Shown piece after piece: positions 1 through 64,000 of a DNA stretch of 64,000 bases. Below the pieces are notes generated by a model. That model was not told the DNA's origin, ran no database searches, and was given only the letters and a program-made list of their open reading frames with translations. Where the stretch lies: positions 53,945-117,944 of the forward strand of contig JAKMXF010000301.1 of NCBI GenBank assembly GCA_024704765.1, read 5' to 3'. The DNA comes from Oopsacas minuta. Taxonomy: Eukaryota > Animalia > Porifera. The stretch's first letter is position 1, and every line of letters begins with the position of its first letter. Both the position numbers and the translations under genes were made by a program.

Positions 1-990
1 AGGAACTAATATTAATGAATATTTATAGCCTGTATCTTGTTATCCAATCATTATTCCTATGCACACTGAGGGACAATTATTACTCAACAAAAGGTGTCAG
101 CCTGGAAATCTGACATTGCATTTGCATGCAACTGGTTCAATTGTAAAAAATTGAGAAAATGCATAAAAGAATGGTATTTTATGCATTAACAGTGAAACAT
201 CCAGAGGCTAAAACTTCTCCTACATCTCATTCTACAAAATCTATAAACTCTATCCAAAAATAAATTTCTGCAAGAAAACATGCAATATTATTTTCCAAAT
301 CTACCTGAGTATTTGGCAACACATTATATAACAAATAGTACTTATGGACTGGCTTGATAAGTGGCCAGGCCTTATATTACTTTGAAATGTAAATGATACT
401 TTTACAACCACCATTGTCAAAAATGAAGCAATATTGTGCAATATATAATATTTAAAATAAGAAACAAAAATAATACCAGGTGATTTATAAAAGGGATTTA
501 TGAGGAATTTTCTAGTAGAATTAAAGCATCTGATTTAATTCCTTTCAATTAACAACAAAATGTTGAAGAAAACAAAAACGGAAAAGGGAGAGATTGTACA
601 CAAATAGAAGAAATAAGTGAAAGAAAAAAGACAAATCTTAGTTATTTCAAACCATGTCAATTACCCAAAAGTAACTTTTGTGAAAAGAGTTTGAAATACA
701 AGAAAACTATACCTAAACCTTATAAAACAGAGAAATAAGAGGTAGTAAAAGGTTGGAACATCAAGAAATATCAGAGATCAGTCCGTGCGAAATCCAAAGT
801 GATGATAGCATCCTTGATCAGGGATCATATGGTGTTATTTTTATGATAATTTGTTACCTCTTACCCCTGATTGACTATGGCAGAAATGTAAAGAATTTCA
901 TATGTAATATTTGTAAGTGGCGTTATTTATGGAAAGGAAGCTATTGATAAATCATTAGAAATTTGTGAGCGCTGGACTAAAGAAAAGTGA

Positions 991-1392
991 ATATCTCCCG
1001 AAGGCTATTTTTTCTTTAGTTCTCTATCTTATGTAATCACGGGCTCAGATCATTGTCATAAAGAAATTAGAGAATGGTAACTCAGGAAAATGAGTAATAA
1101 GTTTTGCATACCATGCACGAACTATAGGATTTGCATCCTAAGCAGCGTTGTAGCAAGATTGAAGAGTACATAACTATAAGTATGATGGATCGGGTAGGGT
1201 CTTATGGAACTGACCTAGAAGGATTTTTAGCAGCACAACTCCTGAGCATAGATAATTTGGTATTTAAAATGCAAATTGTTGTTGAAATATATTTTCCTTT
1301 ATGGATTCAATATGAGATACGATGTATATAACATAACTGAGAAGTACATGTTTTGCGCTTGTATATCAGTCATCTTCAACCAGCGACTAAAG
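991..1392 (+). pseudogene. Degenerate OTU-family cysteine protease (deubiquitinase-like) fragment
   Basis: Translation gives ISPEGYFFFSSLSYVITGSDHCHKEIREW (typical OTU: GDGNCFFRALSY.ITG.E..H..IR), then EEYITISMMDRVGSYGTDLEGFLAAQLLSIDNLVF (typical: Y...M...G.WG.D.EI.A.A.LL...I.V) and LYISHLQPA (His loop). The catalytic Cys position is mutated and stops are present. Confidence 0.6.
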
Positions 1393-1913
1393 TGAACACG
1401 TTGGGAAAATGTGTTTATGGAGGGATATGTAAAGAATTTTATCTAACTCAATGACTCCACTCCTTCGACATTGGCACTACAGAATCAATGCTGAGAAATT
1501 AGTTTAGATAAAACCATTATTGCCAAATTATAGATATAGATTTAGATTGCAGCATTGTAGGAAATTGCATTCAAAAGATTTATGATACATAATTCTATTC
1601 TATATAGAATGAAAGTGTGACTTATAGAAGCAATAAACTGAAATGTCATAAAAATGGCGGAATGCCCTTAGGCCAGCACTGTGAATTACCAACGGAGATC
1701 ACTTTAAGTCTGTAGGTTTTACAGTTGTTAAAATGGGTACAAAATGTTGGTCTATTTCGCTCCTAACTTCACACTAAAAATCTTTGATCACCTTCACATG
1801 TACAACTTTGGCAAATACAGTGATCTACTTTCAGTGACACATCATGCACTTATAGTCAAATTTCTTACATATAGAGGTGCTAAAATTATGTATCAGGGCA
1901 TGTCTACTAAATA

Positions 1914-2694
1914 CAGTGGAAGCCACTTAATCGGGACTCGGATAATCGGGACTCGGATAATCGGGATATCCACTTAAACGAGACAATAGTTTGGGGACAG
2001 ATTTTTACATAGAAAAATCGTCAGATAATTGGGGCATTGAATCGGTTAATTGGGATTTTTTCTCCCGATAACCCGAATATTTAAAGTTCATAATCGGTTA
2101 TTTAGAATTTCTTATCCCGATTTACCGGATATGAATTATATTCGCTTTATTAGGATTTCTATCCCAATTTTACGATTGTATATTTATTCAGAATCATTGT
2201 AAAATGGTTTGTTCTAAAACTATGAATTTGAATATTATTTACAATCATAACAATACAACACCAATGCGATTACCATTTACTATACTAAGATTATTAACAT
2301 TGCTCACTTGCCTCAGTTTCCATTGGCTATTCCAGTGTATAATTCCCTCAATAATGGTCACACTATTGCATATCAAAACGTTTTTGCATGGGTTGCAGTA
2401 ATAAGCACATGCTTTATTATTTAAACTTTACTTTCTTACTTTCTAAGTATATAGCGTAACGCATTTTATGACCTCTTGGACCGGAACTATACTCATACTG
2501 CAACCAAATCTCTACTAGACCCTAGATAAATCAGGATTAGTAGTATAGAAATAAGATATATCTGGTCATGTGACAAGGAAAATCTTATTTTGAATATTTG
2601 AATAATCATATCGGTTAATCAGTTAATCGGAACAATCAGTTAATCGAGACAAAACATTGACTCCCTAGCTGTCCCGATTAAGTGGCTTCCACTG
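1914..2694. mobile_element. Non-autonomous pogo/Tigger-type MITE (781 bp)
   Basis: Perfect 24-bp TIR CAGTGGAAGCCACTTAATCGGGAC (1914-1937 / 2671-2694). TA on the left flank, TG on the right. Repeated TAATCGG(G/A) subterminal motifs at both ends; no transposase. Confidence 0.85.
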
Positions 2695-4213
2695 TGGTAT
2701 ATTGTCTTATACTCTCATAGCTGATCCCCGAATAGAATCATGTATACTTTCCAACCAAAGCTATAAAGAAGCAGAGGAATTCCTAGTCGTGCCTTGATGG
2801 TTTCAAAAAGTTAGATAAATAGGCTGTAATGTATATTAAGCGTCGATATGTTGATCAGAGCGCATAAACACTATAAGAATTGTTCCAGAGAGTTACTGCT
2901 CGCTCCCGGTGTGATCTCATCTTTGTGATGACATGTACTACAAAAAAAGGGATGTAGGGATAGAAGGGCCAATCGGAAGCATTTACTGGACATGAATTGG
3001 CATTTATTTGAGCAAAGTTTGGTATATGAAGGTATCAACTATAGTGTTTTAATGTCTAAAGCAGAGTTACACGTTAGGCGAAAGTTCTAACCGCAGCTCG
3101 GCCCGAAATATTAGTAACCCTGCCTGCGCTAGCAAATGCATTATTCTTCTCGTAAGAAACCTACAAAGCATGTAAGACCCGGAGAAATTACCGTTCAATT
3201 TACTCCAAAGTATTCCTAAAGGATAACTCTTGACAATTCTTATAGTAACCTGAGATTGCGGAACTGTGCTAAGCTGTTTAACGCGTGGGTCAAAGTGTGA
3301 GTATTTCACGTCCGACAAAATTGTGATGGTTGTGTTTTTCAATTTTAGATCACTATCCCTATCATAATTTTGGGGTATATTGGGATTATTGTTGACTTGC
3401 TCATGCTAAATTTGTTTTGTAAATTCTTATATACAAATAACACATTCATTTGGGAGAAATGTTCCAGTTTCATATTATCGACGATAATAGAATTTCCCAT
3501 CAAAATGTATCCAATTCCTATTATCCCTGGTTAAAAGTAGTGATCAGATCAGACAGAAGTTAGACAGACGAGGTTATTCAAGTAGCATAAAGAGAAAGCC
3601 CTGTTGATGAAGATAGTGAAAGAAGTCACAAAGGGGGACGCTTTGGTGGTGACAAAGTTACAAAGAAGAATAAGCATAACATGTTCAAAAGCTAGCCGGA
3701 ATTACAGGAAGACACCTGGCGGTGTGAAGAGGAAAGTTAGAGAGCGTAGCATCTATATGCAATTAACTCCAAAATAATACAGAAGCTCTGACGAGTCTGA
3801 TACCTTGTGTAGCATATGTCACGATAGATAACCAAAACCTATACAAAAAGAGGCGAATCGGAAAGAAGAATCGATCATAATGCGAGGGCTATGATATCTG
3901 CAATGATTAAGTTCAGGTTCATGTTACAGTACTGATGCAGATCATGTGACACTGCAGGATCTTTCACCTTCGGTAAGTGTTCATGATACATTACAGGGTG
4001 TCTAATAAGTTCTGTTATACATTTTCGCGCCTTAGACTGTAGATATTAATATGCTTATGAAGTAATCTTCTAGAATTTCTTGTAGCATTTTTAGCGTTCT
4101 TTCGAATTATACCAAGTATATATCATTCAAGTTGATGAGTTCCCAGAAAATCACAAATCTGGGTTTAGCAACAGTGAAATTCTAAAAAGGCCAAAAATGA
4201 TAAAGTCAATCCC

Positions 4214-5146
4214 ATGTTGATCTATTGCACAATAAAACGTTATATAGAGACTGGGAGCGTGTCTGACAGAAAACGAATTGGTCGTCCAAGATCCGCTCGC
4301 ACACCAGCCCTGAAGAATAGTGTTAGATGTCGAATCCTGAGAAATCCCCGGCGTTCAATGCCAAAAATGTCTCGTGAATTCTGTGTCAATCACGAAACGA
4401 TGCGGAAATTGGTTGTAGTAGACCTAGGAATGAAGTCCTATAAGAGGGAAAACGTATACCATCTTAACGACTCCATACGTCGTAAGCGACTCGAAAGATG
4501 CATACAACTAAAAGCCCGATTCGCTCCTGGGACTGAAGATCAGATTCTTTTATCAGATGAGAAGCTGTTCACCGTTGAGGAGGCAAGCAATGGTCAAAAC
4601 GGCCGTATTCTTGCATCTCAAAGTCAGGATATCCCAGATAGCATCAAGTACATTGATAGAGTCCAGAAGCCTCTTTCTCTGATGGTATGTGCGGGAGTGT
4701 CTGCAGATTCACGGACAAACCTGATTTCTGTCCACCAAGGAATTAAAGTAAACTCCCAGACCTACAGAGAGCTGGTCTTGGAGCCTGAAATTGCGTCTGC
4801 TGGTGAGAAGTACCTTCAAAACCATCCTTGGATTTACCAACAAGACTCTGCGCCTGCACATGCTTCAAAAGTATCCCAGGGTTGGTTCCGAGAGCAAAAT
4901 ATCGATTTCATAAGTAAGGAGGGATGGCCACCATCAAGTCCAGATTTAAACCCACTCGACTATTCTGTTTGGGCAAACTTGGAGAGCCGGGCCTGTGCAA
5001 AATCTCACAAGAGTTTGGAGTCCCTCAAAGTTAGTTTGTTGAGCGAATGGCAGAAAATCTCACAGGAGGAGCTGCGAAAAGGTGTCAATCAGTTTCGGAG
5101 GAGGCTAACTTCCGTAATTCATAAAAAGGGAGGCTATATTCAATGA
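4214..5146 (+). CDS. maT DD37D transposase (310-aa open frame; native start lost)
   Basis: Motifs GRPRS, LSDEKLF, QQDSAPAH and WPPSSPDLNPLDYSVW, with 37 residues between the 2nd and 3rd Asp. Comparison with the copy at 54733 shows a 37-bp deletion that removes the native ATG (MLEEIR...). Confidence 0.9.
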   Translation: MLIYCTIKRYIETGSVSDRKRIGRPRSARTPALKNSVRCRILRNPRRSMPKMSREFCVNHETMRKLVVVDLGMKSYKRENVYHLNDSIRRKRLERCIQLKARFAPGTEDQILLSDEKLFTVEEASNGQNGRILASQSQDIPDSIKYIDRVQKPLSLMVCAGVSADSRTNLISVHQGIKVNSQTYRELVLEPEIASAGEKYLQNHPWIYQQDSAPAHASKVSQGWFREQNIDFISKEGWPPSSPDLNPLDYSVWANLESRACAKSHKSLESLKVSLLSEWQKISQEELRKGVNQFRRRLTSVIHKKGGYIQ

Positions 5147-6447
5147 TATTTGTGATGTAATTAGGAACATAAGTCCTAAGAAAATAGAAGGTTTCATGGC
5201 TTTACAATGGATAAATTTGAAATTATTGGGGAATTGATATACTAGGGCGTTCAATAAGTCTTGCGGGTGATATCATAGAATATGATACAAACACTGTACA
5301 CACTAATTCACTATATTATTTTTCAAAGTAATCTCCTCCTGCAGATACACAAAGTTTTAACCTTTCCAGCCACTTGTGAAACACATTTCTGTACTCTTCT
5401 TCGGGGATGGGTTTGAAGTACTGGTACAGGCCAGTTCCGAGTGCTTGTAATGTGTTAAAATCTTTGCCTTGAAGATAGATTTTACGCCTGGGGAGTAGCC
5501 AAAAATCACACGGAGCTAGGTCTGGTGAGTATGGTGGATGGGGGAGTAATGCTAACCCTTCTACATCCAAGAAATTTTTGGTAAGCTTAGCTGTATGGGA
5601 ACTGGCGTTATCAATTAAAATCTTCATTCCTCGAGTTCCGGATTTCGGGCGGTACTTTTCTATATTTTTATCAAATTTGGAAGCACTTGCTCTGTAAAGA
5701 AAATAACAATAACAGCCTTGCCACTCCCACAAGGTAATTGCAAGACAATTCCATGACTACTGAAGAAGATGGTATACATAATCTTAGGTTTTCTGAAGTC
5801 GGGCCTAGGAATTTTCCCGGTTGTTCGTCGCCCCTCATCCATGCACAGTGTACCGATATGGTGTATTAGGCAAAATTTCAATCGCGAATTTAACTACGTT
5901 TATATGAATCTCCATTGTCCAATTAGTAGGAAAATATTGATGATTGCATGTATGATCCATAGGAATTTAGATTACAGCGAGCTAAAGTAAGCATATTTTA
6001 GATTATTTTAAATAGCTAACCGCAATAGCAAATACCTAACTACCTTAGCAACAATTTTCTTTTAAATATATACTATATAACATTTGTAGTTTATCATCAA
6101 TTTGACGTATTTCTTATATTAGATTAGTTTATGTAATTACTACAAGTATTATTGGTTCCAATTAATTTGGTTGGCTGTCTAGTTTTAAAGGCCTGGAGTG
6201 AAATATTTTAGTCTTAATATAATGTTTGGAGTGTGCATCTATCACGTGACAAAAGAGGACGATAATTTATTGTTAATCGCTTACATTTTTGAAATTATAT
6301 ACCAATTTTCAGACGTGCACCGGATGCACAAATATATTTTTGAGTACATCAATGCTTGGACCGGACAATAATCGGAAAATGCATTTTTAGAATTTTTTGA
6401 TATTCAAGTAAATTCTATATATTCTTGCCCTCATGTAAATTTAGACG

Positions 6448-9400
6448 ATGCACGAAAATAATTTTAATCTTTTCTGTATATTAATAGCTCCTAGTGAATT
6501 AATGGCCCCTGTTGTGACCAACAAAGAAGTGTATGCTAGCAATATCTCAATGAGTAAAAGCCCTAAAGCCACTGCGCAGTATCCTATTGATGATAGTAAT
6601 ATTTCACAGGAAGAACATGATACTATTCTATATAAGTTCAAGTCCCTTATATCATCCAGAGAGTATTACCGGAAGAAGAGTGATCTTGAGACCTGGGAGA
6701 ATTTGACCTTCCATTCATATACTGCACCTCTATCAACTTCCATTCCGAGAAAGAAGAGAATCACACTCGATCCTGGATTAGAACTTTTCTGTAAGGTTTC
6801 TATTTCAGAAAGTCGAAATTTCTCTGAAGAAATTACCCATGATTCCAGAATGCATTTACTTGATTTCAATCTTCAAACTTCTAGATCTAGGCTGAGCATT
6901 CTTTTAGACCAGTGGTTCTCAAACTTTTTCTCATTGCGTACCCCTCAAGCTGGACCTTGTGTGTGATGTACCCCTTAAAATGGTCTGCATTGTAAATATT
7001 AGGTTTACAATCCCTTTTACCCAGCTGTGAAAAATAAAAGTGTTTTGTATTCTAGCAATATAAATAAAGTAGATAATTAATTAGTGGGAAGGATGTGCTT
7101 GCATGTTGTGTATCAGACTATTAATTCGTGGCACAGTTTTTGAATGGGCCAGACTGAGATCAGCTTCCATAGACAACCGCGCTCGAAATTTATTTTAATT
7201 AGTAATAGCGCTGAAAATCCTTGTTCACAAAGGTAAGTACTGGGAAACATCAACAAGGTTTTTACTGCTCTATCTGCCACGTTGGGATATATCAAGCTCA
7301 TTTCGTACCAGAACTTTGTGAGTGCGAGTGTTTCAAATTGATCTCGGGCAACAGATTCATTGACTAATTCAACAAATTCCTCTTGGACTCTGTCTAGTAT
7401 AGAACTTACATCGCATCTAAATGGATTTCGAATCATTTTCATGTCCAGGTCGCTCAAGTCTGGGAAGTAAATTGAAATTCATTTCGCATTGCTGAGAGGT
7501 GAGCCTTTACTAGAGAAGAATACTTGACTTCTCTTTCACATCTCGTTCAAAGAATTCAAGCGATTGGTTTTCAGTGAATATACTCGAGAGAGCATGTTCC
7601 TTCGTGAGAGCCAACGAACTTCAGTATAGGACAGCAAATTCTGATGGTCAATATCTAATTCTTGGCACAATAGGCGGAACACACATGTATTAAGAGCACT
7701 GGACTTGATAAAAATTGACCATGGTGACAACATCATCAAGAACAGGTTTTAGATCGGATGGAAGTGTTTAAGACGCAAGAGCGTATCGGTGTATCGTACA
7801 GTGATTGTGTTTCGAAACGGGATTCACTGTCTTTACCCGAGCTCGAAATCCCGAATGAATTCCAAGCATAGCAGGAGTACCATCTGTTGTGCAAGCAGAA
7901 ACATTCTTCCAGGATAGTCTCATTCTACCAAAGTAATCAGAGACCTGCTGGAAGACATCTTCTCCTTTTGTAGTTGTTTCCAAACAATGGCAAAATAGGA
8001 ACTCTTCCTTGAAGTCCCCGTCTTTGATGCACCGTGCAAATACCAGTAGTTGTGCACAACTAGAAACATCCGTTGACTCATCAAGTTGAATTGAAAATGT
8101 GTTCAACGGGGCTCCCAAATCTCAGCAACAACCTGCTGCTCAACGTCATCTGCCATATCTGTAATTCGGCGTTTGATTGTGTCGTTCGAGAGAGGCAGAG
8201 AGGCGAGTTCTTTTCGGCGCAATCTCCCAAAATGCAGTGCACGATGTCATTACAACTGGGGAGTATATGATTTTCTGCAATCGTATGTGGTTTCTTTTCT
8301 TGAGCGATTCGCAAAGCCACCATGTACGAGGCACGAAGACCTGATTGAGTCTGTTGTCTTAATTATCCTCTGTGATCTATATGGATTCGCTTTACTCCTA
8401 CCTCTTGGTGCTTGAAGAAATCTATATCCTTATCTGCAAGATTTGGGTGGCACCCGCTTAAATGGCGTTTTAGAAAAACTTGGTTTCATCGAGCCCTCAG
8501 ATAGCATCTTATAACATATTACACATTGTGGTAGTTCCCGTCCCTCTTTAAGTATGGATGTAAATCCATATTTGATATAGTCTTCATTATACTTCTGTTT
8601 CTTAGCAGATTCCATATGAATTTGGTGATAAAGTCAAGGTCTCAAAGAAATACTCTTCTAATTTCCATTTTATAAAAACAATACGATACACGGGTGGGTG
8701 TGATATTCAAATCAATATGAGTTGACACATATGTACGGACAATGGAATCCTTAATTAGCATAACTTCAAAAAAATAAATATTCAAGGGTGATAATAATTA
8801 GTGACGAAACCATTGTAACTGATACATATTAATTATTTGGCATGAAATTACTATCTATGTGCTGAGTCTGTTGACATGATAGTGTGTAACTCGAAATATT
8901 TGTATATGATTATTACAGAATTGATATGATTAGGTGAAACACCGGCGTACCCCTAGGAAAAGTGCTGGCGTACCCCAGTTTGAGAACCACTGTTTTAGAC
9001 CATATTCATTTCTTAGCTGAAAGAGAAAATGTTGATCCTAAACACTAGCTGCTCTGGCTTTAGAGTTAACATCTAACAATTATTACGATCGCGATACCTC
9101 ACAAGTGTGTAAGGAGATCATCAACAAGGGCTCTTTTAGTGGAATCTTGCACAAAGCGGCAATCGATAAATCTGCCATTCTGTTAGACTGTTTAGAGATT
9201 GGAGCGAGCAAATATAAAAATTTAAAAAAAATCCTCAAATATCAAGTCAAATTACCATCTTATGAGCTTGTCTACAGATATCGTAGAGAAATAACTTTGA
9301 TTGATGAGATCGAGATAGTCCATGATCCTGAAGGTTTCTCAACTGGAACTTGTATCTCCTATCATTCGATACTAAAGCTTACAGTCGAACGCTTGATTTC

Positions 9401-10641
9401 AATGTTAGTGCCAATTTCTATTTCACAATATCCGCTCACAGTTAAGATATCAGATGGATTAGATGGTTCTGGGTCTCATTGCACCTATAACCAACAAAAT
9501 AATAACCCTGCCTTTAGTGCTAAATCTTTCATCTTATTGGGATTCAAAATATTATCAATAGCAGATACACTTGGAAACGATGTCTTCTACAACCATTCTC
9601 CTAACTCCCCCTTTTGTTTCAGACCGGTTGCGTTGATAGCATTGAAAGAGGATTATAATAATGTTCATTTTATCATGGATAAAATTGTCAATCCCCAAAC
9701 CGACCAAATATTGGTGAACGGATTATCCCTGATAGGAGGACATGTACAAGTTAACAATGTTCGTTCTCTCTTTGACACCACAATGGCTGGACTGTTAGAT
9801 GGTGTTGGAGGTGCTTCTTGTCATCTATGTACTGCATCGGACGAAGAAATTAACAGCATTGACTGGGTTCGTTCTGGATTCCCCATAAACAGGTTAATTA
9901 GCGATGCTGGGCAACTCATTGATGATGTTAATGAAGATGACTTCCTCAAACTCTCATCCAAACAAAGCTGGGTATAACTCACAAACCCACATCTGACATC
10001 AATATAATTGCTGCCCCTTTGCATGCGTACCAATGTGTATTCCGGTGTAGTTTCAGTGTGGATATTCCATCAAGTCAGAGCGGTACATCAACTACTGGGA
10101 ACATTGCACGTGATTGCTCTTTGGATAAGCGAGACTTTTTAAAATGGACGACTTCCTCGATTAATCTATCTGATAAACCCTTATTAGAGAAGATCCAGAC
10201 TAATCTATCTGTGGTGTTACGACTTGTGAACAGCGGTAACTTAATTAATTGTAACAAAATGGAAGAATTGTGTAAAGAAACGTATGAATACATCTTAGTT
10301 CAGTTTCCATGGGGGAATATCACCCCCTCTTTACACAAGCTACTTTCCCATTCTTTCAAGATTATTGGAGATTATAATAATGGCAGGGGATTACAGAATC
10401 TATCAGAGGAATGTTTAGAAGCTTGTAATAAGTTCGTGAGGCGGTATCGGGAAAATCTTGCCAGAAAAACATCATTCTCGACAATGTACGAGATATTCTA
10501 GTTTGCCTTCTGTGTTGTAGTGATCCCCTACTAGTGCAGAATCGTTTTACATCCACCAAAATGAGGAATTCTAGTGCAATTGATCCAAATAGCCTCCAAG
10601 ATATCTTATATAATAGCATAGTGTTGGAGAATGATAATTAA
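6448..10641 (+). pseudogene. RAG1-like/Transib transposase, ~700 aa reconstructed, disrupted by a hAT insertion and at least 3 frameshifts
   Basis: Reading frame joins across the hAT (..SILLD|HIHFLAERE..). Motifs and RAG1 equivalents: KISDGLDGSGSH (D600), SPNSPFCFRPVALI, SLFDTTM (D708), GASCHLC (ZnB Cys pair), PLHAY, GTSTTGNIAR (cf. NGNFAR), ITPSLHKLLSH (ZnB His pair), LSEECLEACNKFVRRYRENLARK (E962), SDP. Frameshifts near 9045, 9970 and 10480. Confidence 0.85.
6910..8992 (-). mobile_element. hAT transposon, Buster/Charlie group (ZBED5/8-like transposase, degenerate)
   Basis: Perfect 16-bp TIR CAGTGGTTCTCAAACT. 8-bp TSD TTTTAGAC (6902-6909 / 8993-9000) with the central TA typical of Busters. 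Minus-strand fragments: BED-like PQCVIC, KKPHTIAENHILP, FSIQLDESTD, TTDGTPAMLG, HCTIHRYALA, EVRWLSR, FPSTYLCEQGFS. Confidence 0.93.
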
Positions 10642-12181
10642 TTAAAGAATATTAGAGATTGAGTTTACATATTTAGTAACAGTTTTTCCATAAGGTATAA
10701 TCCCCTCAAATATGTATCAAAGGGAAAAACTACACCCCTGGTTCATTATTATATAATAGCTAGTTATATATATATGCAATAATCTTTCTAATAGGAAACT
10801 TGACTTTATACCACTAATTCAATAATAGAAATGACAAATAATATTATTGAGCCATGAATGTTAAAATTAATGAAATCGCAGAAATGACGTCATATTCCCA
10901 ATAGTGGTAATACTACGGAAAATTTAAATGAAATTTTTGAAATTTACTGTGCCGATTTACTATAGAGACCGCATAAAACATGCCTCATTATAATGGTTAG
11001 CCTAATATGCCATTATGGCGATTTTGGCACACTGTGCCATGATCGCTTCTTATACTTGCTATATGGTGTTGAATAGTACACCCATGTCTCATCATCAGTA
11101 ATAATCTCTGTTAGGCGTCTAGAATCGCAGTTCTCATAAGTTTCCAAGAGTTTCTTGGCAATATTCAGTCATGCCAACCTTTGATTCTCACTGAGCTTAT
11201 GCGGGACCCATTTCCCACAAATCGATCGGTAGCCAAGCTCAGTAGTCAGAATTGTATGAATAACTCCCGATGAAATCTCCATGCTTTGTTCTAACTGATT
11301 GACAGTAATGCACTTGTCTTCCATGACCATACTTTCAATGAGTGCGATATTCTCTGAAGTGGTGGTGGATATCGGTCTTCCAGATCGAGGCAAATCTGTG
11401 ACATCAGCATCACCAAATCTAAAACGGGCAGCCCATCGCTGTAGAGTAGATCTGGAAGGACAATCCACGCACAATATCTCCTGTAACTCGCTGAATATCT
11501 GTACGGGCTGGATCTTGAGTATTGTGCGAAACTCTATGTAAGCTCGCCATTTGAAGTTGAAATTATCATCCGTTGAAGCCATAAATTCAACAGTGGGTAT
11601 AAATTGACTACACGTAACTATCTCAAAGATCCCTAATTTGTATTGAATAAGCTTGAAACTTTCAGTATATGGAGTTTAACTATATGGGCTTATAATATAT
11701 GAAAGTTAGATATATTACATGACTAATTCCTAAGATATATCATGATCCGCAAGACTTATTGAACGCCCTGATATAACAGAACTTATTAGATACCCTGTAG
11801 CTGTCGATTAAAGTGATATATTTTTGGTTCTCTTATAATATACATCGTTTAAGCATATTAAAATATCGTACAAAATTAATCATTTATGCATATTGAATGA
11901 AGGAGCATATTGAACGATTGGTATTATATTTTTGAAATATCCTTCCGAGTTACAACATAGGTTTAGCAGGTGGTTACATAAAACTTCTTCAAAAGCCTAC
12001 AGCTGTATATACGGCTAATGTAATGCATATATTATTGGAAATAAATATTTAGTTTCCAGTTTTCTATGATAAGTTTCTTTATACAATTGACTTCTAATTA
12101 TCATTGAGAGTCAACTCATATTAGCTCACTAGCAAGTAGGCAGTGTGGTAAATTGATGTATCGAATACAAATAGTTCGATA

Positions 12182-14103
12182 CAGTCGACTCTCGTGAATA
12201 CGAACAGCGATAATGAGTACAATCGGATAAGGAGTACGAATTTGGATTCCCGCCTAAAACATGGCCAAATGTATACAAACGAACTCCGGTTAACAAGAAC
12301 ACGGATAATACGAATTATCGGATAGGACCTGGTGTACAATTGAGTCTATATAGATATTGAAAGAGATTTTTGATAATAATTACATCACTGAAGCTGTATG
12401 TGTTGAAAAAGGTGGGATTTGTTGATGTAAAGCAATAACTGGCTCATAGTGGTGATGGCATATTGCTAAATACATTGCAGGAGTTGAAAAGCCATCATGT
12501 GTAATGTGAAACCGATGCATCTTGACCCGCCCAAACAATCTTCATCATTGTTGTGGAAGTTAGAAATGAAGATATATACTCCAAGGATATTGGATGAGCT
12601 AAAATTTCGATCTCAGTACTCCATACATGAGTAAGGTCCATCTGAGAATGAAATAAATATTCAGTAGGTGAGAGGGTTAAACTTTGATTCAAGGTATCGT
12701 GAAATGAAGCTTGTCCTTGGACAGCTATGTATTCTAAGATGGATTCAGTTAGAGTAAACATCGGAACGAGTTTCCGCATATATAATCAAAGAAGTAATAT
12801 AACAGTGGTAGCAATTCTGAAATGAATATCCATGGTACCAGTAATCTGGAACGGTAGCAATTATGACACATAATAGTACAAACGTTTCTGAAATTTACAT
12901 GAAATCACTTAGCACCTAAATACATAATTGTAAATGCTACAAAGAACTTCCTTCTTACACTTTCAGGAAATGAAGATGATAATCGGTGTTGAAAAAATGA
13001 AAAATCGAAGACGTTGACAAAGACAAAGATTGCTAAAAGTTTTCAAATACCAAAGACGACGATATCAACAATTATGCGGAATAAGTCCAAAATTTCTGAA
13101 GCCTTTGAACAATCTCAGTTTGAACCGGGGGATAGAGGAAACGAACAGCTTTATACGAAGACCTCGAAGAGGTACTGTTGAACTGGATTGGAAAAGTAAG
13201 GAGTTCAATATGCAGCTTGGAGGTCCAAATATCCTAGAAAAAGCAAATAGTTTCAATCAAAATTAAGTTACAGTACTTTTAAGTGTACGTAGTACTGCGT
13301 GGCTTAAAAGATTTAAAGTCAGATACACCATTAATTTTATAATATTTATGGTGAATATTCGATTGTAACGAGTGAGATTACAGGCGAATGGACTTTAACA
13401 ATTCTTCCAAGCTTGCTCTCGCAATTTGCCCCTATGATGTGCACAATGCAGACGAGACAGGTATGTTCCACAAGGGCTCCCAGACATGATGTTTTTACTG
13501 AAAGGAGAGACTTGCAACGTCGAAAAGCAAAGCAAAGAGTGATTAACCTTTCTTGTTGCAGCAACATGTCAGGGAAAGATAAACTTCCGCACCTAGTCAT
13601 TGTATATATTTGCAACCAACGTGTCCAGGTGTTCCAAAGGTGTCCAGACTATTCCCCTCCAGTACGAAGCTTACAAAAAGGGTGGATGCTGTCACATTAC
13701 TTCACTTTTTGGCTTACCAAGTTGGATAGGAAATTTATGCAGGATGGAAGAAAAGTAGTGGTTGTTGATAGCAGTCCATCCCATCCCAAAATTTAATCTC
13801 AACTCAAAGCTACGTGACTAATGTTTTGCCCCCTAATATAACATCTACACTTCAACCATGTGGCCAGAGCGTTATCAAAAAATTGAAGTAGTACAGGCAT
13901 ATGCAGCTGCAAAAATGGTCTTCGCAGTCGGCAACAAAAGTACACCCGAGACGAATCAATGTGATATAAATATTTAATAGTACACATACCTAACAAGGAA
14001 ATGTGTGATTGGTAGATACCAATAGAACTAATGGTTTGGTGATATCAATTAAAACAAGCACATCTTAGTATACAGCAAATATGAGTGGATTACGAGTTGA
14101 CTG
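12182..14103 (+). mobile_element. Degenerate pogo/Tigger (CENP-B/TIGD-like) transposon; boundaries tentative
   Basis: TA|CAGTCGACTCTCG at 12182 and an imperfect complement (..TTACGAGTTGACTG) ending 14103. Frameshifted transposase at about 12970-14000 with KTKIAKSFQIPKTTISTIMRNK, YEDLEEVLLNWI, GPNILEKA and WLKRFKVR. The left TIR could instead belong to a separate ~170-bp MITE. Confidence 0.65.
12400..12790 (-). pseudogene. Second degenerate OTU-like protease fragment
   Basis: SILEYIA...TEYLFHSQMDLTHVWSTEIEILA, then in another frame AMYLAICHHHYEPVI (OTU catalytic-His loop HYEPV). The Cys loop is barely recognisable (ICGNSFRCL). Confidence 0.6.
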
Positions 14104-16806
14104 TCCAGTTAGTTTAGTCCATGGATTTACATTCTAATACATATATTATGAATTTTCAACATTGTTGAAGAGCAAATCTAATGAAATATAATTTAGCCAT
14201 TATGTAAGTAAATGTAGGCGGAACACTGGGACAAAATTTTCATATTTTCTTATACATCCTACTGTATCATCACTGTAGTATCCGCCTAAGCCACTTACCC
14301 AGTCAATTATGCGAGGGTGTATATACAATCTATAAATAGGGTAGACGGCCCAGATGGTCGATTGAGAAATACACATGTCGAATTACTACTTCAATTTTGA
14401 GATTTTCAAATACTAGTAGAACAAACTATATCATAAATAAGAAGAATTATCCTACTAGGACCGAAGAATCTGATCAAATATTAGGCCAGTGATAGTTAGA
14501 AAAGTGTTTCAGCTTCACCTAAGTAAATACATACATTGGTTATTGTAGTAATATGCGAGAAAGTGTAAATCATCGCTTTCCCAATTTACTAACGTTTAGC
14601 ACAATCAATAGGATTTCAGATGAGAAATAGTTCATGGTTCAGAAAATTACAAACAAACATTACACCAGTTTTCTTGAGACATATAAACATTTTCAACTAT
14701 TAGAAATGTTAAGAAGTTATAGAACTGAACACGCAAGTATGTGGCTTTAGGGTGGAAGTGGTGTCATAAGGTAGGATACATCTGATTTATCCCATAAGGG
14801 GTGACAATAGATCAAGTGATTGATAGGAACTGTTCTGAATGCAGTATTGAAACCCTGGGTACATAGCACTTCAACATCCATCTTGACCATAAGTGTTTTT
14901 GGGCGAGTGAATGAGGATGGGTGAAGATGCTCTGATAAAACAATTGTTTCATGAGCAGAGAGTTTAAGCAATGACAAATAAATGTTCAATCCCAGATGAG
15001 GAATACAATTTCTTAAACATATTGAAAAGCATTACTGAATGTTTTTAACAGATGAAATAAGATGTCCCAAAATAAGTAAGAAATTGGATCAGAAAAGTAT
15101 ACATCAACCGGTACAAGGTTATTTGGAAGCTGAGAAATAATTACTGTAGCCTAAAAACCTCTGGATAACTCATAATAGGACTTGTCATGGAAGATATCTG
15201 AATTTATTGCAATTTTTCACAACAATGTATGCTTTCAAGGACAAATATGTATATATTACACGTGTGCATAAACCGTAACATCGTTGTCATCTAAGGCGCA
15301 AGAGTTTATCTCGGTGCTTGTTGGGCAAATCAAAGTGCCAATTCACCAGCAATAGAGGATACAAAGTGCCGAATGCTAGATTCAGATCAGTATAAGATCA
15401 ATACATTAAGGTACAAAAAGTGCCATCCCAACAGAATCCTGCAAGAAGTTCCGAATAAGAAATTCATGGGTGCACACCTGCTGTAATGTATAAATATCAT
15501 AGTATGTGGATTAAGATATCTAATTCAACATGATACTGAAATAAGTAGACAAAAATGGTAACTTAATTTGCAAATCCTGAAATCTGGTAACCAAAATTCG
15601 TATTCACTTCAAGAATTGATAGCAGACTGAGATTCATAGCAAAGGGCAGGAGTTGATAAATCATTTGAGAGAAGACGCTAAGGCAATTAGTGATAGACTT
15701 TGTGGAATAATAAACTGAGTATCCGGGATAGAATTAACGATACACACTTTCAGCTTTCAATACTTGCGAGGAGAACTCAAAGCACAATATACTTACAATA
15801 AATAATCACATTATTTGCCACTATTCAGCCAATTACATGCTAGAAGTTTACAATTTGAACACAGGGACCACTCAATATGCGAAATAACCTCATGCATGGT
15901 TTTGGTAGTAACCGCGGTAGTAACAATCATACATGACATGGATTCTCAAAACTCTAAATATCTTAAATACAATTTCATATATGAATGAATTATAATATGG
16001 AAATTTTATTTGTAGTTAGTAATATAATGGAACATTTGGAAATTTCGCGGGTTTCGCGGGGTTGGAATAAATAGATAATTAACGATATTAATGCAAAAGT
16101 TTCTAGTGCAATCACAATATTTCTGAAGACGACTGGCAACTAAAAGTTCTTGAACAAGAATAAGGAATTTGATAATCTGAAAATGAGAATTACACTCGTT
16201 CATATATCAACTATGAATTCTGTGGAGATGAAGTTTATTAGAGAAGAGCAAAGGAAGTAGTCATCAGTAAAGTGTGTGGTCATGATCAAACTTATATAGA
16301 ATTTCCAGATACATACAGTGCTTGCCAAGGAAAGTCAGTATAGCTTAAGAAAAAATTATTGAATTCATTTGAAAATAAATGCAATTCAATGTTTCAATTA
16401 TTAGAGAATATAATGCAAATAAAAAATTTCAAATATGTTGAATAAAAATCAGCAAATTATTGTCGAGGATTGTTTATGGTGGGCTTAATATGTAACTATA
16501 TACACAAAGCAGAAACGAAATGTAGTGGTATTGTTTTATTGTCAGTGCCAAGGGCGACCATATGTGTTTTGCAACGATTTCCCCAGTACGAATAGTTAAT
16601 AATCTTTCCACTTTTTGCCCAGAGTTGAGCTACCGTGTGAATCTTTTGACTAAGTATTGGGAATAGCGGGTTAACGGCAGATATTTTGGAGTTCAATACC
16701 AGAGTGTAAACGGATATTTGCATAATGAACTATCACAAATATTGCGTATATATTAAGAACATTGGTAATATGAAACATCCTATACAAAAGGTTTTGACAA
16801 GCTATA

Positions 16807-18114
16807 CGAGGGGCACTCAATAAGTTTTGAGCCTGACTATGTTGCGAGCTCTTTTACAAGTAAACCATTACTTGTTTCGAATAAACATGGGATAAATATA
16901 CTTAGCTGAAAATCTGGTAACTTTATCGTGTATACTTTTCAGATAGCAGTAGTTTTATTATCTATGGATTCCTTAGTTACCAAATCCTCAATACAGTTAT
17001 CAAGGCGTGATATTCGTGCGATAATACTTTTTCAGTTCCAACTTTTGAAAACAATAAAAGAATGTCACGAAAATTTCTGTACAGCCTTTCCAAATAACAA
17101 GGTATCTACGGCAACAGTGAAAAAGATGGTACAGAGAATTTAAGTGTGGGAGTTTTCATCTTGAAAACCAACCCCGCCCTGGACCACCCCCATACGCTGT
17201 TACAGAGGGAATTGTTGAGTCAATTGAGGACATGGTGATAGCAGACCCAAATGTTACATATGAGAGGATTCAGCACGAAATTGGCATTCCATCCGGTGCA
17301 GTGCACACCATTTTACGCCAATCCCTTCAGCTACGTAAACTTTGTGCCCGTTGGATCCCACATCAGCTTAATCCTGAGCAGAAGGAGAGTCGAGTGAAAT
17401 GATACCATGAAATGCTTAAAAAATTCAACAATGGCAACAGTAGAGATGTTTCCAAGATAATAACTGGTGATGAAACATAGATCTATCACTATGATCCAGG
17501 AACAAAGCAGCAGAGCCGTCAATGGTGTGAAATTGGAGAAGGTCCCCCAACAAAAGTTCGCAGAACTCAGTACACCAAGAAACAAATGCATACAAATTTT
17601 CTTAATACAACGGGTGTTAAAACTGTTGTACCTCTTGAACCTGGTAAGACAATTAATTCAACCGGGTACACAGAGAGTTGTTTGCCTCTAGTCATAAAGC
17701 AATAAATTTACAGCGTCCTGGCACAGGATTAAGGGGAACTATTTTGCACCACGATAATGCCAGTTCTCATACATCAGAAGTGACAAGACAATTCATTGAA
17801 GAATCAGGACTACACATTTTGCTACACCCCCTTATCCTCCAGATCTAGCACCCTGCGACTTCTGGCTCTTTCCTAGAATAAAAAACTACCTTAAAGGCAG
17901 AAATTTTTCATCGAATTCTGAACTTGAGGGGGCCCTCAGAGAAGTGATCGGAGACATCAACGAAAATGAATTTATAGAAGCTATTCAAGCTTGGTTTAAA
18001 CGAATGAACAAGTGTATTCAAGCTAAGGGATGCTATTTCGAACAATTATAGTAAAAACAAATATAGATTGATGCTTTTTGATACTTAGGCTCAAAAGTTA
18101 TTGAGTACCCCTCG
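16807..18114 (+). mobile_element. mariner (DD34D) transposon, full length (1308 bp), defective
   Basis: 28-bp TIR CGAGGGGCACTCAATAAGTTTTGAGCCT (2 mismatches), TA TSD on both sides. Fragments ARWIPHQL, TGDET, HDNASSH, DLAPCDFWLFP, GCYFEQL; multiple frameshifts. Confidence 0.92.
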
Positions 18115-18425
18115 TATTCCATTATACTCGCAATCTTACTACTAAAATCTTCACCAGTGATCACTAGAACGAGATAAAAAGCTTAATTGATTCCTAATCT
18201 GTTATGTGAGAAGTAATTGTAGTAAGATCGATATTCATGTATAAATGTGATTTCAATTTAATGATAGATTGAGATAGATAGATCTAGTTAAGACTTACTA
18301 ATTATCTACTTCCCGAAATTTGTTGGTATTGTAAGAATGGTCGTTCAAGGGGATCAGTTTGTAATCGAATTGTAAGAACATATTGACATCCCTTATCATG
18401 CAAATCGGTTATACGGTCTGCTATA

Positions 18426-19768
18426 CAGGGTATCAAACAAATGATGTCGTAATATAGAATGGACAAATAAAACATATTCTTGCAGTGTAGTAATGTGCTC
18501 CTTACTTTCCTATATAACCGTCATTGTTAGCAATAGATAATTTTATCCCATTGGGCATTGAAGCTATAAGATTGGCCAAAACATTCTCCGTCACCTGAAA
18601 CCATCCCAGTTAGAGATTATTTTTTAAACCTTCTTCATTTGTTGAGAGGGGCATTGAATCCAGTTGAGTTTGGAATATTCCCCACAGATTTTCTATAGGA
18701 TTCAAGTCTGGCGAATTCGCAGACCACACTTCTTTGGGCCAAAAACCTTTAAGGTTCCACAAAACACCACTCTTGAGTTCTTTTAGAGGTATGAGCTGGC
18801 GCCCCATCTTGTTGGAAAATGGCCTTGCATATGTTTATGATCATTTTTCGTGTGTAAATGGGTCCATATTTCTTTTTCTTTTAAGTGCAGGTACCAAAGC
18901 TTTTTCAAAATTTCCTCTACATAATATTCTGTATTCATGTTCTTACCTCGTGGAATAAAGTGCAATTCTGATAAGGCAGAGCAAGACATCATACACCAGA
19001 CATTTACTTTCAGAGGGTACTTCACATTCTCTACCGGAAGTATATCATCTCGTTTCCGAGCCTCCACTCGTTTATTTTTGCCGATTCGGAGTATGATAAA
19101 GTTGAAATGGTGATTCATTTGAAAATAGAATTCGTCTCCATTCTTCAACACTCCAGTTCTTCCTCTCTTTGCAGAATTTACATGGGCTTTTTCTGAGAAT
19201 CGGTTAACTTTGGCTGTTTTTGTGGTTTATAAGTAGTAGCATTCAAACTTCTCAAATAATTCAATACAGTAACGTGAGAAAGTGCTACTATGCCTCCCCT
19301 TCCCAAATTCTTGGTCAATATCCTAGTTGATTTGTGAGGTTTGGATAGCGATTTACCAATTATGATTTTCGCTGCTTTGAACGGAATTTTTTTGACCACG
19401 TCCAGGCTTATTTCTCAACGATTCACCACCTCTAGAAAGTGCCCACCAACGCTGTATTGTTCGTAAATTAATCTTCGGAGCATGAGAAACCTTCGTTTGC
19501 GACATGCCTGCTATAATCATACCGATAGCAGGATTGCGGACATCAATAGTGTATTCGGTAACCATAAAAACACTAAATAATGTTAGGAATTTTTATTTTC
19601 CGGTAATGTAGAATATCAGTAAATACCAATTAGAACACTAATTATGATTTCTTGAAGCATTTACAAAAGGTATATTAAGTCAGATAATCATGATTAAATC
19701 GTCTAAATTGGGTACTTAATTAGAGATATAAAATATATAAATTACGACATCAATTGTTTAACACCCTG
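18426..19768 (-). mobile_element. Tc1-like DD37E transposon, full length (1343 bp), defective
   Basis: 28-bp TIR CAGGGTRTYAAACAAWTGATGTCGTAAT, TA TSD. Motifs TIQRWW, PGRG, QQDGAPAH...NSPDLNPIENLW; 37 residues from D to E after correcting a 1-nt frameshift. Confidence 0.9.
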
Positions 19769-21087
19769 TAGCTTGACCTGTACAATGAGGGCATTAAAAG
19801 TAAAGAGTTGAGCCGAATATTTCCATTTTAAGAGCCAATCACTCATGTGTAGGGTTGAATGTTTACTGAATTGATACAACATTTTGTGCTTTCTTATGGA
19901 TCTATGAGTTGTCTGTCCACTGTACCAATCTCGTTTCCTAGTAGAGCTACCGATTTGTCGTACTCTGTTGCATGGGCCAGAATGCCTGTGATTTCCGTTA
20001 ATTCTCCCAACTCTCCGTCACACTATAAGCTCGCCGTATTTACTTATATAATATGGAACAAATAAGTCCGTCCATATGTCCGGCTCTACATATACAGCCC
20101 CTGTCTCTCTTTCCCTTTCTAAGCTAGATAGCGTTGTCGTGATAAGGTATGGTTGATTTGATTGATGAAATGGTTACCCAACGTTCCAAAAATGTGACAA
20201 TCATCATTGATAGTCAGGGATCTAGAACGAATAGTTAAATATCAGTGGAAAATATATTCGAGCAGAAGCAGACGAGTGATAGCTTGGAAGTTACAAATTC
20301 CAACTTGCAAGAGGTCGTAAAAATTCTACAAAGGAGTTAGATAGCATAAAGAATCTATAGCTGACTAGTGCAACACCCCGCGTCACATACTTACAGACAT
20401 CAATGAAATTGGGAAAGAGTAATTGGGTCGTTACCACTTTCTGGGGATGAGGTTGACTTACAAACAAATGTATTATAAATATTATAGCATTTTAATTCCC
20501 GTATTATAAATCTTAGTTATCAGTATTTGTTAGAATAAGTTAAATTAGTATCAAACAATCACGTAAATAAGAGCATATCTTGAGAGCGAAAGATGGCGAG
20601 CTCCTGCCCGAAATATGTTGATTTAAAATATTCAAGGAAAGGCTATCGAAATGTGATGGATAGTAGCAATAATAGAACTTGGGTGCAAGGGTATTTAGTA
20701 ATTGGTTAAGTTTTGAAATATAAAATGTATTATTGGTCATATTATTTTCCAAAATATTTGTCGAATGTAAGTTATGCCATTTTCACAACTTTTCCCAATA
20801 TTGAAATATATAATCCACATCTTGTCATTATTCGTAGCTAGATGTGGTGAAATGTATTATCGTTGAATAGGAATTCATATATAACGAATTTGTTCGTAAT
20901 GTTTGTTTACCCATTTCAATTTTACGCTCGGCAATTACGCAGGGATATTTTAGGACCGTAGACTGATTAAATCAGTTTGGAACTATGCTGGAGGCAATGG
21001 CTGGTATATGAATCTAAGAAACAGTCCACATTTTTGCAGAATAACAATAGTAGGCACTTGCAGAAATAAATGCCTCCATTACAAGTA

Positions 21088-22830
21088 CAGTAGAAGCTCT
21101 CAAACCGGGGCAAAATCTAGCAAACCGGGCACATTGTTTCCATTGTATCCTGCCCTTAGGATGCACTAAGCTGTAGAAATTGTAGCCAATCAATTCTGGA
21201 CAACAAACCGTTGAACAGAGAACAACGAAATTTAATTAATCGCCTAGTTTTCCTTTTTACTATAAAAACTACATGTCTACCATCAAATCTTCACACAAGT
21301 CTGCCCTAACCATCGAACAACGACAAAATGCCCTAAGGATGTTGGATGATGGCAAGAGTGAGGGTATAGTGGCTGAATTCTTCAATGTGGGTAAAGGAAC
21401 AATTAACCGTATCAAATCCAATCACGTGGCCCATTCAGTTGCATATAGACGAAACAGGTGAAACTCCTGAGAACATCAGGAAACGAAAGCACTCTGTTGT
21501 TGTTCCCAAGTACGAAGATATCGACATTGCTGTTATTGAATTCCTGAAATTAGCGGGAGATCGAGGAATGGTCGTAACTGGCCCCTATGCTTCGTACCCT
21601 AGCTGAGAGAGAAGCTAGTGCAAATGGAGTGGAGGGATGGCTTTCGAGAGTGAAGGTGCGTCATGGAATCTGCGGAAGAGCACTTAGCGGTGATGCAGCA
21701 GGTGTTGAGAAGGTGGTTCTCAAGAGTTGGTAAGAGGACTTGCTAGGATCATTGGATGTTATAACCCGGAAGATATCTATAACCTAGATGAAATTGGGTT
21801 ATATTTCAGGGAAACAACGACCAAATCCCTTTTTCTTCTTAAAGATACCACTTATGGAATTAAACAGGACAAATCTCGCCTCACTCTCATGGTCAGTACA
21901 TTCATGCTAGGTGAAAAAGAGAAACTACTCCTGATATAGAAGAGCGAGAAACCAAGAAGGGCTTTGAAAGGTGCAGACATGTCCAAATTACCTATTGTAT
22001 ATAAGGCTCAGAGGAAGGCATGGATGACTAGTCTTATATTTTGCTCTTGGATGAAGGGCTTCGACAACAGAATGTACAAATCAGGTAGGAAAATCCTAAT
22101 GTTCATGGACAATGCAAGTGTCCACAAAGCCTCTGATGTGCTCAGTTTAAAGGCAGTGCAGCTCGCATATTTCCCTTGCAACACCACGAGTTGCACCCAA
22201 CCATTAGTGCCGGTTTTATCCAGTCTCTCAAATTGCTATATCGTAAACAGGTGCATGAGCATCTATTGACACATATGGTGAATATTGACAATATTAATAA
22301 ACCCAACGGTGACCCTTATAAAATGATTACAATAGCCCTTGCTATAGTTTGGGCATCTGGAGCCTCGAATCAAGTGATTGTCCTAACGATCTCCAAATGC
22401 TTTTCAAAGTGCGGGTTTGGAGTTGCAGCTGTTGTCCCCGAGCTACCCATGATCATAAATCCAGAGGAGATTCAAATTCAAAGAGAAGAAAATGGCGAAT
22501 GTGGGATTTTTCCCTTTGTAATCAGTCCTGAAGAGCTCTTTGAGGAAGCGTTAATTAATGTCACACAAAGGCTAAACGTCCATGACAAAGATTGTGGAAT
22601 TGGATGCGATTCTGAGGGTGATTTATCTGAAGCTTTTCCTATCGCGACTTCAAATCCGCACTAGAAGCTATTCGAGTGCTTCAGATGTGCGCCTTGAGTT
22701 GTGGTGATGAGGAAGTTCTTGGGGGAACTTTTAAGCTTGAAAACTACTTGTTGGTGGTAGCTGCAAGACACACCCAAGAACAAAAACAGTGCCAAATTAG
22801 TGACTACTTCGCCAGTACTATTAGGTAATA
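21088..22830 (+). mobile_element. pogo/Tigger transposon (TIGD6-like transposase), degenerate
   Basis: TA|CAGTAGAAGCTCTC left end. HTH-psq (LTIEQR..VAEFFNVGKGTINRI), CENP-B (YEDIDIAVIEF, GWLSRVKVRHG), DDE region IYNLDEIGLYF, KSRLTLMV, AWMTSLIF, FMDNASVH, FPCNTTSCTQPL. Right TIR not found. Confidence 0.85.
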
Positions 22831-23292
22831 ATAATTCCTAAATATAATAATATTGGATAATTCGAAATCCAGTTTTAAAATAGATTAGTAATTGGGGGCC
22901 CAGAAAAAGATTTCACTATAGCAGCTTTAGAATCTCAGAGTCTTAGTGATCAAAATTATGTTTGGAATAAAAGGTGTCATTGTTTATAATATGGCTGAGT
23001 AATAAGTACATAGCAATTACAGTTGGGAGCGTTATGCTCTCTACACTATCCATTTGTTAAGCCGTAATAAAGAGATTGTGAATATGGAATAGAATGTGGG
23101 CGCATAAATAGTGCTGTAGATACAAGGAGAAAGCAGGTTAAAACGTTGGTGTAGTAAATACTCAATGATATCATACTGCTGGTAGCTGTAGAAAAGTGAT
23201 CAATTGCTTGCTATATCATTTTGATAAAATTATGGAAGTTGGTCAAAACAATAAATCCATACCACGTAATTACATGGTAAATATATTAATTA

Positions 23293-23699
23293 CAGTCAAA
23301 CCTGACTAACGGATACAGTCACTTAAATCAATCCCGGCCGATTTCCCATTACAATGACCTCTGTATAGCGGTACCTGTTCAACACGGCTGTAGGCCACCA
23401 TTTTTGTTCCCTTGCTGGCGCTAACCTGTCCATAACGGCCGCTATCCCTATATAGTGGTCGATTCCTATTAGGTCTACCTTTGATAAGTCCCTTAGGTGG
23501 CCATCATTACCTACTTCTGCTGTATTATCGTTGATATCCGTCACATGTATTAAAGACCGACTTTTCTATATCACAACCATCAACATAAAGATACTACCAC
23601 ACTAGTGTATAATGGCCAAATTTCTCTATAGCTGCCACCTGTATATAACGGCCACTTTTGGACAGCCCTTTCGGTGGCCGTTAAAGACAGGTTAGATTG
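23293..23699. mobile_element. pogo-type MITE (407 bp)
   Basis: TA|CAGTCAAACCTG... and ...CAGGTTAGATTG|TA imperfect TIRs; repeated TAACGGCC/TAGCGG subterminal motifs. Confidence 0.7.
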
Positions 23700-24530
23700 T
23701 ACATCGAAGTTGAAGTAACAAAATGGGCTGGCAGGTTAAATAAACCAGAAAATTGTATCTTAGAAAGATATATCGTTTAACGTATCTTCTTTATTAGGGC
23801 ATTCTGCTGTAATCCCTGAACAATTATTAACATAGATTAAGTTACATGAAAAGATATGATGATATTCATAAATACAAAACATTTATGAGCAAACCATACT
23901 AAATTCATGAGCAAATATACTCCCCTTTATAATGAAGGTTATTGGGCCTTGTAAAAGTTCAGAGAGGGTGGATACCCGTTTTGAAAATACACTTTTTCAT
24001 ATATTTTGATAATATTCTGATTGTTTTTACAGCAAATTTAGAGTGCCTTAGTATTAGACTTGACTGAATTATACTCGATGCACTGTCTTATTTCCTTACT
24101 TTGATGTCTCTATTGTACCAACTAAACCAAAATCAATAAATCGAAATATGATAAAAATTTCTTTACATAATTTCATGGTCAAGCGAAATGTGTCTTAAGT
24201 AGACTGATCCCACCATATGGATCCATTAAGTGAAACAAACTATAGAGGAATATCGATACAAACATCGAATTGAGTGGAATCAAGTGTAAATAGAGAGAAT
24301 TCAGTGATGGATTCATTCTCGGGGTATTTAAGGTAGCAGTACATTTGCCACATATAGTAGGGTTGTTAATGAATAACTTGAATTCAATAACCAGTTAACA
24401 ATACTTTTCATTGACGACCGATAAACCCGTGAATACGGGTAATTACTATGTTATGCAAAAATTGACATTCACTTGCACTAACTGTCGATAAAAGAGTACA
24501 GCAAATGGACATGAACTTAGTCGTATTATA

Positions 24531-27183
24531 CAGGGTTGTTCAATAAGTAATGGGACTAATGTATCGAATTCATGTTCTAGTTAATAGCATAGATCTAAGC
24601 CAAACATCAGATTACAAGCCTACCTTGATTGTCTAACTGCGATACAATATACTCTTTACTCTACTAGGATATTCTTCAGTATAAAGTTTCATTTGTAGAG
24701 GAGACTTTTTTCAACTGATAGATTATAGCAAAGAAGGAAAACGACAAATAATTTGATACCTGTGTGAAAAGGGGAAGACTGGCTCATACATTCTTCGTGA
24801 AATACAGGATATTCTCGGTGATTAATGTCCTTCGAAAGCCCTTGTATATACAGGGTGTCCCATAATTATTGTCGTATCCGATATTTGTAGATATTCGTTT
24901 ACCGTATTTCCAATCTGTTATCAATTTGCATTGTTATTCATATGCAAGTACTAGTGTGAATTATCATTAGAATTTATATGGAACCTTATATTTTCTCCAG
25001 TGAATTTATCACAATCGAGTATTTCATCAACTTGTTAAATTATTTCATCATGAATGTCAAAAATTCCTCCGAAACTCTTCGTACAGGGCAGTCGGAATTA
25101 TTATCGGTGGGATGGTGCAGAAAGATGTTGCTAAGACCTTAGAAAAACCACTCAGAACGATACAGCGTTGGTGGGCACGATATAGACGAGGTCAAGATCT
25201 AGGACATATGGTAGGTGCTGGGTGTCCCAAAACAATCACAAGGGAGGCGAAGATAGTTATATCTAAATATCTTGGCAAAATTCGTCAATCCCCCTACAAA
25301 GATCACGATAAAACTCAAGCGAAAGGGTTATGGTTTCTCTAAATCGACTGTTCACCGCTATTTGAAGGAAACGATTGGAGTGTCTGTCTATAAAAGACCC
25401 AAAATTCCCAAATTGACTGAAAAACAGAGGGAAAATCGGCTAAATTTTTGTATTGAAAGGGAAAATTGGAATTTGGATGAGTGGAAACGAGTCCTATCGA
25501 GTGATGAATCACCATACGAACTATTTCATCCCAGTTCCGCCCAAAATGATAGGGTTTGGTCCATTGACAGCTCCAAAGTACCACCTCATGAAGTTACCAA
25601 AAACCCCCTAAAAGTGATGGTCTGGGCCATTATGACCTATCGTGGGCTCTAAGAATTAAATTTCATTCCTCCTAAACAGACTATAAACTCTCAATATTAT
25701 GTAGAAGAGATATTGGAGAAATCTTATCGACTTGCGGTGGGTCGTTCAAAAACGGCAGGCAGCATTCTGACCAGGAAATTACTCCCTAACATGTCTCGGG
25801 CCATATTTATGCAATACGAGGCACCAGTACACACTATCAGTCGCACGCAGGAATGGTGCAAAAACGACTTGCCAGCTTTCTGGGCCAAAGGGAAATGGCC
25901 TGGCAATTCACCGGATTTAAATCCGATAGAAAATCTATGGAGTATTTTGCAGAAGTTGAATGAGATGAAACCCTCAACCAACCTCAATCAGTTAGCAGAA
26001 AGTCTCAAGAGTGGCTGAAGGGACATTAATCCATTGATCTTAGAATTTTAGTTGCTGGAATGCCAACACGTATTGATAAATGCATACAATTGAAAGGAGG
26101 ATATATTGGAAATTATTGTCTTCTTTTCTCAATTAATGGCAATAATAACATAAGAAGAAATATACGACAATAATTATGGGACACCATGTAGATGGATCGA
26201 ACGTCTTGATAATTGTGATGTGGAACTCCACGATGACCCTCGTCCAGGTCGTCCGACTTCCTCAAAACCCGCAGTATATCGAGAGGGTCCAAACAATTTA
26301 GGACCAGGACAGATGAATAACGCTGCGAGAGTTAGAAGAGAGGGTAGGTATATCAAATTCACACTACACTCGATTATCACTGAAGATCAGGAAATGTCGA
26401 AGGTAACTGCGCGTTGGGTCCCAAAACTTCTTTCAATAGAACAAAAAAGGCAAAAGGGTCAGAGTTAGCAAAGAAATACTTTCAAGACACAAGGCAGAGG
26501 AAGACTTTTTGGATCGTATAGTAACAGGGGATGAAACTTGGTTTCATAATTATGAACCAGAGAGCAAAACTCAATCAAAGCAATGGAAGAGACGTGATGA
26601 ACCTCTACCCATCATGATAAAGCCCACAAAAGCAGCAGGGAAGAGAATGGCAACAGTATTTTGGGATAGGGAAGGAATTATACACCTCGACTGGTTGCCT
26701 GAGAAGACAACCATAAACAGTGATTATTACGTTGACGAATTGAAAGAATTGCGTCAAGCGATTAAACGTGAGAGGCGAGGCAAGTTGACACGTGGCGTAT
26801 TGCTGCACATGACAACACAAAGCCCCGTGTAAGCTCCAAGGTAATGGCTGCAATTGATGACTTGGGGTTTGAATGTCTCCCTCATTCCCCGTATAGTCCA
26901 GACCAGGCTCCCAGCGACGACTTGTTGTTTGGAGAGATAAAGAGACCTGTTCGAGGTAAGAGATTTGAGGATTTCAAACGGCTTGAGTATGAAATACAAC
27001 AGTGGAAAAATGGGACCCCTAAAGAATTCTATACTAATGGGCTAGAAAAGTTACCAGAGCGATGGAAACGATGTATAAAGTTAAAGGGGGAATTTATCAA
27101 AACATTTGATAATCAATTATGAAACGTATAGGTTTACTATATGAGTTATGAAAAAAGTCTCATTATTTATTGAACAACCCTTG
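24531..27183 (+). mobile_element. mariner (DD34D) transposon interrupted by a DD37E element
   Basis: TIR CAGGGTTGTTCAATAA(G/A)TAATG(G/A)GACT at 24531 and ending 27183, TA flanks. Frame rejoins across the insert (..KPLY|RWIER..DDPRPGRP). Also RWVPKLL, IVTGDETW, PHSPYSPDQAPSD. Confidence 0.9.
24851..26188 (+). mobile_element. Tc1-like DD37E transposon (1338 bp) nested in mariner
   Basis: 27-bp TIR CAGGGTGTCCCATAATTATTGTCGTAT (1 mismatch), TA TSD. ORFs 25112-26018 with TIQRWW, SSDES, WPGNSPDLNPIENLW; 37-residue spacing, but the second Asp is mutated to Tyr. Confidence 0.92.
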
Positions 27184-27229
27184 TAGTAGTAAACTAGAAA
27201 TCTCCTAACCTAAAGAGTAACAAATATCT

Positions 27230-30200
27230 TTCGCTTTACTGAGTTGAAAATGCCTTTCAAACCATAAAGCAGTTAACAGAATTTTCATTCAACCTTGAGC
27301 GCAATTTAGTATGAATAATCTAATAGCCCAGAATGCACGCTCGGCCCTACACTTGTAGCAGGTATTGAGGAAAGTGCTTTATGTACTTTATAAAATTTCT
27401 GATTCAGTTCCAGCGGCCTCAAATAGTCTCATTCCTAAACAACGGAAAGGAATCCATCATCTTGCTTTTGCTTGGTAGTGTGCGAGGTAGATATTTCTAT
27501 TGCTCTACATACCTGGCCAGTATAGAATCTGAGGGTAATAGTACAATCACTTCACATTCTTTGGGGAGTTCCAGAGAATTAATACAGTCTATACTTCCAA
27601 AATGTGAAAAACCTGGAAGAATATGTTTCAAAGTTTTCTGCACATCCTTTTGCTAATAGAGGGCTCATCAAAGAAACAATCAAGATTTACTAAATTTTTA
27701 TTGCATTAACAACATCACCCAAGCCGCCATTCATGAAAGCGTTTTTCAAGGCTCTTCTTTAATTGAATAGCAAAATTAGATCAATTATCCCATAGCTGTA
27801 GGATCAGAAAGTCGAAAATCCTCCGGCAGAAAGTACATTCAAGTTTACACAAAACGAATATCCACTGTTAGATTGGTTTTAAAGTAGAGGGAATATTTTC
27901 GAGAACAGTGTTCTCGCTAAGCCTTTTTGGGGAGGCGCAGCACCCTCTTATTGTGATTATGCACCCCCCTATCGTGCCTAGATAGACATAGTGTACCCCT
28001 CTATTGTGTATAACACACCTAATATACCCAATATAGTATTCCACTATAACTTATACAATGGATATTTATGAAAATTCTAAATAATAATATGATAATCAGA
28101 TAATAGTATTAATTCACCATTCAGAGTCACTAGTATGCGAATGATGAGAATCATGAGATCGAGAAATCTGTATTCGTCTATTACCCATAGATTCCCTTTC
28201 TTTAGAGCTGGGTATGGGTCCCAGTTTTGGATAGAGGGACCTTCAATAGAAATTCGCATAAGGTGATCCAATGTTTTAGATTTCAAACGGTTTCTCTGTG
28301 CAGATTTAATCCTTTTCATAGTAGAAAAAAGTATTTCAACCTGCGCACTCGATGCAGGTAATACTGCAATACGTCCCAAAATGTTTGAAATTAGTGGATA
28401 TGCTACTGCCATCGTTTCTCTGTTTGGTGGGGAATGCATAACATGAACAGCTACCTCCACACTCCAAGGCATTGGCAAGCTTTGAACAAATGACTTGTAT
28501 CCTGTGTACTCTTGCCAAAGTTTATGCCCGTCGATCTGTAATGTATCTCCAATCTCCAACATGTTAACTTGAGTAGCAGATTGGACATTTTGTGGATCAA
28601 AGTATCCAAGCAGCGTGAGTGTTCTAACATGAGAAAACCTATTCTCTAAATTAGTTATGATGGCACCAATGTATGATTTGGCATTCTTAATAAAGCTAGT
28701 TTCTTCAAGTGGAGTAGTAACTTCAATTTCTTCATTGTTGCTTCTAGGTCCATCATATATCCACCATGTAGAGGGTCTTCTTTAATCACACATAATGCTA
28801 CTTTAGCATCCTCAACTAACTGCTCCACAGCAAGTAAGTTGAGTTGTGCTAACTGGAATGTTCGAGAAAGGTTCCCCAGTATAGCAAGAATGTTTGAGAG
28901 AAGCAGTAGTGATGCAATGAATGTAGGGTTTACAATTTCATTGCAAAGCCCATGGGCAGTTGCTTCTCCCTCAGCAGCCTCATGCTATAACGTTGCATAT
29001 ACAGCCTTTATGGTTCTTCGAAGAGCATCTATTGCACCTTGATGTGACAGCTACCTTGTCTCTATAGGGCGTTGTAACTTCAAATGAGGTTCATTCAGTG
29101 CCTTTTGCATCTCACAAATTCTGAAGTACGCACAGTACTCCCTGAAAAAAAGACATAGATTTGATTCAGAATTCGCTGGAATCTTTGGATGATTGTAGAT
29201 GCATTACAAGTATCACAGGTTGCAAGAGATAACCTATGTGTACTACAGTTTGTAGCGATGAATGTAGGTACTACTTGCTTGATTCTAGTCACCACACCAT
29301 GTTCACATCCCACCATGACTGAGGCTCCATCAGTAACACCACCTGCTAGCTTGCTAATATCAAGTGTAACTGGTACTTTAGAGGTTAGGTAGGAAATCAC
29401 GGCTTCTGTAATTACATCTGCTGTTCCATGGATGATTTCTAGCAATTTTAGATTCCTGGTACGAACAACTGCATTATTATCCAGATACTGAATACTAATA
29501 CCAAGCTGTTTAGTCACAGATATATCTGTAGCCTCACAAGGATGATAGAATAAAAACGCGATTTATTTACTTCACTGAGAATCTCCTCTTCTAGAGTTAT
29601 GCCTATCACTTCAACTATTTCTCCCATTATCTGCTCGGATTCATAGTTTGTATTGCCAGATTGTTTCAGCACTGATAGACTCTTGTTACCTAGTAGTATA
29701 CACAGCACTCTCAGATCTGAAAAATTTGTGGTGTGGGCTATTTCATGTTTGTTGAGATAGTACATGCAACGCATAGCATGACAGAAGGCAAATTCGTCTA
29801 CTGTCAGTGTGTTTCTTCTTTCCACCATGCTTATTACAGTAGATTTATTTGCTACTCTGTCTTCCACTCCTGATAAACCATCTGACTATCTGCGTGAGCT
29901 TTGCACGACTCATGTCTCCCAAGTTTGCCAGGTCTGTTTCCTGTAAATGGCATAGTAATAAACACTCCCGAACGGCTTCGAACTTCATGTTTATTGTGGA
30001 TACATTACTGACAGTAATGGCCATCTTCTTTCAACAATAACTACGGATAAACATCACGCCATTTCGACTCTCCAAACGATCTCCAGGAAGTTGTAGTACC
30101 ACGTCTTGAGCTAGAGGACTCAGACCCACCGAAAGAACCCGCATCCAATTTTACAAAAGAAGATGACTCAGAGCAGGGACGATCAGTATCAGAGTTCTGC

Positions 30201-31640
30201 TCGATAGATTCTTGTGATGTGAAGAAATTCATGCCCAATCTTTGTTGGCCCTCAGAAAGCTTGAGCTTTTTTAGCGGCATATCAGGATTCAGCTCTAAAT
30301 CACGCAGTTAAATAATCTAAAACAGTCGCACTACCCTAATTAAGAAAGTTCTTTTTCTAGTAGAATTATCCCGTGATACCGTATAATAGCCTAGTAATTC
30401 GATGTTATAAATTCACCCAAAAAACGGGCAATATACATCTTCATTCCTTAAGGGTGCATTTTAACGCGTATTGTGCACAGAGTGTGTACAGTGCACCCCC
30501 TATTACATAATCCTGGCGAGAACCCTGTTCGAGAACAAGCCAATCTCTTTCACTAATCTCAAAACCGATGCTAATATCAATCATTGCCTTTCATCGTGGT
30601 TTTCTGACATATAAAAACCGATTAATCATTGAAATTAAGCTGTTCCATCTAGTTTTACAATCCCAAATTTCAGTTTTTTCCCTAAATGCTCATTAATATA
30701 CTTATTGAGTATTTCGTTCTTTAAAGGAGATTTCTGAACATATGAACAATGTTGCGTACTTTAGTTATAGTAGCGCTAATACTTAATATATACAGAGGGA
30801 TAAAAATATCATTGATTTCACCATCACCATTATCATATTTGCTACACTATTCAACGTTGGAACTTCCGCTACTAATGTCATTGAGTAATGGAGAGATAAT
30901 AGCGCTACATTCATTAGTCAGAATGTTTCTTTGCATTTCAATTGGTGATAAATTCTTGGAATACAATACATCTACTGCTAGATGCACTCCATGTCTAGAC
31001 AGATTGTTGACTCAACCTTCCCAATTTTACCATACCCAGGGCTCCATCGCATACAATGCAATCTATGTGCTGATGTAGATCAATCGTAAATTCATATAAC
31101 CTTTCGATAAATAAATTAAGCACTTCTTCCGCAGACAGCTTTCCAATAATTTTCTATATTCTAAGATTCCAAAATTTGTTCCGATTAATTATATTCACAC
31201 TCATTCGTATATCACATTTTCTAAATTGAGGTATACTCAACAAGAGACATTGAATCATATTCTATTCGCTAGTAATACTTGTAATATGGATGTGAATCCC
31301 TTGATGTGTTTTCGCATACCAGAGTACCATCTTAGAAATTATACAGTGGCTTGTGACGGGAATAAATTGTCGAGCAAACAATGCAGAATGAAAAATTACT
31401 TTGACTAATCTTCAAATAGCTTATCCCATCCTCAGCTGCTAACTTAGCAATTACTTCATCCAAAGTTTTCGTTTTGAAATTCAGTGATAAATGTTTGAGT
31501 GTCGAATTATTTCGTCGGACGGTGGTTAATGTGAAGTATCTAATCGAGTATTATGAATCATGAGATGATTTCTTAACCCAGTTGTAGAACCACCCTTGAG
31601 CCTCAAATTCTTGTGACAAATTTGACATTTGGCCTCTTCC
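27230..31640 (-). mobile_element. Degenerate BED-finger (Ac-like) hAT transposase split by another hAT
   Basis: KCQICHKNLRLKGGSTTGLRNHL (31561-31630, BED finger), IAKLAAEDGI, CDGALGMVKLG, HGVHLAVDDVLY, DCKTRWNSLISMINRFL, ..WLVLE|NIPSTLKPI.. across the insert, then ALSSIPATSV and TKLRSRL (C-terminal dimerisation region). TIRs not identified. Confidence 0.75.
27906..30527 (-). mobile_element. hAT transposon with ZNF862-like transposase (2622 bp), defective
   Basis: TIR CAG(T/G)GTTCTCGC, 8-bp TSD TTCGAGAA (27898-27905 / 30528-30535), TGCACCCC subterminal repeats. Fragments HEIAHTTNF, FYSIIL..ATDISV, TDGASVMVG, NCSTHRLSLA, LPASSAQVEILFSTMKRIKSAQRNRL. Confidence 0.92.
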
Positions 31641-31859
31641 TGGTCCTTAACAAGATGAACCCAGCCTTCGGATCGTTTAGCGATTGAGAATTTGATATGA
31701 ATTCTAAAATACTAGCAAGGAAAATACATGTAACAATTAATATGTAATTTGTTGATCATATCAATAATTGATAATATTTATGGTTCAAGAATAACAGAAA
31801 ATTTGAAATTTACTAAAAGGTTATCAACACTAACATGTAACTTCTAATCACATAGCCAA

Positions 31860-32400
31860 ACGTCAAAGCCAGATGAAATTGGTAAGAATTTGATATTTGC
31901 TTTCATGAAACAATTGGCTGAAATCATGTCTGGAAAAATTGAGATCAAGAACCTGAATACAAAATCTTTCATCGAATTTTATTATGCAAAGTATTGCATA
32001 TCACTGGCTTGGATATATTCAATGGCGTGAAGACCTTCTTGAAATTGCAAAGATTGCGTGGGATAATTTCGTTGGAAAAACTAGATGGACCTAATTCTTG
32101 TACAGGTAACAGATCTGGTGTTGTAAAACGAATCCAAATATGTTACAAAATCTGCAAAGCGAACACACTGGTTCAGCTATCGTGAACCATTAGCGGCTTA
32201 GGACCTGTCTACAATTTTGAATCAATCAATAAAGCATGTTGTAACCAGAGTGAATTTTGTCAAAGTTCGGCCAATTAAACAGAGACTAGCAATGTCTTTA
32301 GTCAAGAAATAGTTAAACAATCAGTTTATGCAGGGCATACAATTCATGATCATTGAGTGAGCCGAAAGGTTAGAAGTTTGTACAACAAACTTATGTAATG
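31860..32400 (+). pseudogene. Highly degenerate hAT (Buster-like) transposase fragment
   Basis: KPDEIGKNLI (cf. KPHTIGETLI), DGPNSCTGNRSGVVKRI (cf. DGAPSMTG..SG.V.RI), VVTRVNFVKVRP (cf. VVKIVNFIKARP). No ends found. Confidence 0.5.
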
Positions 32401-33601
32401 GAAACCTGTGGAGAAAAACAAGCCAAATATGTTCACATGTATAAGTTAAATTATTTTTGAAAATAATATAATATCACTACAAATTGGAGAAAATATTTGT
32501 CTCATTTGATATAACTGACAGACAATTTGATAATTATTTTGGAAATTCACTGATTTCTACTGGTGAATATGAATGGGTAATAAACCAATTCTTAGTCAGT
32601 AGAGCTGCCTATCTTGCAACCGTTAAGAGTGGAGGAGCAGTTCATTGATATAACTAATCCAATGAAACAGCTAAAGGAATCACTTTCAAGAAATGTAAAT
32701 AGGAAATTTCTGGACATGTTTATGTTTGAACTATACCATACTTGCAAAGCAAGCCTCAAGGTATTGATAACTTTTACTAAGACATGGGCATGCAAAAATT
32801 GGTTTCAATGCATTAACCTCTATGAAAACAAAAGGTCGAATTGCCTACAGGTGGAACACGATTTATCACTCGCCCTCGTCCAGAAAATAGAGAGCCAAAC
32901 TTCACATATCTTACCACAAACATACAGGCACACTCCCTACAGTGAACCTGAAAATGAGCTAGTGAATATAGGCATATAACTGTATTTATGCATTAGTAAT
33001 AATTAATCTATTGAACTCCTTCGAGAAGTATGCGCCATCTGCTTCATTTCTACCTTTTTAGCTTAGCGGTTAACCCTATGGTATCCATTAATTGGAATTT
33101 CACAGTTGTCAGAGACGTGGATGCCCACTAACATTCGAATTACTCCAAACTAAAATGTCTTCATCCCTCACCACGGTTTATGTAATTGAAATACGTAGGT
33201 TCTAATAGTTGATGTGGATATATCATTAAGAAAAATACTCTATTTGTTGAGAATTTTTGTTTATACAGAGGAAGAATAGTTACTTCATGACAATACTACT
33301 TCACAAAACTTCAATATTCGTATAGTGGATGGCAATATGTGGTTACAAAAGTCATGAAGCTACAAATTTATAGGATGCAAATATATGTCTTAAGGATACT
33401 GTTTTATCTCTGAAAATATAGACCAAGAATTTGGATATCAACAAGATATAGACTTCTATCAATCAATTAATGCTAATATATGATATCAATAGAAATCCGG
33501 GTAAGATTATCACAGAATGTGAGTATTGCAGTCGTAGGTGATATATCAAAGTTTATCTGACTTGTGTGTATCCTTTATAGTTAATAGAATCCGAATACAT
33601 A

Positions 33602-34968
33602 CCGGGTGTTTCAAAAAAAAACAGGCCCCAAATCATGGAGCCATATTTCAGACGATTCTATGTATTCAGATATACCATTGATAACTAGTATAAATATACT
33701 ACTTTTTAACAATATAACTAAGGGAAAAGGTTGAAATTACTGGAATACCCAACTTATAGCATATGTTCTAGGTGCCTGCCATTAACTTCCATGCATTTTC
33801 TTAGTCTTTTCACAAAATTCTTCATTACATCCATGCACACTGACTTTGGAATCTTTCCCATTTCATCCTTAATGGATATTTTTAGTTCTCTGATGCTCTG
33901 GGGTTTGTTAACATACACTTTATCCTTCAAATAGCCCCAAAGATAGAAATCAGGGGGGCTCAGGTCCGGGCTATGAGGGGCACACTCAAAGGGGGTCAGT
34001 CGACTGATGATTCTGGTTCCAAAGTGGTTTTTAAGCCATTCCCTAGCAATTAATGAGGTATGAGCAGGGGCCCCATCCTGCTGGAACCATAATTTGGGTA
34101 GTAGAGAGGGGTAGAGTGATTCCACTTCTTTCCAGAACTCATTAAGCACCTTGACGTAGAGTTCCTTTGTCACAGTCACATTTCGACCATTTTCTTCGAT
34201 GAAAATAGGTCCAATGATGCCTCTCGCCCCAATAGCAGCCCACACGGTGCATCTTTCGGAATGTAATGGCTTCTGAACTATCTCTGAAGGCTTCTGAGTA
34301 CCCCAAAATACATTGTTCTTACTATTGACCCGCCCATCCAGCTCGAAATGAGCCTCATTCGAGGTGAAGAGAAGCCCAAGGAATGAGTCAACTTTCAACT
34401 TTGGCGACCAATTTCTCAGCCATAGCTACCCTCTTGACCTTATCTACATTTTTGATAGCTTCTGGCCAGTTTGTATTCTATAAGGGAAAAAGGACAAATC
34501 TTGTTTCAAGACTCCCCAGAGGGTGGTAGGAGTGATACCAAGAGACTGGCTCCTCTTCCGGATTGACCTTTTTGGGCTGTTTCCAACTGCCTCCCTGACA
34601 TCATCAATAACCTCCGCAGTTCTCTTCCTAGGTCTCCCAGAATGAGTTGGACGCTTGGAATCCTTTGTATTTAGGTTTAGCACGGTCCAATAAGCCCTAA
34701 AATGGCTAACCCAGGATTGAATCACACTCTTACAGGGCGAGGAAGCTGCCTCAAACTTTGCATGAAATAACTCATTGACCGTCGTAAACGACCCATGTTT
34801 GAAGTAGAATTTGACACAGAATATGCGGTGTTCCAACTTCCAATTTGGCATGGATGTATTCACAGGAGTTGTTTCTGCCATATAGTAAAGAGAAAATATT
34901 GCTATAATAGAATACCTGTACATAGAGAGAAAAAGATGTAACTGGGCCTAATTTTTTGAAACACCCGG
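33602..34968 (-). mobile_element. rosa-family (DD41D) Tc1/mariner transposon (1367 bp)
   Basis: TIR CCGGGTGTTTCAAAAAA, TA TSD on both sides. ORFs 34444-34923 and 33754-34398 with FTSNEAHF, WFQQDGAPAH, SPDLSPPDFYLWGYLKDKVY; 41 residues between the last two Asp. Frameshifted at about 34400-34450. Confidence 0.93.
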
Positions 34969-35299
34969 TATATGTAAAGATTGCTAATATAATAATGCTG
35001 GGGTTTCAGTAACTGAATATTGTGATAACCTCACGAATATTTCGCCATATAACAAAAAATACTCAACAGTTAAATACTTTCAGAACAAATACACATCTAA
35101 AATAGTTAACGAATAAGGGAATGCGGATGTGAAGAACATGAATATTTTAGGTTCGCATTACACTATTGTGAGGAGGAGAAATGACCTACATCTGTGAATT
35201 CCAATAGATTAAATACCGTACGGACAATCACTTAACTAAAGGTGGTAAGAATGAAGCGTATGATGTATATTTCACAAAAGAGTTAGAATGGTAAACATA

Positions 35300-36400
35300 C
35301 GAGGGTCACCTCGGAAGGTTTTGTCGTTAGATATATAATCTTATCACTATCAACTTAAAACCTTCCCACAAGATGTAAGAAAAAATCTATCGTTACAAAA
35401 TAATTTTTATACGAAACGCATATTTTTAGCGATGCCAGTTTAGCATATTTACATATCTCCATGGAAACGTTGCAAGATCGAATCGCGGGTCAGAATATAC
35501 TACAATTACAAGCGTGAGTTATCAACAGAAGAATGTCTTTGTGAAATGCAGAACGTATTCGTTAGTGATGTAGTTTCATTAAGCCTATACAAAATTAATA
35601 TCGCGAATTCAAGATGGGTCGGGCATCATTTGAAGATGAACCTCCTTCTGGAAGACCACACGCAGAAATTACATCAGAGATGATTGAGGCTGTGGATAAT
35701 GAGGTGTTTGCAAACCCACATATCACTCACAAACAGTTAGAAGAAACCATAAAGATTTCATCACCAGCAATTAATTCGATCCTACATGGATACCTATATG
35801 GCAGGAAGCTCTGTTGTTAGTGGGTCACTCATAAGTTGAGGCAAGCGCAGAATGTGAGAGAGTTGAATTTTGTCAATATATGCTCGAGAAGTATAACTCT
35901 GATTAAGGGAGGAGGATCTATGACAATAGGATGTACTCAATTTTCTTCAATCCCCCAGATTTGGTAAAGGTTGTTAACTTGATAGGGGTGCTACGGTTAC
36001 TGCAAATGGTATACCGATCTTTGTTTGGAAATGTCTTCAATAAGATCAAGAATCGTCGAACGAAAAGTGACTACGATGCATTAAATTGCATCATGGTAGT
36101 GCACCAGCATAAAAGGAAGCACATACAATGGATTATACCCAAGCAAAAGAAATATTTACCTTACCGCATCCACCATATTCTCCTGATATAGCAACATGTG
36201 ATTTCTGGCTCTTCCCAAATCTTAAGGAAAAACTCAAAGGTAGATGCTTTCTAGCGACGAAGAGTTGGAGTCAGCGGTCTTTCATGCGATTGAAATTACC
36301 CCATCGAAAAATTGGAACAAATCTTTCGATTATACCTGGAGGATTAGTCTCTATTTATGCAACCATTGCAAAGATACTGAGCAAATTGAAATGACCATAT
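35300..36400 (+). mobile_element. Degenerate, internally deleted mariner
   Basis: TA|CGAGGGTCACC left end; fragments EDEPPSGRP and PHPPYSPDIATCDFWLFPNLKEKLKG. Right TIR not found. Confidence 0.7.
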
Positions 36401-37390
36401 CTGAAAACAAGATGTGATTGTAAGAAAGTGACAATATTTACGGAATCGGGATAGTCGAAATTTCTAAGAGGAATAAATTTGTTGAGGCAATAAATTTGCA
36501 GATGACTAGTTAAATTTATTCACATGAATAAAAACATTTTTTAGGGTTTTGGATGGTAATAAATACCACCACACAAAATGTTAGAAATAGTAGTCGCAAC
36601 AAAAAAAGGTTTGAGAACTTCTGATCTAGTGGCACCGTATTCATGGTTCACGAGGGTCATACCCTCGATATTATGAAAAGATTTGAGATCGTATTTAAAC
36701 ATCAATTTGAAACTCAACCTAACACAGTGGTTTAAACGCCATTTGGTAAGGAAGAGAGAATTATATGAGTCCTGTTGTATGACAGATTTACTACCTCTAT
36801 TACTGGTACGATGGATACTTTATATACACGACAAAGTTACTACCTTACATGACAGAATTATTACCCTTTATAATGATATGAAATCGTTAACTCAACCTTT
36901 AGTTCTAATCACACTGATGATAATGCATTTCAATGGTATATTTGCTTCTGCTCTAGAGTTATATTACATAGCTAGGCCAAGCAAGATAATTTTAAATTTT
37001 TTATGAATTGTTTTCTTCCACGTATTTTTATATAGATATTGGACTGAGTTCGTTGTGTCTGGATTGTATAATGATGTCTAACGTATCTGTTGAATTTCAT
37101 CAAATTCCTATTATATTTCAGAATATATATTGCTATCATATATGGTAAAGTAACAATTTCGAATGAAATGAAGTGAGTAGACATATTGCTCATTAATAAA
37201 ACTCTAGAGCAGAAACAAAAAAACAATTGAAATACATTGTATCAGTGGGATAAGAACTCAGAATTGAGTTATACGATATCATGTCATGATCAAAGGGGAA
37301 TAATTCTGACTTCTTAGAAGAAAATTCATAGTCGCAATCGACTCGGAGGTAACGATAACAGATATACACATAATACTTTATACAAGCATA

Positions 37391-38706
37391 CAGGGTGGCT
37401 GTTAAGTTCTGTCCCATGCAAAAACTATTATTTATCAATATATATATATATTTATATATATAGCATGATAATGATATTTATTGTTCTAATTTATGATTCA
37501 GAGCAAAACATATTTCGCGAAATTTATTCAATATAGCCACCCTCATTTGTATTACGCGTGTAATTCTATCTGGCATGGCCTCAATTGCAGCACGGAGGGT
37601 ATTTTGGGAATTTTATTCCACTCTTGGCAAAGTTTCCTCTTCAGTGACTTGATACTAGTGTGAGAGTTAACACAAGCTTTCGTCTCGAGAATTGGCCGCA
37701 CAGAATAATCCATGGGATTTAGGTCAGGACTGTAAGGAGGCCATTCTTCCTTGGTTATACAACCAGGAAAAATCGTCATGTAAACCATGACTGGGTAACA
37801 TTAGAAGTGTGTGCTGGCGCCCCGTCTTGCTAAAAACAAATGAAGCACCTCCGAACATGTCTCCGCCTATATTCTTCAATACTGGCTCCGAAACCATTTC
37901 TCGATAATTAATTGAATTGATTTTTATCCCTTGTGGTACAAAAACCAATGGTGTCCGGCCCATTTTGACACCCCTGCCCAAACCATCACCCACTTAGGGT
38001 TCCGTATTCGGCTAACATATCTGAACTTCTCGTCGACGTTGGAAGGAGATGATGTAAGTATACGATCATTGTGTACGTTGGTTGCCTCCTGGATAGTGAA
38101 TATTTTCTCATCTGAAAATAAAATTTTTCTAGAATTTCAACAGCGTACCGGCCCAGCGCACCTTTGCATCTTGCAACCCTTTTTCCTTTACCAATTGAGA
38201 AAGGAAGCGTACCTTCTTACGCTTGAATGAACTCTCCCTAAATCCCTTTTCACAATATTAGTCATTGCACATCTTGATACTTTCAGATCTAGAGCCATTT
38301 TCCTTATGGAACGTCTAGTATTTCGGCGAATACGCTGGGCGATGACTTTCCTTAAGCTGGGGGTGGTTACTGAGCACGGACGGCCTGATCTCGCCCTATC
38401 TTCAACTCTTCCAGTATCCTTGTATCGCCTAATAGTGGGTACACAAATTTCCTTTTGTTTAGAGGGAGTTTAAGATCTTCAAAATTTCCCTTGAAGGATG
38501 TCCTTTTGTAAATAATCCTACAATTGCTGACCTCTCACGTTCCATCACTAATAAAATTGAAATTTTCTACAATTGTACTCTGAAACTGTATATTTATGTT
38601 AAATACAGTAGAATAAGGTAAACTAATAAGATATATTTAATAGCAGAGACTCAGCATGGAAAAATGGTTCGTATAAATCATGAGACAGAACTGAAAAGCC
38701 ACACTG
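37391..38706 (-). mobile_element. maT-family (DD37D-like) transposon (1316 bp), defective; different family from the 3994 element
   Basis: 28-bp imperfect TIR CAGGGTGGCTGTTAAGTTCTGTCCCATG, TA TSD. Fragments TPLVFVPQGIKINSINY, QDGAPAH, EEWPPYSPDLNPMDYSV. Confidence 0.88.
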
Positions 38707-39099
38707 TATGACTGTTGTATGACAGATTTACTACTATGACAGTTTTACTACCTCTATTACTGGTACCATGGATAATCTAAATCCATCACTGAGTTACTAC
38801 TTTACATGTCTATTTTTCTTGAAATGACATAATAGGCGTGAATAAAATTTATTCAATAATATGGGTTGGTAATAATTGATTCAACACAATACACTCAAAT
38901 CATGTGTACACATGACCATAAAACTATATATCCAGATACAAGTATAGCAACTATGAGGAACAGGTTAAGGAAGCGAATAGAGCAATTGTTGGGTGTTTGA
39001 TATTATCTGAGTTGCAACATTTCGAACTCAATGAATCACCAGATTGGCCACATATTTCACAAGCTAAACTCTGCGGAGTCTAATCTCACAAAAACAGCA

Positions 39100-40840
39100 A
39101 TTCGATTAATGTAGAAAGTATTTTTCATCGCCAAATGTTCCCAATAATTTCGAACAAGTTTGTTCTAAGATTCTGTACCATCTTCAGAGAAATCCTCCAA
39201 GCAGAATCCAACAATGGACTCTCGAAGTAACTCCTCAGAGTGGGCTGATATTTTGTGTAAAGTTGGTGTGATACTTGCGCAGGAAATGAATCTATAATCA
39301 AAAGAAAGGTATTTTTACACAGATTCCCCATCCGAAATGTTGACTTCGAGCTTAAATTACATACTTTGAGGATTGTAGAAAGTTATGTATGGCTGTTCGT
39401 TAAAGCAGGTCGATTGTCAATTGCAATGGTAGATAATAAAGAATTGAGGTAATCAGTTTCGTCAAAAAGGCCCTTCGAGAAACATTCTCTGTAGAAGTCG
39501 TTCCACTTCTACAGGGAATGTGAGAGGTGAAAACAAAACAATATGAAAATTTTGTGCTGTGTTGGTGTGATGCTGGTTATAGATAGGATGACAACACCTG
39601 TTACAAAATAAATGATAACCTAGACCGTTGTTGTTTTAAGGAAATCATGAACAATGGCTTTCCAGAACGAAAGTGATGATACAAATGAAGATTGAAGACA
39701 AATTTTCTTAGGCATCGAATTTCTGAAGCCCACCACTCATTCATCAATTCAGCTATTGATAGTTTGGATGTTTTCAGATTAACTTGAACAATTTCCACAT
39801 ACGAAGTAACTGACTATCTCACTACTTTTGTACGAATACAGTTACCATAATAAAGTATCAGATACAATATTCATCATAATAAATAACTAGTTGCCAAGCA
39901 ACAGAAAATATAGAATGGAATTCATACATAAAATTATCTTGCGTATTGGAGCTCATTTACATAACTGAATAACTCTTGAAAATTCAAAGCTATGTGATAT
40001 TACATGCATGATTACGGCCTCTTCAAATATAGGAAATAATTGAAGAGGCAACAAAAAATTTCTGGAAATAAAGGATTAAATCTGGAAACTTGGAAATATT
40101 ATCGAAGGGATTAAACATTCATATTGAATGAGCAAATGTGATATTTGGGATATGGAAGAAGAAATAACAAAATAAAAAAATCAACCAGATTGAATTTGTA
40201 GAATATTTTCCAGTAGCGAGTATAAATTTAGTAATGAAAATTCTATCTACCTTGACAAGCCAGGTATGCACTATAGGTATTCAATCACATTATTTTTTGG
40301 ATTGCATAGTAAGTAAGTAAAGGTAAACATATTCGAAAATCAAAAACACAATTCTAGGACTGTGAACTTTTCCCTATACAGTGCCCAAATACTGCTCAAT
40401 CAGCCATTTTTAAGCCCGTTGGTTTGCATAAAATGTACATTAAACAGGCTAAGACTAGCTGGTTTATTGCATCCATTCAAGCTAGCAATTGGCGCGAATA
40501 GGTATCCTCTCAATTAGTTATTTATCTCTTTGAAAATATCTTTGTCGATATTCCAAAGCCTATATTAAAAGTACAACCAATTCACACATTTTCCTCAAAC
40601 AGGGACCTCCCAAATCCTGGCACCTCCCTAATCCGTGCAACATTTTGACAAAGAGATTTCTTCTGTTGTACTTCATGCTTAACAAGTATCTTAGTACACA
40701 TACTCGCAGCAATAATAATGGTATTTGAATACTCTGGGTATTGCCTACCCCAGTACATATATTTTGTAGCGTTCAGAGCAAACATCGAAGAGTGAATATC
40801 ATAATGTTTTGTGCCACATGTCGCAGAAGTAGCACATCAC
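39100..40840 (-). pseudogene. Third RAG1-like/Transib transposase remnant (heavily degenerate)
   Basis: Across frames: SGTTSTENVSRR (39470-39510), ASITPTLHKISAH (39241-39280), LEDFSEDGTES*NKLVRNYWEHLA (39130-39200), colinear with the other two copies. Weaker N-terminal similarity at 40580-40840 (TLRCFALN..SMCTKILVK vs TLAALALE..QVCKEIINK). A CACAGTG at 36723 may be its 3' end; no matching 5' end or TSD found. Confidence 0.65.
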
Positions 40841-43075
40841 TGGAATTTTAAAATTAAAGAGTGATATAATATGAAATACAATTGAGGTATTAAATAGGAC
40901 ATTTGCATATTTTCTATCTTGTAATACAGTTGATTTCTGAATTTTTGGCAATACCAAAGTCATGAATGTACAAATCTGATATAATCCAACTCTGTCACTC
41001 CCCAAATTAAATATTGGAGTATTACAGACACAAGAAAATTAAATAAGACATACGAAATTAATCATTTCATGTTAAATATTCACTATTGCCCTTCGCATTC
41101 TAGGTCACTGCGTGACAACTTAGTGCATTAGGCTAGCTCAAGTATTAATTCAACAGCAAATTTCTAGTTGCTTATGTTTGCCCCGCGACTGAGTATACTT
41201 GGCACGACGTGCCTCTGGTATAGGTTTTTGCGGAAATGTTACATATTATTAGCAATAATTTATCGAAAATAGATTTATCAGCCCTCTGTGATAATATTTG
41301 AACTGCTAAGGGGAAATTAGGTACTGATCCGGGCACTTTGTGGCTCTAGTAATATGGAAAACTAAAAAAAATGAAATTCAGGAATTTCTGTATTATTCGT
41401 GAAGTCCGGTTGACATAATAATCCCATTATGAGTTTCCAAATGGCCCAAATCATGAAGTCAGATCATTTGATAAACTGAGGGGTACATGCTAAGTTGTGT
41501 GATAAGTCTTTTTATGAAGAGGTGTTCCGTATAATACATATTATATGTTCAATATACAATTTTTGGCCACGGAACTTCCATTGGGCTGATTGCTGAAATG
41601 TACAGTGAAAGGGCAAAAATATTCGATCACTTATCGTATTTAATACTAAGTATATCAAACTAAAATCCAATTACTCTGATATTTAAATAATTATTAGTCA
41701 TAATGCAAAGAATAAGTGTGAAACAGATTTAATTATGTAGACTGATGGATATCGATGTATAAGAATATCTTAGTTATGTGGGCGAATCCGAATAGAACAA
41801 AATATTTGCAATTCTGAAATGGTCGAATACTTTTGTTCTTTGATTGTAGATTTTGGAAGAAAACAGAAATAATCAAATTGTTAATGAGAAACATCAGCAT
41901 AGTTAACAAAATTATATAATTATTGATAATAATGTGATTTATACAAGTCTAAAAATGTCAAAATCTCCTTTTTCGAGATTAAAGTAGAAGTAAAATAAAT
42001 TCAAATAGATGACGTATAACGTATCATACTTTCAATAGTAATTATACGTTATACGCGTATTATATAACTTGGGGTACATGTGATTCAATTTTAACGTTCT
42101 ATCACATATATTGGCGAGAGAAATTCACACTTATAGCGAAAGAATGACTTCATTGTCAGTACTTCATCATAGGAATTTAGCAATTTAATACTCATCAAGA
42201 AATCTAGCTATTTCAGCATCTTTATTATGGTTACGCGACAAATGTTGTGTAAAAGGGCGCAAATGACTGCTTCCTGACACAGCAATATTCAAATTACTAT
42301 ACTATAACTGAATACGGCCGAAGTGTTACGTTCGTACTAAAAAAGAACAATAAAATTTACCACTTCCTATTAACAAATTCCCGCACTCAAATCGAGATTT
42401 CTTGACATTCTGAAGTCAATAAATCACAAATTTCCCGAGCATATTCTGTCAAACTTTTTGTATGGAAAATTTTTGGGTACGCATAATTTGGATAGGAGAG
42501 TGTATATCAAATATATTTACAAATCAATGGCGATGTAATAGCATTGATTAATAATTATCATTCCAATTATATGATAAATACAGGGAATTACAAAAGGCAT
42601 CCAATAGTGCTAAGTGTACTTATATAACAACGGCAAAAGGGGTTGTTACATTTATACCTCAAGTTTAAAGCGAAAAGGGGAAATAAAGAGAATAATACTT
42701 ACAAAGAGAATACGTATAAAAAATAATATCTCACCCAATAGTACTCCAAAAACTTCAAAGAACATTCGAAAAAGCGTGGCGGAATCTCTAAAACTAAGAT
42801 TATCTGAGAGAGACACAATTAAAGCAGCAAAAGGAAGGTGATATACGGTAGTAAAAGTTTCAAATAGCAAGTATATAACAAAATAATAGAAGAAAGAATA
42901 AATTGAGCTTGAAAATGAAAATACCTGAATGGAAAAAATATTGATGATGAAATGGTGCACATATAAATGAATGGGTGTATGGACTACTTAATACTCTCCC
43001 CTGAATGTCAAAGAGAACGCTAGAAATATAATGGTCCAACTGGAAATTGTTAAAATCATTTATGGAGAGAATATA

Positions 43076-44332
43076 CAACGGGTGTTCAAAAGTTCTCAAC
43101 CCTACCCGATACTATTGTAACTATACAGAATACACATGTACAATTGTTATATTTTCTCGACATATTCACCATTAACGTCAATGACTCGTTGTAGAGGATC
43201 CAGCCATAAAAAATACATTTTTATAGTCTCCGCGCGGAATGCCTTAGGGATCTCCAAATTGCGTTCCCAAAGTCGATTATGGTATCAAAATTGCCTACCT
43301 GCAAGGTCCTTTTTCAACTTGTAAAGAGCCAGAAATTACAAAGAGTGAGATCAGGTGAGTAGGGTGGGTGATCTAGCTCGACAACTCTCATTGAATCCAA
43401 CTCTGACTCTACGAGCTTAGTTTTATGCGGCCGTGCATTATCGTGCAATAACCGCATGTCCCGCGGTCCAAACTTTGGCCTCAATTCTCCGGTAATTGTC
43501 TTCCCCTTTGGTATTATAATCTGAGCACCTGGGCCATGTTCATCAATTAAATTTAGTTCAAGACTTTCTGAACTCTGAAGTCCGGCCTAGGATTGAAAGG
43601 AGGTGCCTCACCTTTTACGGCCCATTCCATATTTCTTTCTTTGGATAGCGGCTCGTCGTGTCTTATCCAAGTCTCGTCACCAAGTAATGATTGCTACCAG
43701 CCTTCTTCGATCAGAGTCTTTATACTCAAAGAGCATTTCTTTTGCATAAGTTACCCGACGGTCCTTTTGGTCCTTTGTAAGGGAATGCGGGACCCACCTC
43801 GAACAAATTTTGAAACTTTCTGTTCATCGATAAGTATAGAATGAACAACTCCAGTTGAGACCCCTACACTCATAGCTAACTCGTGAACAGTGATATGAGG
43901 ATCTTCTTCCACTCTCGAGAGAATTTCAGAGGTGTTACTGCTAGTGACGGCGGTACTTAGACACTTAATTCGTTCCTCATCTTCCAGTGCCTCTAGTCCT
44001 TCACAGTAGTATATGAAGACTAACATCTCCATAAACGACTTCTAAGTCAATGAGAATATCCTTCGGGCCAATACCCAGAAGGGTGCGAATTTGGTTATAG
44101 GAGTATTTGCTCAATTTCAAATTTGAAGCCATTAACACTGGAAAATACAAGGATAGTCAAAACTGAGAATTTTGAAATAATCTTACTAGAAAACTATTGA
44201 CGAAATGGTGAAAGTTAAAATAGTTCTGAAAAGATAATTGAAGAAGGTTCGTCATGAAAACAGATACGTAACATAACATCCTATATCTTCAAATTCTATT
44301 ACCAAGGTCTGGAACATTTTGAACGCCCGTTG
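43076..44332 (-). mobile_element. mariner (DD34D) transposon (1257 bp), defective
   Basis: TIR CAACGGG(T/C)GTTCAAAA, TA TSD on both sides. Fragments EDPHITVHELA..GVSTGVVHSIL and LLHDNARPH..LDHPPYSPDLTLCNFWLF. Confidence 0.88.
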
Positions 44333-44569
44333 TAGCATGCTAGGGCTTTGGCTTGAATTAAAAGCAAAAGGAATATAATACAAAATGCTGTGTTAAATGT
44401 AAAATATAATTCCTTTTGATGCGTTTTTGAAAATATAATAAATATTTGAACAATTAGTACTGGTTTACAAACAATAGTTATGCAGTGTTCTGTGTTTGAA
44501 CCTGTGGAAGGCCAGTTGAATATACTGTTCACTTTACCAGTGCCACATCATTTTTCTTGTTATCACTAA

Positions 44570-45300
44570 TTTTGTGACTGTGCCGATAATAATTTAGTAT
44601 AGTGGCCAATTATTAAAATGGTTGCCTATATTTATTTTCTCTGTGCCCCCCTGCAGCCAAAACTAGCTAGAATTTAGGTGATATATGGTGTGAGAAATGG
44701 ATATTCGTCGGGTTTGCTTCTGCCCTCTGTTAATCGATAGCACTGTTTCACACTGGTAAAAACTTTTGTATTGTGTCTAGCAAAAATATAACAAATGGTG
44801 GCAAAATTTTCACACCACTCACAGAGAAAAATTCTACCCATTTGTACTAGAATGTATATATTAGTTGTATATTTTTGCAGAAGGGAAATGAAAAATATTC
44901 ATTATATAGCACTATGTCATCGGTAATAATTATATGTTCATAGATGTTAAATATTTATTAGTTAAACAATAAGTTCTTCTCATGCTGCATTCAATATCGA
45001 TTGATTGATATCCAAGTATAATAATAGCTTTAATTATTTATAACAAATTGATCAATATATGGACTGGATGATCATAGAAATAGTAAATATATTGTTTGAT
45101 AGATTATATACCAGAGCGGAGCCAGGAAATATATATAATTACAACCTGTTCCGACAGCTTCTATTAATTAATAATATTTCAAAAGTGACACACTTAATTG
45201 GAGGCACTATATATATTTGGGGTTAAATCTAAACTTTCGTATTGCTTCCAATTAATAGTGTCACTTTTATAAAAATGTATTAATAGACAAAGCTGTAGGC
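44570..45300. repeat. Copy 1 of a diverged direct duplication (partner about 49430-50390)
   Basis: Colinear similarity throughout, including an identical 43-bp block (44889-44931 = 49769-49811) and a shared hairpin. Confidence 0.8.
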
Positions 45301-45930
45301 ACAGGTCGTAATTATATAGTTTTGTAATGATTTTGGTATTGTTTTGCTTCACGACTGTTTCAAATATGCTACAATGAGTACCCATAACATGTTAGAGCTA
45401 GGAAATATAACCTATAAATGTATTTCGGGATAACTCAACTATAATTTTCCAATACTCTTCAATAATAGCCAAAATCAAAAATATTAACCAAAGATAATGC
45501 TATACCTTTCCTAACTATTTGTAATGTATATTTTCAATATATTTAGTGCATACTCGATAATCAATTACACATAATATTCTATATTCTTCCAAAACATGAC
45601 TGATTATATAGTAATTCCAAATATATCATAATTGGAATAGATAGTATGTAAGGTTCTTGGAGCGTTTCTGATAATTGCAACATCCTTCTATGAAAAAACA
45701 GTAAATATTAAGAAAATTATGCCTAGATATTATTGGAAATCTTTGTACTTGATTTGCCATGGTGCCAATTTCAAGAAAAATTAATCATTTGGGAACCTAT
45801 TATATATTTCAAGATAACACGTTGCTTGCTACCACACATCTAAAGTCTACAGTAAATATTCCCTGAGAGAGTGGGAAATATCAAGTTACAGTTGCAATAA
45901 ATATTTTTCGTCTTCTTGATGCCGTAAAGG

Positions 45931-46309
45931 CAGAGATGCAAATGTGTCATTGACCCACGGGTTAATGAGTCAGATGGGTCGATGAGTAATGGGTCATGGC
46001 CCTCCAGTACTTATATGCACTTTTTTGTACTTGGAAAAAAACAACGAAGGTATATGCGATTTGCTACACATTGAATGTCTAAAAGGTACTAGTATTATCA
46101 ACAATTATGTTTTGTCACACGGTAATATTATTGTCGAGAATTGAGTAATGCAGAAATTGATTTGTAATTGCATTTCAACACACTTCTAGTTATTCTAATC
46201 CAAGGAACATGAATCTCTTGGTATCAAACTATGTTGCGTTTCAAAAGTTAATGGGTCAAGATGGTCATATGGGTCACGGTTCACTTTGTATGACCCATTT
46301 GTAGCTCTG
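45931..46309. mobile_element. hAT-type MITE (379 bp)
   Basis: 20-bp imperfect TIR CAGAGATGCAAATGTGTCAT / CAGAGCTACAAATGGGTCAT (16/20); 8-bp flanks CGTAAAGG / CATAAAGG (7/8); TGGGTCA subterminal repeats. Confidence 0.75.
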
Positions 46310-48977
46310 CATAAAGGGCTGTGTAAAAGCAGTAGCGTTGCCAGGATTTGCAAACATGGGATGCAGAGGGGGTGCAGAATGGGAGAAGGTGGTGGGAAGG
46401 GGGTCGAATGTAAAACATACACCAGCAGAATTGTAGTTAGCTGGCGTGTAATCTAAGTACAGTAGTAAAATAGCCTTTAAAAAATGAACATATTTGCTAA
46501 ATATACACATTAGTCAAGTTAAGGACCAAATGCAAATCCAGCGTATGAAAAGGAGATATTAATTGAAAGATTTCAATTTGGTTGAGTGATAATCCGAGTA
46601 TGATCGGTAATAAACTTTCCGTAACTTGCACACATATCGACCCTCTAGATGATCTATAAATATAATTATACTATATCAAATCTACAGCTTCTGAATTTCT
46701 TGGTGTATTGCATACTGACATACACGATGTAAATTATAATTTAATCATTTCATAGATATGAATAGATTCATTTAGTGTAACGCGTTCTTGGTAACTGCAA
46801 CAAATATGTATGCCAAAATGCCGAGAAAAATTGTAGTCAAATATTCTTTGGTGATGAATTTGAAACTTTTCAAAATGATGACGTCAGGAAATTTAGCACA
46901 GTGTGGGATACCTATGATTCAAATTTCAACCATCTATAATGTATAATGGCTGAACAGTGGGTAATAAGGTGATTTTTCAAAATTCCAAAAGGTGACAATC
47001 GCGTCCTAACTTCCTCATAGGTGTAAATTTCGTCCATGACTCAAAAAGTCCAGGCCAAGCCAAAAATAGCCTATATGCCAAAATCAACCATTGGGTCCTA
47101 CAGTTTCATCAATCAATTCTGAACATACAGATATATACGTATTCATAAATATTTGCTAAATAAGAGACATGGAAAGGATAGTAAAATGCGATAAGGAGGA
47201 AAGTGTTACTATTCGGTAAATGAATAGTGACAATAAAGAAATTTGGTAATAATGGCTATTATAGAAGTGGAAATATATTATAATATTGACACCTAACGAG
47301 AAAAATCCAAGCCATGAACATGATAGGGAAGTTTGAAAGTTTGCTAAAAGTTATTTGTCTGATATCTGAATTTGATAAACAACGATTGGGGATCCAGTGA
47401 TAAACAATGGAATACAATTTAGTGCGAAACAAGTTCAAAACTTGTTGTTGGCTAACCAAAGCCACCAAAATATATATTTGGTGGCGATTATCCACCATCT
47501 TGATAGTTTCGAAATACTCAGCATATAACCTCTATGTAGAATCAAAATATTTGGGTAGCTTAACCAAGCAATCAGTAGCATAATGTTAGCATAGGCCACC
47601 AAACAAACTAATTTATCGAGCATTGGTACATAGCATATACGCAACTATGCCAGAGCGAAACAGCCCAGAAAAAAATTTCCTGTTGAAAATACAACCAAAG
47701 CTAGAATGTATATAGGAAATAATTAACATTATACATCCAAGCACTATTTCTCTTGAGCAGCCGATTCTCAAAAATTTTCTATGTGCGGCACATTGATCAT
47801 CCGAACAGCAGGAAACATATTCACTACGGGAATTCAACAAAATATCTTTGGAGATTAAGGTGATATTCGAACAATTTTGTATAGAAATACAGTCAAACAG
47901 TCCAAAATACTAAATACTAGTTTAGTATGTGAACAAATAGTAGTGAAGGTAATTGCTCGAGGGAATTATTCTTCACTAGCAGTCTGGGGCACACTGTAAA
48001 TCCCTCATTGTGCATATTAATATGTTGTATACATTAGCACAGGTAACATTCAGAGGAATTCGCTACAAATAAATTTGGTCAGAACTTGGGCAAACGAATC
48101 TCAATTATGTGTTGTAAAATCCACAATACTTATGTAGAAAACCACAGTTTCAGCTAACACAACCTCCGTCTTTAGATAAAGCAATATAAACTCCTGAGAA
48201 GAGGTAATATAACATGATACTAAGTTTAAGATGCGAGCAAAGCAAACAGAAACTTACAGCATGAAATTTTAGCAATATTTCAATGTATTGACATTATTCT
48301 TTAGTACATTATGATGATATGTCACGTAGAATTTTCCTGTTTGGGGGATGGATATCCGATCAACTTCCTGGATCAGCCAATTAAATAGTGAATGTCAAAC
48401 ATCAAAATGCACACAAATTTCAGATATCACAATAATTTTTGGTTATCCTAACACCAAACAGAAAATTTAAAGAAGAGCTGTTCTGATTACTGACAGTATA
48501 CAAACAATGGAATGTGAAATATTTTGATTGTTCAATGATTGTAAATATTTAGAATTACAAAATGAGATTCCCTAAATAAAGCGCATGGGCTAGAAAAAAG
48601 CTTAATTGTTTGTTACAAATTCGATGGCAAGAATTCCCTTGGATACTTACGGCACATTTTGGGGGATAAAACAAATTCGGATATTTAGATTACATAAATA
48701 ATTTGTATTCCATATTGAAAATATCAAAAGAAAAATGTCTACGAAAATAATAAGCGAAGGACGCTCGTTATAGCAGCATGATATATCTCAGAGAATAGTA
48801 AAATGATGGCATATATAATAAGCAAATATCACCAATACATAGGAATAAATATGATCCATTGCTCATGAACGTGACAACTTTCCAATAGCAAAGAAAATAT
48901 TTTGGATGACAAGATCTTTAGATCAGTTAGTAAAATTCTTGAAATCGATAGTGACATAATTTGATTTTAAGAGAAGT

Positions 48978-49046
48978 CAGTGGCGGCGCTAGCGAGCCGC
49001 TACTGAGGGCGCAGGCCCTATCTGGCCCACCTTCGCGCCGCCTCTG
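48978..49046. repeat. 69-bp GC-rich inverted-repeat mini-element (hAT-like ends)
   Basis: CAGTGGCGGCGC ... GCGCCGCCTCTG (11/12). No TSD match. Confidence 0.45.
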
Positions 49047-49429
49047 ACGGAGGTCCAAATTTAACGTATTTTCGAGAGGACAGTAATCACATTTTCATTA
49101 ATTCCACTATTAACAAACTCGGATATTGTAATATCGCGGCCTGTTAAATCCCGGATATATTCAGAAAAATGTGGCAAAACGTATAGTTCCAAAATAATAT
49201 CATGTAATTCAGCAGTTCCCAACCAGGGTTCCAAGGACGCTTGATGGTCTACTGACGACAGAAGGGGAAATAAAGGATATGTCATATGATATTTTGAGAC
49301 GCATGGTATACTGAAACACTGATATGTGATAACCATGGATGTGCTATTAGAAATTACACAGTTTATATTCTGAGATACAGTAGTAGATTGAAACACCACT
49401 AAAAAGCAATACAAATTATATTTAGTTTT

Positions 49430-50390
49430 ACTATGCCGAATAAACTTTAGTATAGTGGCCCAGTATTGAATGGTTGACGAATTATATCTTGTTTTTCCCC
49501 ATAAAAGCTTGCAGCCAATAGTGGATAGAAATAAGGTGATAAATGGTGTGAGAAATATGAAGATATTCGTCGGGTGTGCTTCTCTCCTTTGCTAATCAAT
49601 CGGACACCAAGTGCCACTACTTCGCATGGTCAAACCTTTGTCTGGCCTCTAGCAAAAATTAAGAGAGGAAAGGTGCCAAAATTATCACACCTTTAGAAAG
49701 AAAAAATTCTACACCTTCCTACTCTTAAAGAATTTTCATATTGGCTATAGTTTTTTGCTGAAAGTAACTGAAAAATATTCATTATATAGCACTATGTCAT
49801 CGGTAATAATTCTATTATTCTTAGATGTCATATATATATTTTTTAAACAATAGGTACTTCTAGTGCTGTATATAATATGCATTCATTGAATATCTAAATT
49901 TAACAGTAGATGTAATCATTTCTATTAAACTTATAAATATAATATTTTCAAATTAACAATGGATAATTCAACAGACATGTATTTGCCAGATTATATAACC
50001 CATAATAGTAGAAAATTGTACTAAACAGCAAAAGGGGGTAACACAATACGCTGTTTCCGAATTTGACCCCAACGATGAAATCTTGTATCGATGAAATCTC
50101 CACCCGTATTCCCTTCTATTAATATTTTTTAGCCAATTGATAATTACTACAAACAACTTGAACATTATATGGGCTGGATGATATTAATAAGTTGTAAATA
50201 AATTGTTTGATGGATTTGAAATCCTCGTTCCGCTCGGAAAATATATAATTACAACCTATACCAACAGCTTAATCTATTAAATCAATGTTTAAAAGTGGTA
50301 CTATTAATTGGAAGCACTATATGTAATGGCATTAAAACTAACATTTCATAGTGCCCCCAATTAATAGTGCCCATTAAAACAAACAACTAA
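49430..50390. repeat. Copy 2 of the diverged direct duplication
   Basis: See copy 1. Carries an extra segment of roughly 250 bp at about 49900-50160. Confidence 0.8.
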
Positions 50391-50669
50391 ATAGACTAAG
50401 CTATCGCACAGGTTGGAATATTATATTTTTCATGTCAAATTGATGATGAAAATATAATGAGATTCTACCCAACTTCTTGAATCTCACTTCAGATCCGTGA
50501 AGAATAACTAGTGTCTGATACTGTATAATCAAGGGCAGCCGAAGAAGTATATTTCTGGTTATTATAAGTCTCAGTAGGCCCGATTGGACCAGAATCATGC
50601 TCACTATTGACAAGTTAGTGTCCATACGGGCTACTACTATATACCTCACCCAGACATCCAACAACAGTA

Positions 50670-50967
50670 CATAGACGCCGAAAGAGTATAATTCCCAAGG
50701 GGGCGGGAGCCTTGTGTAATTGTGTGGCTAATAATTCTCTGTATAAAAGCAATCAATAGAGTATATACAATTATACATTAATTTGACTCCGATTAATCGG
50801 GTCACATTGGGACTACACAATTTTTACCCGTTTAAGTGGAGCAATTTAATACACAGGTGACATATATAGTCACACAACAATATATAAAGTAATTATAAGG
50901 AAATCACGAAGGGGCAGACCCCCTTGACATGAGGCCCCTCCCGCTCCCTTAGTCTTCGGTGCCCATG
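50670..50967. mobile_element. Possible MITE with CATRG ends
   Basis: CATAGACGCCGAA at 50670 versus complement CATGGGCACCGAA ending 50967; AGTA on both flanks; GC-rich subterminal regions. Confidence 0.4.
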
Positions 50968-52729
50968 AGTAAAGTTCAGTTAATACTAACACGGTTAAGA
51001 CCAACTCCGGGTAAGGAGTAGAAAGTTGTACACTTTACCATTCCCCTACAATGTCATGCAAATGCAAAACTCGCCGCTTCGATTGCTAAGTCGCTGCTAG
51101 ACAGCTTAGGCCTCAGGTTAGCAAAAGGAACAAACAACTAAAATTCGTTGTGCTTTTGGTAAATACGTAACGGAATATACTAGATTGATAGAAATGATGT
51201 ACACTAATATTCGTATTTTGTGCTGACGGGGATCTAACTCATAATTGATCCCAGATGTATAGAATTGATGCTGTGCAGTAAATAGATATATATTAATATA
51301 CTAAGCTGTCAGAAACGAAATTTAGATTTCTAATATACTATAATAGGAGCGCCCCCCTTCACTGCTCGCTCTACGCGGTTGCGAACACAATATGTCCACA
51401 CTCACGCCTATGGGCCTCGAGTACATAAACTCATAATCTTAACCGTATCAAACAGGATACTACCATAATCCATAAATATGCATACTTTATGACCCAAAAG
51501 CGAACAAATATATATAGCATATTGTCTACCATATCATATTCGGGCTCAAGATATTCGATGACCCGAGTATTGCCGTTGGAAGTATGAATCAACAATCAAT
51601 TTGAAATTTGCATATGTACTTAAAAGTAAAATATTGACAATATGTTGATGATTGAAAATACATTCCATCATAACTAATAGTAGTAATGAAACAAAACTTC
51701 ATTAGCAACCACAGTCAATTTTCACAAGACATTGAGTTGATAATATGATGGGGCTAGTTATCAGGACGAAAGCATAGCAAAATATTATTCGTTAAAATAA
51801 AATGTCATCGTGCTTTCCGATTTCGAATATTTGTTTAAGCCAAACCAATGTAACTAGGTAACGCTTATTAAAAAATCCAATAAAATTTGTTAACTAGTCA
51901 TATCGAGATTAACTCTAGGTTATAAAAACGTAGGAAAATGAAATCATTATTGTTGAATGAGTTAAATGAGTTGGTGAGAGCTATGTTAATGAATTGCTGG
52001 ACAAAAGATGTGATATTTTCTAACCAAAAATTATTTGATGTAGCCCAAGCGGGTATACATTATAAAATATCAAAGATATAACGGAATTCAATATTATTGA
52101 GGTGGATACATTTCCGAAAGTCTGGTAGGTCCGCCACCGACCTCGGATAGTCATAAACAATCAATAATGTGATATGTGATACGGCCATAAGACAATACTG
52201 AATATTCTCACCTAAGGGGTTATGTAGGGTATTCTGAGCACGCTCCCAGCGCTCTCTTAAGTGATTTTTCATATACTTAATTAAGTAAATAATTAACAGT
52301 GTAAGGAAAGATCCTCAATTTTCAAGCTCCCCAATGTAATTTCGTCATAGATCAAGGGTCTAGTCGAGAGTCAGGGGCTCCTAAATACTCCCTTGTCTTC
52401 ACTTTATTTATGACTATGTGATAATCCACAAACATAATACAACGAAATGTAGCATTTATTACAATCGGGTACTTTGGATATATACTAGAGCAGACGATGA
52501 CAATGCAAAACACAACACGATCACGATTAGTGTTGGTGTGTGATAAAGAAATTTGTTGTGTTCATGTTGGTTTCATTTTTCCTGCTTGTGTTAGTGTTCG
52601 GTTGAAAAGATATTATGAAATTTAGAAATTACGCTCTGATCTAGCATATACAATCTTTAGGCAATAATGAAGTGTATTAATCAGTGAAGGTTGAATCATA
52701 GCATTGATAGAGGATGGGATGAAAAATAC

Positions 52730-52991
52730 CTGCCAAAGAAGGAAATAAAAAATACTCATAGGAATAATTCCAGAAATAATCCATGGTTTCAGTCTACCAA
52801 GACAAGTAAATGGAGTGAACAATATTAAATACCCAATTATGGGGTCAGTGATAGCATCCCACAATCTTCCACCAAAAACAATTATGGAAACTAAAGCAGG
52901 GCTAATATTTACAGTTTCCAAGAGAAATATCGTAAAATAAAATCCAATTATTGATCCAGTGGCCCCATAAGGGATAGAACCAAAACCATAA
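52730..52991 (-). CDS. MFSD2: Internal exon of an MFS/GPH-family transporter (MFSD2-like sodium:lysophospholipid/melibiose symporter family), N-terminal TM1-TM3
   Basis: YGFGSIPYGATGSIIGFYFTIFLLETVNISPALVSIIVFGGRLWDAITDPIIGYL..LGRLKPWII..FYFLLWQ. The GRLWDAITDP.IG and GRL.PW motifs are typical of MFSD2/MelB. Polypyrimidine/TTTCAG acceptor before 52991 and CAG|GTATTT donor after 52730; 262 nt. Other exons not located. Confidence 0.8.
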
Positions 52992-53228
52992 CTGAAATGG
53001 GTAATATAAGAACGGAAATTAGAAAAAAACATCAGAATAATTTGTATTCTAGTATAAAATATTAGATAAGCACAATAAGGAATCAAAACCGAGTATAATT
53101 AATTGAATTTTTGGTGCAAATATAGTATTAAGTGGTCGATTGAGGAATTTCAGAAGAGGGAAATAACAAACTAGCTGGTGGTATTGGGAGGATTGAAAAC
53201 CCTGAATAAAGATTTTTATTTATATTTG

Positions 53229-53427
53229 CAGTGTATTAGAAATTGGGCGTGTACGCGTACATACCGAATTAATCCCATGTGTACGCGTACACACGAACAT
53301 TTTTGGGTGTACGCATATACACGATGCAATATCAGTACATTAGAAAGCCCATGCAATAGGTCATTAAACGAATACATATGGGATAATTCAGGATGTACGG
53401 GTACATACTAAATTCTTTAATCCACTG
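53229..53427. repeat. Short repeat/MITE-like remnant with TGTACGCGTACA motifs
   Basis: Several GTACGCGTAC/GTACGG motifs; weak inverted ends (TTTGCAGTG / CACTGCAAA); no TSD. Confidence 0.4.
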
Positions 53428-53890
53428 CAAATAGGGATTCCAATCCCGCGGCATTTCCTCTATCCCGGGATTGAGCGTTCTTAATTAATACATTAAATTT
53501 TTAACTTGTATATATGTACATAGCTTATACTAACACTATGACTGATGGGTTATCCTTTGTAGCAGTTACAAGTCATTTGATTGGTTTCAGTTGTACGTCG
53601 ATTATTGAGTATATATTCACGTTCTTCAATACTGAATTAAATGGAAATGAAAGAGAATATTAATGAAAGTAGCATAGAAACAAATCGAAATACGACAAAG
53701 TATCACGATTCGATAACCAAAGCGTATACAATTACTAATTAGTGATGTTATTTCTAATAAACACCAATGTGTCCAAATTCGTGCACCTTCAAATTCTCGA
53801 AATCTAACGTGGTCCACTGCAATAACAATATCGGTTCAGTTAAGAATGTACTAAAGTAATATGTAGCATACGTATGTGTATGCATGGGTA

Positions 53891-54340
53891 CAGGGCTGTA
53901 TCAACTCATTTGAGTTGGCAAAATCAACTCATATTTTTCTACCAACTCATTCATTTTTATTGCACCAACTCATTCAACTCATTCATTTGGATGTAACCAA
54001 CTCAACTCATTCAATTCATCTAGCTTATGTACCCAACTCATTTCAACTCAAATTGTGTTACACTATGTATGATTACGAATATAAATGTAGTCTGATTTGC
54101 ATTGAATAGTTGGAATCAACTATAGATTTTTCGTCATAAGACAATCTACTATTACCGTATCAGAGATCATTAACATAATAAACCGAGAGAAAAATATGCG
54201 TAAAATGAGTTGATTCAGCCAACTCATTATCTAAAATGAGTTGGTTCAATCAACTCATAAATTAAAATGAGTTGAACTCATTTCAACTCATTTCATTGAA
54301 CTATCAACTCATTCAACTCATTCATTTGAGGGTACCAACT
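53891..54340. repeat. AACTCATTC(A) modular repeat array, probably a truncated MITE
   Basis: Many AACTCATT units on the plus strand and AAATGAGTT units in reverse. Begins TA|CAGGGCTG and stops abruptly at the Transib-like end at 54341. Confidence 0.6.
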
Positions 54341-54732
54341 CACAATGGCACGACAGGTAGAAATTGCGAAATATTTGACAGTGATATTTTTGATATCTAA
54401 TTAATCCTATCTTATTCAGCATACTCGGAACCCAGAAATACAGCATATAATGATATTTGATAGTTTTACTTTTGAACAATAGTTATTTCTAGATGAGTAA
54501 CTTCAACATGATGAAACACAAAAATCAAGGTTTCTTAAAGTAGCCAAAGGAATTTGACACATATTCTTGTTTTAGTTATGTATATGAAATTGTAGCATGT
54601 CATATTGAAGTACTTTAAGTGGCCATTATAATGAAATACATTACTACTAAATTATAATATTAGCTTTTGGAATATACTAGGTAGAAATTCCAAATAATTT
54701 TGGTGAATTTATGTTTGGTTAATTGAGTTTTA

Positions 54733-55161
54733 CAGGGTGTCTAATAAGTTCTGTTATACATTTTCGCGCCTTAGACAGTAGCTATTAATATACTCATGAA
54801 GTAATCTTCTAGAATTTCTTGTAGCATTTTGGCGCTCTTTCAAATTATACCAAGTATATATCATTCAAGTTGATGATTTCCCAGAAAATCATGTTAGAAG
54901 AAATTCGTTCAAAAATTGTCACTTCTCACGAATCTGGATTTAGCAATAGTGAAATTCTAAAAAGGCTAAAAAATGATAAATTGAATCCCATGTTGATCTA
55001 TCGCACAATAAAACGATATATAGAGACTGGCAGCGTGTCCGACAGGAAACGAATTGGTCGTCCAAGATCCGCCCGCACACCAGCCCTGAAGAATAGTGTT
55101 AGATGTCGAATCCTAAGAAATCCCCGGCGTTCAATGCCAAAAATGTCTCGTGAATTCTGTG
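54733..55161 (+). mobile_element. 5' part of a maT DD37D element (same family as 3994), cut off by the assembly gap
   Basis: TA|CAGGGTGTCTAATAAGTTCTG TIR; near-identical to 3994-4383 but retains the native MLEEIRSK start. Ends at the n at 55162. Confidence 0.9.
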
Positions 55162-55162
55162 N

Positions 55163-55867
55163 TATGTCTCTGATAAGCCATCTAACTGCTGGAGTAACTA
55201 AATGGTCACCAACATCTACTAAAGTCCAATACACCAAGAGTTTTATTTGTGGTTTGTTAAAAGAAAAGTTGAATTTGATGATTGATTGTGCTTCTTCACA
55301 AGGTGGAACTTCTACAACAGGAAATGTTGTGAGACGATGCTTAGTGAGGAAAGATGATAGTGAGAGAGACTTCCTATACTGGATTTTGATACTATTACCA
55401 TCAAATTGCAAACAAGTGATCACTGATATCCGCACCTACCTTGGAGCCATCCTGCGGGTATATTATTCTAATAGAAGAATACACACAGACGAACTCTCAT
55501 TAGTATGTCGCGAACTTTATCAGCTGATTTTGACGTAATTTTCTTGGGCTAACATAACCCCTACAATGCACAAACTGTTAGCTCATGCAGCAAGCATTAT
55601 TTCTGATTATAATGATGGTTATGGACTGGAACAGTTATCAGAGGAAGGTCTGGAGTCAACCAATAAGTTACTAAAATATTTTGAGAACGTTTGTCGAGGA
55701 AGTTTTCTTTTGAAGAAAACTTAAAAGATCTTTTCGCTCGAATCGTCTGCCAAAGTGATCCGATTCTTCTACTAAACAGAAAAATGCGGAAAAGTGCCTC
55801 AAGTAACAGCGATATTCTTAGTAAACAAGATCTTACTGTTAATTCCCTCATAATAGAGGATGATTAA
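55163..55867 (+). pseudogene. RAG1-like/Transib transposase C-terminal third
   Basis: QGGTSTTGNVVRRCL, ITPTMHKLLAH, LEQLSEEGLESTNKLL, QSDPILL. Stop at 55536-55538 and a frameshift near 55680. Confidence 0.85.
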
Positions 55868-56626
55868 GTATATTTCTAAAAACAATATTGACATTCCAAT
55901 GACGTCATAACTCGTGATTCCGAAGCCGTATATAAATTCTGATAGTGTGCATCTGTTTTATAGGGTAGATAACCTATACGTCAATAATACTTCATAAATG
56001 CACATCTGTTACATAAATTGCTATTTCCACTAAACTGTCATTTCGTGCCACTGTGGCTTCCTGGCCAAGCAATTCTTTGAGCTTTCTCCTGCATGATCAA
56101 CTGCCCCTGATACTATTTTCGTATTCAGCCCAGCAGCAATCGAATGAATTTCCAACATTATCAACCCTATGCAAGATTACTTTTCTAATTAACCTACCTT
56201 AACCCCCTCAAATGTATCTTAGACAAGTTATTTGTGGATGGTAAGGAATGAACTTTTCAACAACACATACTTGCTTCTGCTTACTTGCCTAAATCGCGAC
56301 AAATGATAACAAGGCTGTGTTTGAAATTATTCTCCTTGGTCCACTCAGCATGAACCCTTGCTACTTCGGGTCACTCCCACTTGCCTGGAAAGATACACAG
56401 CAGACACGACCAGAATATCTCACTTATTATCCTACTGCTTCTTTTTAGCTGTCTGTTTCTACCCTTGTTGTTATGTATGTAGTCACGTTTTGTATAGAAA
56501 TCCATGTGCCTTGTCTCTTTCTAATTATTTAGAGAGTATTTACCTATCTATCACATTCTAATCTCCATCACTGGTTGGTAATCTAATTATACAATTTTGG
56601 ACTGTCCTTGTTGGTAGCAATAATAG

Positions 56627-58855
56627 CACAGGTCAACAAAAAGTATTTCTATCTCTTGGCTCAGATTATTGGAGTGTTTTGAGGGTATATCGGGGTTGCT
56701 GTATACGAAAATACTATTAGTTTTGCTGAATTGGCTCTAGTTATCTAGGTATTACACAACCTTAAATTTTAAGGTAATACTACAAATATTTTGGTTTGTA
56801 TTTTTAAATCAACATTTACAACTATTAGTCCACAACATAGAACCTTTTATGGATACAAAACGCATTAGACGTTGTTGCCTCAATGATCCTGATGTCTTTT
56901 GCTATATTTTGGTGAATATATGCCAAAGGAACATAGTTTTAATATTTGAGATGTCACCAAAGTAGCTTATCGGGCTTACTTTGGTATTAAATTAAGCGAT
57001 CATGATAAGTCATAGAGGCCTCACAAAGTGTACAAATATTGCACAGAAACCTTCCGCCTATGGACCCAAGGAAAAGCCAAATCCATGAAGTTTGGGTACC
57101 AATGGTTTGACGAGAGCCCAAGAACCATCACGATGACTGCTACTTCTGCATGGTCAAAATGTCTGTATGGAACCGGTAGAAAAAGAATTCGTAGCATTAT
57201 CCTGACATATATTCTGCAAGACGCCCAATTGCACACTGCAGCGAAATTCAGGTGCCTGTTTTACGTCCTTACCTGATACTGCGTTTAGTGAAGCAATTGA
57301 TGAATCGTCGGACACAGCAGCAATAGCTGTAATGGGTTGTTACAGATAAGTAAAGTGGAGCCTTTCTCACAGGGGCAGCTCAACGACTTAGTGAGAGACT
57401 TAGTCTTGGGTTGTTACAGATAAGTAAAGTGGAGCCTTTCTCACAGGGGCTGCTCAACGACTTAGTGAGAGACTTAGTCTTGTCAAAAGATGAATCAGAG
57501 ATCCTGGCTTTCCGTCTCAGTGAACACCATGTTCTCCAAAGTGAAGCTAAGATAACTTATTACCGACGCAGAGACAAAGAACTTATTCACTATTTCAGTG
57601 AAGAAGGCTGTTTCGTGTTCTGTAATAACATCCCAGGACTTCTCGCAGCAATGGGACTATCCCAATACAATACAAATGAGTGGCGTGTATTTATCGACAG
57701 CTCAAAACGGAGTCTTAGGTGCGTGTTGCTGCATAATGGTAACAAATTTTCCCGTGTTCCGATCGGCCATTCAGTAATCTTGAAAGAGCACTACGCAACT
57801 GTAAAGATGGTCCTACAAAAGCTGTGTTGTGACGAACATAACTGGATCGCGTGTGTGGAATCGAAAATGGCCAATATCCTGTTAGGACAGCAAAGTAGTT
57901 ACACTAAATACCCATGCTTTCTTTGTTTGTCGGACATCAGAACGGATGAGGTACTGGGAAAAGAAGAACTGGCCAGTTCGTCAAAGGATTGCCATGGAGG
58001 TAAAGAATATCATTAACGAGCCATTAGTTAGCCGTGATCGTATCATCCTGCCCCCACTACATATCAAATTGGGACTGATGAAACAATTCGTAAAGGCATT
58101 GGACAAAAATGGTGCCTATTCCAATTACCTCTGCTCAGCATATCGTGGTCTGAGTATCGAAAAACTTAAGGCAGGAATTTTTGAGGGGCCACAAATCAGA
58201 AAACTGATAAAAGATGGAGAATTCGCCTCACACATGACTGGAGTTGAGGCTACCGCGTGGTATTCCTTTGTCGATGTTGTAAAGGGTTTCTTAGGCAACA
58301 TCAAAGTGGCTAACTACCAGAATCTGGTCGAAGGCATGCTCAAGAACTTCCACAGTCTGGGAACCAGAATGAGCACAAAACTTCACTATCTCTATAGCCA
58401 TTTAGAGAGATTCCTTGAAAATCTTGGTGATTTAAGCGAAGAACAGGGCGAGCGATTCCACCAAGACATCAGGACTATGGAGGAACGGTACCAAGGAAGA
58501 TGGAACACTCACATATTAGCAGATTACTACTGGAGCCATATGCGTGATTGCCCCTAAGAACCTCGCAAGAAGATTTCGTCTAAGAGAACATTCGCTCATG
58601 ATTGATAAGCATTCAGATCATACTATATCTCAAATTATCTACTTACTACATACGTTCAATTCTAGTTATAATGTAATACATACATCTATATGGTATCAGT
58701 GAACACAGATTCACGGGTGCTGAAAACACAATTTTACAATATCACGAAAAGTAGAGCCAATTGACCAGAACTAGTGCCATTTTCGAACTCAGTGGTCCCG
58801 ATATACCCGAGAAATAGTCTCAACTTATCAGCCAAGAAAATGTTGTTGGCCAGTG
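56627..58855 (+). mobile_element. Chapaev3 (CMC superfamily) DNA transposon (2229 bp), defective
   Basis: Ends CACAGGTCAACAA / complement CACTGGCCAACAA, long imperfect subterminal inverted similarity, 3-bp TAG on both flanks. Motifs CLNDPDVFCYI, REPKNHHDDCYFC, LNDLVRDL, WRVFIDSSKRSL..VLLHNGN, PPLHIKLGLMKQFVKAL, GIFEGPQIRKL, KLHYLYSHL, LSEEQGERFHQDI, RYQG. Confidence 0.88.
57334..57481 (+). repeat. 74-bp tandem duplication inside the Chapaev3 transposase
   Basis: 57334-57407 and 57408-57481 are identical except for one base (CAG/CTG). Confidence 0.95.
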
Positions 58856-59659
58856 TAGTAGATGAATAGCAACAAAGCATTGTTCTCCCATCTTTTCTTT
58901 TGTCCACCTCTAGTTATTCACATTTGATTTACTTCTTCCTTCTATCAGAATTTTTAATACCTGCTGCCAACCTCCCTTCATTTATTTCTATCCCCACTGG
59001 AATGTATTAATCTTCACGTTTACACCATCGACCCCGATACCGATTGCTGGGCATAATTTGAAGTATGCAAAGTCGGTTGTGTAATATGAATTTACTAGGC
59101 CATTTTGTAATTATTCATACTCTTTTTCGAGTTATAATTGAATATAAGCTAATGTGTGCCCTTCGTAGTTTCCACCATAAATCTTGAGTGCCAAAACACT
59201 CGGTGCAATAAATCAATCTTATGCATTTGGTTTAGTTATAAACTGTATATTGATTTTGAAATGAAGGATGTAATCTAAACAATGTTACGTTTCAAAGAAT
59301 AAAATTTTTGCTATATCGAGCTTTTCTAGACGCATCCTTTTCACTTTCTGTATTTTTTCGAATATAATACTTGAGAATTTGTTGTTGTACAAATATGCAA
59401 TACATTTCTTCGAGGTTAAACGCTCAGCTTTTGAATGTTTTAGTCACCCTTTTTATTAGCTGGCCGGGTAACATATCCCTAGAACATTTTCTGAACCTAC
59501 TCAAGACTCTATATTACGCAGTTCACGTTATATATTCCATAGCTTGAATCAATATATTACTGAAAAGCGAAGCAATTCATTGGTTCACGATAATCCGGAT
59601 ATGCCGATTTTGAGATGATGTCATCAACATCGAGTTTGAAATACCTGTGACGTCATAAT

Positions 59660-61150
59660 TGAAAATTTTCACATTGAATATGTACAGACAGTTGAAATTG
59701 AATGATTTCACTTGTTACAAGTTAGACTCACCCTAGTATTTGCAGACAGTTGAAATCGAATGAGAATACTTGTTCCAGGTCAGAGTAACTGTGAATATGC
59801 GTACACTAAAATTGAATGGGAATAATTGGTATACGTCAGAATAACATAGAATAAGCTCAGATGGTTGAAATTGAATGAGTGTGTTTCAACTTGTCAGAAT
59901 CACATTAAATGTTTATTTTCGCACACAGTTAGATTATAGCGAATTGACTTTGTCCAAGTCAGAATGACCCTGAATATGTGCTGACAGTTGCAATTCAATG
60001 AATATACTTGTTACAAGTCAGAATTGCATTGAATAAGTGTAGATAGTTGAAACTACTGAATATACTAGGTTCCAAGTCACAATCACATTGAATATGTGCA
60101 ATAGTTGAAATTGGAAAATTTAATTGTTACAAGTCAGAGTAAGTATTACTTAACCACAAATCCCGAATATTTCAGGAATATGAGCTAAATCAATATGTGT
60201 TACATATCAATTTATATTAGAAGTGATAATACTAATGTTGCTGACGTGATCATTAAATAGCACCTGAACCATAATGCTGGACTTCAAAATCTTCCAAATG
60301 GATTCAAAATACCCGATTACAACATATCATGTAAAGATTAGTAGATTGAAACGGGAGGTTAACCTCTGGCGAAAAGTAGAACAGGCTTCTCTCCTTAATA
60401 AATTCCTCAGTTGGTTTCCTATGAGTATTATAGAGTAGTCCATGTGTCCACAAATTTATAGAGATTCTGACCTGCAACAAGTATATTCATTCAATTTCAA
60501 CTGTTTGGATATATTCACTGTTTGTCTAATTACAACCAAGTAAACCTATTGAATTTCAACTCTTTGGTCAATTTCACTGTTATTCTGACGTGGAACAAGT
60601 ATAATGATTCATTTTCAACTGTTTGAATATATTTACTGTGTTTCTGAGAAGTAACAAATATATTCATTCGATTTCAACAGTTTCCAAATGTTCATTGGGA
60701 TTCTGATGATTAGTAAGTATATCATACAATTACAACAGTTTGAACAACTCGACGTATATATTGACTAGCAATGCGTACATTCATCCAATTTCAACTATTG
60801 TAAATTTTTAATGATATTATGAGAGATATCAAGTATATTCATTCAATTTCAACCGTTTGCACATATTCACTGGTATTCCCACTAGTAGCAAGTACATTCA
60901 TTGGATTTCAACTGTTTAAACATTTTCGATGTGATTCTGACTAATAACAAGTGTATTCATTCTATTTTAACGGTTTGAGATACTCAAGGATAATCTGACT
61001 TGTAACTAGTGTATTAATTCACTTTCAAATGTGTGAATTTATGCACTGAAATTTTGAAACTGTATGAATATACTTGCTACCAGTCAGATTAATAATGAAA
61101 ATGTTCAAACATTTGAAACTGAATGAATAAACTTATTAATTGTCAGAGTA
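59660..61150. repeat. Inverted arrays of a degenerate ~59-bp tandem repeat (foldback-like)
   Basis: Consensus approximately CAGACAGTTGAAATTGAATGAATATACTTGTTACAAGTCAGAATCACATTGAATATGTG. About 8 forward units (starts 59685, 59743, ~59801, 59858, ~59922, 59981, 60040, 60099), a ~330-bp spacer, about 10 reverse units (~60480-61025), then about 2 forward units. Confidence 0.85.
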
Positions 61151-61161
61151 GCTGTAAATAA

Positions 61162-63190
61162 CACAGCGGAATAACCTTTTTGTATATTTGGGTATTTTCC
61201 TGTTTTTGAGACAATTCTGAAGTAAGGAATTCGAATTTGCTGTGCTTTTACTGTATCATCAATTATTTTAGTGAAAATGTCGATATTCTACTTTTTTGAT
61301 TTTCGCTTCATATTGCCCATTATACATTCGTATGACATTATATTCTTTCAAATAATGATCTACTTAGATAAATTGTCGTCTACAGATAGTATTTGTTGAT
61401 GGCCACCAGAAGTGTTTGTAAGCTGTTACCAGTTTCGTTTTGGCACTTTTCGGGTACTACATTGGACATAGACAAGTCAAGCAAATTATAACACGCGGTA
61501 CAAAATTGTGTATTCCTTATTATGCCTATTTTGGCATGCCAATGGGTGACCTTGGCAAAATGTGTTCCCCTCACTTTTGCTATGGATCATGTCATTAAAC
61601 CTTAAAAGGATGCCACGTGGAACCCGATGTACGCCATTTACAATACCTCGAATTTGGAGAAAACCAGTTAACCACATTGGTGACTGCTACTTTGGTGTAG
61701 TAGATATTACAAATATAAGGGAAAGATAGAAAAAATATTGTTAACTCGAACATTCCATCTTCCAATACCCCTGTGTCACACAACTAAGATCTGCCAATTC
61801 CGATTTCTCCCTTCTTAGAACGATCTATTGAACCTGAGGCATATCTTCTAGTGAGGAAGATTATTTCAGCTTCGACGAAGACTTATGATGGAAACCACAC
61901 TTTCCTAACCAGCATGCACTATTAAACTTGGTTAGGGAATTAGGTTTGACAAAATCTAATACGGTGCTTTTAAGATCTCGTCTCAGAGAGTGGAATTTGC
62001 TTGATTTTAGGATTCTAGGTATCTATGTATCTACAGAAAATGACATTGTACTTTTGCATCTTTCCATAAATTTTTGCATTCCAATTCTTTGTGTTACTGT
62101 TCTGATGGTAGATGACCTTTATAACGAGATTGGTGTTGCATACAACCCTTCAAATTGGCGTCTCTTCATTAATAGCTCTACAAGAAGTCTAAAGGATGCT
62201 TTGCTTCATAATGGCAATAATTTCCAACCATTCCATTAACTCACTCAGCTCATTTAAAGGGAAATTATGACAATGTGAAACATGATGGAGATGATCAACT
62301 ATCAAAAGATACATATGGGATGTTTGTGGCGACTTCAAAATGCTGGGATTTCTACTTTGATTGCAGGCTGGTTATCCAAAACATTCCTGCTTCCTTTGTT
62401 TGTGGAATAATAGGGCAGATGACCAGCAATATGTCAAAATGATTGGCTCGTCATAGAGGAAATAATTCCAGGGACTCACGACGTCATTCATAATTCTCTT
62501 GTTCAACCAGAGAAGGTTTTGTAGCCACCACTTCACATGAAATTAGGGTTTAGGAAGCAATTCATCAGATACCTGAATCCCGATAGCAATGCCTTCAAAC
62601 ATACATGTTCAATGTTTCTAAAACTGTCTAAGGGAAAAGTAAGAAATGGAATCTTCGTTGGATCTAAAATTAGGCGGATGTTAGCGTGTATCGATTTAGA
62701 AACCAAAATAAATGTTATTTAAAAGAGAGCTTGGCAAGCATTTAGGCTTGTAGTTAGTGGATTTTGAGGAATAGAAAGTGTGAAAACTATGAGGAACTAG
62801 TTGATAACTGAATTCCAAGTTATCTACTTCAAGGAAATAGAATTTCCCTAAAGCTATATTATTTAAACTCACACTTGGGCTTCTTCAGACCAAAATTGGG
62901 AGATGTGAGCGAAGAACAAGGTTAACCATTCCACCACAACATGTTAGTCATGAAGAAGATGTATCAAGGAATGCTAGGGAAGTACGTATGATGGGAGACT
63001 ACTTGTGGTGTTTGATACGGGATGCTCAGAATAAACACAAAAGAAAATATTATAAATAACATTTTTGACATATACGTCACACGATACGTTATATAGTATA
63101 TATTGATCATAATAATGTGCAATGCCATATATTTAAGTGCTGCATTAGTATTTAGGAGATTCACGAGAATTTGTTAGAGGGATTAAACAT
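61162..63190 (+). mobile_element. Second, more degenerate Chapaev3 element (divergent from the first)
   Basis: TAA|CACAGCGG possible left end. Motifs IPRIWRKPVNHIGDCYF, LVRELGLTK, WRLFINSSTRSLKDALLHNGN, PPLHMKLGFRKQFI, GIFVGSKIRRML, LGDVSEEQG. Right end not found. Confidence 0.75.
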
Positions 63191-63194
63191 GATA

Positions 63195-64000
63195 CAGGGC
63201 GTCCAATAAGTCTTGCCGGTCATGATATATCTTAGGAATTAGTAAAGTAATACATCTAACTTTCATATATTATAAGCCCATATAGTTAAACTCCATATAC
63301 TGAAAGTTTATTCAATACAAATTATGAATTTTTGAGATAGTTACGTGTAGTCAATTTATACCACTGTTGAATTTATGGCTTCAACGGATGATAATTTCAA
63401 CTTCAAATGGCGAGCTTACATAGAGTTTCGCACAATACTCAAGATCCAGCCCGTACAGATATTCAGCGAGTTACAGGAGATATTGTGCGTGGATTGTCCT
63501 TCCAGATCTACTGTACAGCGATGGGCTGCCCGTTTTAGATTTGGTGATGCTGATGTCACAGATTTGCCTCGATCTGGAAGACCGATATCCACCACCACTT
63601 CAGAGAATATCGCACTCATTGAAAGTATGGTCATGGAAGACAAGTGCATTACTGTCAATCAGTTAGAACAAAGTATGGAGATTTCATCGGGAGTTATTCA
63701 TACAATTCTGACTACTGAGCTTGGCTACCGATCGATTTGTGGGAAATGGGTCCCGCATAAGCTCAGTGAGAATCAAAGGTTGGCACGACTGAATATTACC
63801 AAGAAACTCTTGGAAACTTATGAGAACTGCGATTCTAGACGCCTAACAGAGATTATTACTGGTGACGAGACATGGGTGTACTATTCAATACCATATAGCA
63901 AGTATAAGAAGCGATCATGGGTGTGGGGCGACGAACAACCGACGAAAATTCCTAGACCCAACTTCAGAAAACCTAAGATTATGTATACTTTCTTCTTCAG
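63195..64000 (+). mobile_element. mariner (DD34D), same family as 5242-11770; runs off the window end
   Basis: TA|CAGGGCGTCCAATAAGTCTTGC TIR. Frame from ATG at about 63376 reads MASTDDNFNFKWRAYIEF...KWVPHKL...ITGDETWVYY with no stop seen up to the window end. Confidence 0.92.

Follow-up and report, generated by a model that had tools for sequence, protein, structure and literature searches.

A likely Transib transposon fossil with asymmetric 12/21 ends in the glass sponge Oopsacas minuta

We analysed a stretch of 64,000 nucleotides from the glass sponge Oopsacas minuta (the window; positions are counted from its first letter), in which a transposon at 5844-11036 is flanked on both sides by parts of a mariner-type transposon and is itself interrupted by a hAT-type transposon (Table 1). 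The element is very probably a single-gene DNA transposon of the cut-and-paste Transib type, now dead, and belongs to a family with asymmetric ends; near-identical proteins are found in the O. minuta assembly GCA_024704765.1. The original prediction had placed the element between the same boundaries, which stand, but had overlooked the nested hAT of 2083 bp, which is included in the 5193 bp of the window copy. Canonical copies of the family measure 3227-3230 bp.

Table 1 Features of the Transib copy and of the transposons around and within it.
Feature	Position	Strand	Evidence and remarks
Host mariner-type transposon, part 1	5235-5843	-	TIR 5235-5271; DDE_3 ORF 5316-5732
Left 5-bp TSD, CCATG	5839-5843		Sequence; empty mariner sites with the 5-mer once
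5' TIR	5844-5871	+	CACAGTG 5844-5850; 12-nt 'spacer' 5851-5862 (one 9-bp unit); box GTATTAGGC 5863-5871
Transposase, N-terminal piece, frame 1	6503-6909	+	Start of nonamer-binding-domain (NBD)-like region, DSRMHLL from 6841; cut by hAT after 6909
Left 8-bp TSD of nested hAT, TTTTAGAC	6902-6909		Sequence; empty sites
Nested hAT-type transposon, TIRs CAGTGGTTCTCAAACT, foreign to Transib	6910-8992	-	Inverted repeat; empty sites; contig joint
Right 8-bp TSD of nested hAT, TTTTAGAC	8993-9000		Sequence; empty sites
Transposase, frame continuation beyond hAT	9001-9048	+	Premature TAG 9046-9048; other copies read through
Transposase, middle piece, shifted frame	9060-9974	+	Dimerisation/pre-RNase H/RNase H region; HzTransib 6pqn E 7e-6
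Catalytic D	9462-9464	+	RAG1/HzTransib active-site column
Catalytic D	9774-9776	+	RAG1/HzTransib active-site column
Zinc-ligand CxxC	9819-9830	+	Aligned with RAG1/HzTransib
Transposase, C-terminal piece, again shifted	10019-10498	+	HzTransib E 8e-12; H....H and catalytic E
Zinc-ligand H....H	10334-10351	+	Aligned with RAG1/HzTransib
Catalytic E	10418-10420	+	RAG1/HzTransib active-site column
Transposase, C-terminal tail	10489-10641	+	Reachable only via window-specific 1-nt deletion near 10487; no CCGHC zinc knuckle
3' TIR, read inward	11000-11036	-	Heptamer 11036-11030; 21-nt 'spacer' 11029-11009 (two 9-bp units); box ATATTAGGC 11008-11000
Right 5-bp TSD, CCATG	11037-11041		Sequence; empty mariner sites
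Host mariner-type transposon, part 2	11037-11778	-	HTH ORF 11169-11582; TIR 11742-11778

Two uninterrupted paralogous copies of the mariner (L002:13347-13402 and 63890-63946 of the window) carry TCATG or CCATG once, exactly at the junction, and the bracketing CCATG pair is therefore a real target-site duplication, as had been proposed. The corresponding Transib-free joint (5838->11037) is present in contigs of four public runs; these are Logan contigs, which show presence and joints, not copy number. Similarly, hAT-free sites were found in three other copies (L002, L003 and L004), and the joint 6901->8993 occurs in contigs of public runs; the nested hAT itself gave weak matches to Dimer_Tnp_hAT and DUF4371. 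The 5-bp duplications found elsewhere are TACTA, CAGTA, TAGAG (in the related element L012) and TATCA (L010). On the same, highly probable reading of the locus, the Transib inserted into the mariner with a 5-bp duplication, and later was hit by the hAT and decayed.

The nested hAT, one stop, three frameshifts and a 108-bp deletion break the transposase frame of the window copy in six places, so that it encodes no protein of about 700 a.a.; a protein of the predicted size exists as an ORF of 710 a.a. in intact relatives, but not here. The deletion, at about 10047, removes 36 codons that all of the other copies retain. The breaks at about 9050 and about 9975-10055 were also considered as short introns, a reading that we rejected on comparison with four copies, which shows the stop, the frameshifts and the 108-bp deletion to be private. 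Damage was seen in all five of the family copies examined. In spite of these lesions, all three catalytic acidic positions lie in the active-site columns of RAG1 and HzTransib and both zinc-ligand pairs are kept, confirming what the original prediction had stated.

The lack of a RAG2-like gene, also predicted, was borne out. The intact L012 element (3112 bp) contains only the 710-a.a. ORF, a convergent RAG2-like kelch gene was sought in the intact 3.1-kb relatives and none was found beside the single ORF, and the hAT accounts for the additional 2.1 kb of the window copy. In addition, only about 105 a.a. precede the NBD-like region, and a RAG1-type N-terminal region is therefore absent.

The protein is a Transib transposase, grouping with Transib and RAG1. 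A single-sequence search matched HzTransib with an E value of 2e-19, and profile searches gave 7e-61 for HzTransib, 1e-31 for BbRAG1L and 1e-22 for RAG1. The AlphaFold model of P0055, an intact relative with 74% identity (pLDDT 86.8), gave Z scores of 31-33 overall, with 33.1 against HzTransib (6pqx) and 32.4 against RAG1; its residues 107-687 align with RAG1 391-1007, including the NBD. Model residues 105-178 form an NBD-like head corresponding to RAG1 391-458, and the profile also matched the RAG1 NBD crystal chain 3gna (E 0.0077). The NBD-like assignment of the N-terminal piece in the window is taken from this modelled relative; the GRPR motif found in the RAG1 NBD survives only in part (SRKH, or SRMH in the window copy). 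Between the CxxC and the conserved H of the zinc domain lie 65 a.a., compared with 27-30 a.a. in the HzTransib/Manduca clade, and this segment aligns continuously with RAG1 and BbRAG1L while facing a gap in HzTransib. A CCGHC zinc-knuckle tail is carried by seven sister families (P0057, P0060, P0064, P0065, P0067, P0068 and P0078); it was looked for in the tails of the window family and P0055 and was absent, and its presence in the sister families suggests that the loss in the window family is probably secondary. No Pfam family reached threshold for any transposase piece or relative: with Pfam RAG1 (PF12940), the window piece scored 15.6 bits and the relatives 19.5-23.8 bits, below the gathering threshold of 25. 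An exhaustive profile search collected 6438 relatives, and a profile search of a word-indexed protein collection returned the same sponge-type proteins only. A midpoint-drawn tree, labelled by features only, separates the long-segment from the short-segment clades and places HzTransib and its insect relatives in a separate clade.

Both ends of the window copy begin with the exact heptamer CACAGTG. Read with the duplication, the 5' end consists of CCATG, CACAGTG, 12 nt and GTATTAGGC (5839-5871), and the 3' end, read inward, of CCATG, CACAGTG, 21 nt and ATATTAGGC (11041-11000). A single 9-nt gap suffices to align the two. The shared box lies at the offsets of 12 and 21 nt that had been proposed. 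The pattern of heptamer, 12 nt and box occurs once in the window, compared with a chance expectation of 0.04. The 3' 'spacer' reads as twice the 9-bp unit of the 5' end (for example, GCAAAATGG and CCATAATGG versus GCAATATGG), and the common plan of the ends, in the family and in the sponge Transib clade around it, is CACAGTG, 2 nt, the 9-bp unit (once at 5', twice at 3') and a box of 9-10 bp (GRWAWTAGG). The distal box was searched for likeness to the A-rich RSS nonamer ACAAAAACC and showed none, being GTATTAGGC or GGAAATAGG, in line with the dissimilarity noted in the original prediction.

This layout is shared well beyond the window. In all five family copies (the window copy and four others, 91-97% identical) the box is offset by 12 nt in the 5' end and by 21 nt in the 3' end, and a search for symmetric ends among them found none; in four of the five, the 5-bp duplications match or nearly match. 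The heptamer is CACAGTG in 8 of the 10 other family ends, with two decayed to CAGAGTG and CACAATG, and in every recovered end of related families. The box keeps the same offsets in at least three more families, with protein identities as low as about 47%: L012 (74% a.a. identity, ORF intact), L009 (about 57%) and L010 (about 47%) are all 12/21, as is every complete element recovered. Including eleven additional single ends, the short-spacer ends all lie 5' of the gene and the long-spacer ends all 3', with zero exceptions in 210 kb. The loci L005-L008, L010 and L011 may come from species other than O. minuta, to judge from proteins that do not cluster with those of O. minuta. A metagenome scan with a degenerate end pattern, which was too loose, returned 120 loci, all by chance and none with the heptamer-spacer-box architecture.

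In the alignment of the ends, the majority fraction was 0.80 for the 'spacer' and 0.87 for the box. Conservation is high across the terminal 28 nt (5') and 37 nt (3') and lower further in, with a clear drop at the 3' end (0.57) and a smaller one at the 5' end (0.71, a value inflated by closely related families). Because conservation of the 'spacer' comes close to that of the box, the values 12 and 21 hinge on where the box is taken to begin; the constant feature of the ends is the 9-bp difference. The predicted offset of about one helical turn thus holds as anatomy.

Asymmetric Transib ends have precedents. Kapitonov and Jurka (2005; PMC1131882) described Transib families in which the 5' end resembles RSS12 and the 3' end RSS23, namely Transib5 of Drosophila melanogaster and Transib2 and TransibN1-N3 of Anopheles gambiae (reviewed in PMC8355894). 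The sponge family resembles these in its RAG2-less single gene, CAC heptamer, 5-bp duplication and short 5' and long 3' spacers, whereas its spacing is 12/21 (a difference of 9, not 11), its distal box (GRWAWTAGG) is flanked by G and is not A-rich, its 'spacer' is conserved and built of one versus two 9-bp units, and its host is a hexactinellid. In Transib Subgroup I of Tao et al. (2022; PMC9435367), which includes ctenophore and bacterial members and Hydra Transib-9, all members have asymmetric TIRs and keep the zinc-domain segment equivalent to RAG1 alpha11-alpha12, which is lost in Subgroup II. Likened by features, the sponge elements share with Subgroup I the asymmetric TIRs, this segment and an NBD-equivalent head; the CCGHC (CTT1) tail of Subgroup I is the knuckle carried by the sister sponge families and probably lost in the window family and P0055. 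We found no mention of sponges in that study or its supplements (PMC9435367), nor any description of Transibs in sponges in the literature searched.

HzTransib from Helicoverpa zea (PDB 6pqn and others) is the best match in both sequence and structure, and it shares its DDE and zinc-ligand positions with the sponge protein. It is, to our knowledge, the only Transib characterised biochemically and structurally. HzTransib and its insect relatives lack about 35 a.a. after the CxxC, and its solved chains begin at the dimerisation domain, which in the sponge model is preceded by an NBD-like head. With vertebrate RAG1/RAG2 and its 12/23 RSSs, and with the RAGL-A/AanRAGL transposons, whose TIRs are asymmetric, the sponge elements share the CACAGTG heptamer, bipartite ends, an asymmetry of about one helical turn, a 5-bp duplication and the RAG1-core fold; in AanRAGL, with TIRs of 4/13, the difference is likewise 9 bp (PMC10462144, PMC9435367). 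The RSS spacers are variable, in contrast to the conserved Oopsacas 'spacer'. Unlike RAG1/RAG2 and RAGL, the sponge Transib has no RAG2-like gene, RAG1 N-terminal region or ACAAAAACC-like nonamer, and unlike RAG1/RAG2 it is no host gene but a mobile element in multiple copies, for which 12/21 describes anatomy only.

RAG and HzTransib offer an analogy for how the two ends would be paired. On this model, an active member of the family would nick beside the heptamer, leave hairpins on the flanking DNA, excise and reinsert with a stagger of 5 bp. The heptamers would be read by the catalytic core and the two distal boxes by the N-terminal NBD-like domains acting as a dimer, so that unequally spaced ends might synapse best, the least certain of these steps. 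By this analogy, it is possible, and we propose it only tentatively, that the transposase enforces a 12/21 preference. The fuller version, in which a single RAG2-free protein of the sponge Transib clade imposes a 12/21 rule through an NBD-like dimer on the boxes, with the 9-bp units setting the geometry, seems rather unlikely. Among elements related by descent, the conservation of 12/21 is no proof of a pairing rule; an autonomous element retains both of its ends in any case.

The asymmetry may instead be inherited and neutral, an ancestral 9-bp tandem duplication that was tolerated, with a transposase that recognises the heptamer and adjacent bases only and reads each end independently, free of any 12/21 rule; we consider this conceivable, though short of probable. 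Since the box is not nonamer-like and the 'spacer', made up at the 3' end of two copies of the 5' unit, is conserved to about the same degree as the box, a single binding site with a tolerated 9-bp insertion may span the entire 28/37-bp terminus. Neutrality would also agree with the lack of 12/23 preference of RAG1 without RAG2, which Yakovenko et al. (PMC8355894) state on the authority of Carmona et al., and with the dependence of BbRAGL on the heptamer-proximal TR2, not on a nonamer (PMC10462144). Against it, the one-/two-unit layout and the distal box are kept to about 47% protein identity, conservation falls further in, markedly at the 3' end, and an NBD-like head is retained that would have no evident role if the heptamer region alone were read. 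An origin from a RAG1L-RAG2L (RAGL/ProtoRAG-type) transposon by loss of the RAG2-like gene, and not as a Transib, would account for the exact RSS heptamer, the NBD-like head, the RAG1-length zinc-domain segment and the CCGHC tail of the sister families, as in RAG1L. This origin is very improbable: the profile is far nearer to HzTransib than to BbRAG1L or RAG1, the intact 3.1-kb relatives have a single 710-a.a. ORF without a RAG1-type N-terminal region, and the same RAG1L-like features are known in Subgroup I Transibs (PMC9435367). That 12 versus 21 is a private 9-bp indel in a family with symmetric ends, as the heavy decay of the window copy and two private substitutions in its 5' terminus might suggest, is refuted to near certainty by the 12/21 ends of four other copies and at least three other families.

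Taken together, the locus, identified as a Transib and not a RAGL remnant, yields no new principle, and the window copy is a fossil. The novelty claimed in the original prediction was overrated, because Kapitonov and Jurka (2005) and Tao et al. (2022) had already described asymmetric Transib ends; the new part is the host phylum. A large Transib radiation is present in a non-bilaterian animal, a glass sponge, and it unites the exact RSS heptamer, the conserved 9-bp asymmetry, an NBD-like head and a zinc-domain segment of the RAG1 type without RAG2. The origin of the 12/23 rule is still debated between a Transib seed and RAGL-A ancestry (PMC8355894, PMC10462144), and the partly intact natural relatives, such as the multi-copy P0055 (LOD99_11909; element L012), suit the pairing question. 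If a 12/21 rule did operate in these elements without RAG2, a 12/23-type rule would predate both RAG2 and animal diversification.

The two termini of the window copy, read directly, have the arrangement described in the original prediction: an exact heptamer CACAGTG at each end, the distal box after 12 nt (5') or 21 nt (3'), and CCATG on both flanks. The 5' and 3' ends can be aligned pairwise with a single 9-nt gap, and the pattern of heptamer, 12 nt and box occurs once in the window, against a chance expectation of 0.04. The element lies within a mariner-type transposon, the copies of which share 91-97% identity with one another. In two other copies of this mariner, the insertion point is uninterrupted (L002:13347-13402, at a locus harboring another window-family copy, and window 63890-63946) and the 5-mer, TCATG or CCATG, occurs once. 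In addition, the joint 5838->11037, with five shared bases, is present in public contigs. The uninterrupted mariner copies and the contig joint thus prove the boundaries of the window copy and the 5-bp duplication, confirming CCATG as its target site duplication (TSD). The host mariner family is very abundant: in public contigs, its summed depth exceeds that of the Transib region ~5- to >100-fold, varying between runs.

Features of the window and of the related loci
Feature	Location	Strand	Description
5' end of window copy	CACAGTG 5844-5850; 12 nt 5851-5862; GTATTAGGC 5863-5871	+	preceded by CCATG; direct reading
3' end of window copy, inward from 11036	CACAGTG 11036-11030; 21 nt 11029-11009; ATATTAGGC 11008-11000	-	CCATG 11037-11041; direct reading
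Host mariner-type transposon	5235-5843 + 11037-11778; TIRs 5235-5271, 11742-11778	-	DDE_3 and HTH ORFs
Second mariner copy	window 63195-64000	-	
Third mariner copy	L002:12771-14110		
Nested hAT-type element	6910-8992; TSDs 6902-6909, 8993-9000	-	2083 bp; TIR CAGTGGTTCTCAAACT; 8-bp duplication TTTTAGAC
Second Transib remnant, other family	window 55164-55697, end at 56055	+	~44% protein identity to window family
Third, weaker RAG1/Transib-like C-terminal remnant	window 39114-39490	-	31-42% identity over about 120 aa
Related element	L012		74% protein identity to window family; intact 710-aa ORF P0055; 3112 bp; TSD TAGAG; 12/21
Related element	L009		about 57% protein identity to window family; 12/21
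Related element	L010		about 47% protein identity to window family; TSD TATCA; 12/21

Protein searches detected near-identical and related proteins in O. minuta (GCA_024704765.1). The window-family copies at four other loci (L001-L004) show 91-97% identity (K2P 0.03-0.09), the canonical length of the family being 3227-3230 bp, and are flanked by the TSDs TACTA and CAGTA (both exact) and CCACG/CCACA, with none in L003. All five copies, including that in the window, carry the heptamer, 12 nt and GTATTAGGC at the 5' end, and the heptamer, 21 nt and GTATTAGGG at the 3' end, indicating that the asymmetry belongs to the transposing family as a whole and did not arise as a lesion. Symmetric ends, the finding that would have spoken against the prediction, occurred in none of them, and the related families are likewise 12/21. 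Single ends in L003, L005, L006, L007 (two), L008, L011 and at window 56055 are consistent with the same spacing. In the 210 kb scanned, the short-spacer ends were all upstream of the gene and the long-spacer ends all downstream, with no exceptions.

Side-by-side comparison of the termini showed the order heptamer, 2 nt, 9-bp unit SCRAWATGG and box GRWAWTAGG, with a single unit in the 5' terminus and two in the 3' terminus. The majority fraction across families was 0.80 in the "spacer" and 0.87 in the box, and conservation was lower further inside, a clear drop in the 3' terminus (0.57) and a smaller one in the 5' terminus, where closely related families inflate the value of 0.71. With the "spacer" almost matching the box in conservation, the boundary drawn between spacer and motif is arbitrary, and moving it would change the figures of 12 and 21. 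Judged from the aligned sequences, the invariant of the ends is the 9-bp difference, for which an ancient tandem duplication of a single unit is the simplest explanation. The box bears no resemblance to the vertebrate RSS nonamer, as the original prediction stated for the second motif. Where the two 9-bp units meet, the sequence is perfectly palindromic over 8 bp at the 3' termini of L012 (5439) and L009 (8243), ATGGCCAT, and of L008 (7771), TTGGCCAA, where both outer bases have changed together; other families, including that of the window, have one mismatch, and with so few cases the palindrome may be due to chance.

The window copy itself is, by its sequence, dead, a fossil. A nested hAT-type element accounts for part of its 5193 bp; the site of this insertion is exactly empty in the other Transib copies compared. 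The hAT ORFs are decayed, with weak Pfam matches to hAT-dimerisation and DUF4371, and no second copy was found in the DNA examined. Comparison with the other copies also identified a premature TAG (9046-9048), frameshifts near 9055, 9965 and 10487, and a 108-bp in-frame deletion near 10047, and ruled out introns as the cause of two reading-frame breaks. The remaining four family copies examined (L001-L004) are likewise damaged.

The window copy retains the catalytic D, D and E and the zinc ligands CxxC and H....H. Among solved structures, the Helicoverpa zea Transib transposase (HzTransib) was the sole match of the window pieces and a 439-aa ORF in L002 (E 7e-6, 8e-12 and 2e-19), and a 30-relative profile matched HzTransib (7e-61), amphioxus RAG1L (1e-31) and mouse RAG1 (about 1e-22); the window pieces and relatives were below threshold with the Pfam RAG1 model. 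The AlphaFold model of P0055, the intact L012 transposase (pLDDT 86.8), gave Z scores of 33.1 to HzTransib and 32.4 to RAG1. The predicted kinship to Transib/RAG1 is thus supported by both profile and model, and the absence of a RAG2-like gene by the compact single-gene L012 element. Residues 107-687 of the model correspond to RAG1 391-1007, in RAG1 chains that include the nonamer-binding domain (NBD), whereas its alignment with HzTransib begins only at residue 179. Together with the profile match to the isolated RAG1 NBD (3gna, E 0.0077), this indicates an NBD-like head in the sponge proteins; in the window it begins at ~6841, and its coding region is interrupted by the hAT. Following the CxxC zinc ligands, the sponge proteins have ~35 aa that HzTransib lacks but that align without a break to RAG1 and RAG1L.

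A tree built from 71 full-length relatives places the proteins with a short zinc-domain segment (27-30 aa, one from Manduca sexta) in one fully supported clade, whereas the segment is 61-128 aa in all other members, including the sponge clade. The window family pairs with P0055 within a fully supported 16-member clade. The C-terminal zinc knuckle CxxCGxxGHxxxxC, which serves as the DNA clamp in RAG1L-type tails, is common among the sister families and is carried by the basal sponge families P0057, P0060, P0064, P0065, P0067, P0068 and P0078, but not by the window family or P0055. As read from these proteins, the knuckle has been lost in several derived sponge families; since these keep 12/21, the end asymmetry is independent of the knuckle tail. 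The Transib-like protein P0275, 1174 aa in length, is represented by 31 cluster members from ENA/Logan contigs of 4-7 kb and is recognised by no Pfam model. It is extended by ~390 aa at the N-terminus, has the long form of the zinc-domain segment and ends in a zinc knuckle; its placement, on a very long branch, is unsure.

Other Transib remnants occur in the window. The one at 55164-55697 comprises the C-terminal part only, followed by a long-spacer (21-nt) 3' terminus, CACAGTG...GAAATAGC. L007 (ERZ25766962) holds at least three elements or remnants of different families in 12.7 kb, one of them reversed with a long-spacer end at 9514, suggesting dense local Transib accumulation, as in the window.

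Taken together, this is a mobile, multi-copy element with a single gene, for a transposase of RAG1 fold; its heptamers are exact, its insertions carry 5-bp duplications, and its asymmetric bipartite terminus extends throughout the clade. By analogy with RAG and HzTransib, excision would proceed by nicking and hairpin formation at the heptamer border, and reinsertion with a 5-bp stagger. The NBD-like heads, acting as a dimer, may read the distal boxes, which would favor synapsis of a short end with a long end. Conservation of 12/21 through shared descent fits such a pairing rule and a tolerated old duplication alike, and cannot distinguish between them.

Several Transib families have RSS12-like 5' and RSS23-like 3' termini, from which the 12/23 rule is derivable (Kapitonov & Jurka 2005, PMC1131882), with the same short-5'/long-3' polarity as the sponge family, and a hypothesis has been built on such elements (Yakovenko et al. 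2021, PMC8355894). Asymmetric TIRs are universal in Subgroup I Transibs, which also possess an NBD equivalent and retain the alpha11-alpha12 region and a CCGHC-type tail (Tao et al. 2022, PMC9435367); unlike them, the window family has lost the zinc knuckle. The AanRAGL ends, 4/13 (PMC9435367), differ by 9 bp, as do those of the sponge. Martin et al. (2023, PMC10462144) count asymmetric TIRs, the CCGHC tail and an NBD among the features previously recognised in Transibs. Except for the lost knuckle, the sponge family thus conforms to a type already in the literature. No description of Transibs in sponges was found in the searchable literature. The novelty is limited, a known type in a host phylum new for it. 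For experiments, the useful object is the intact relative P0055/L012, rather than the fossil window copy.
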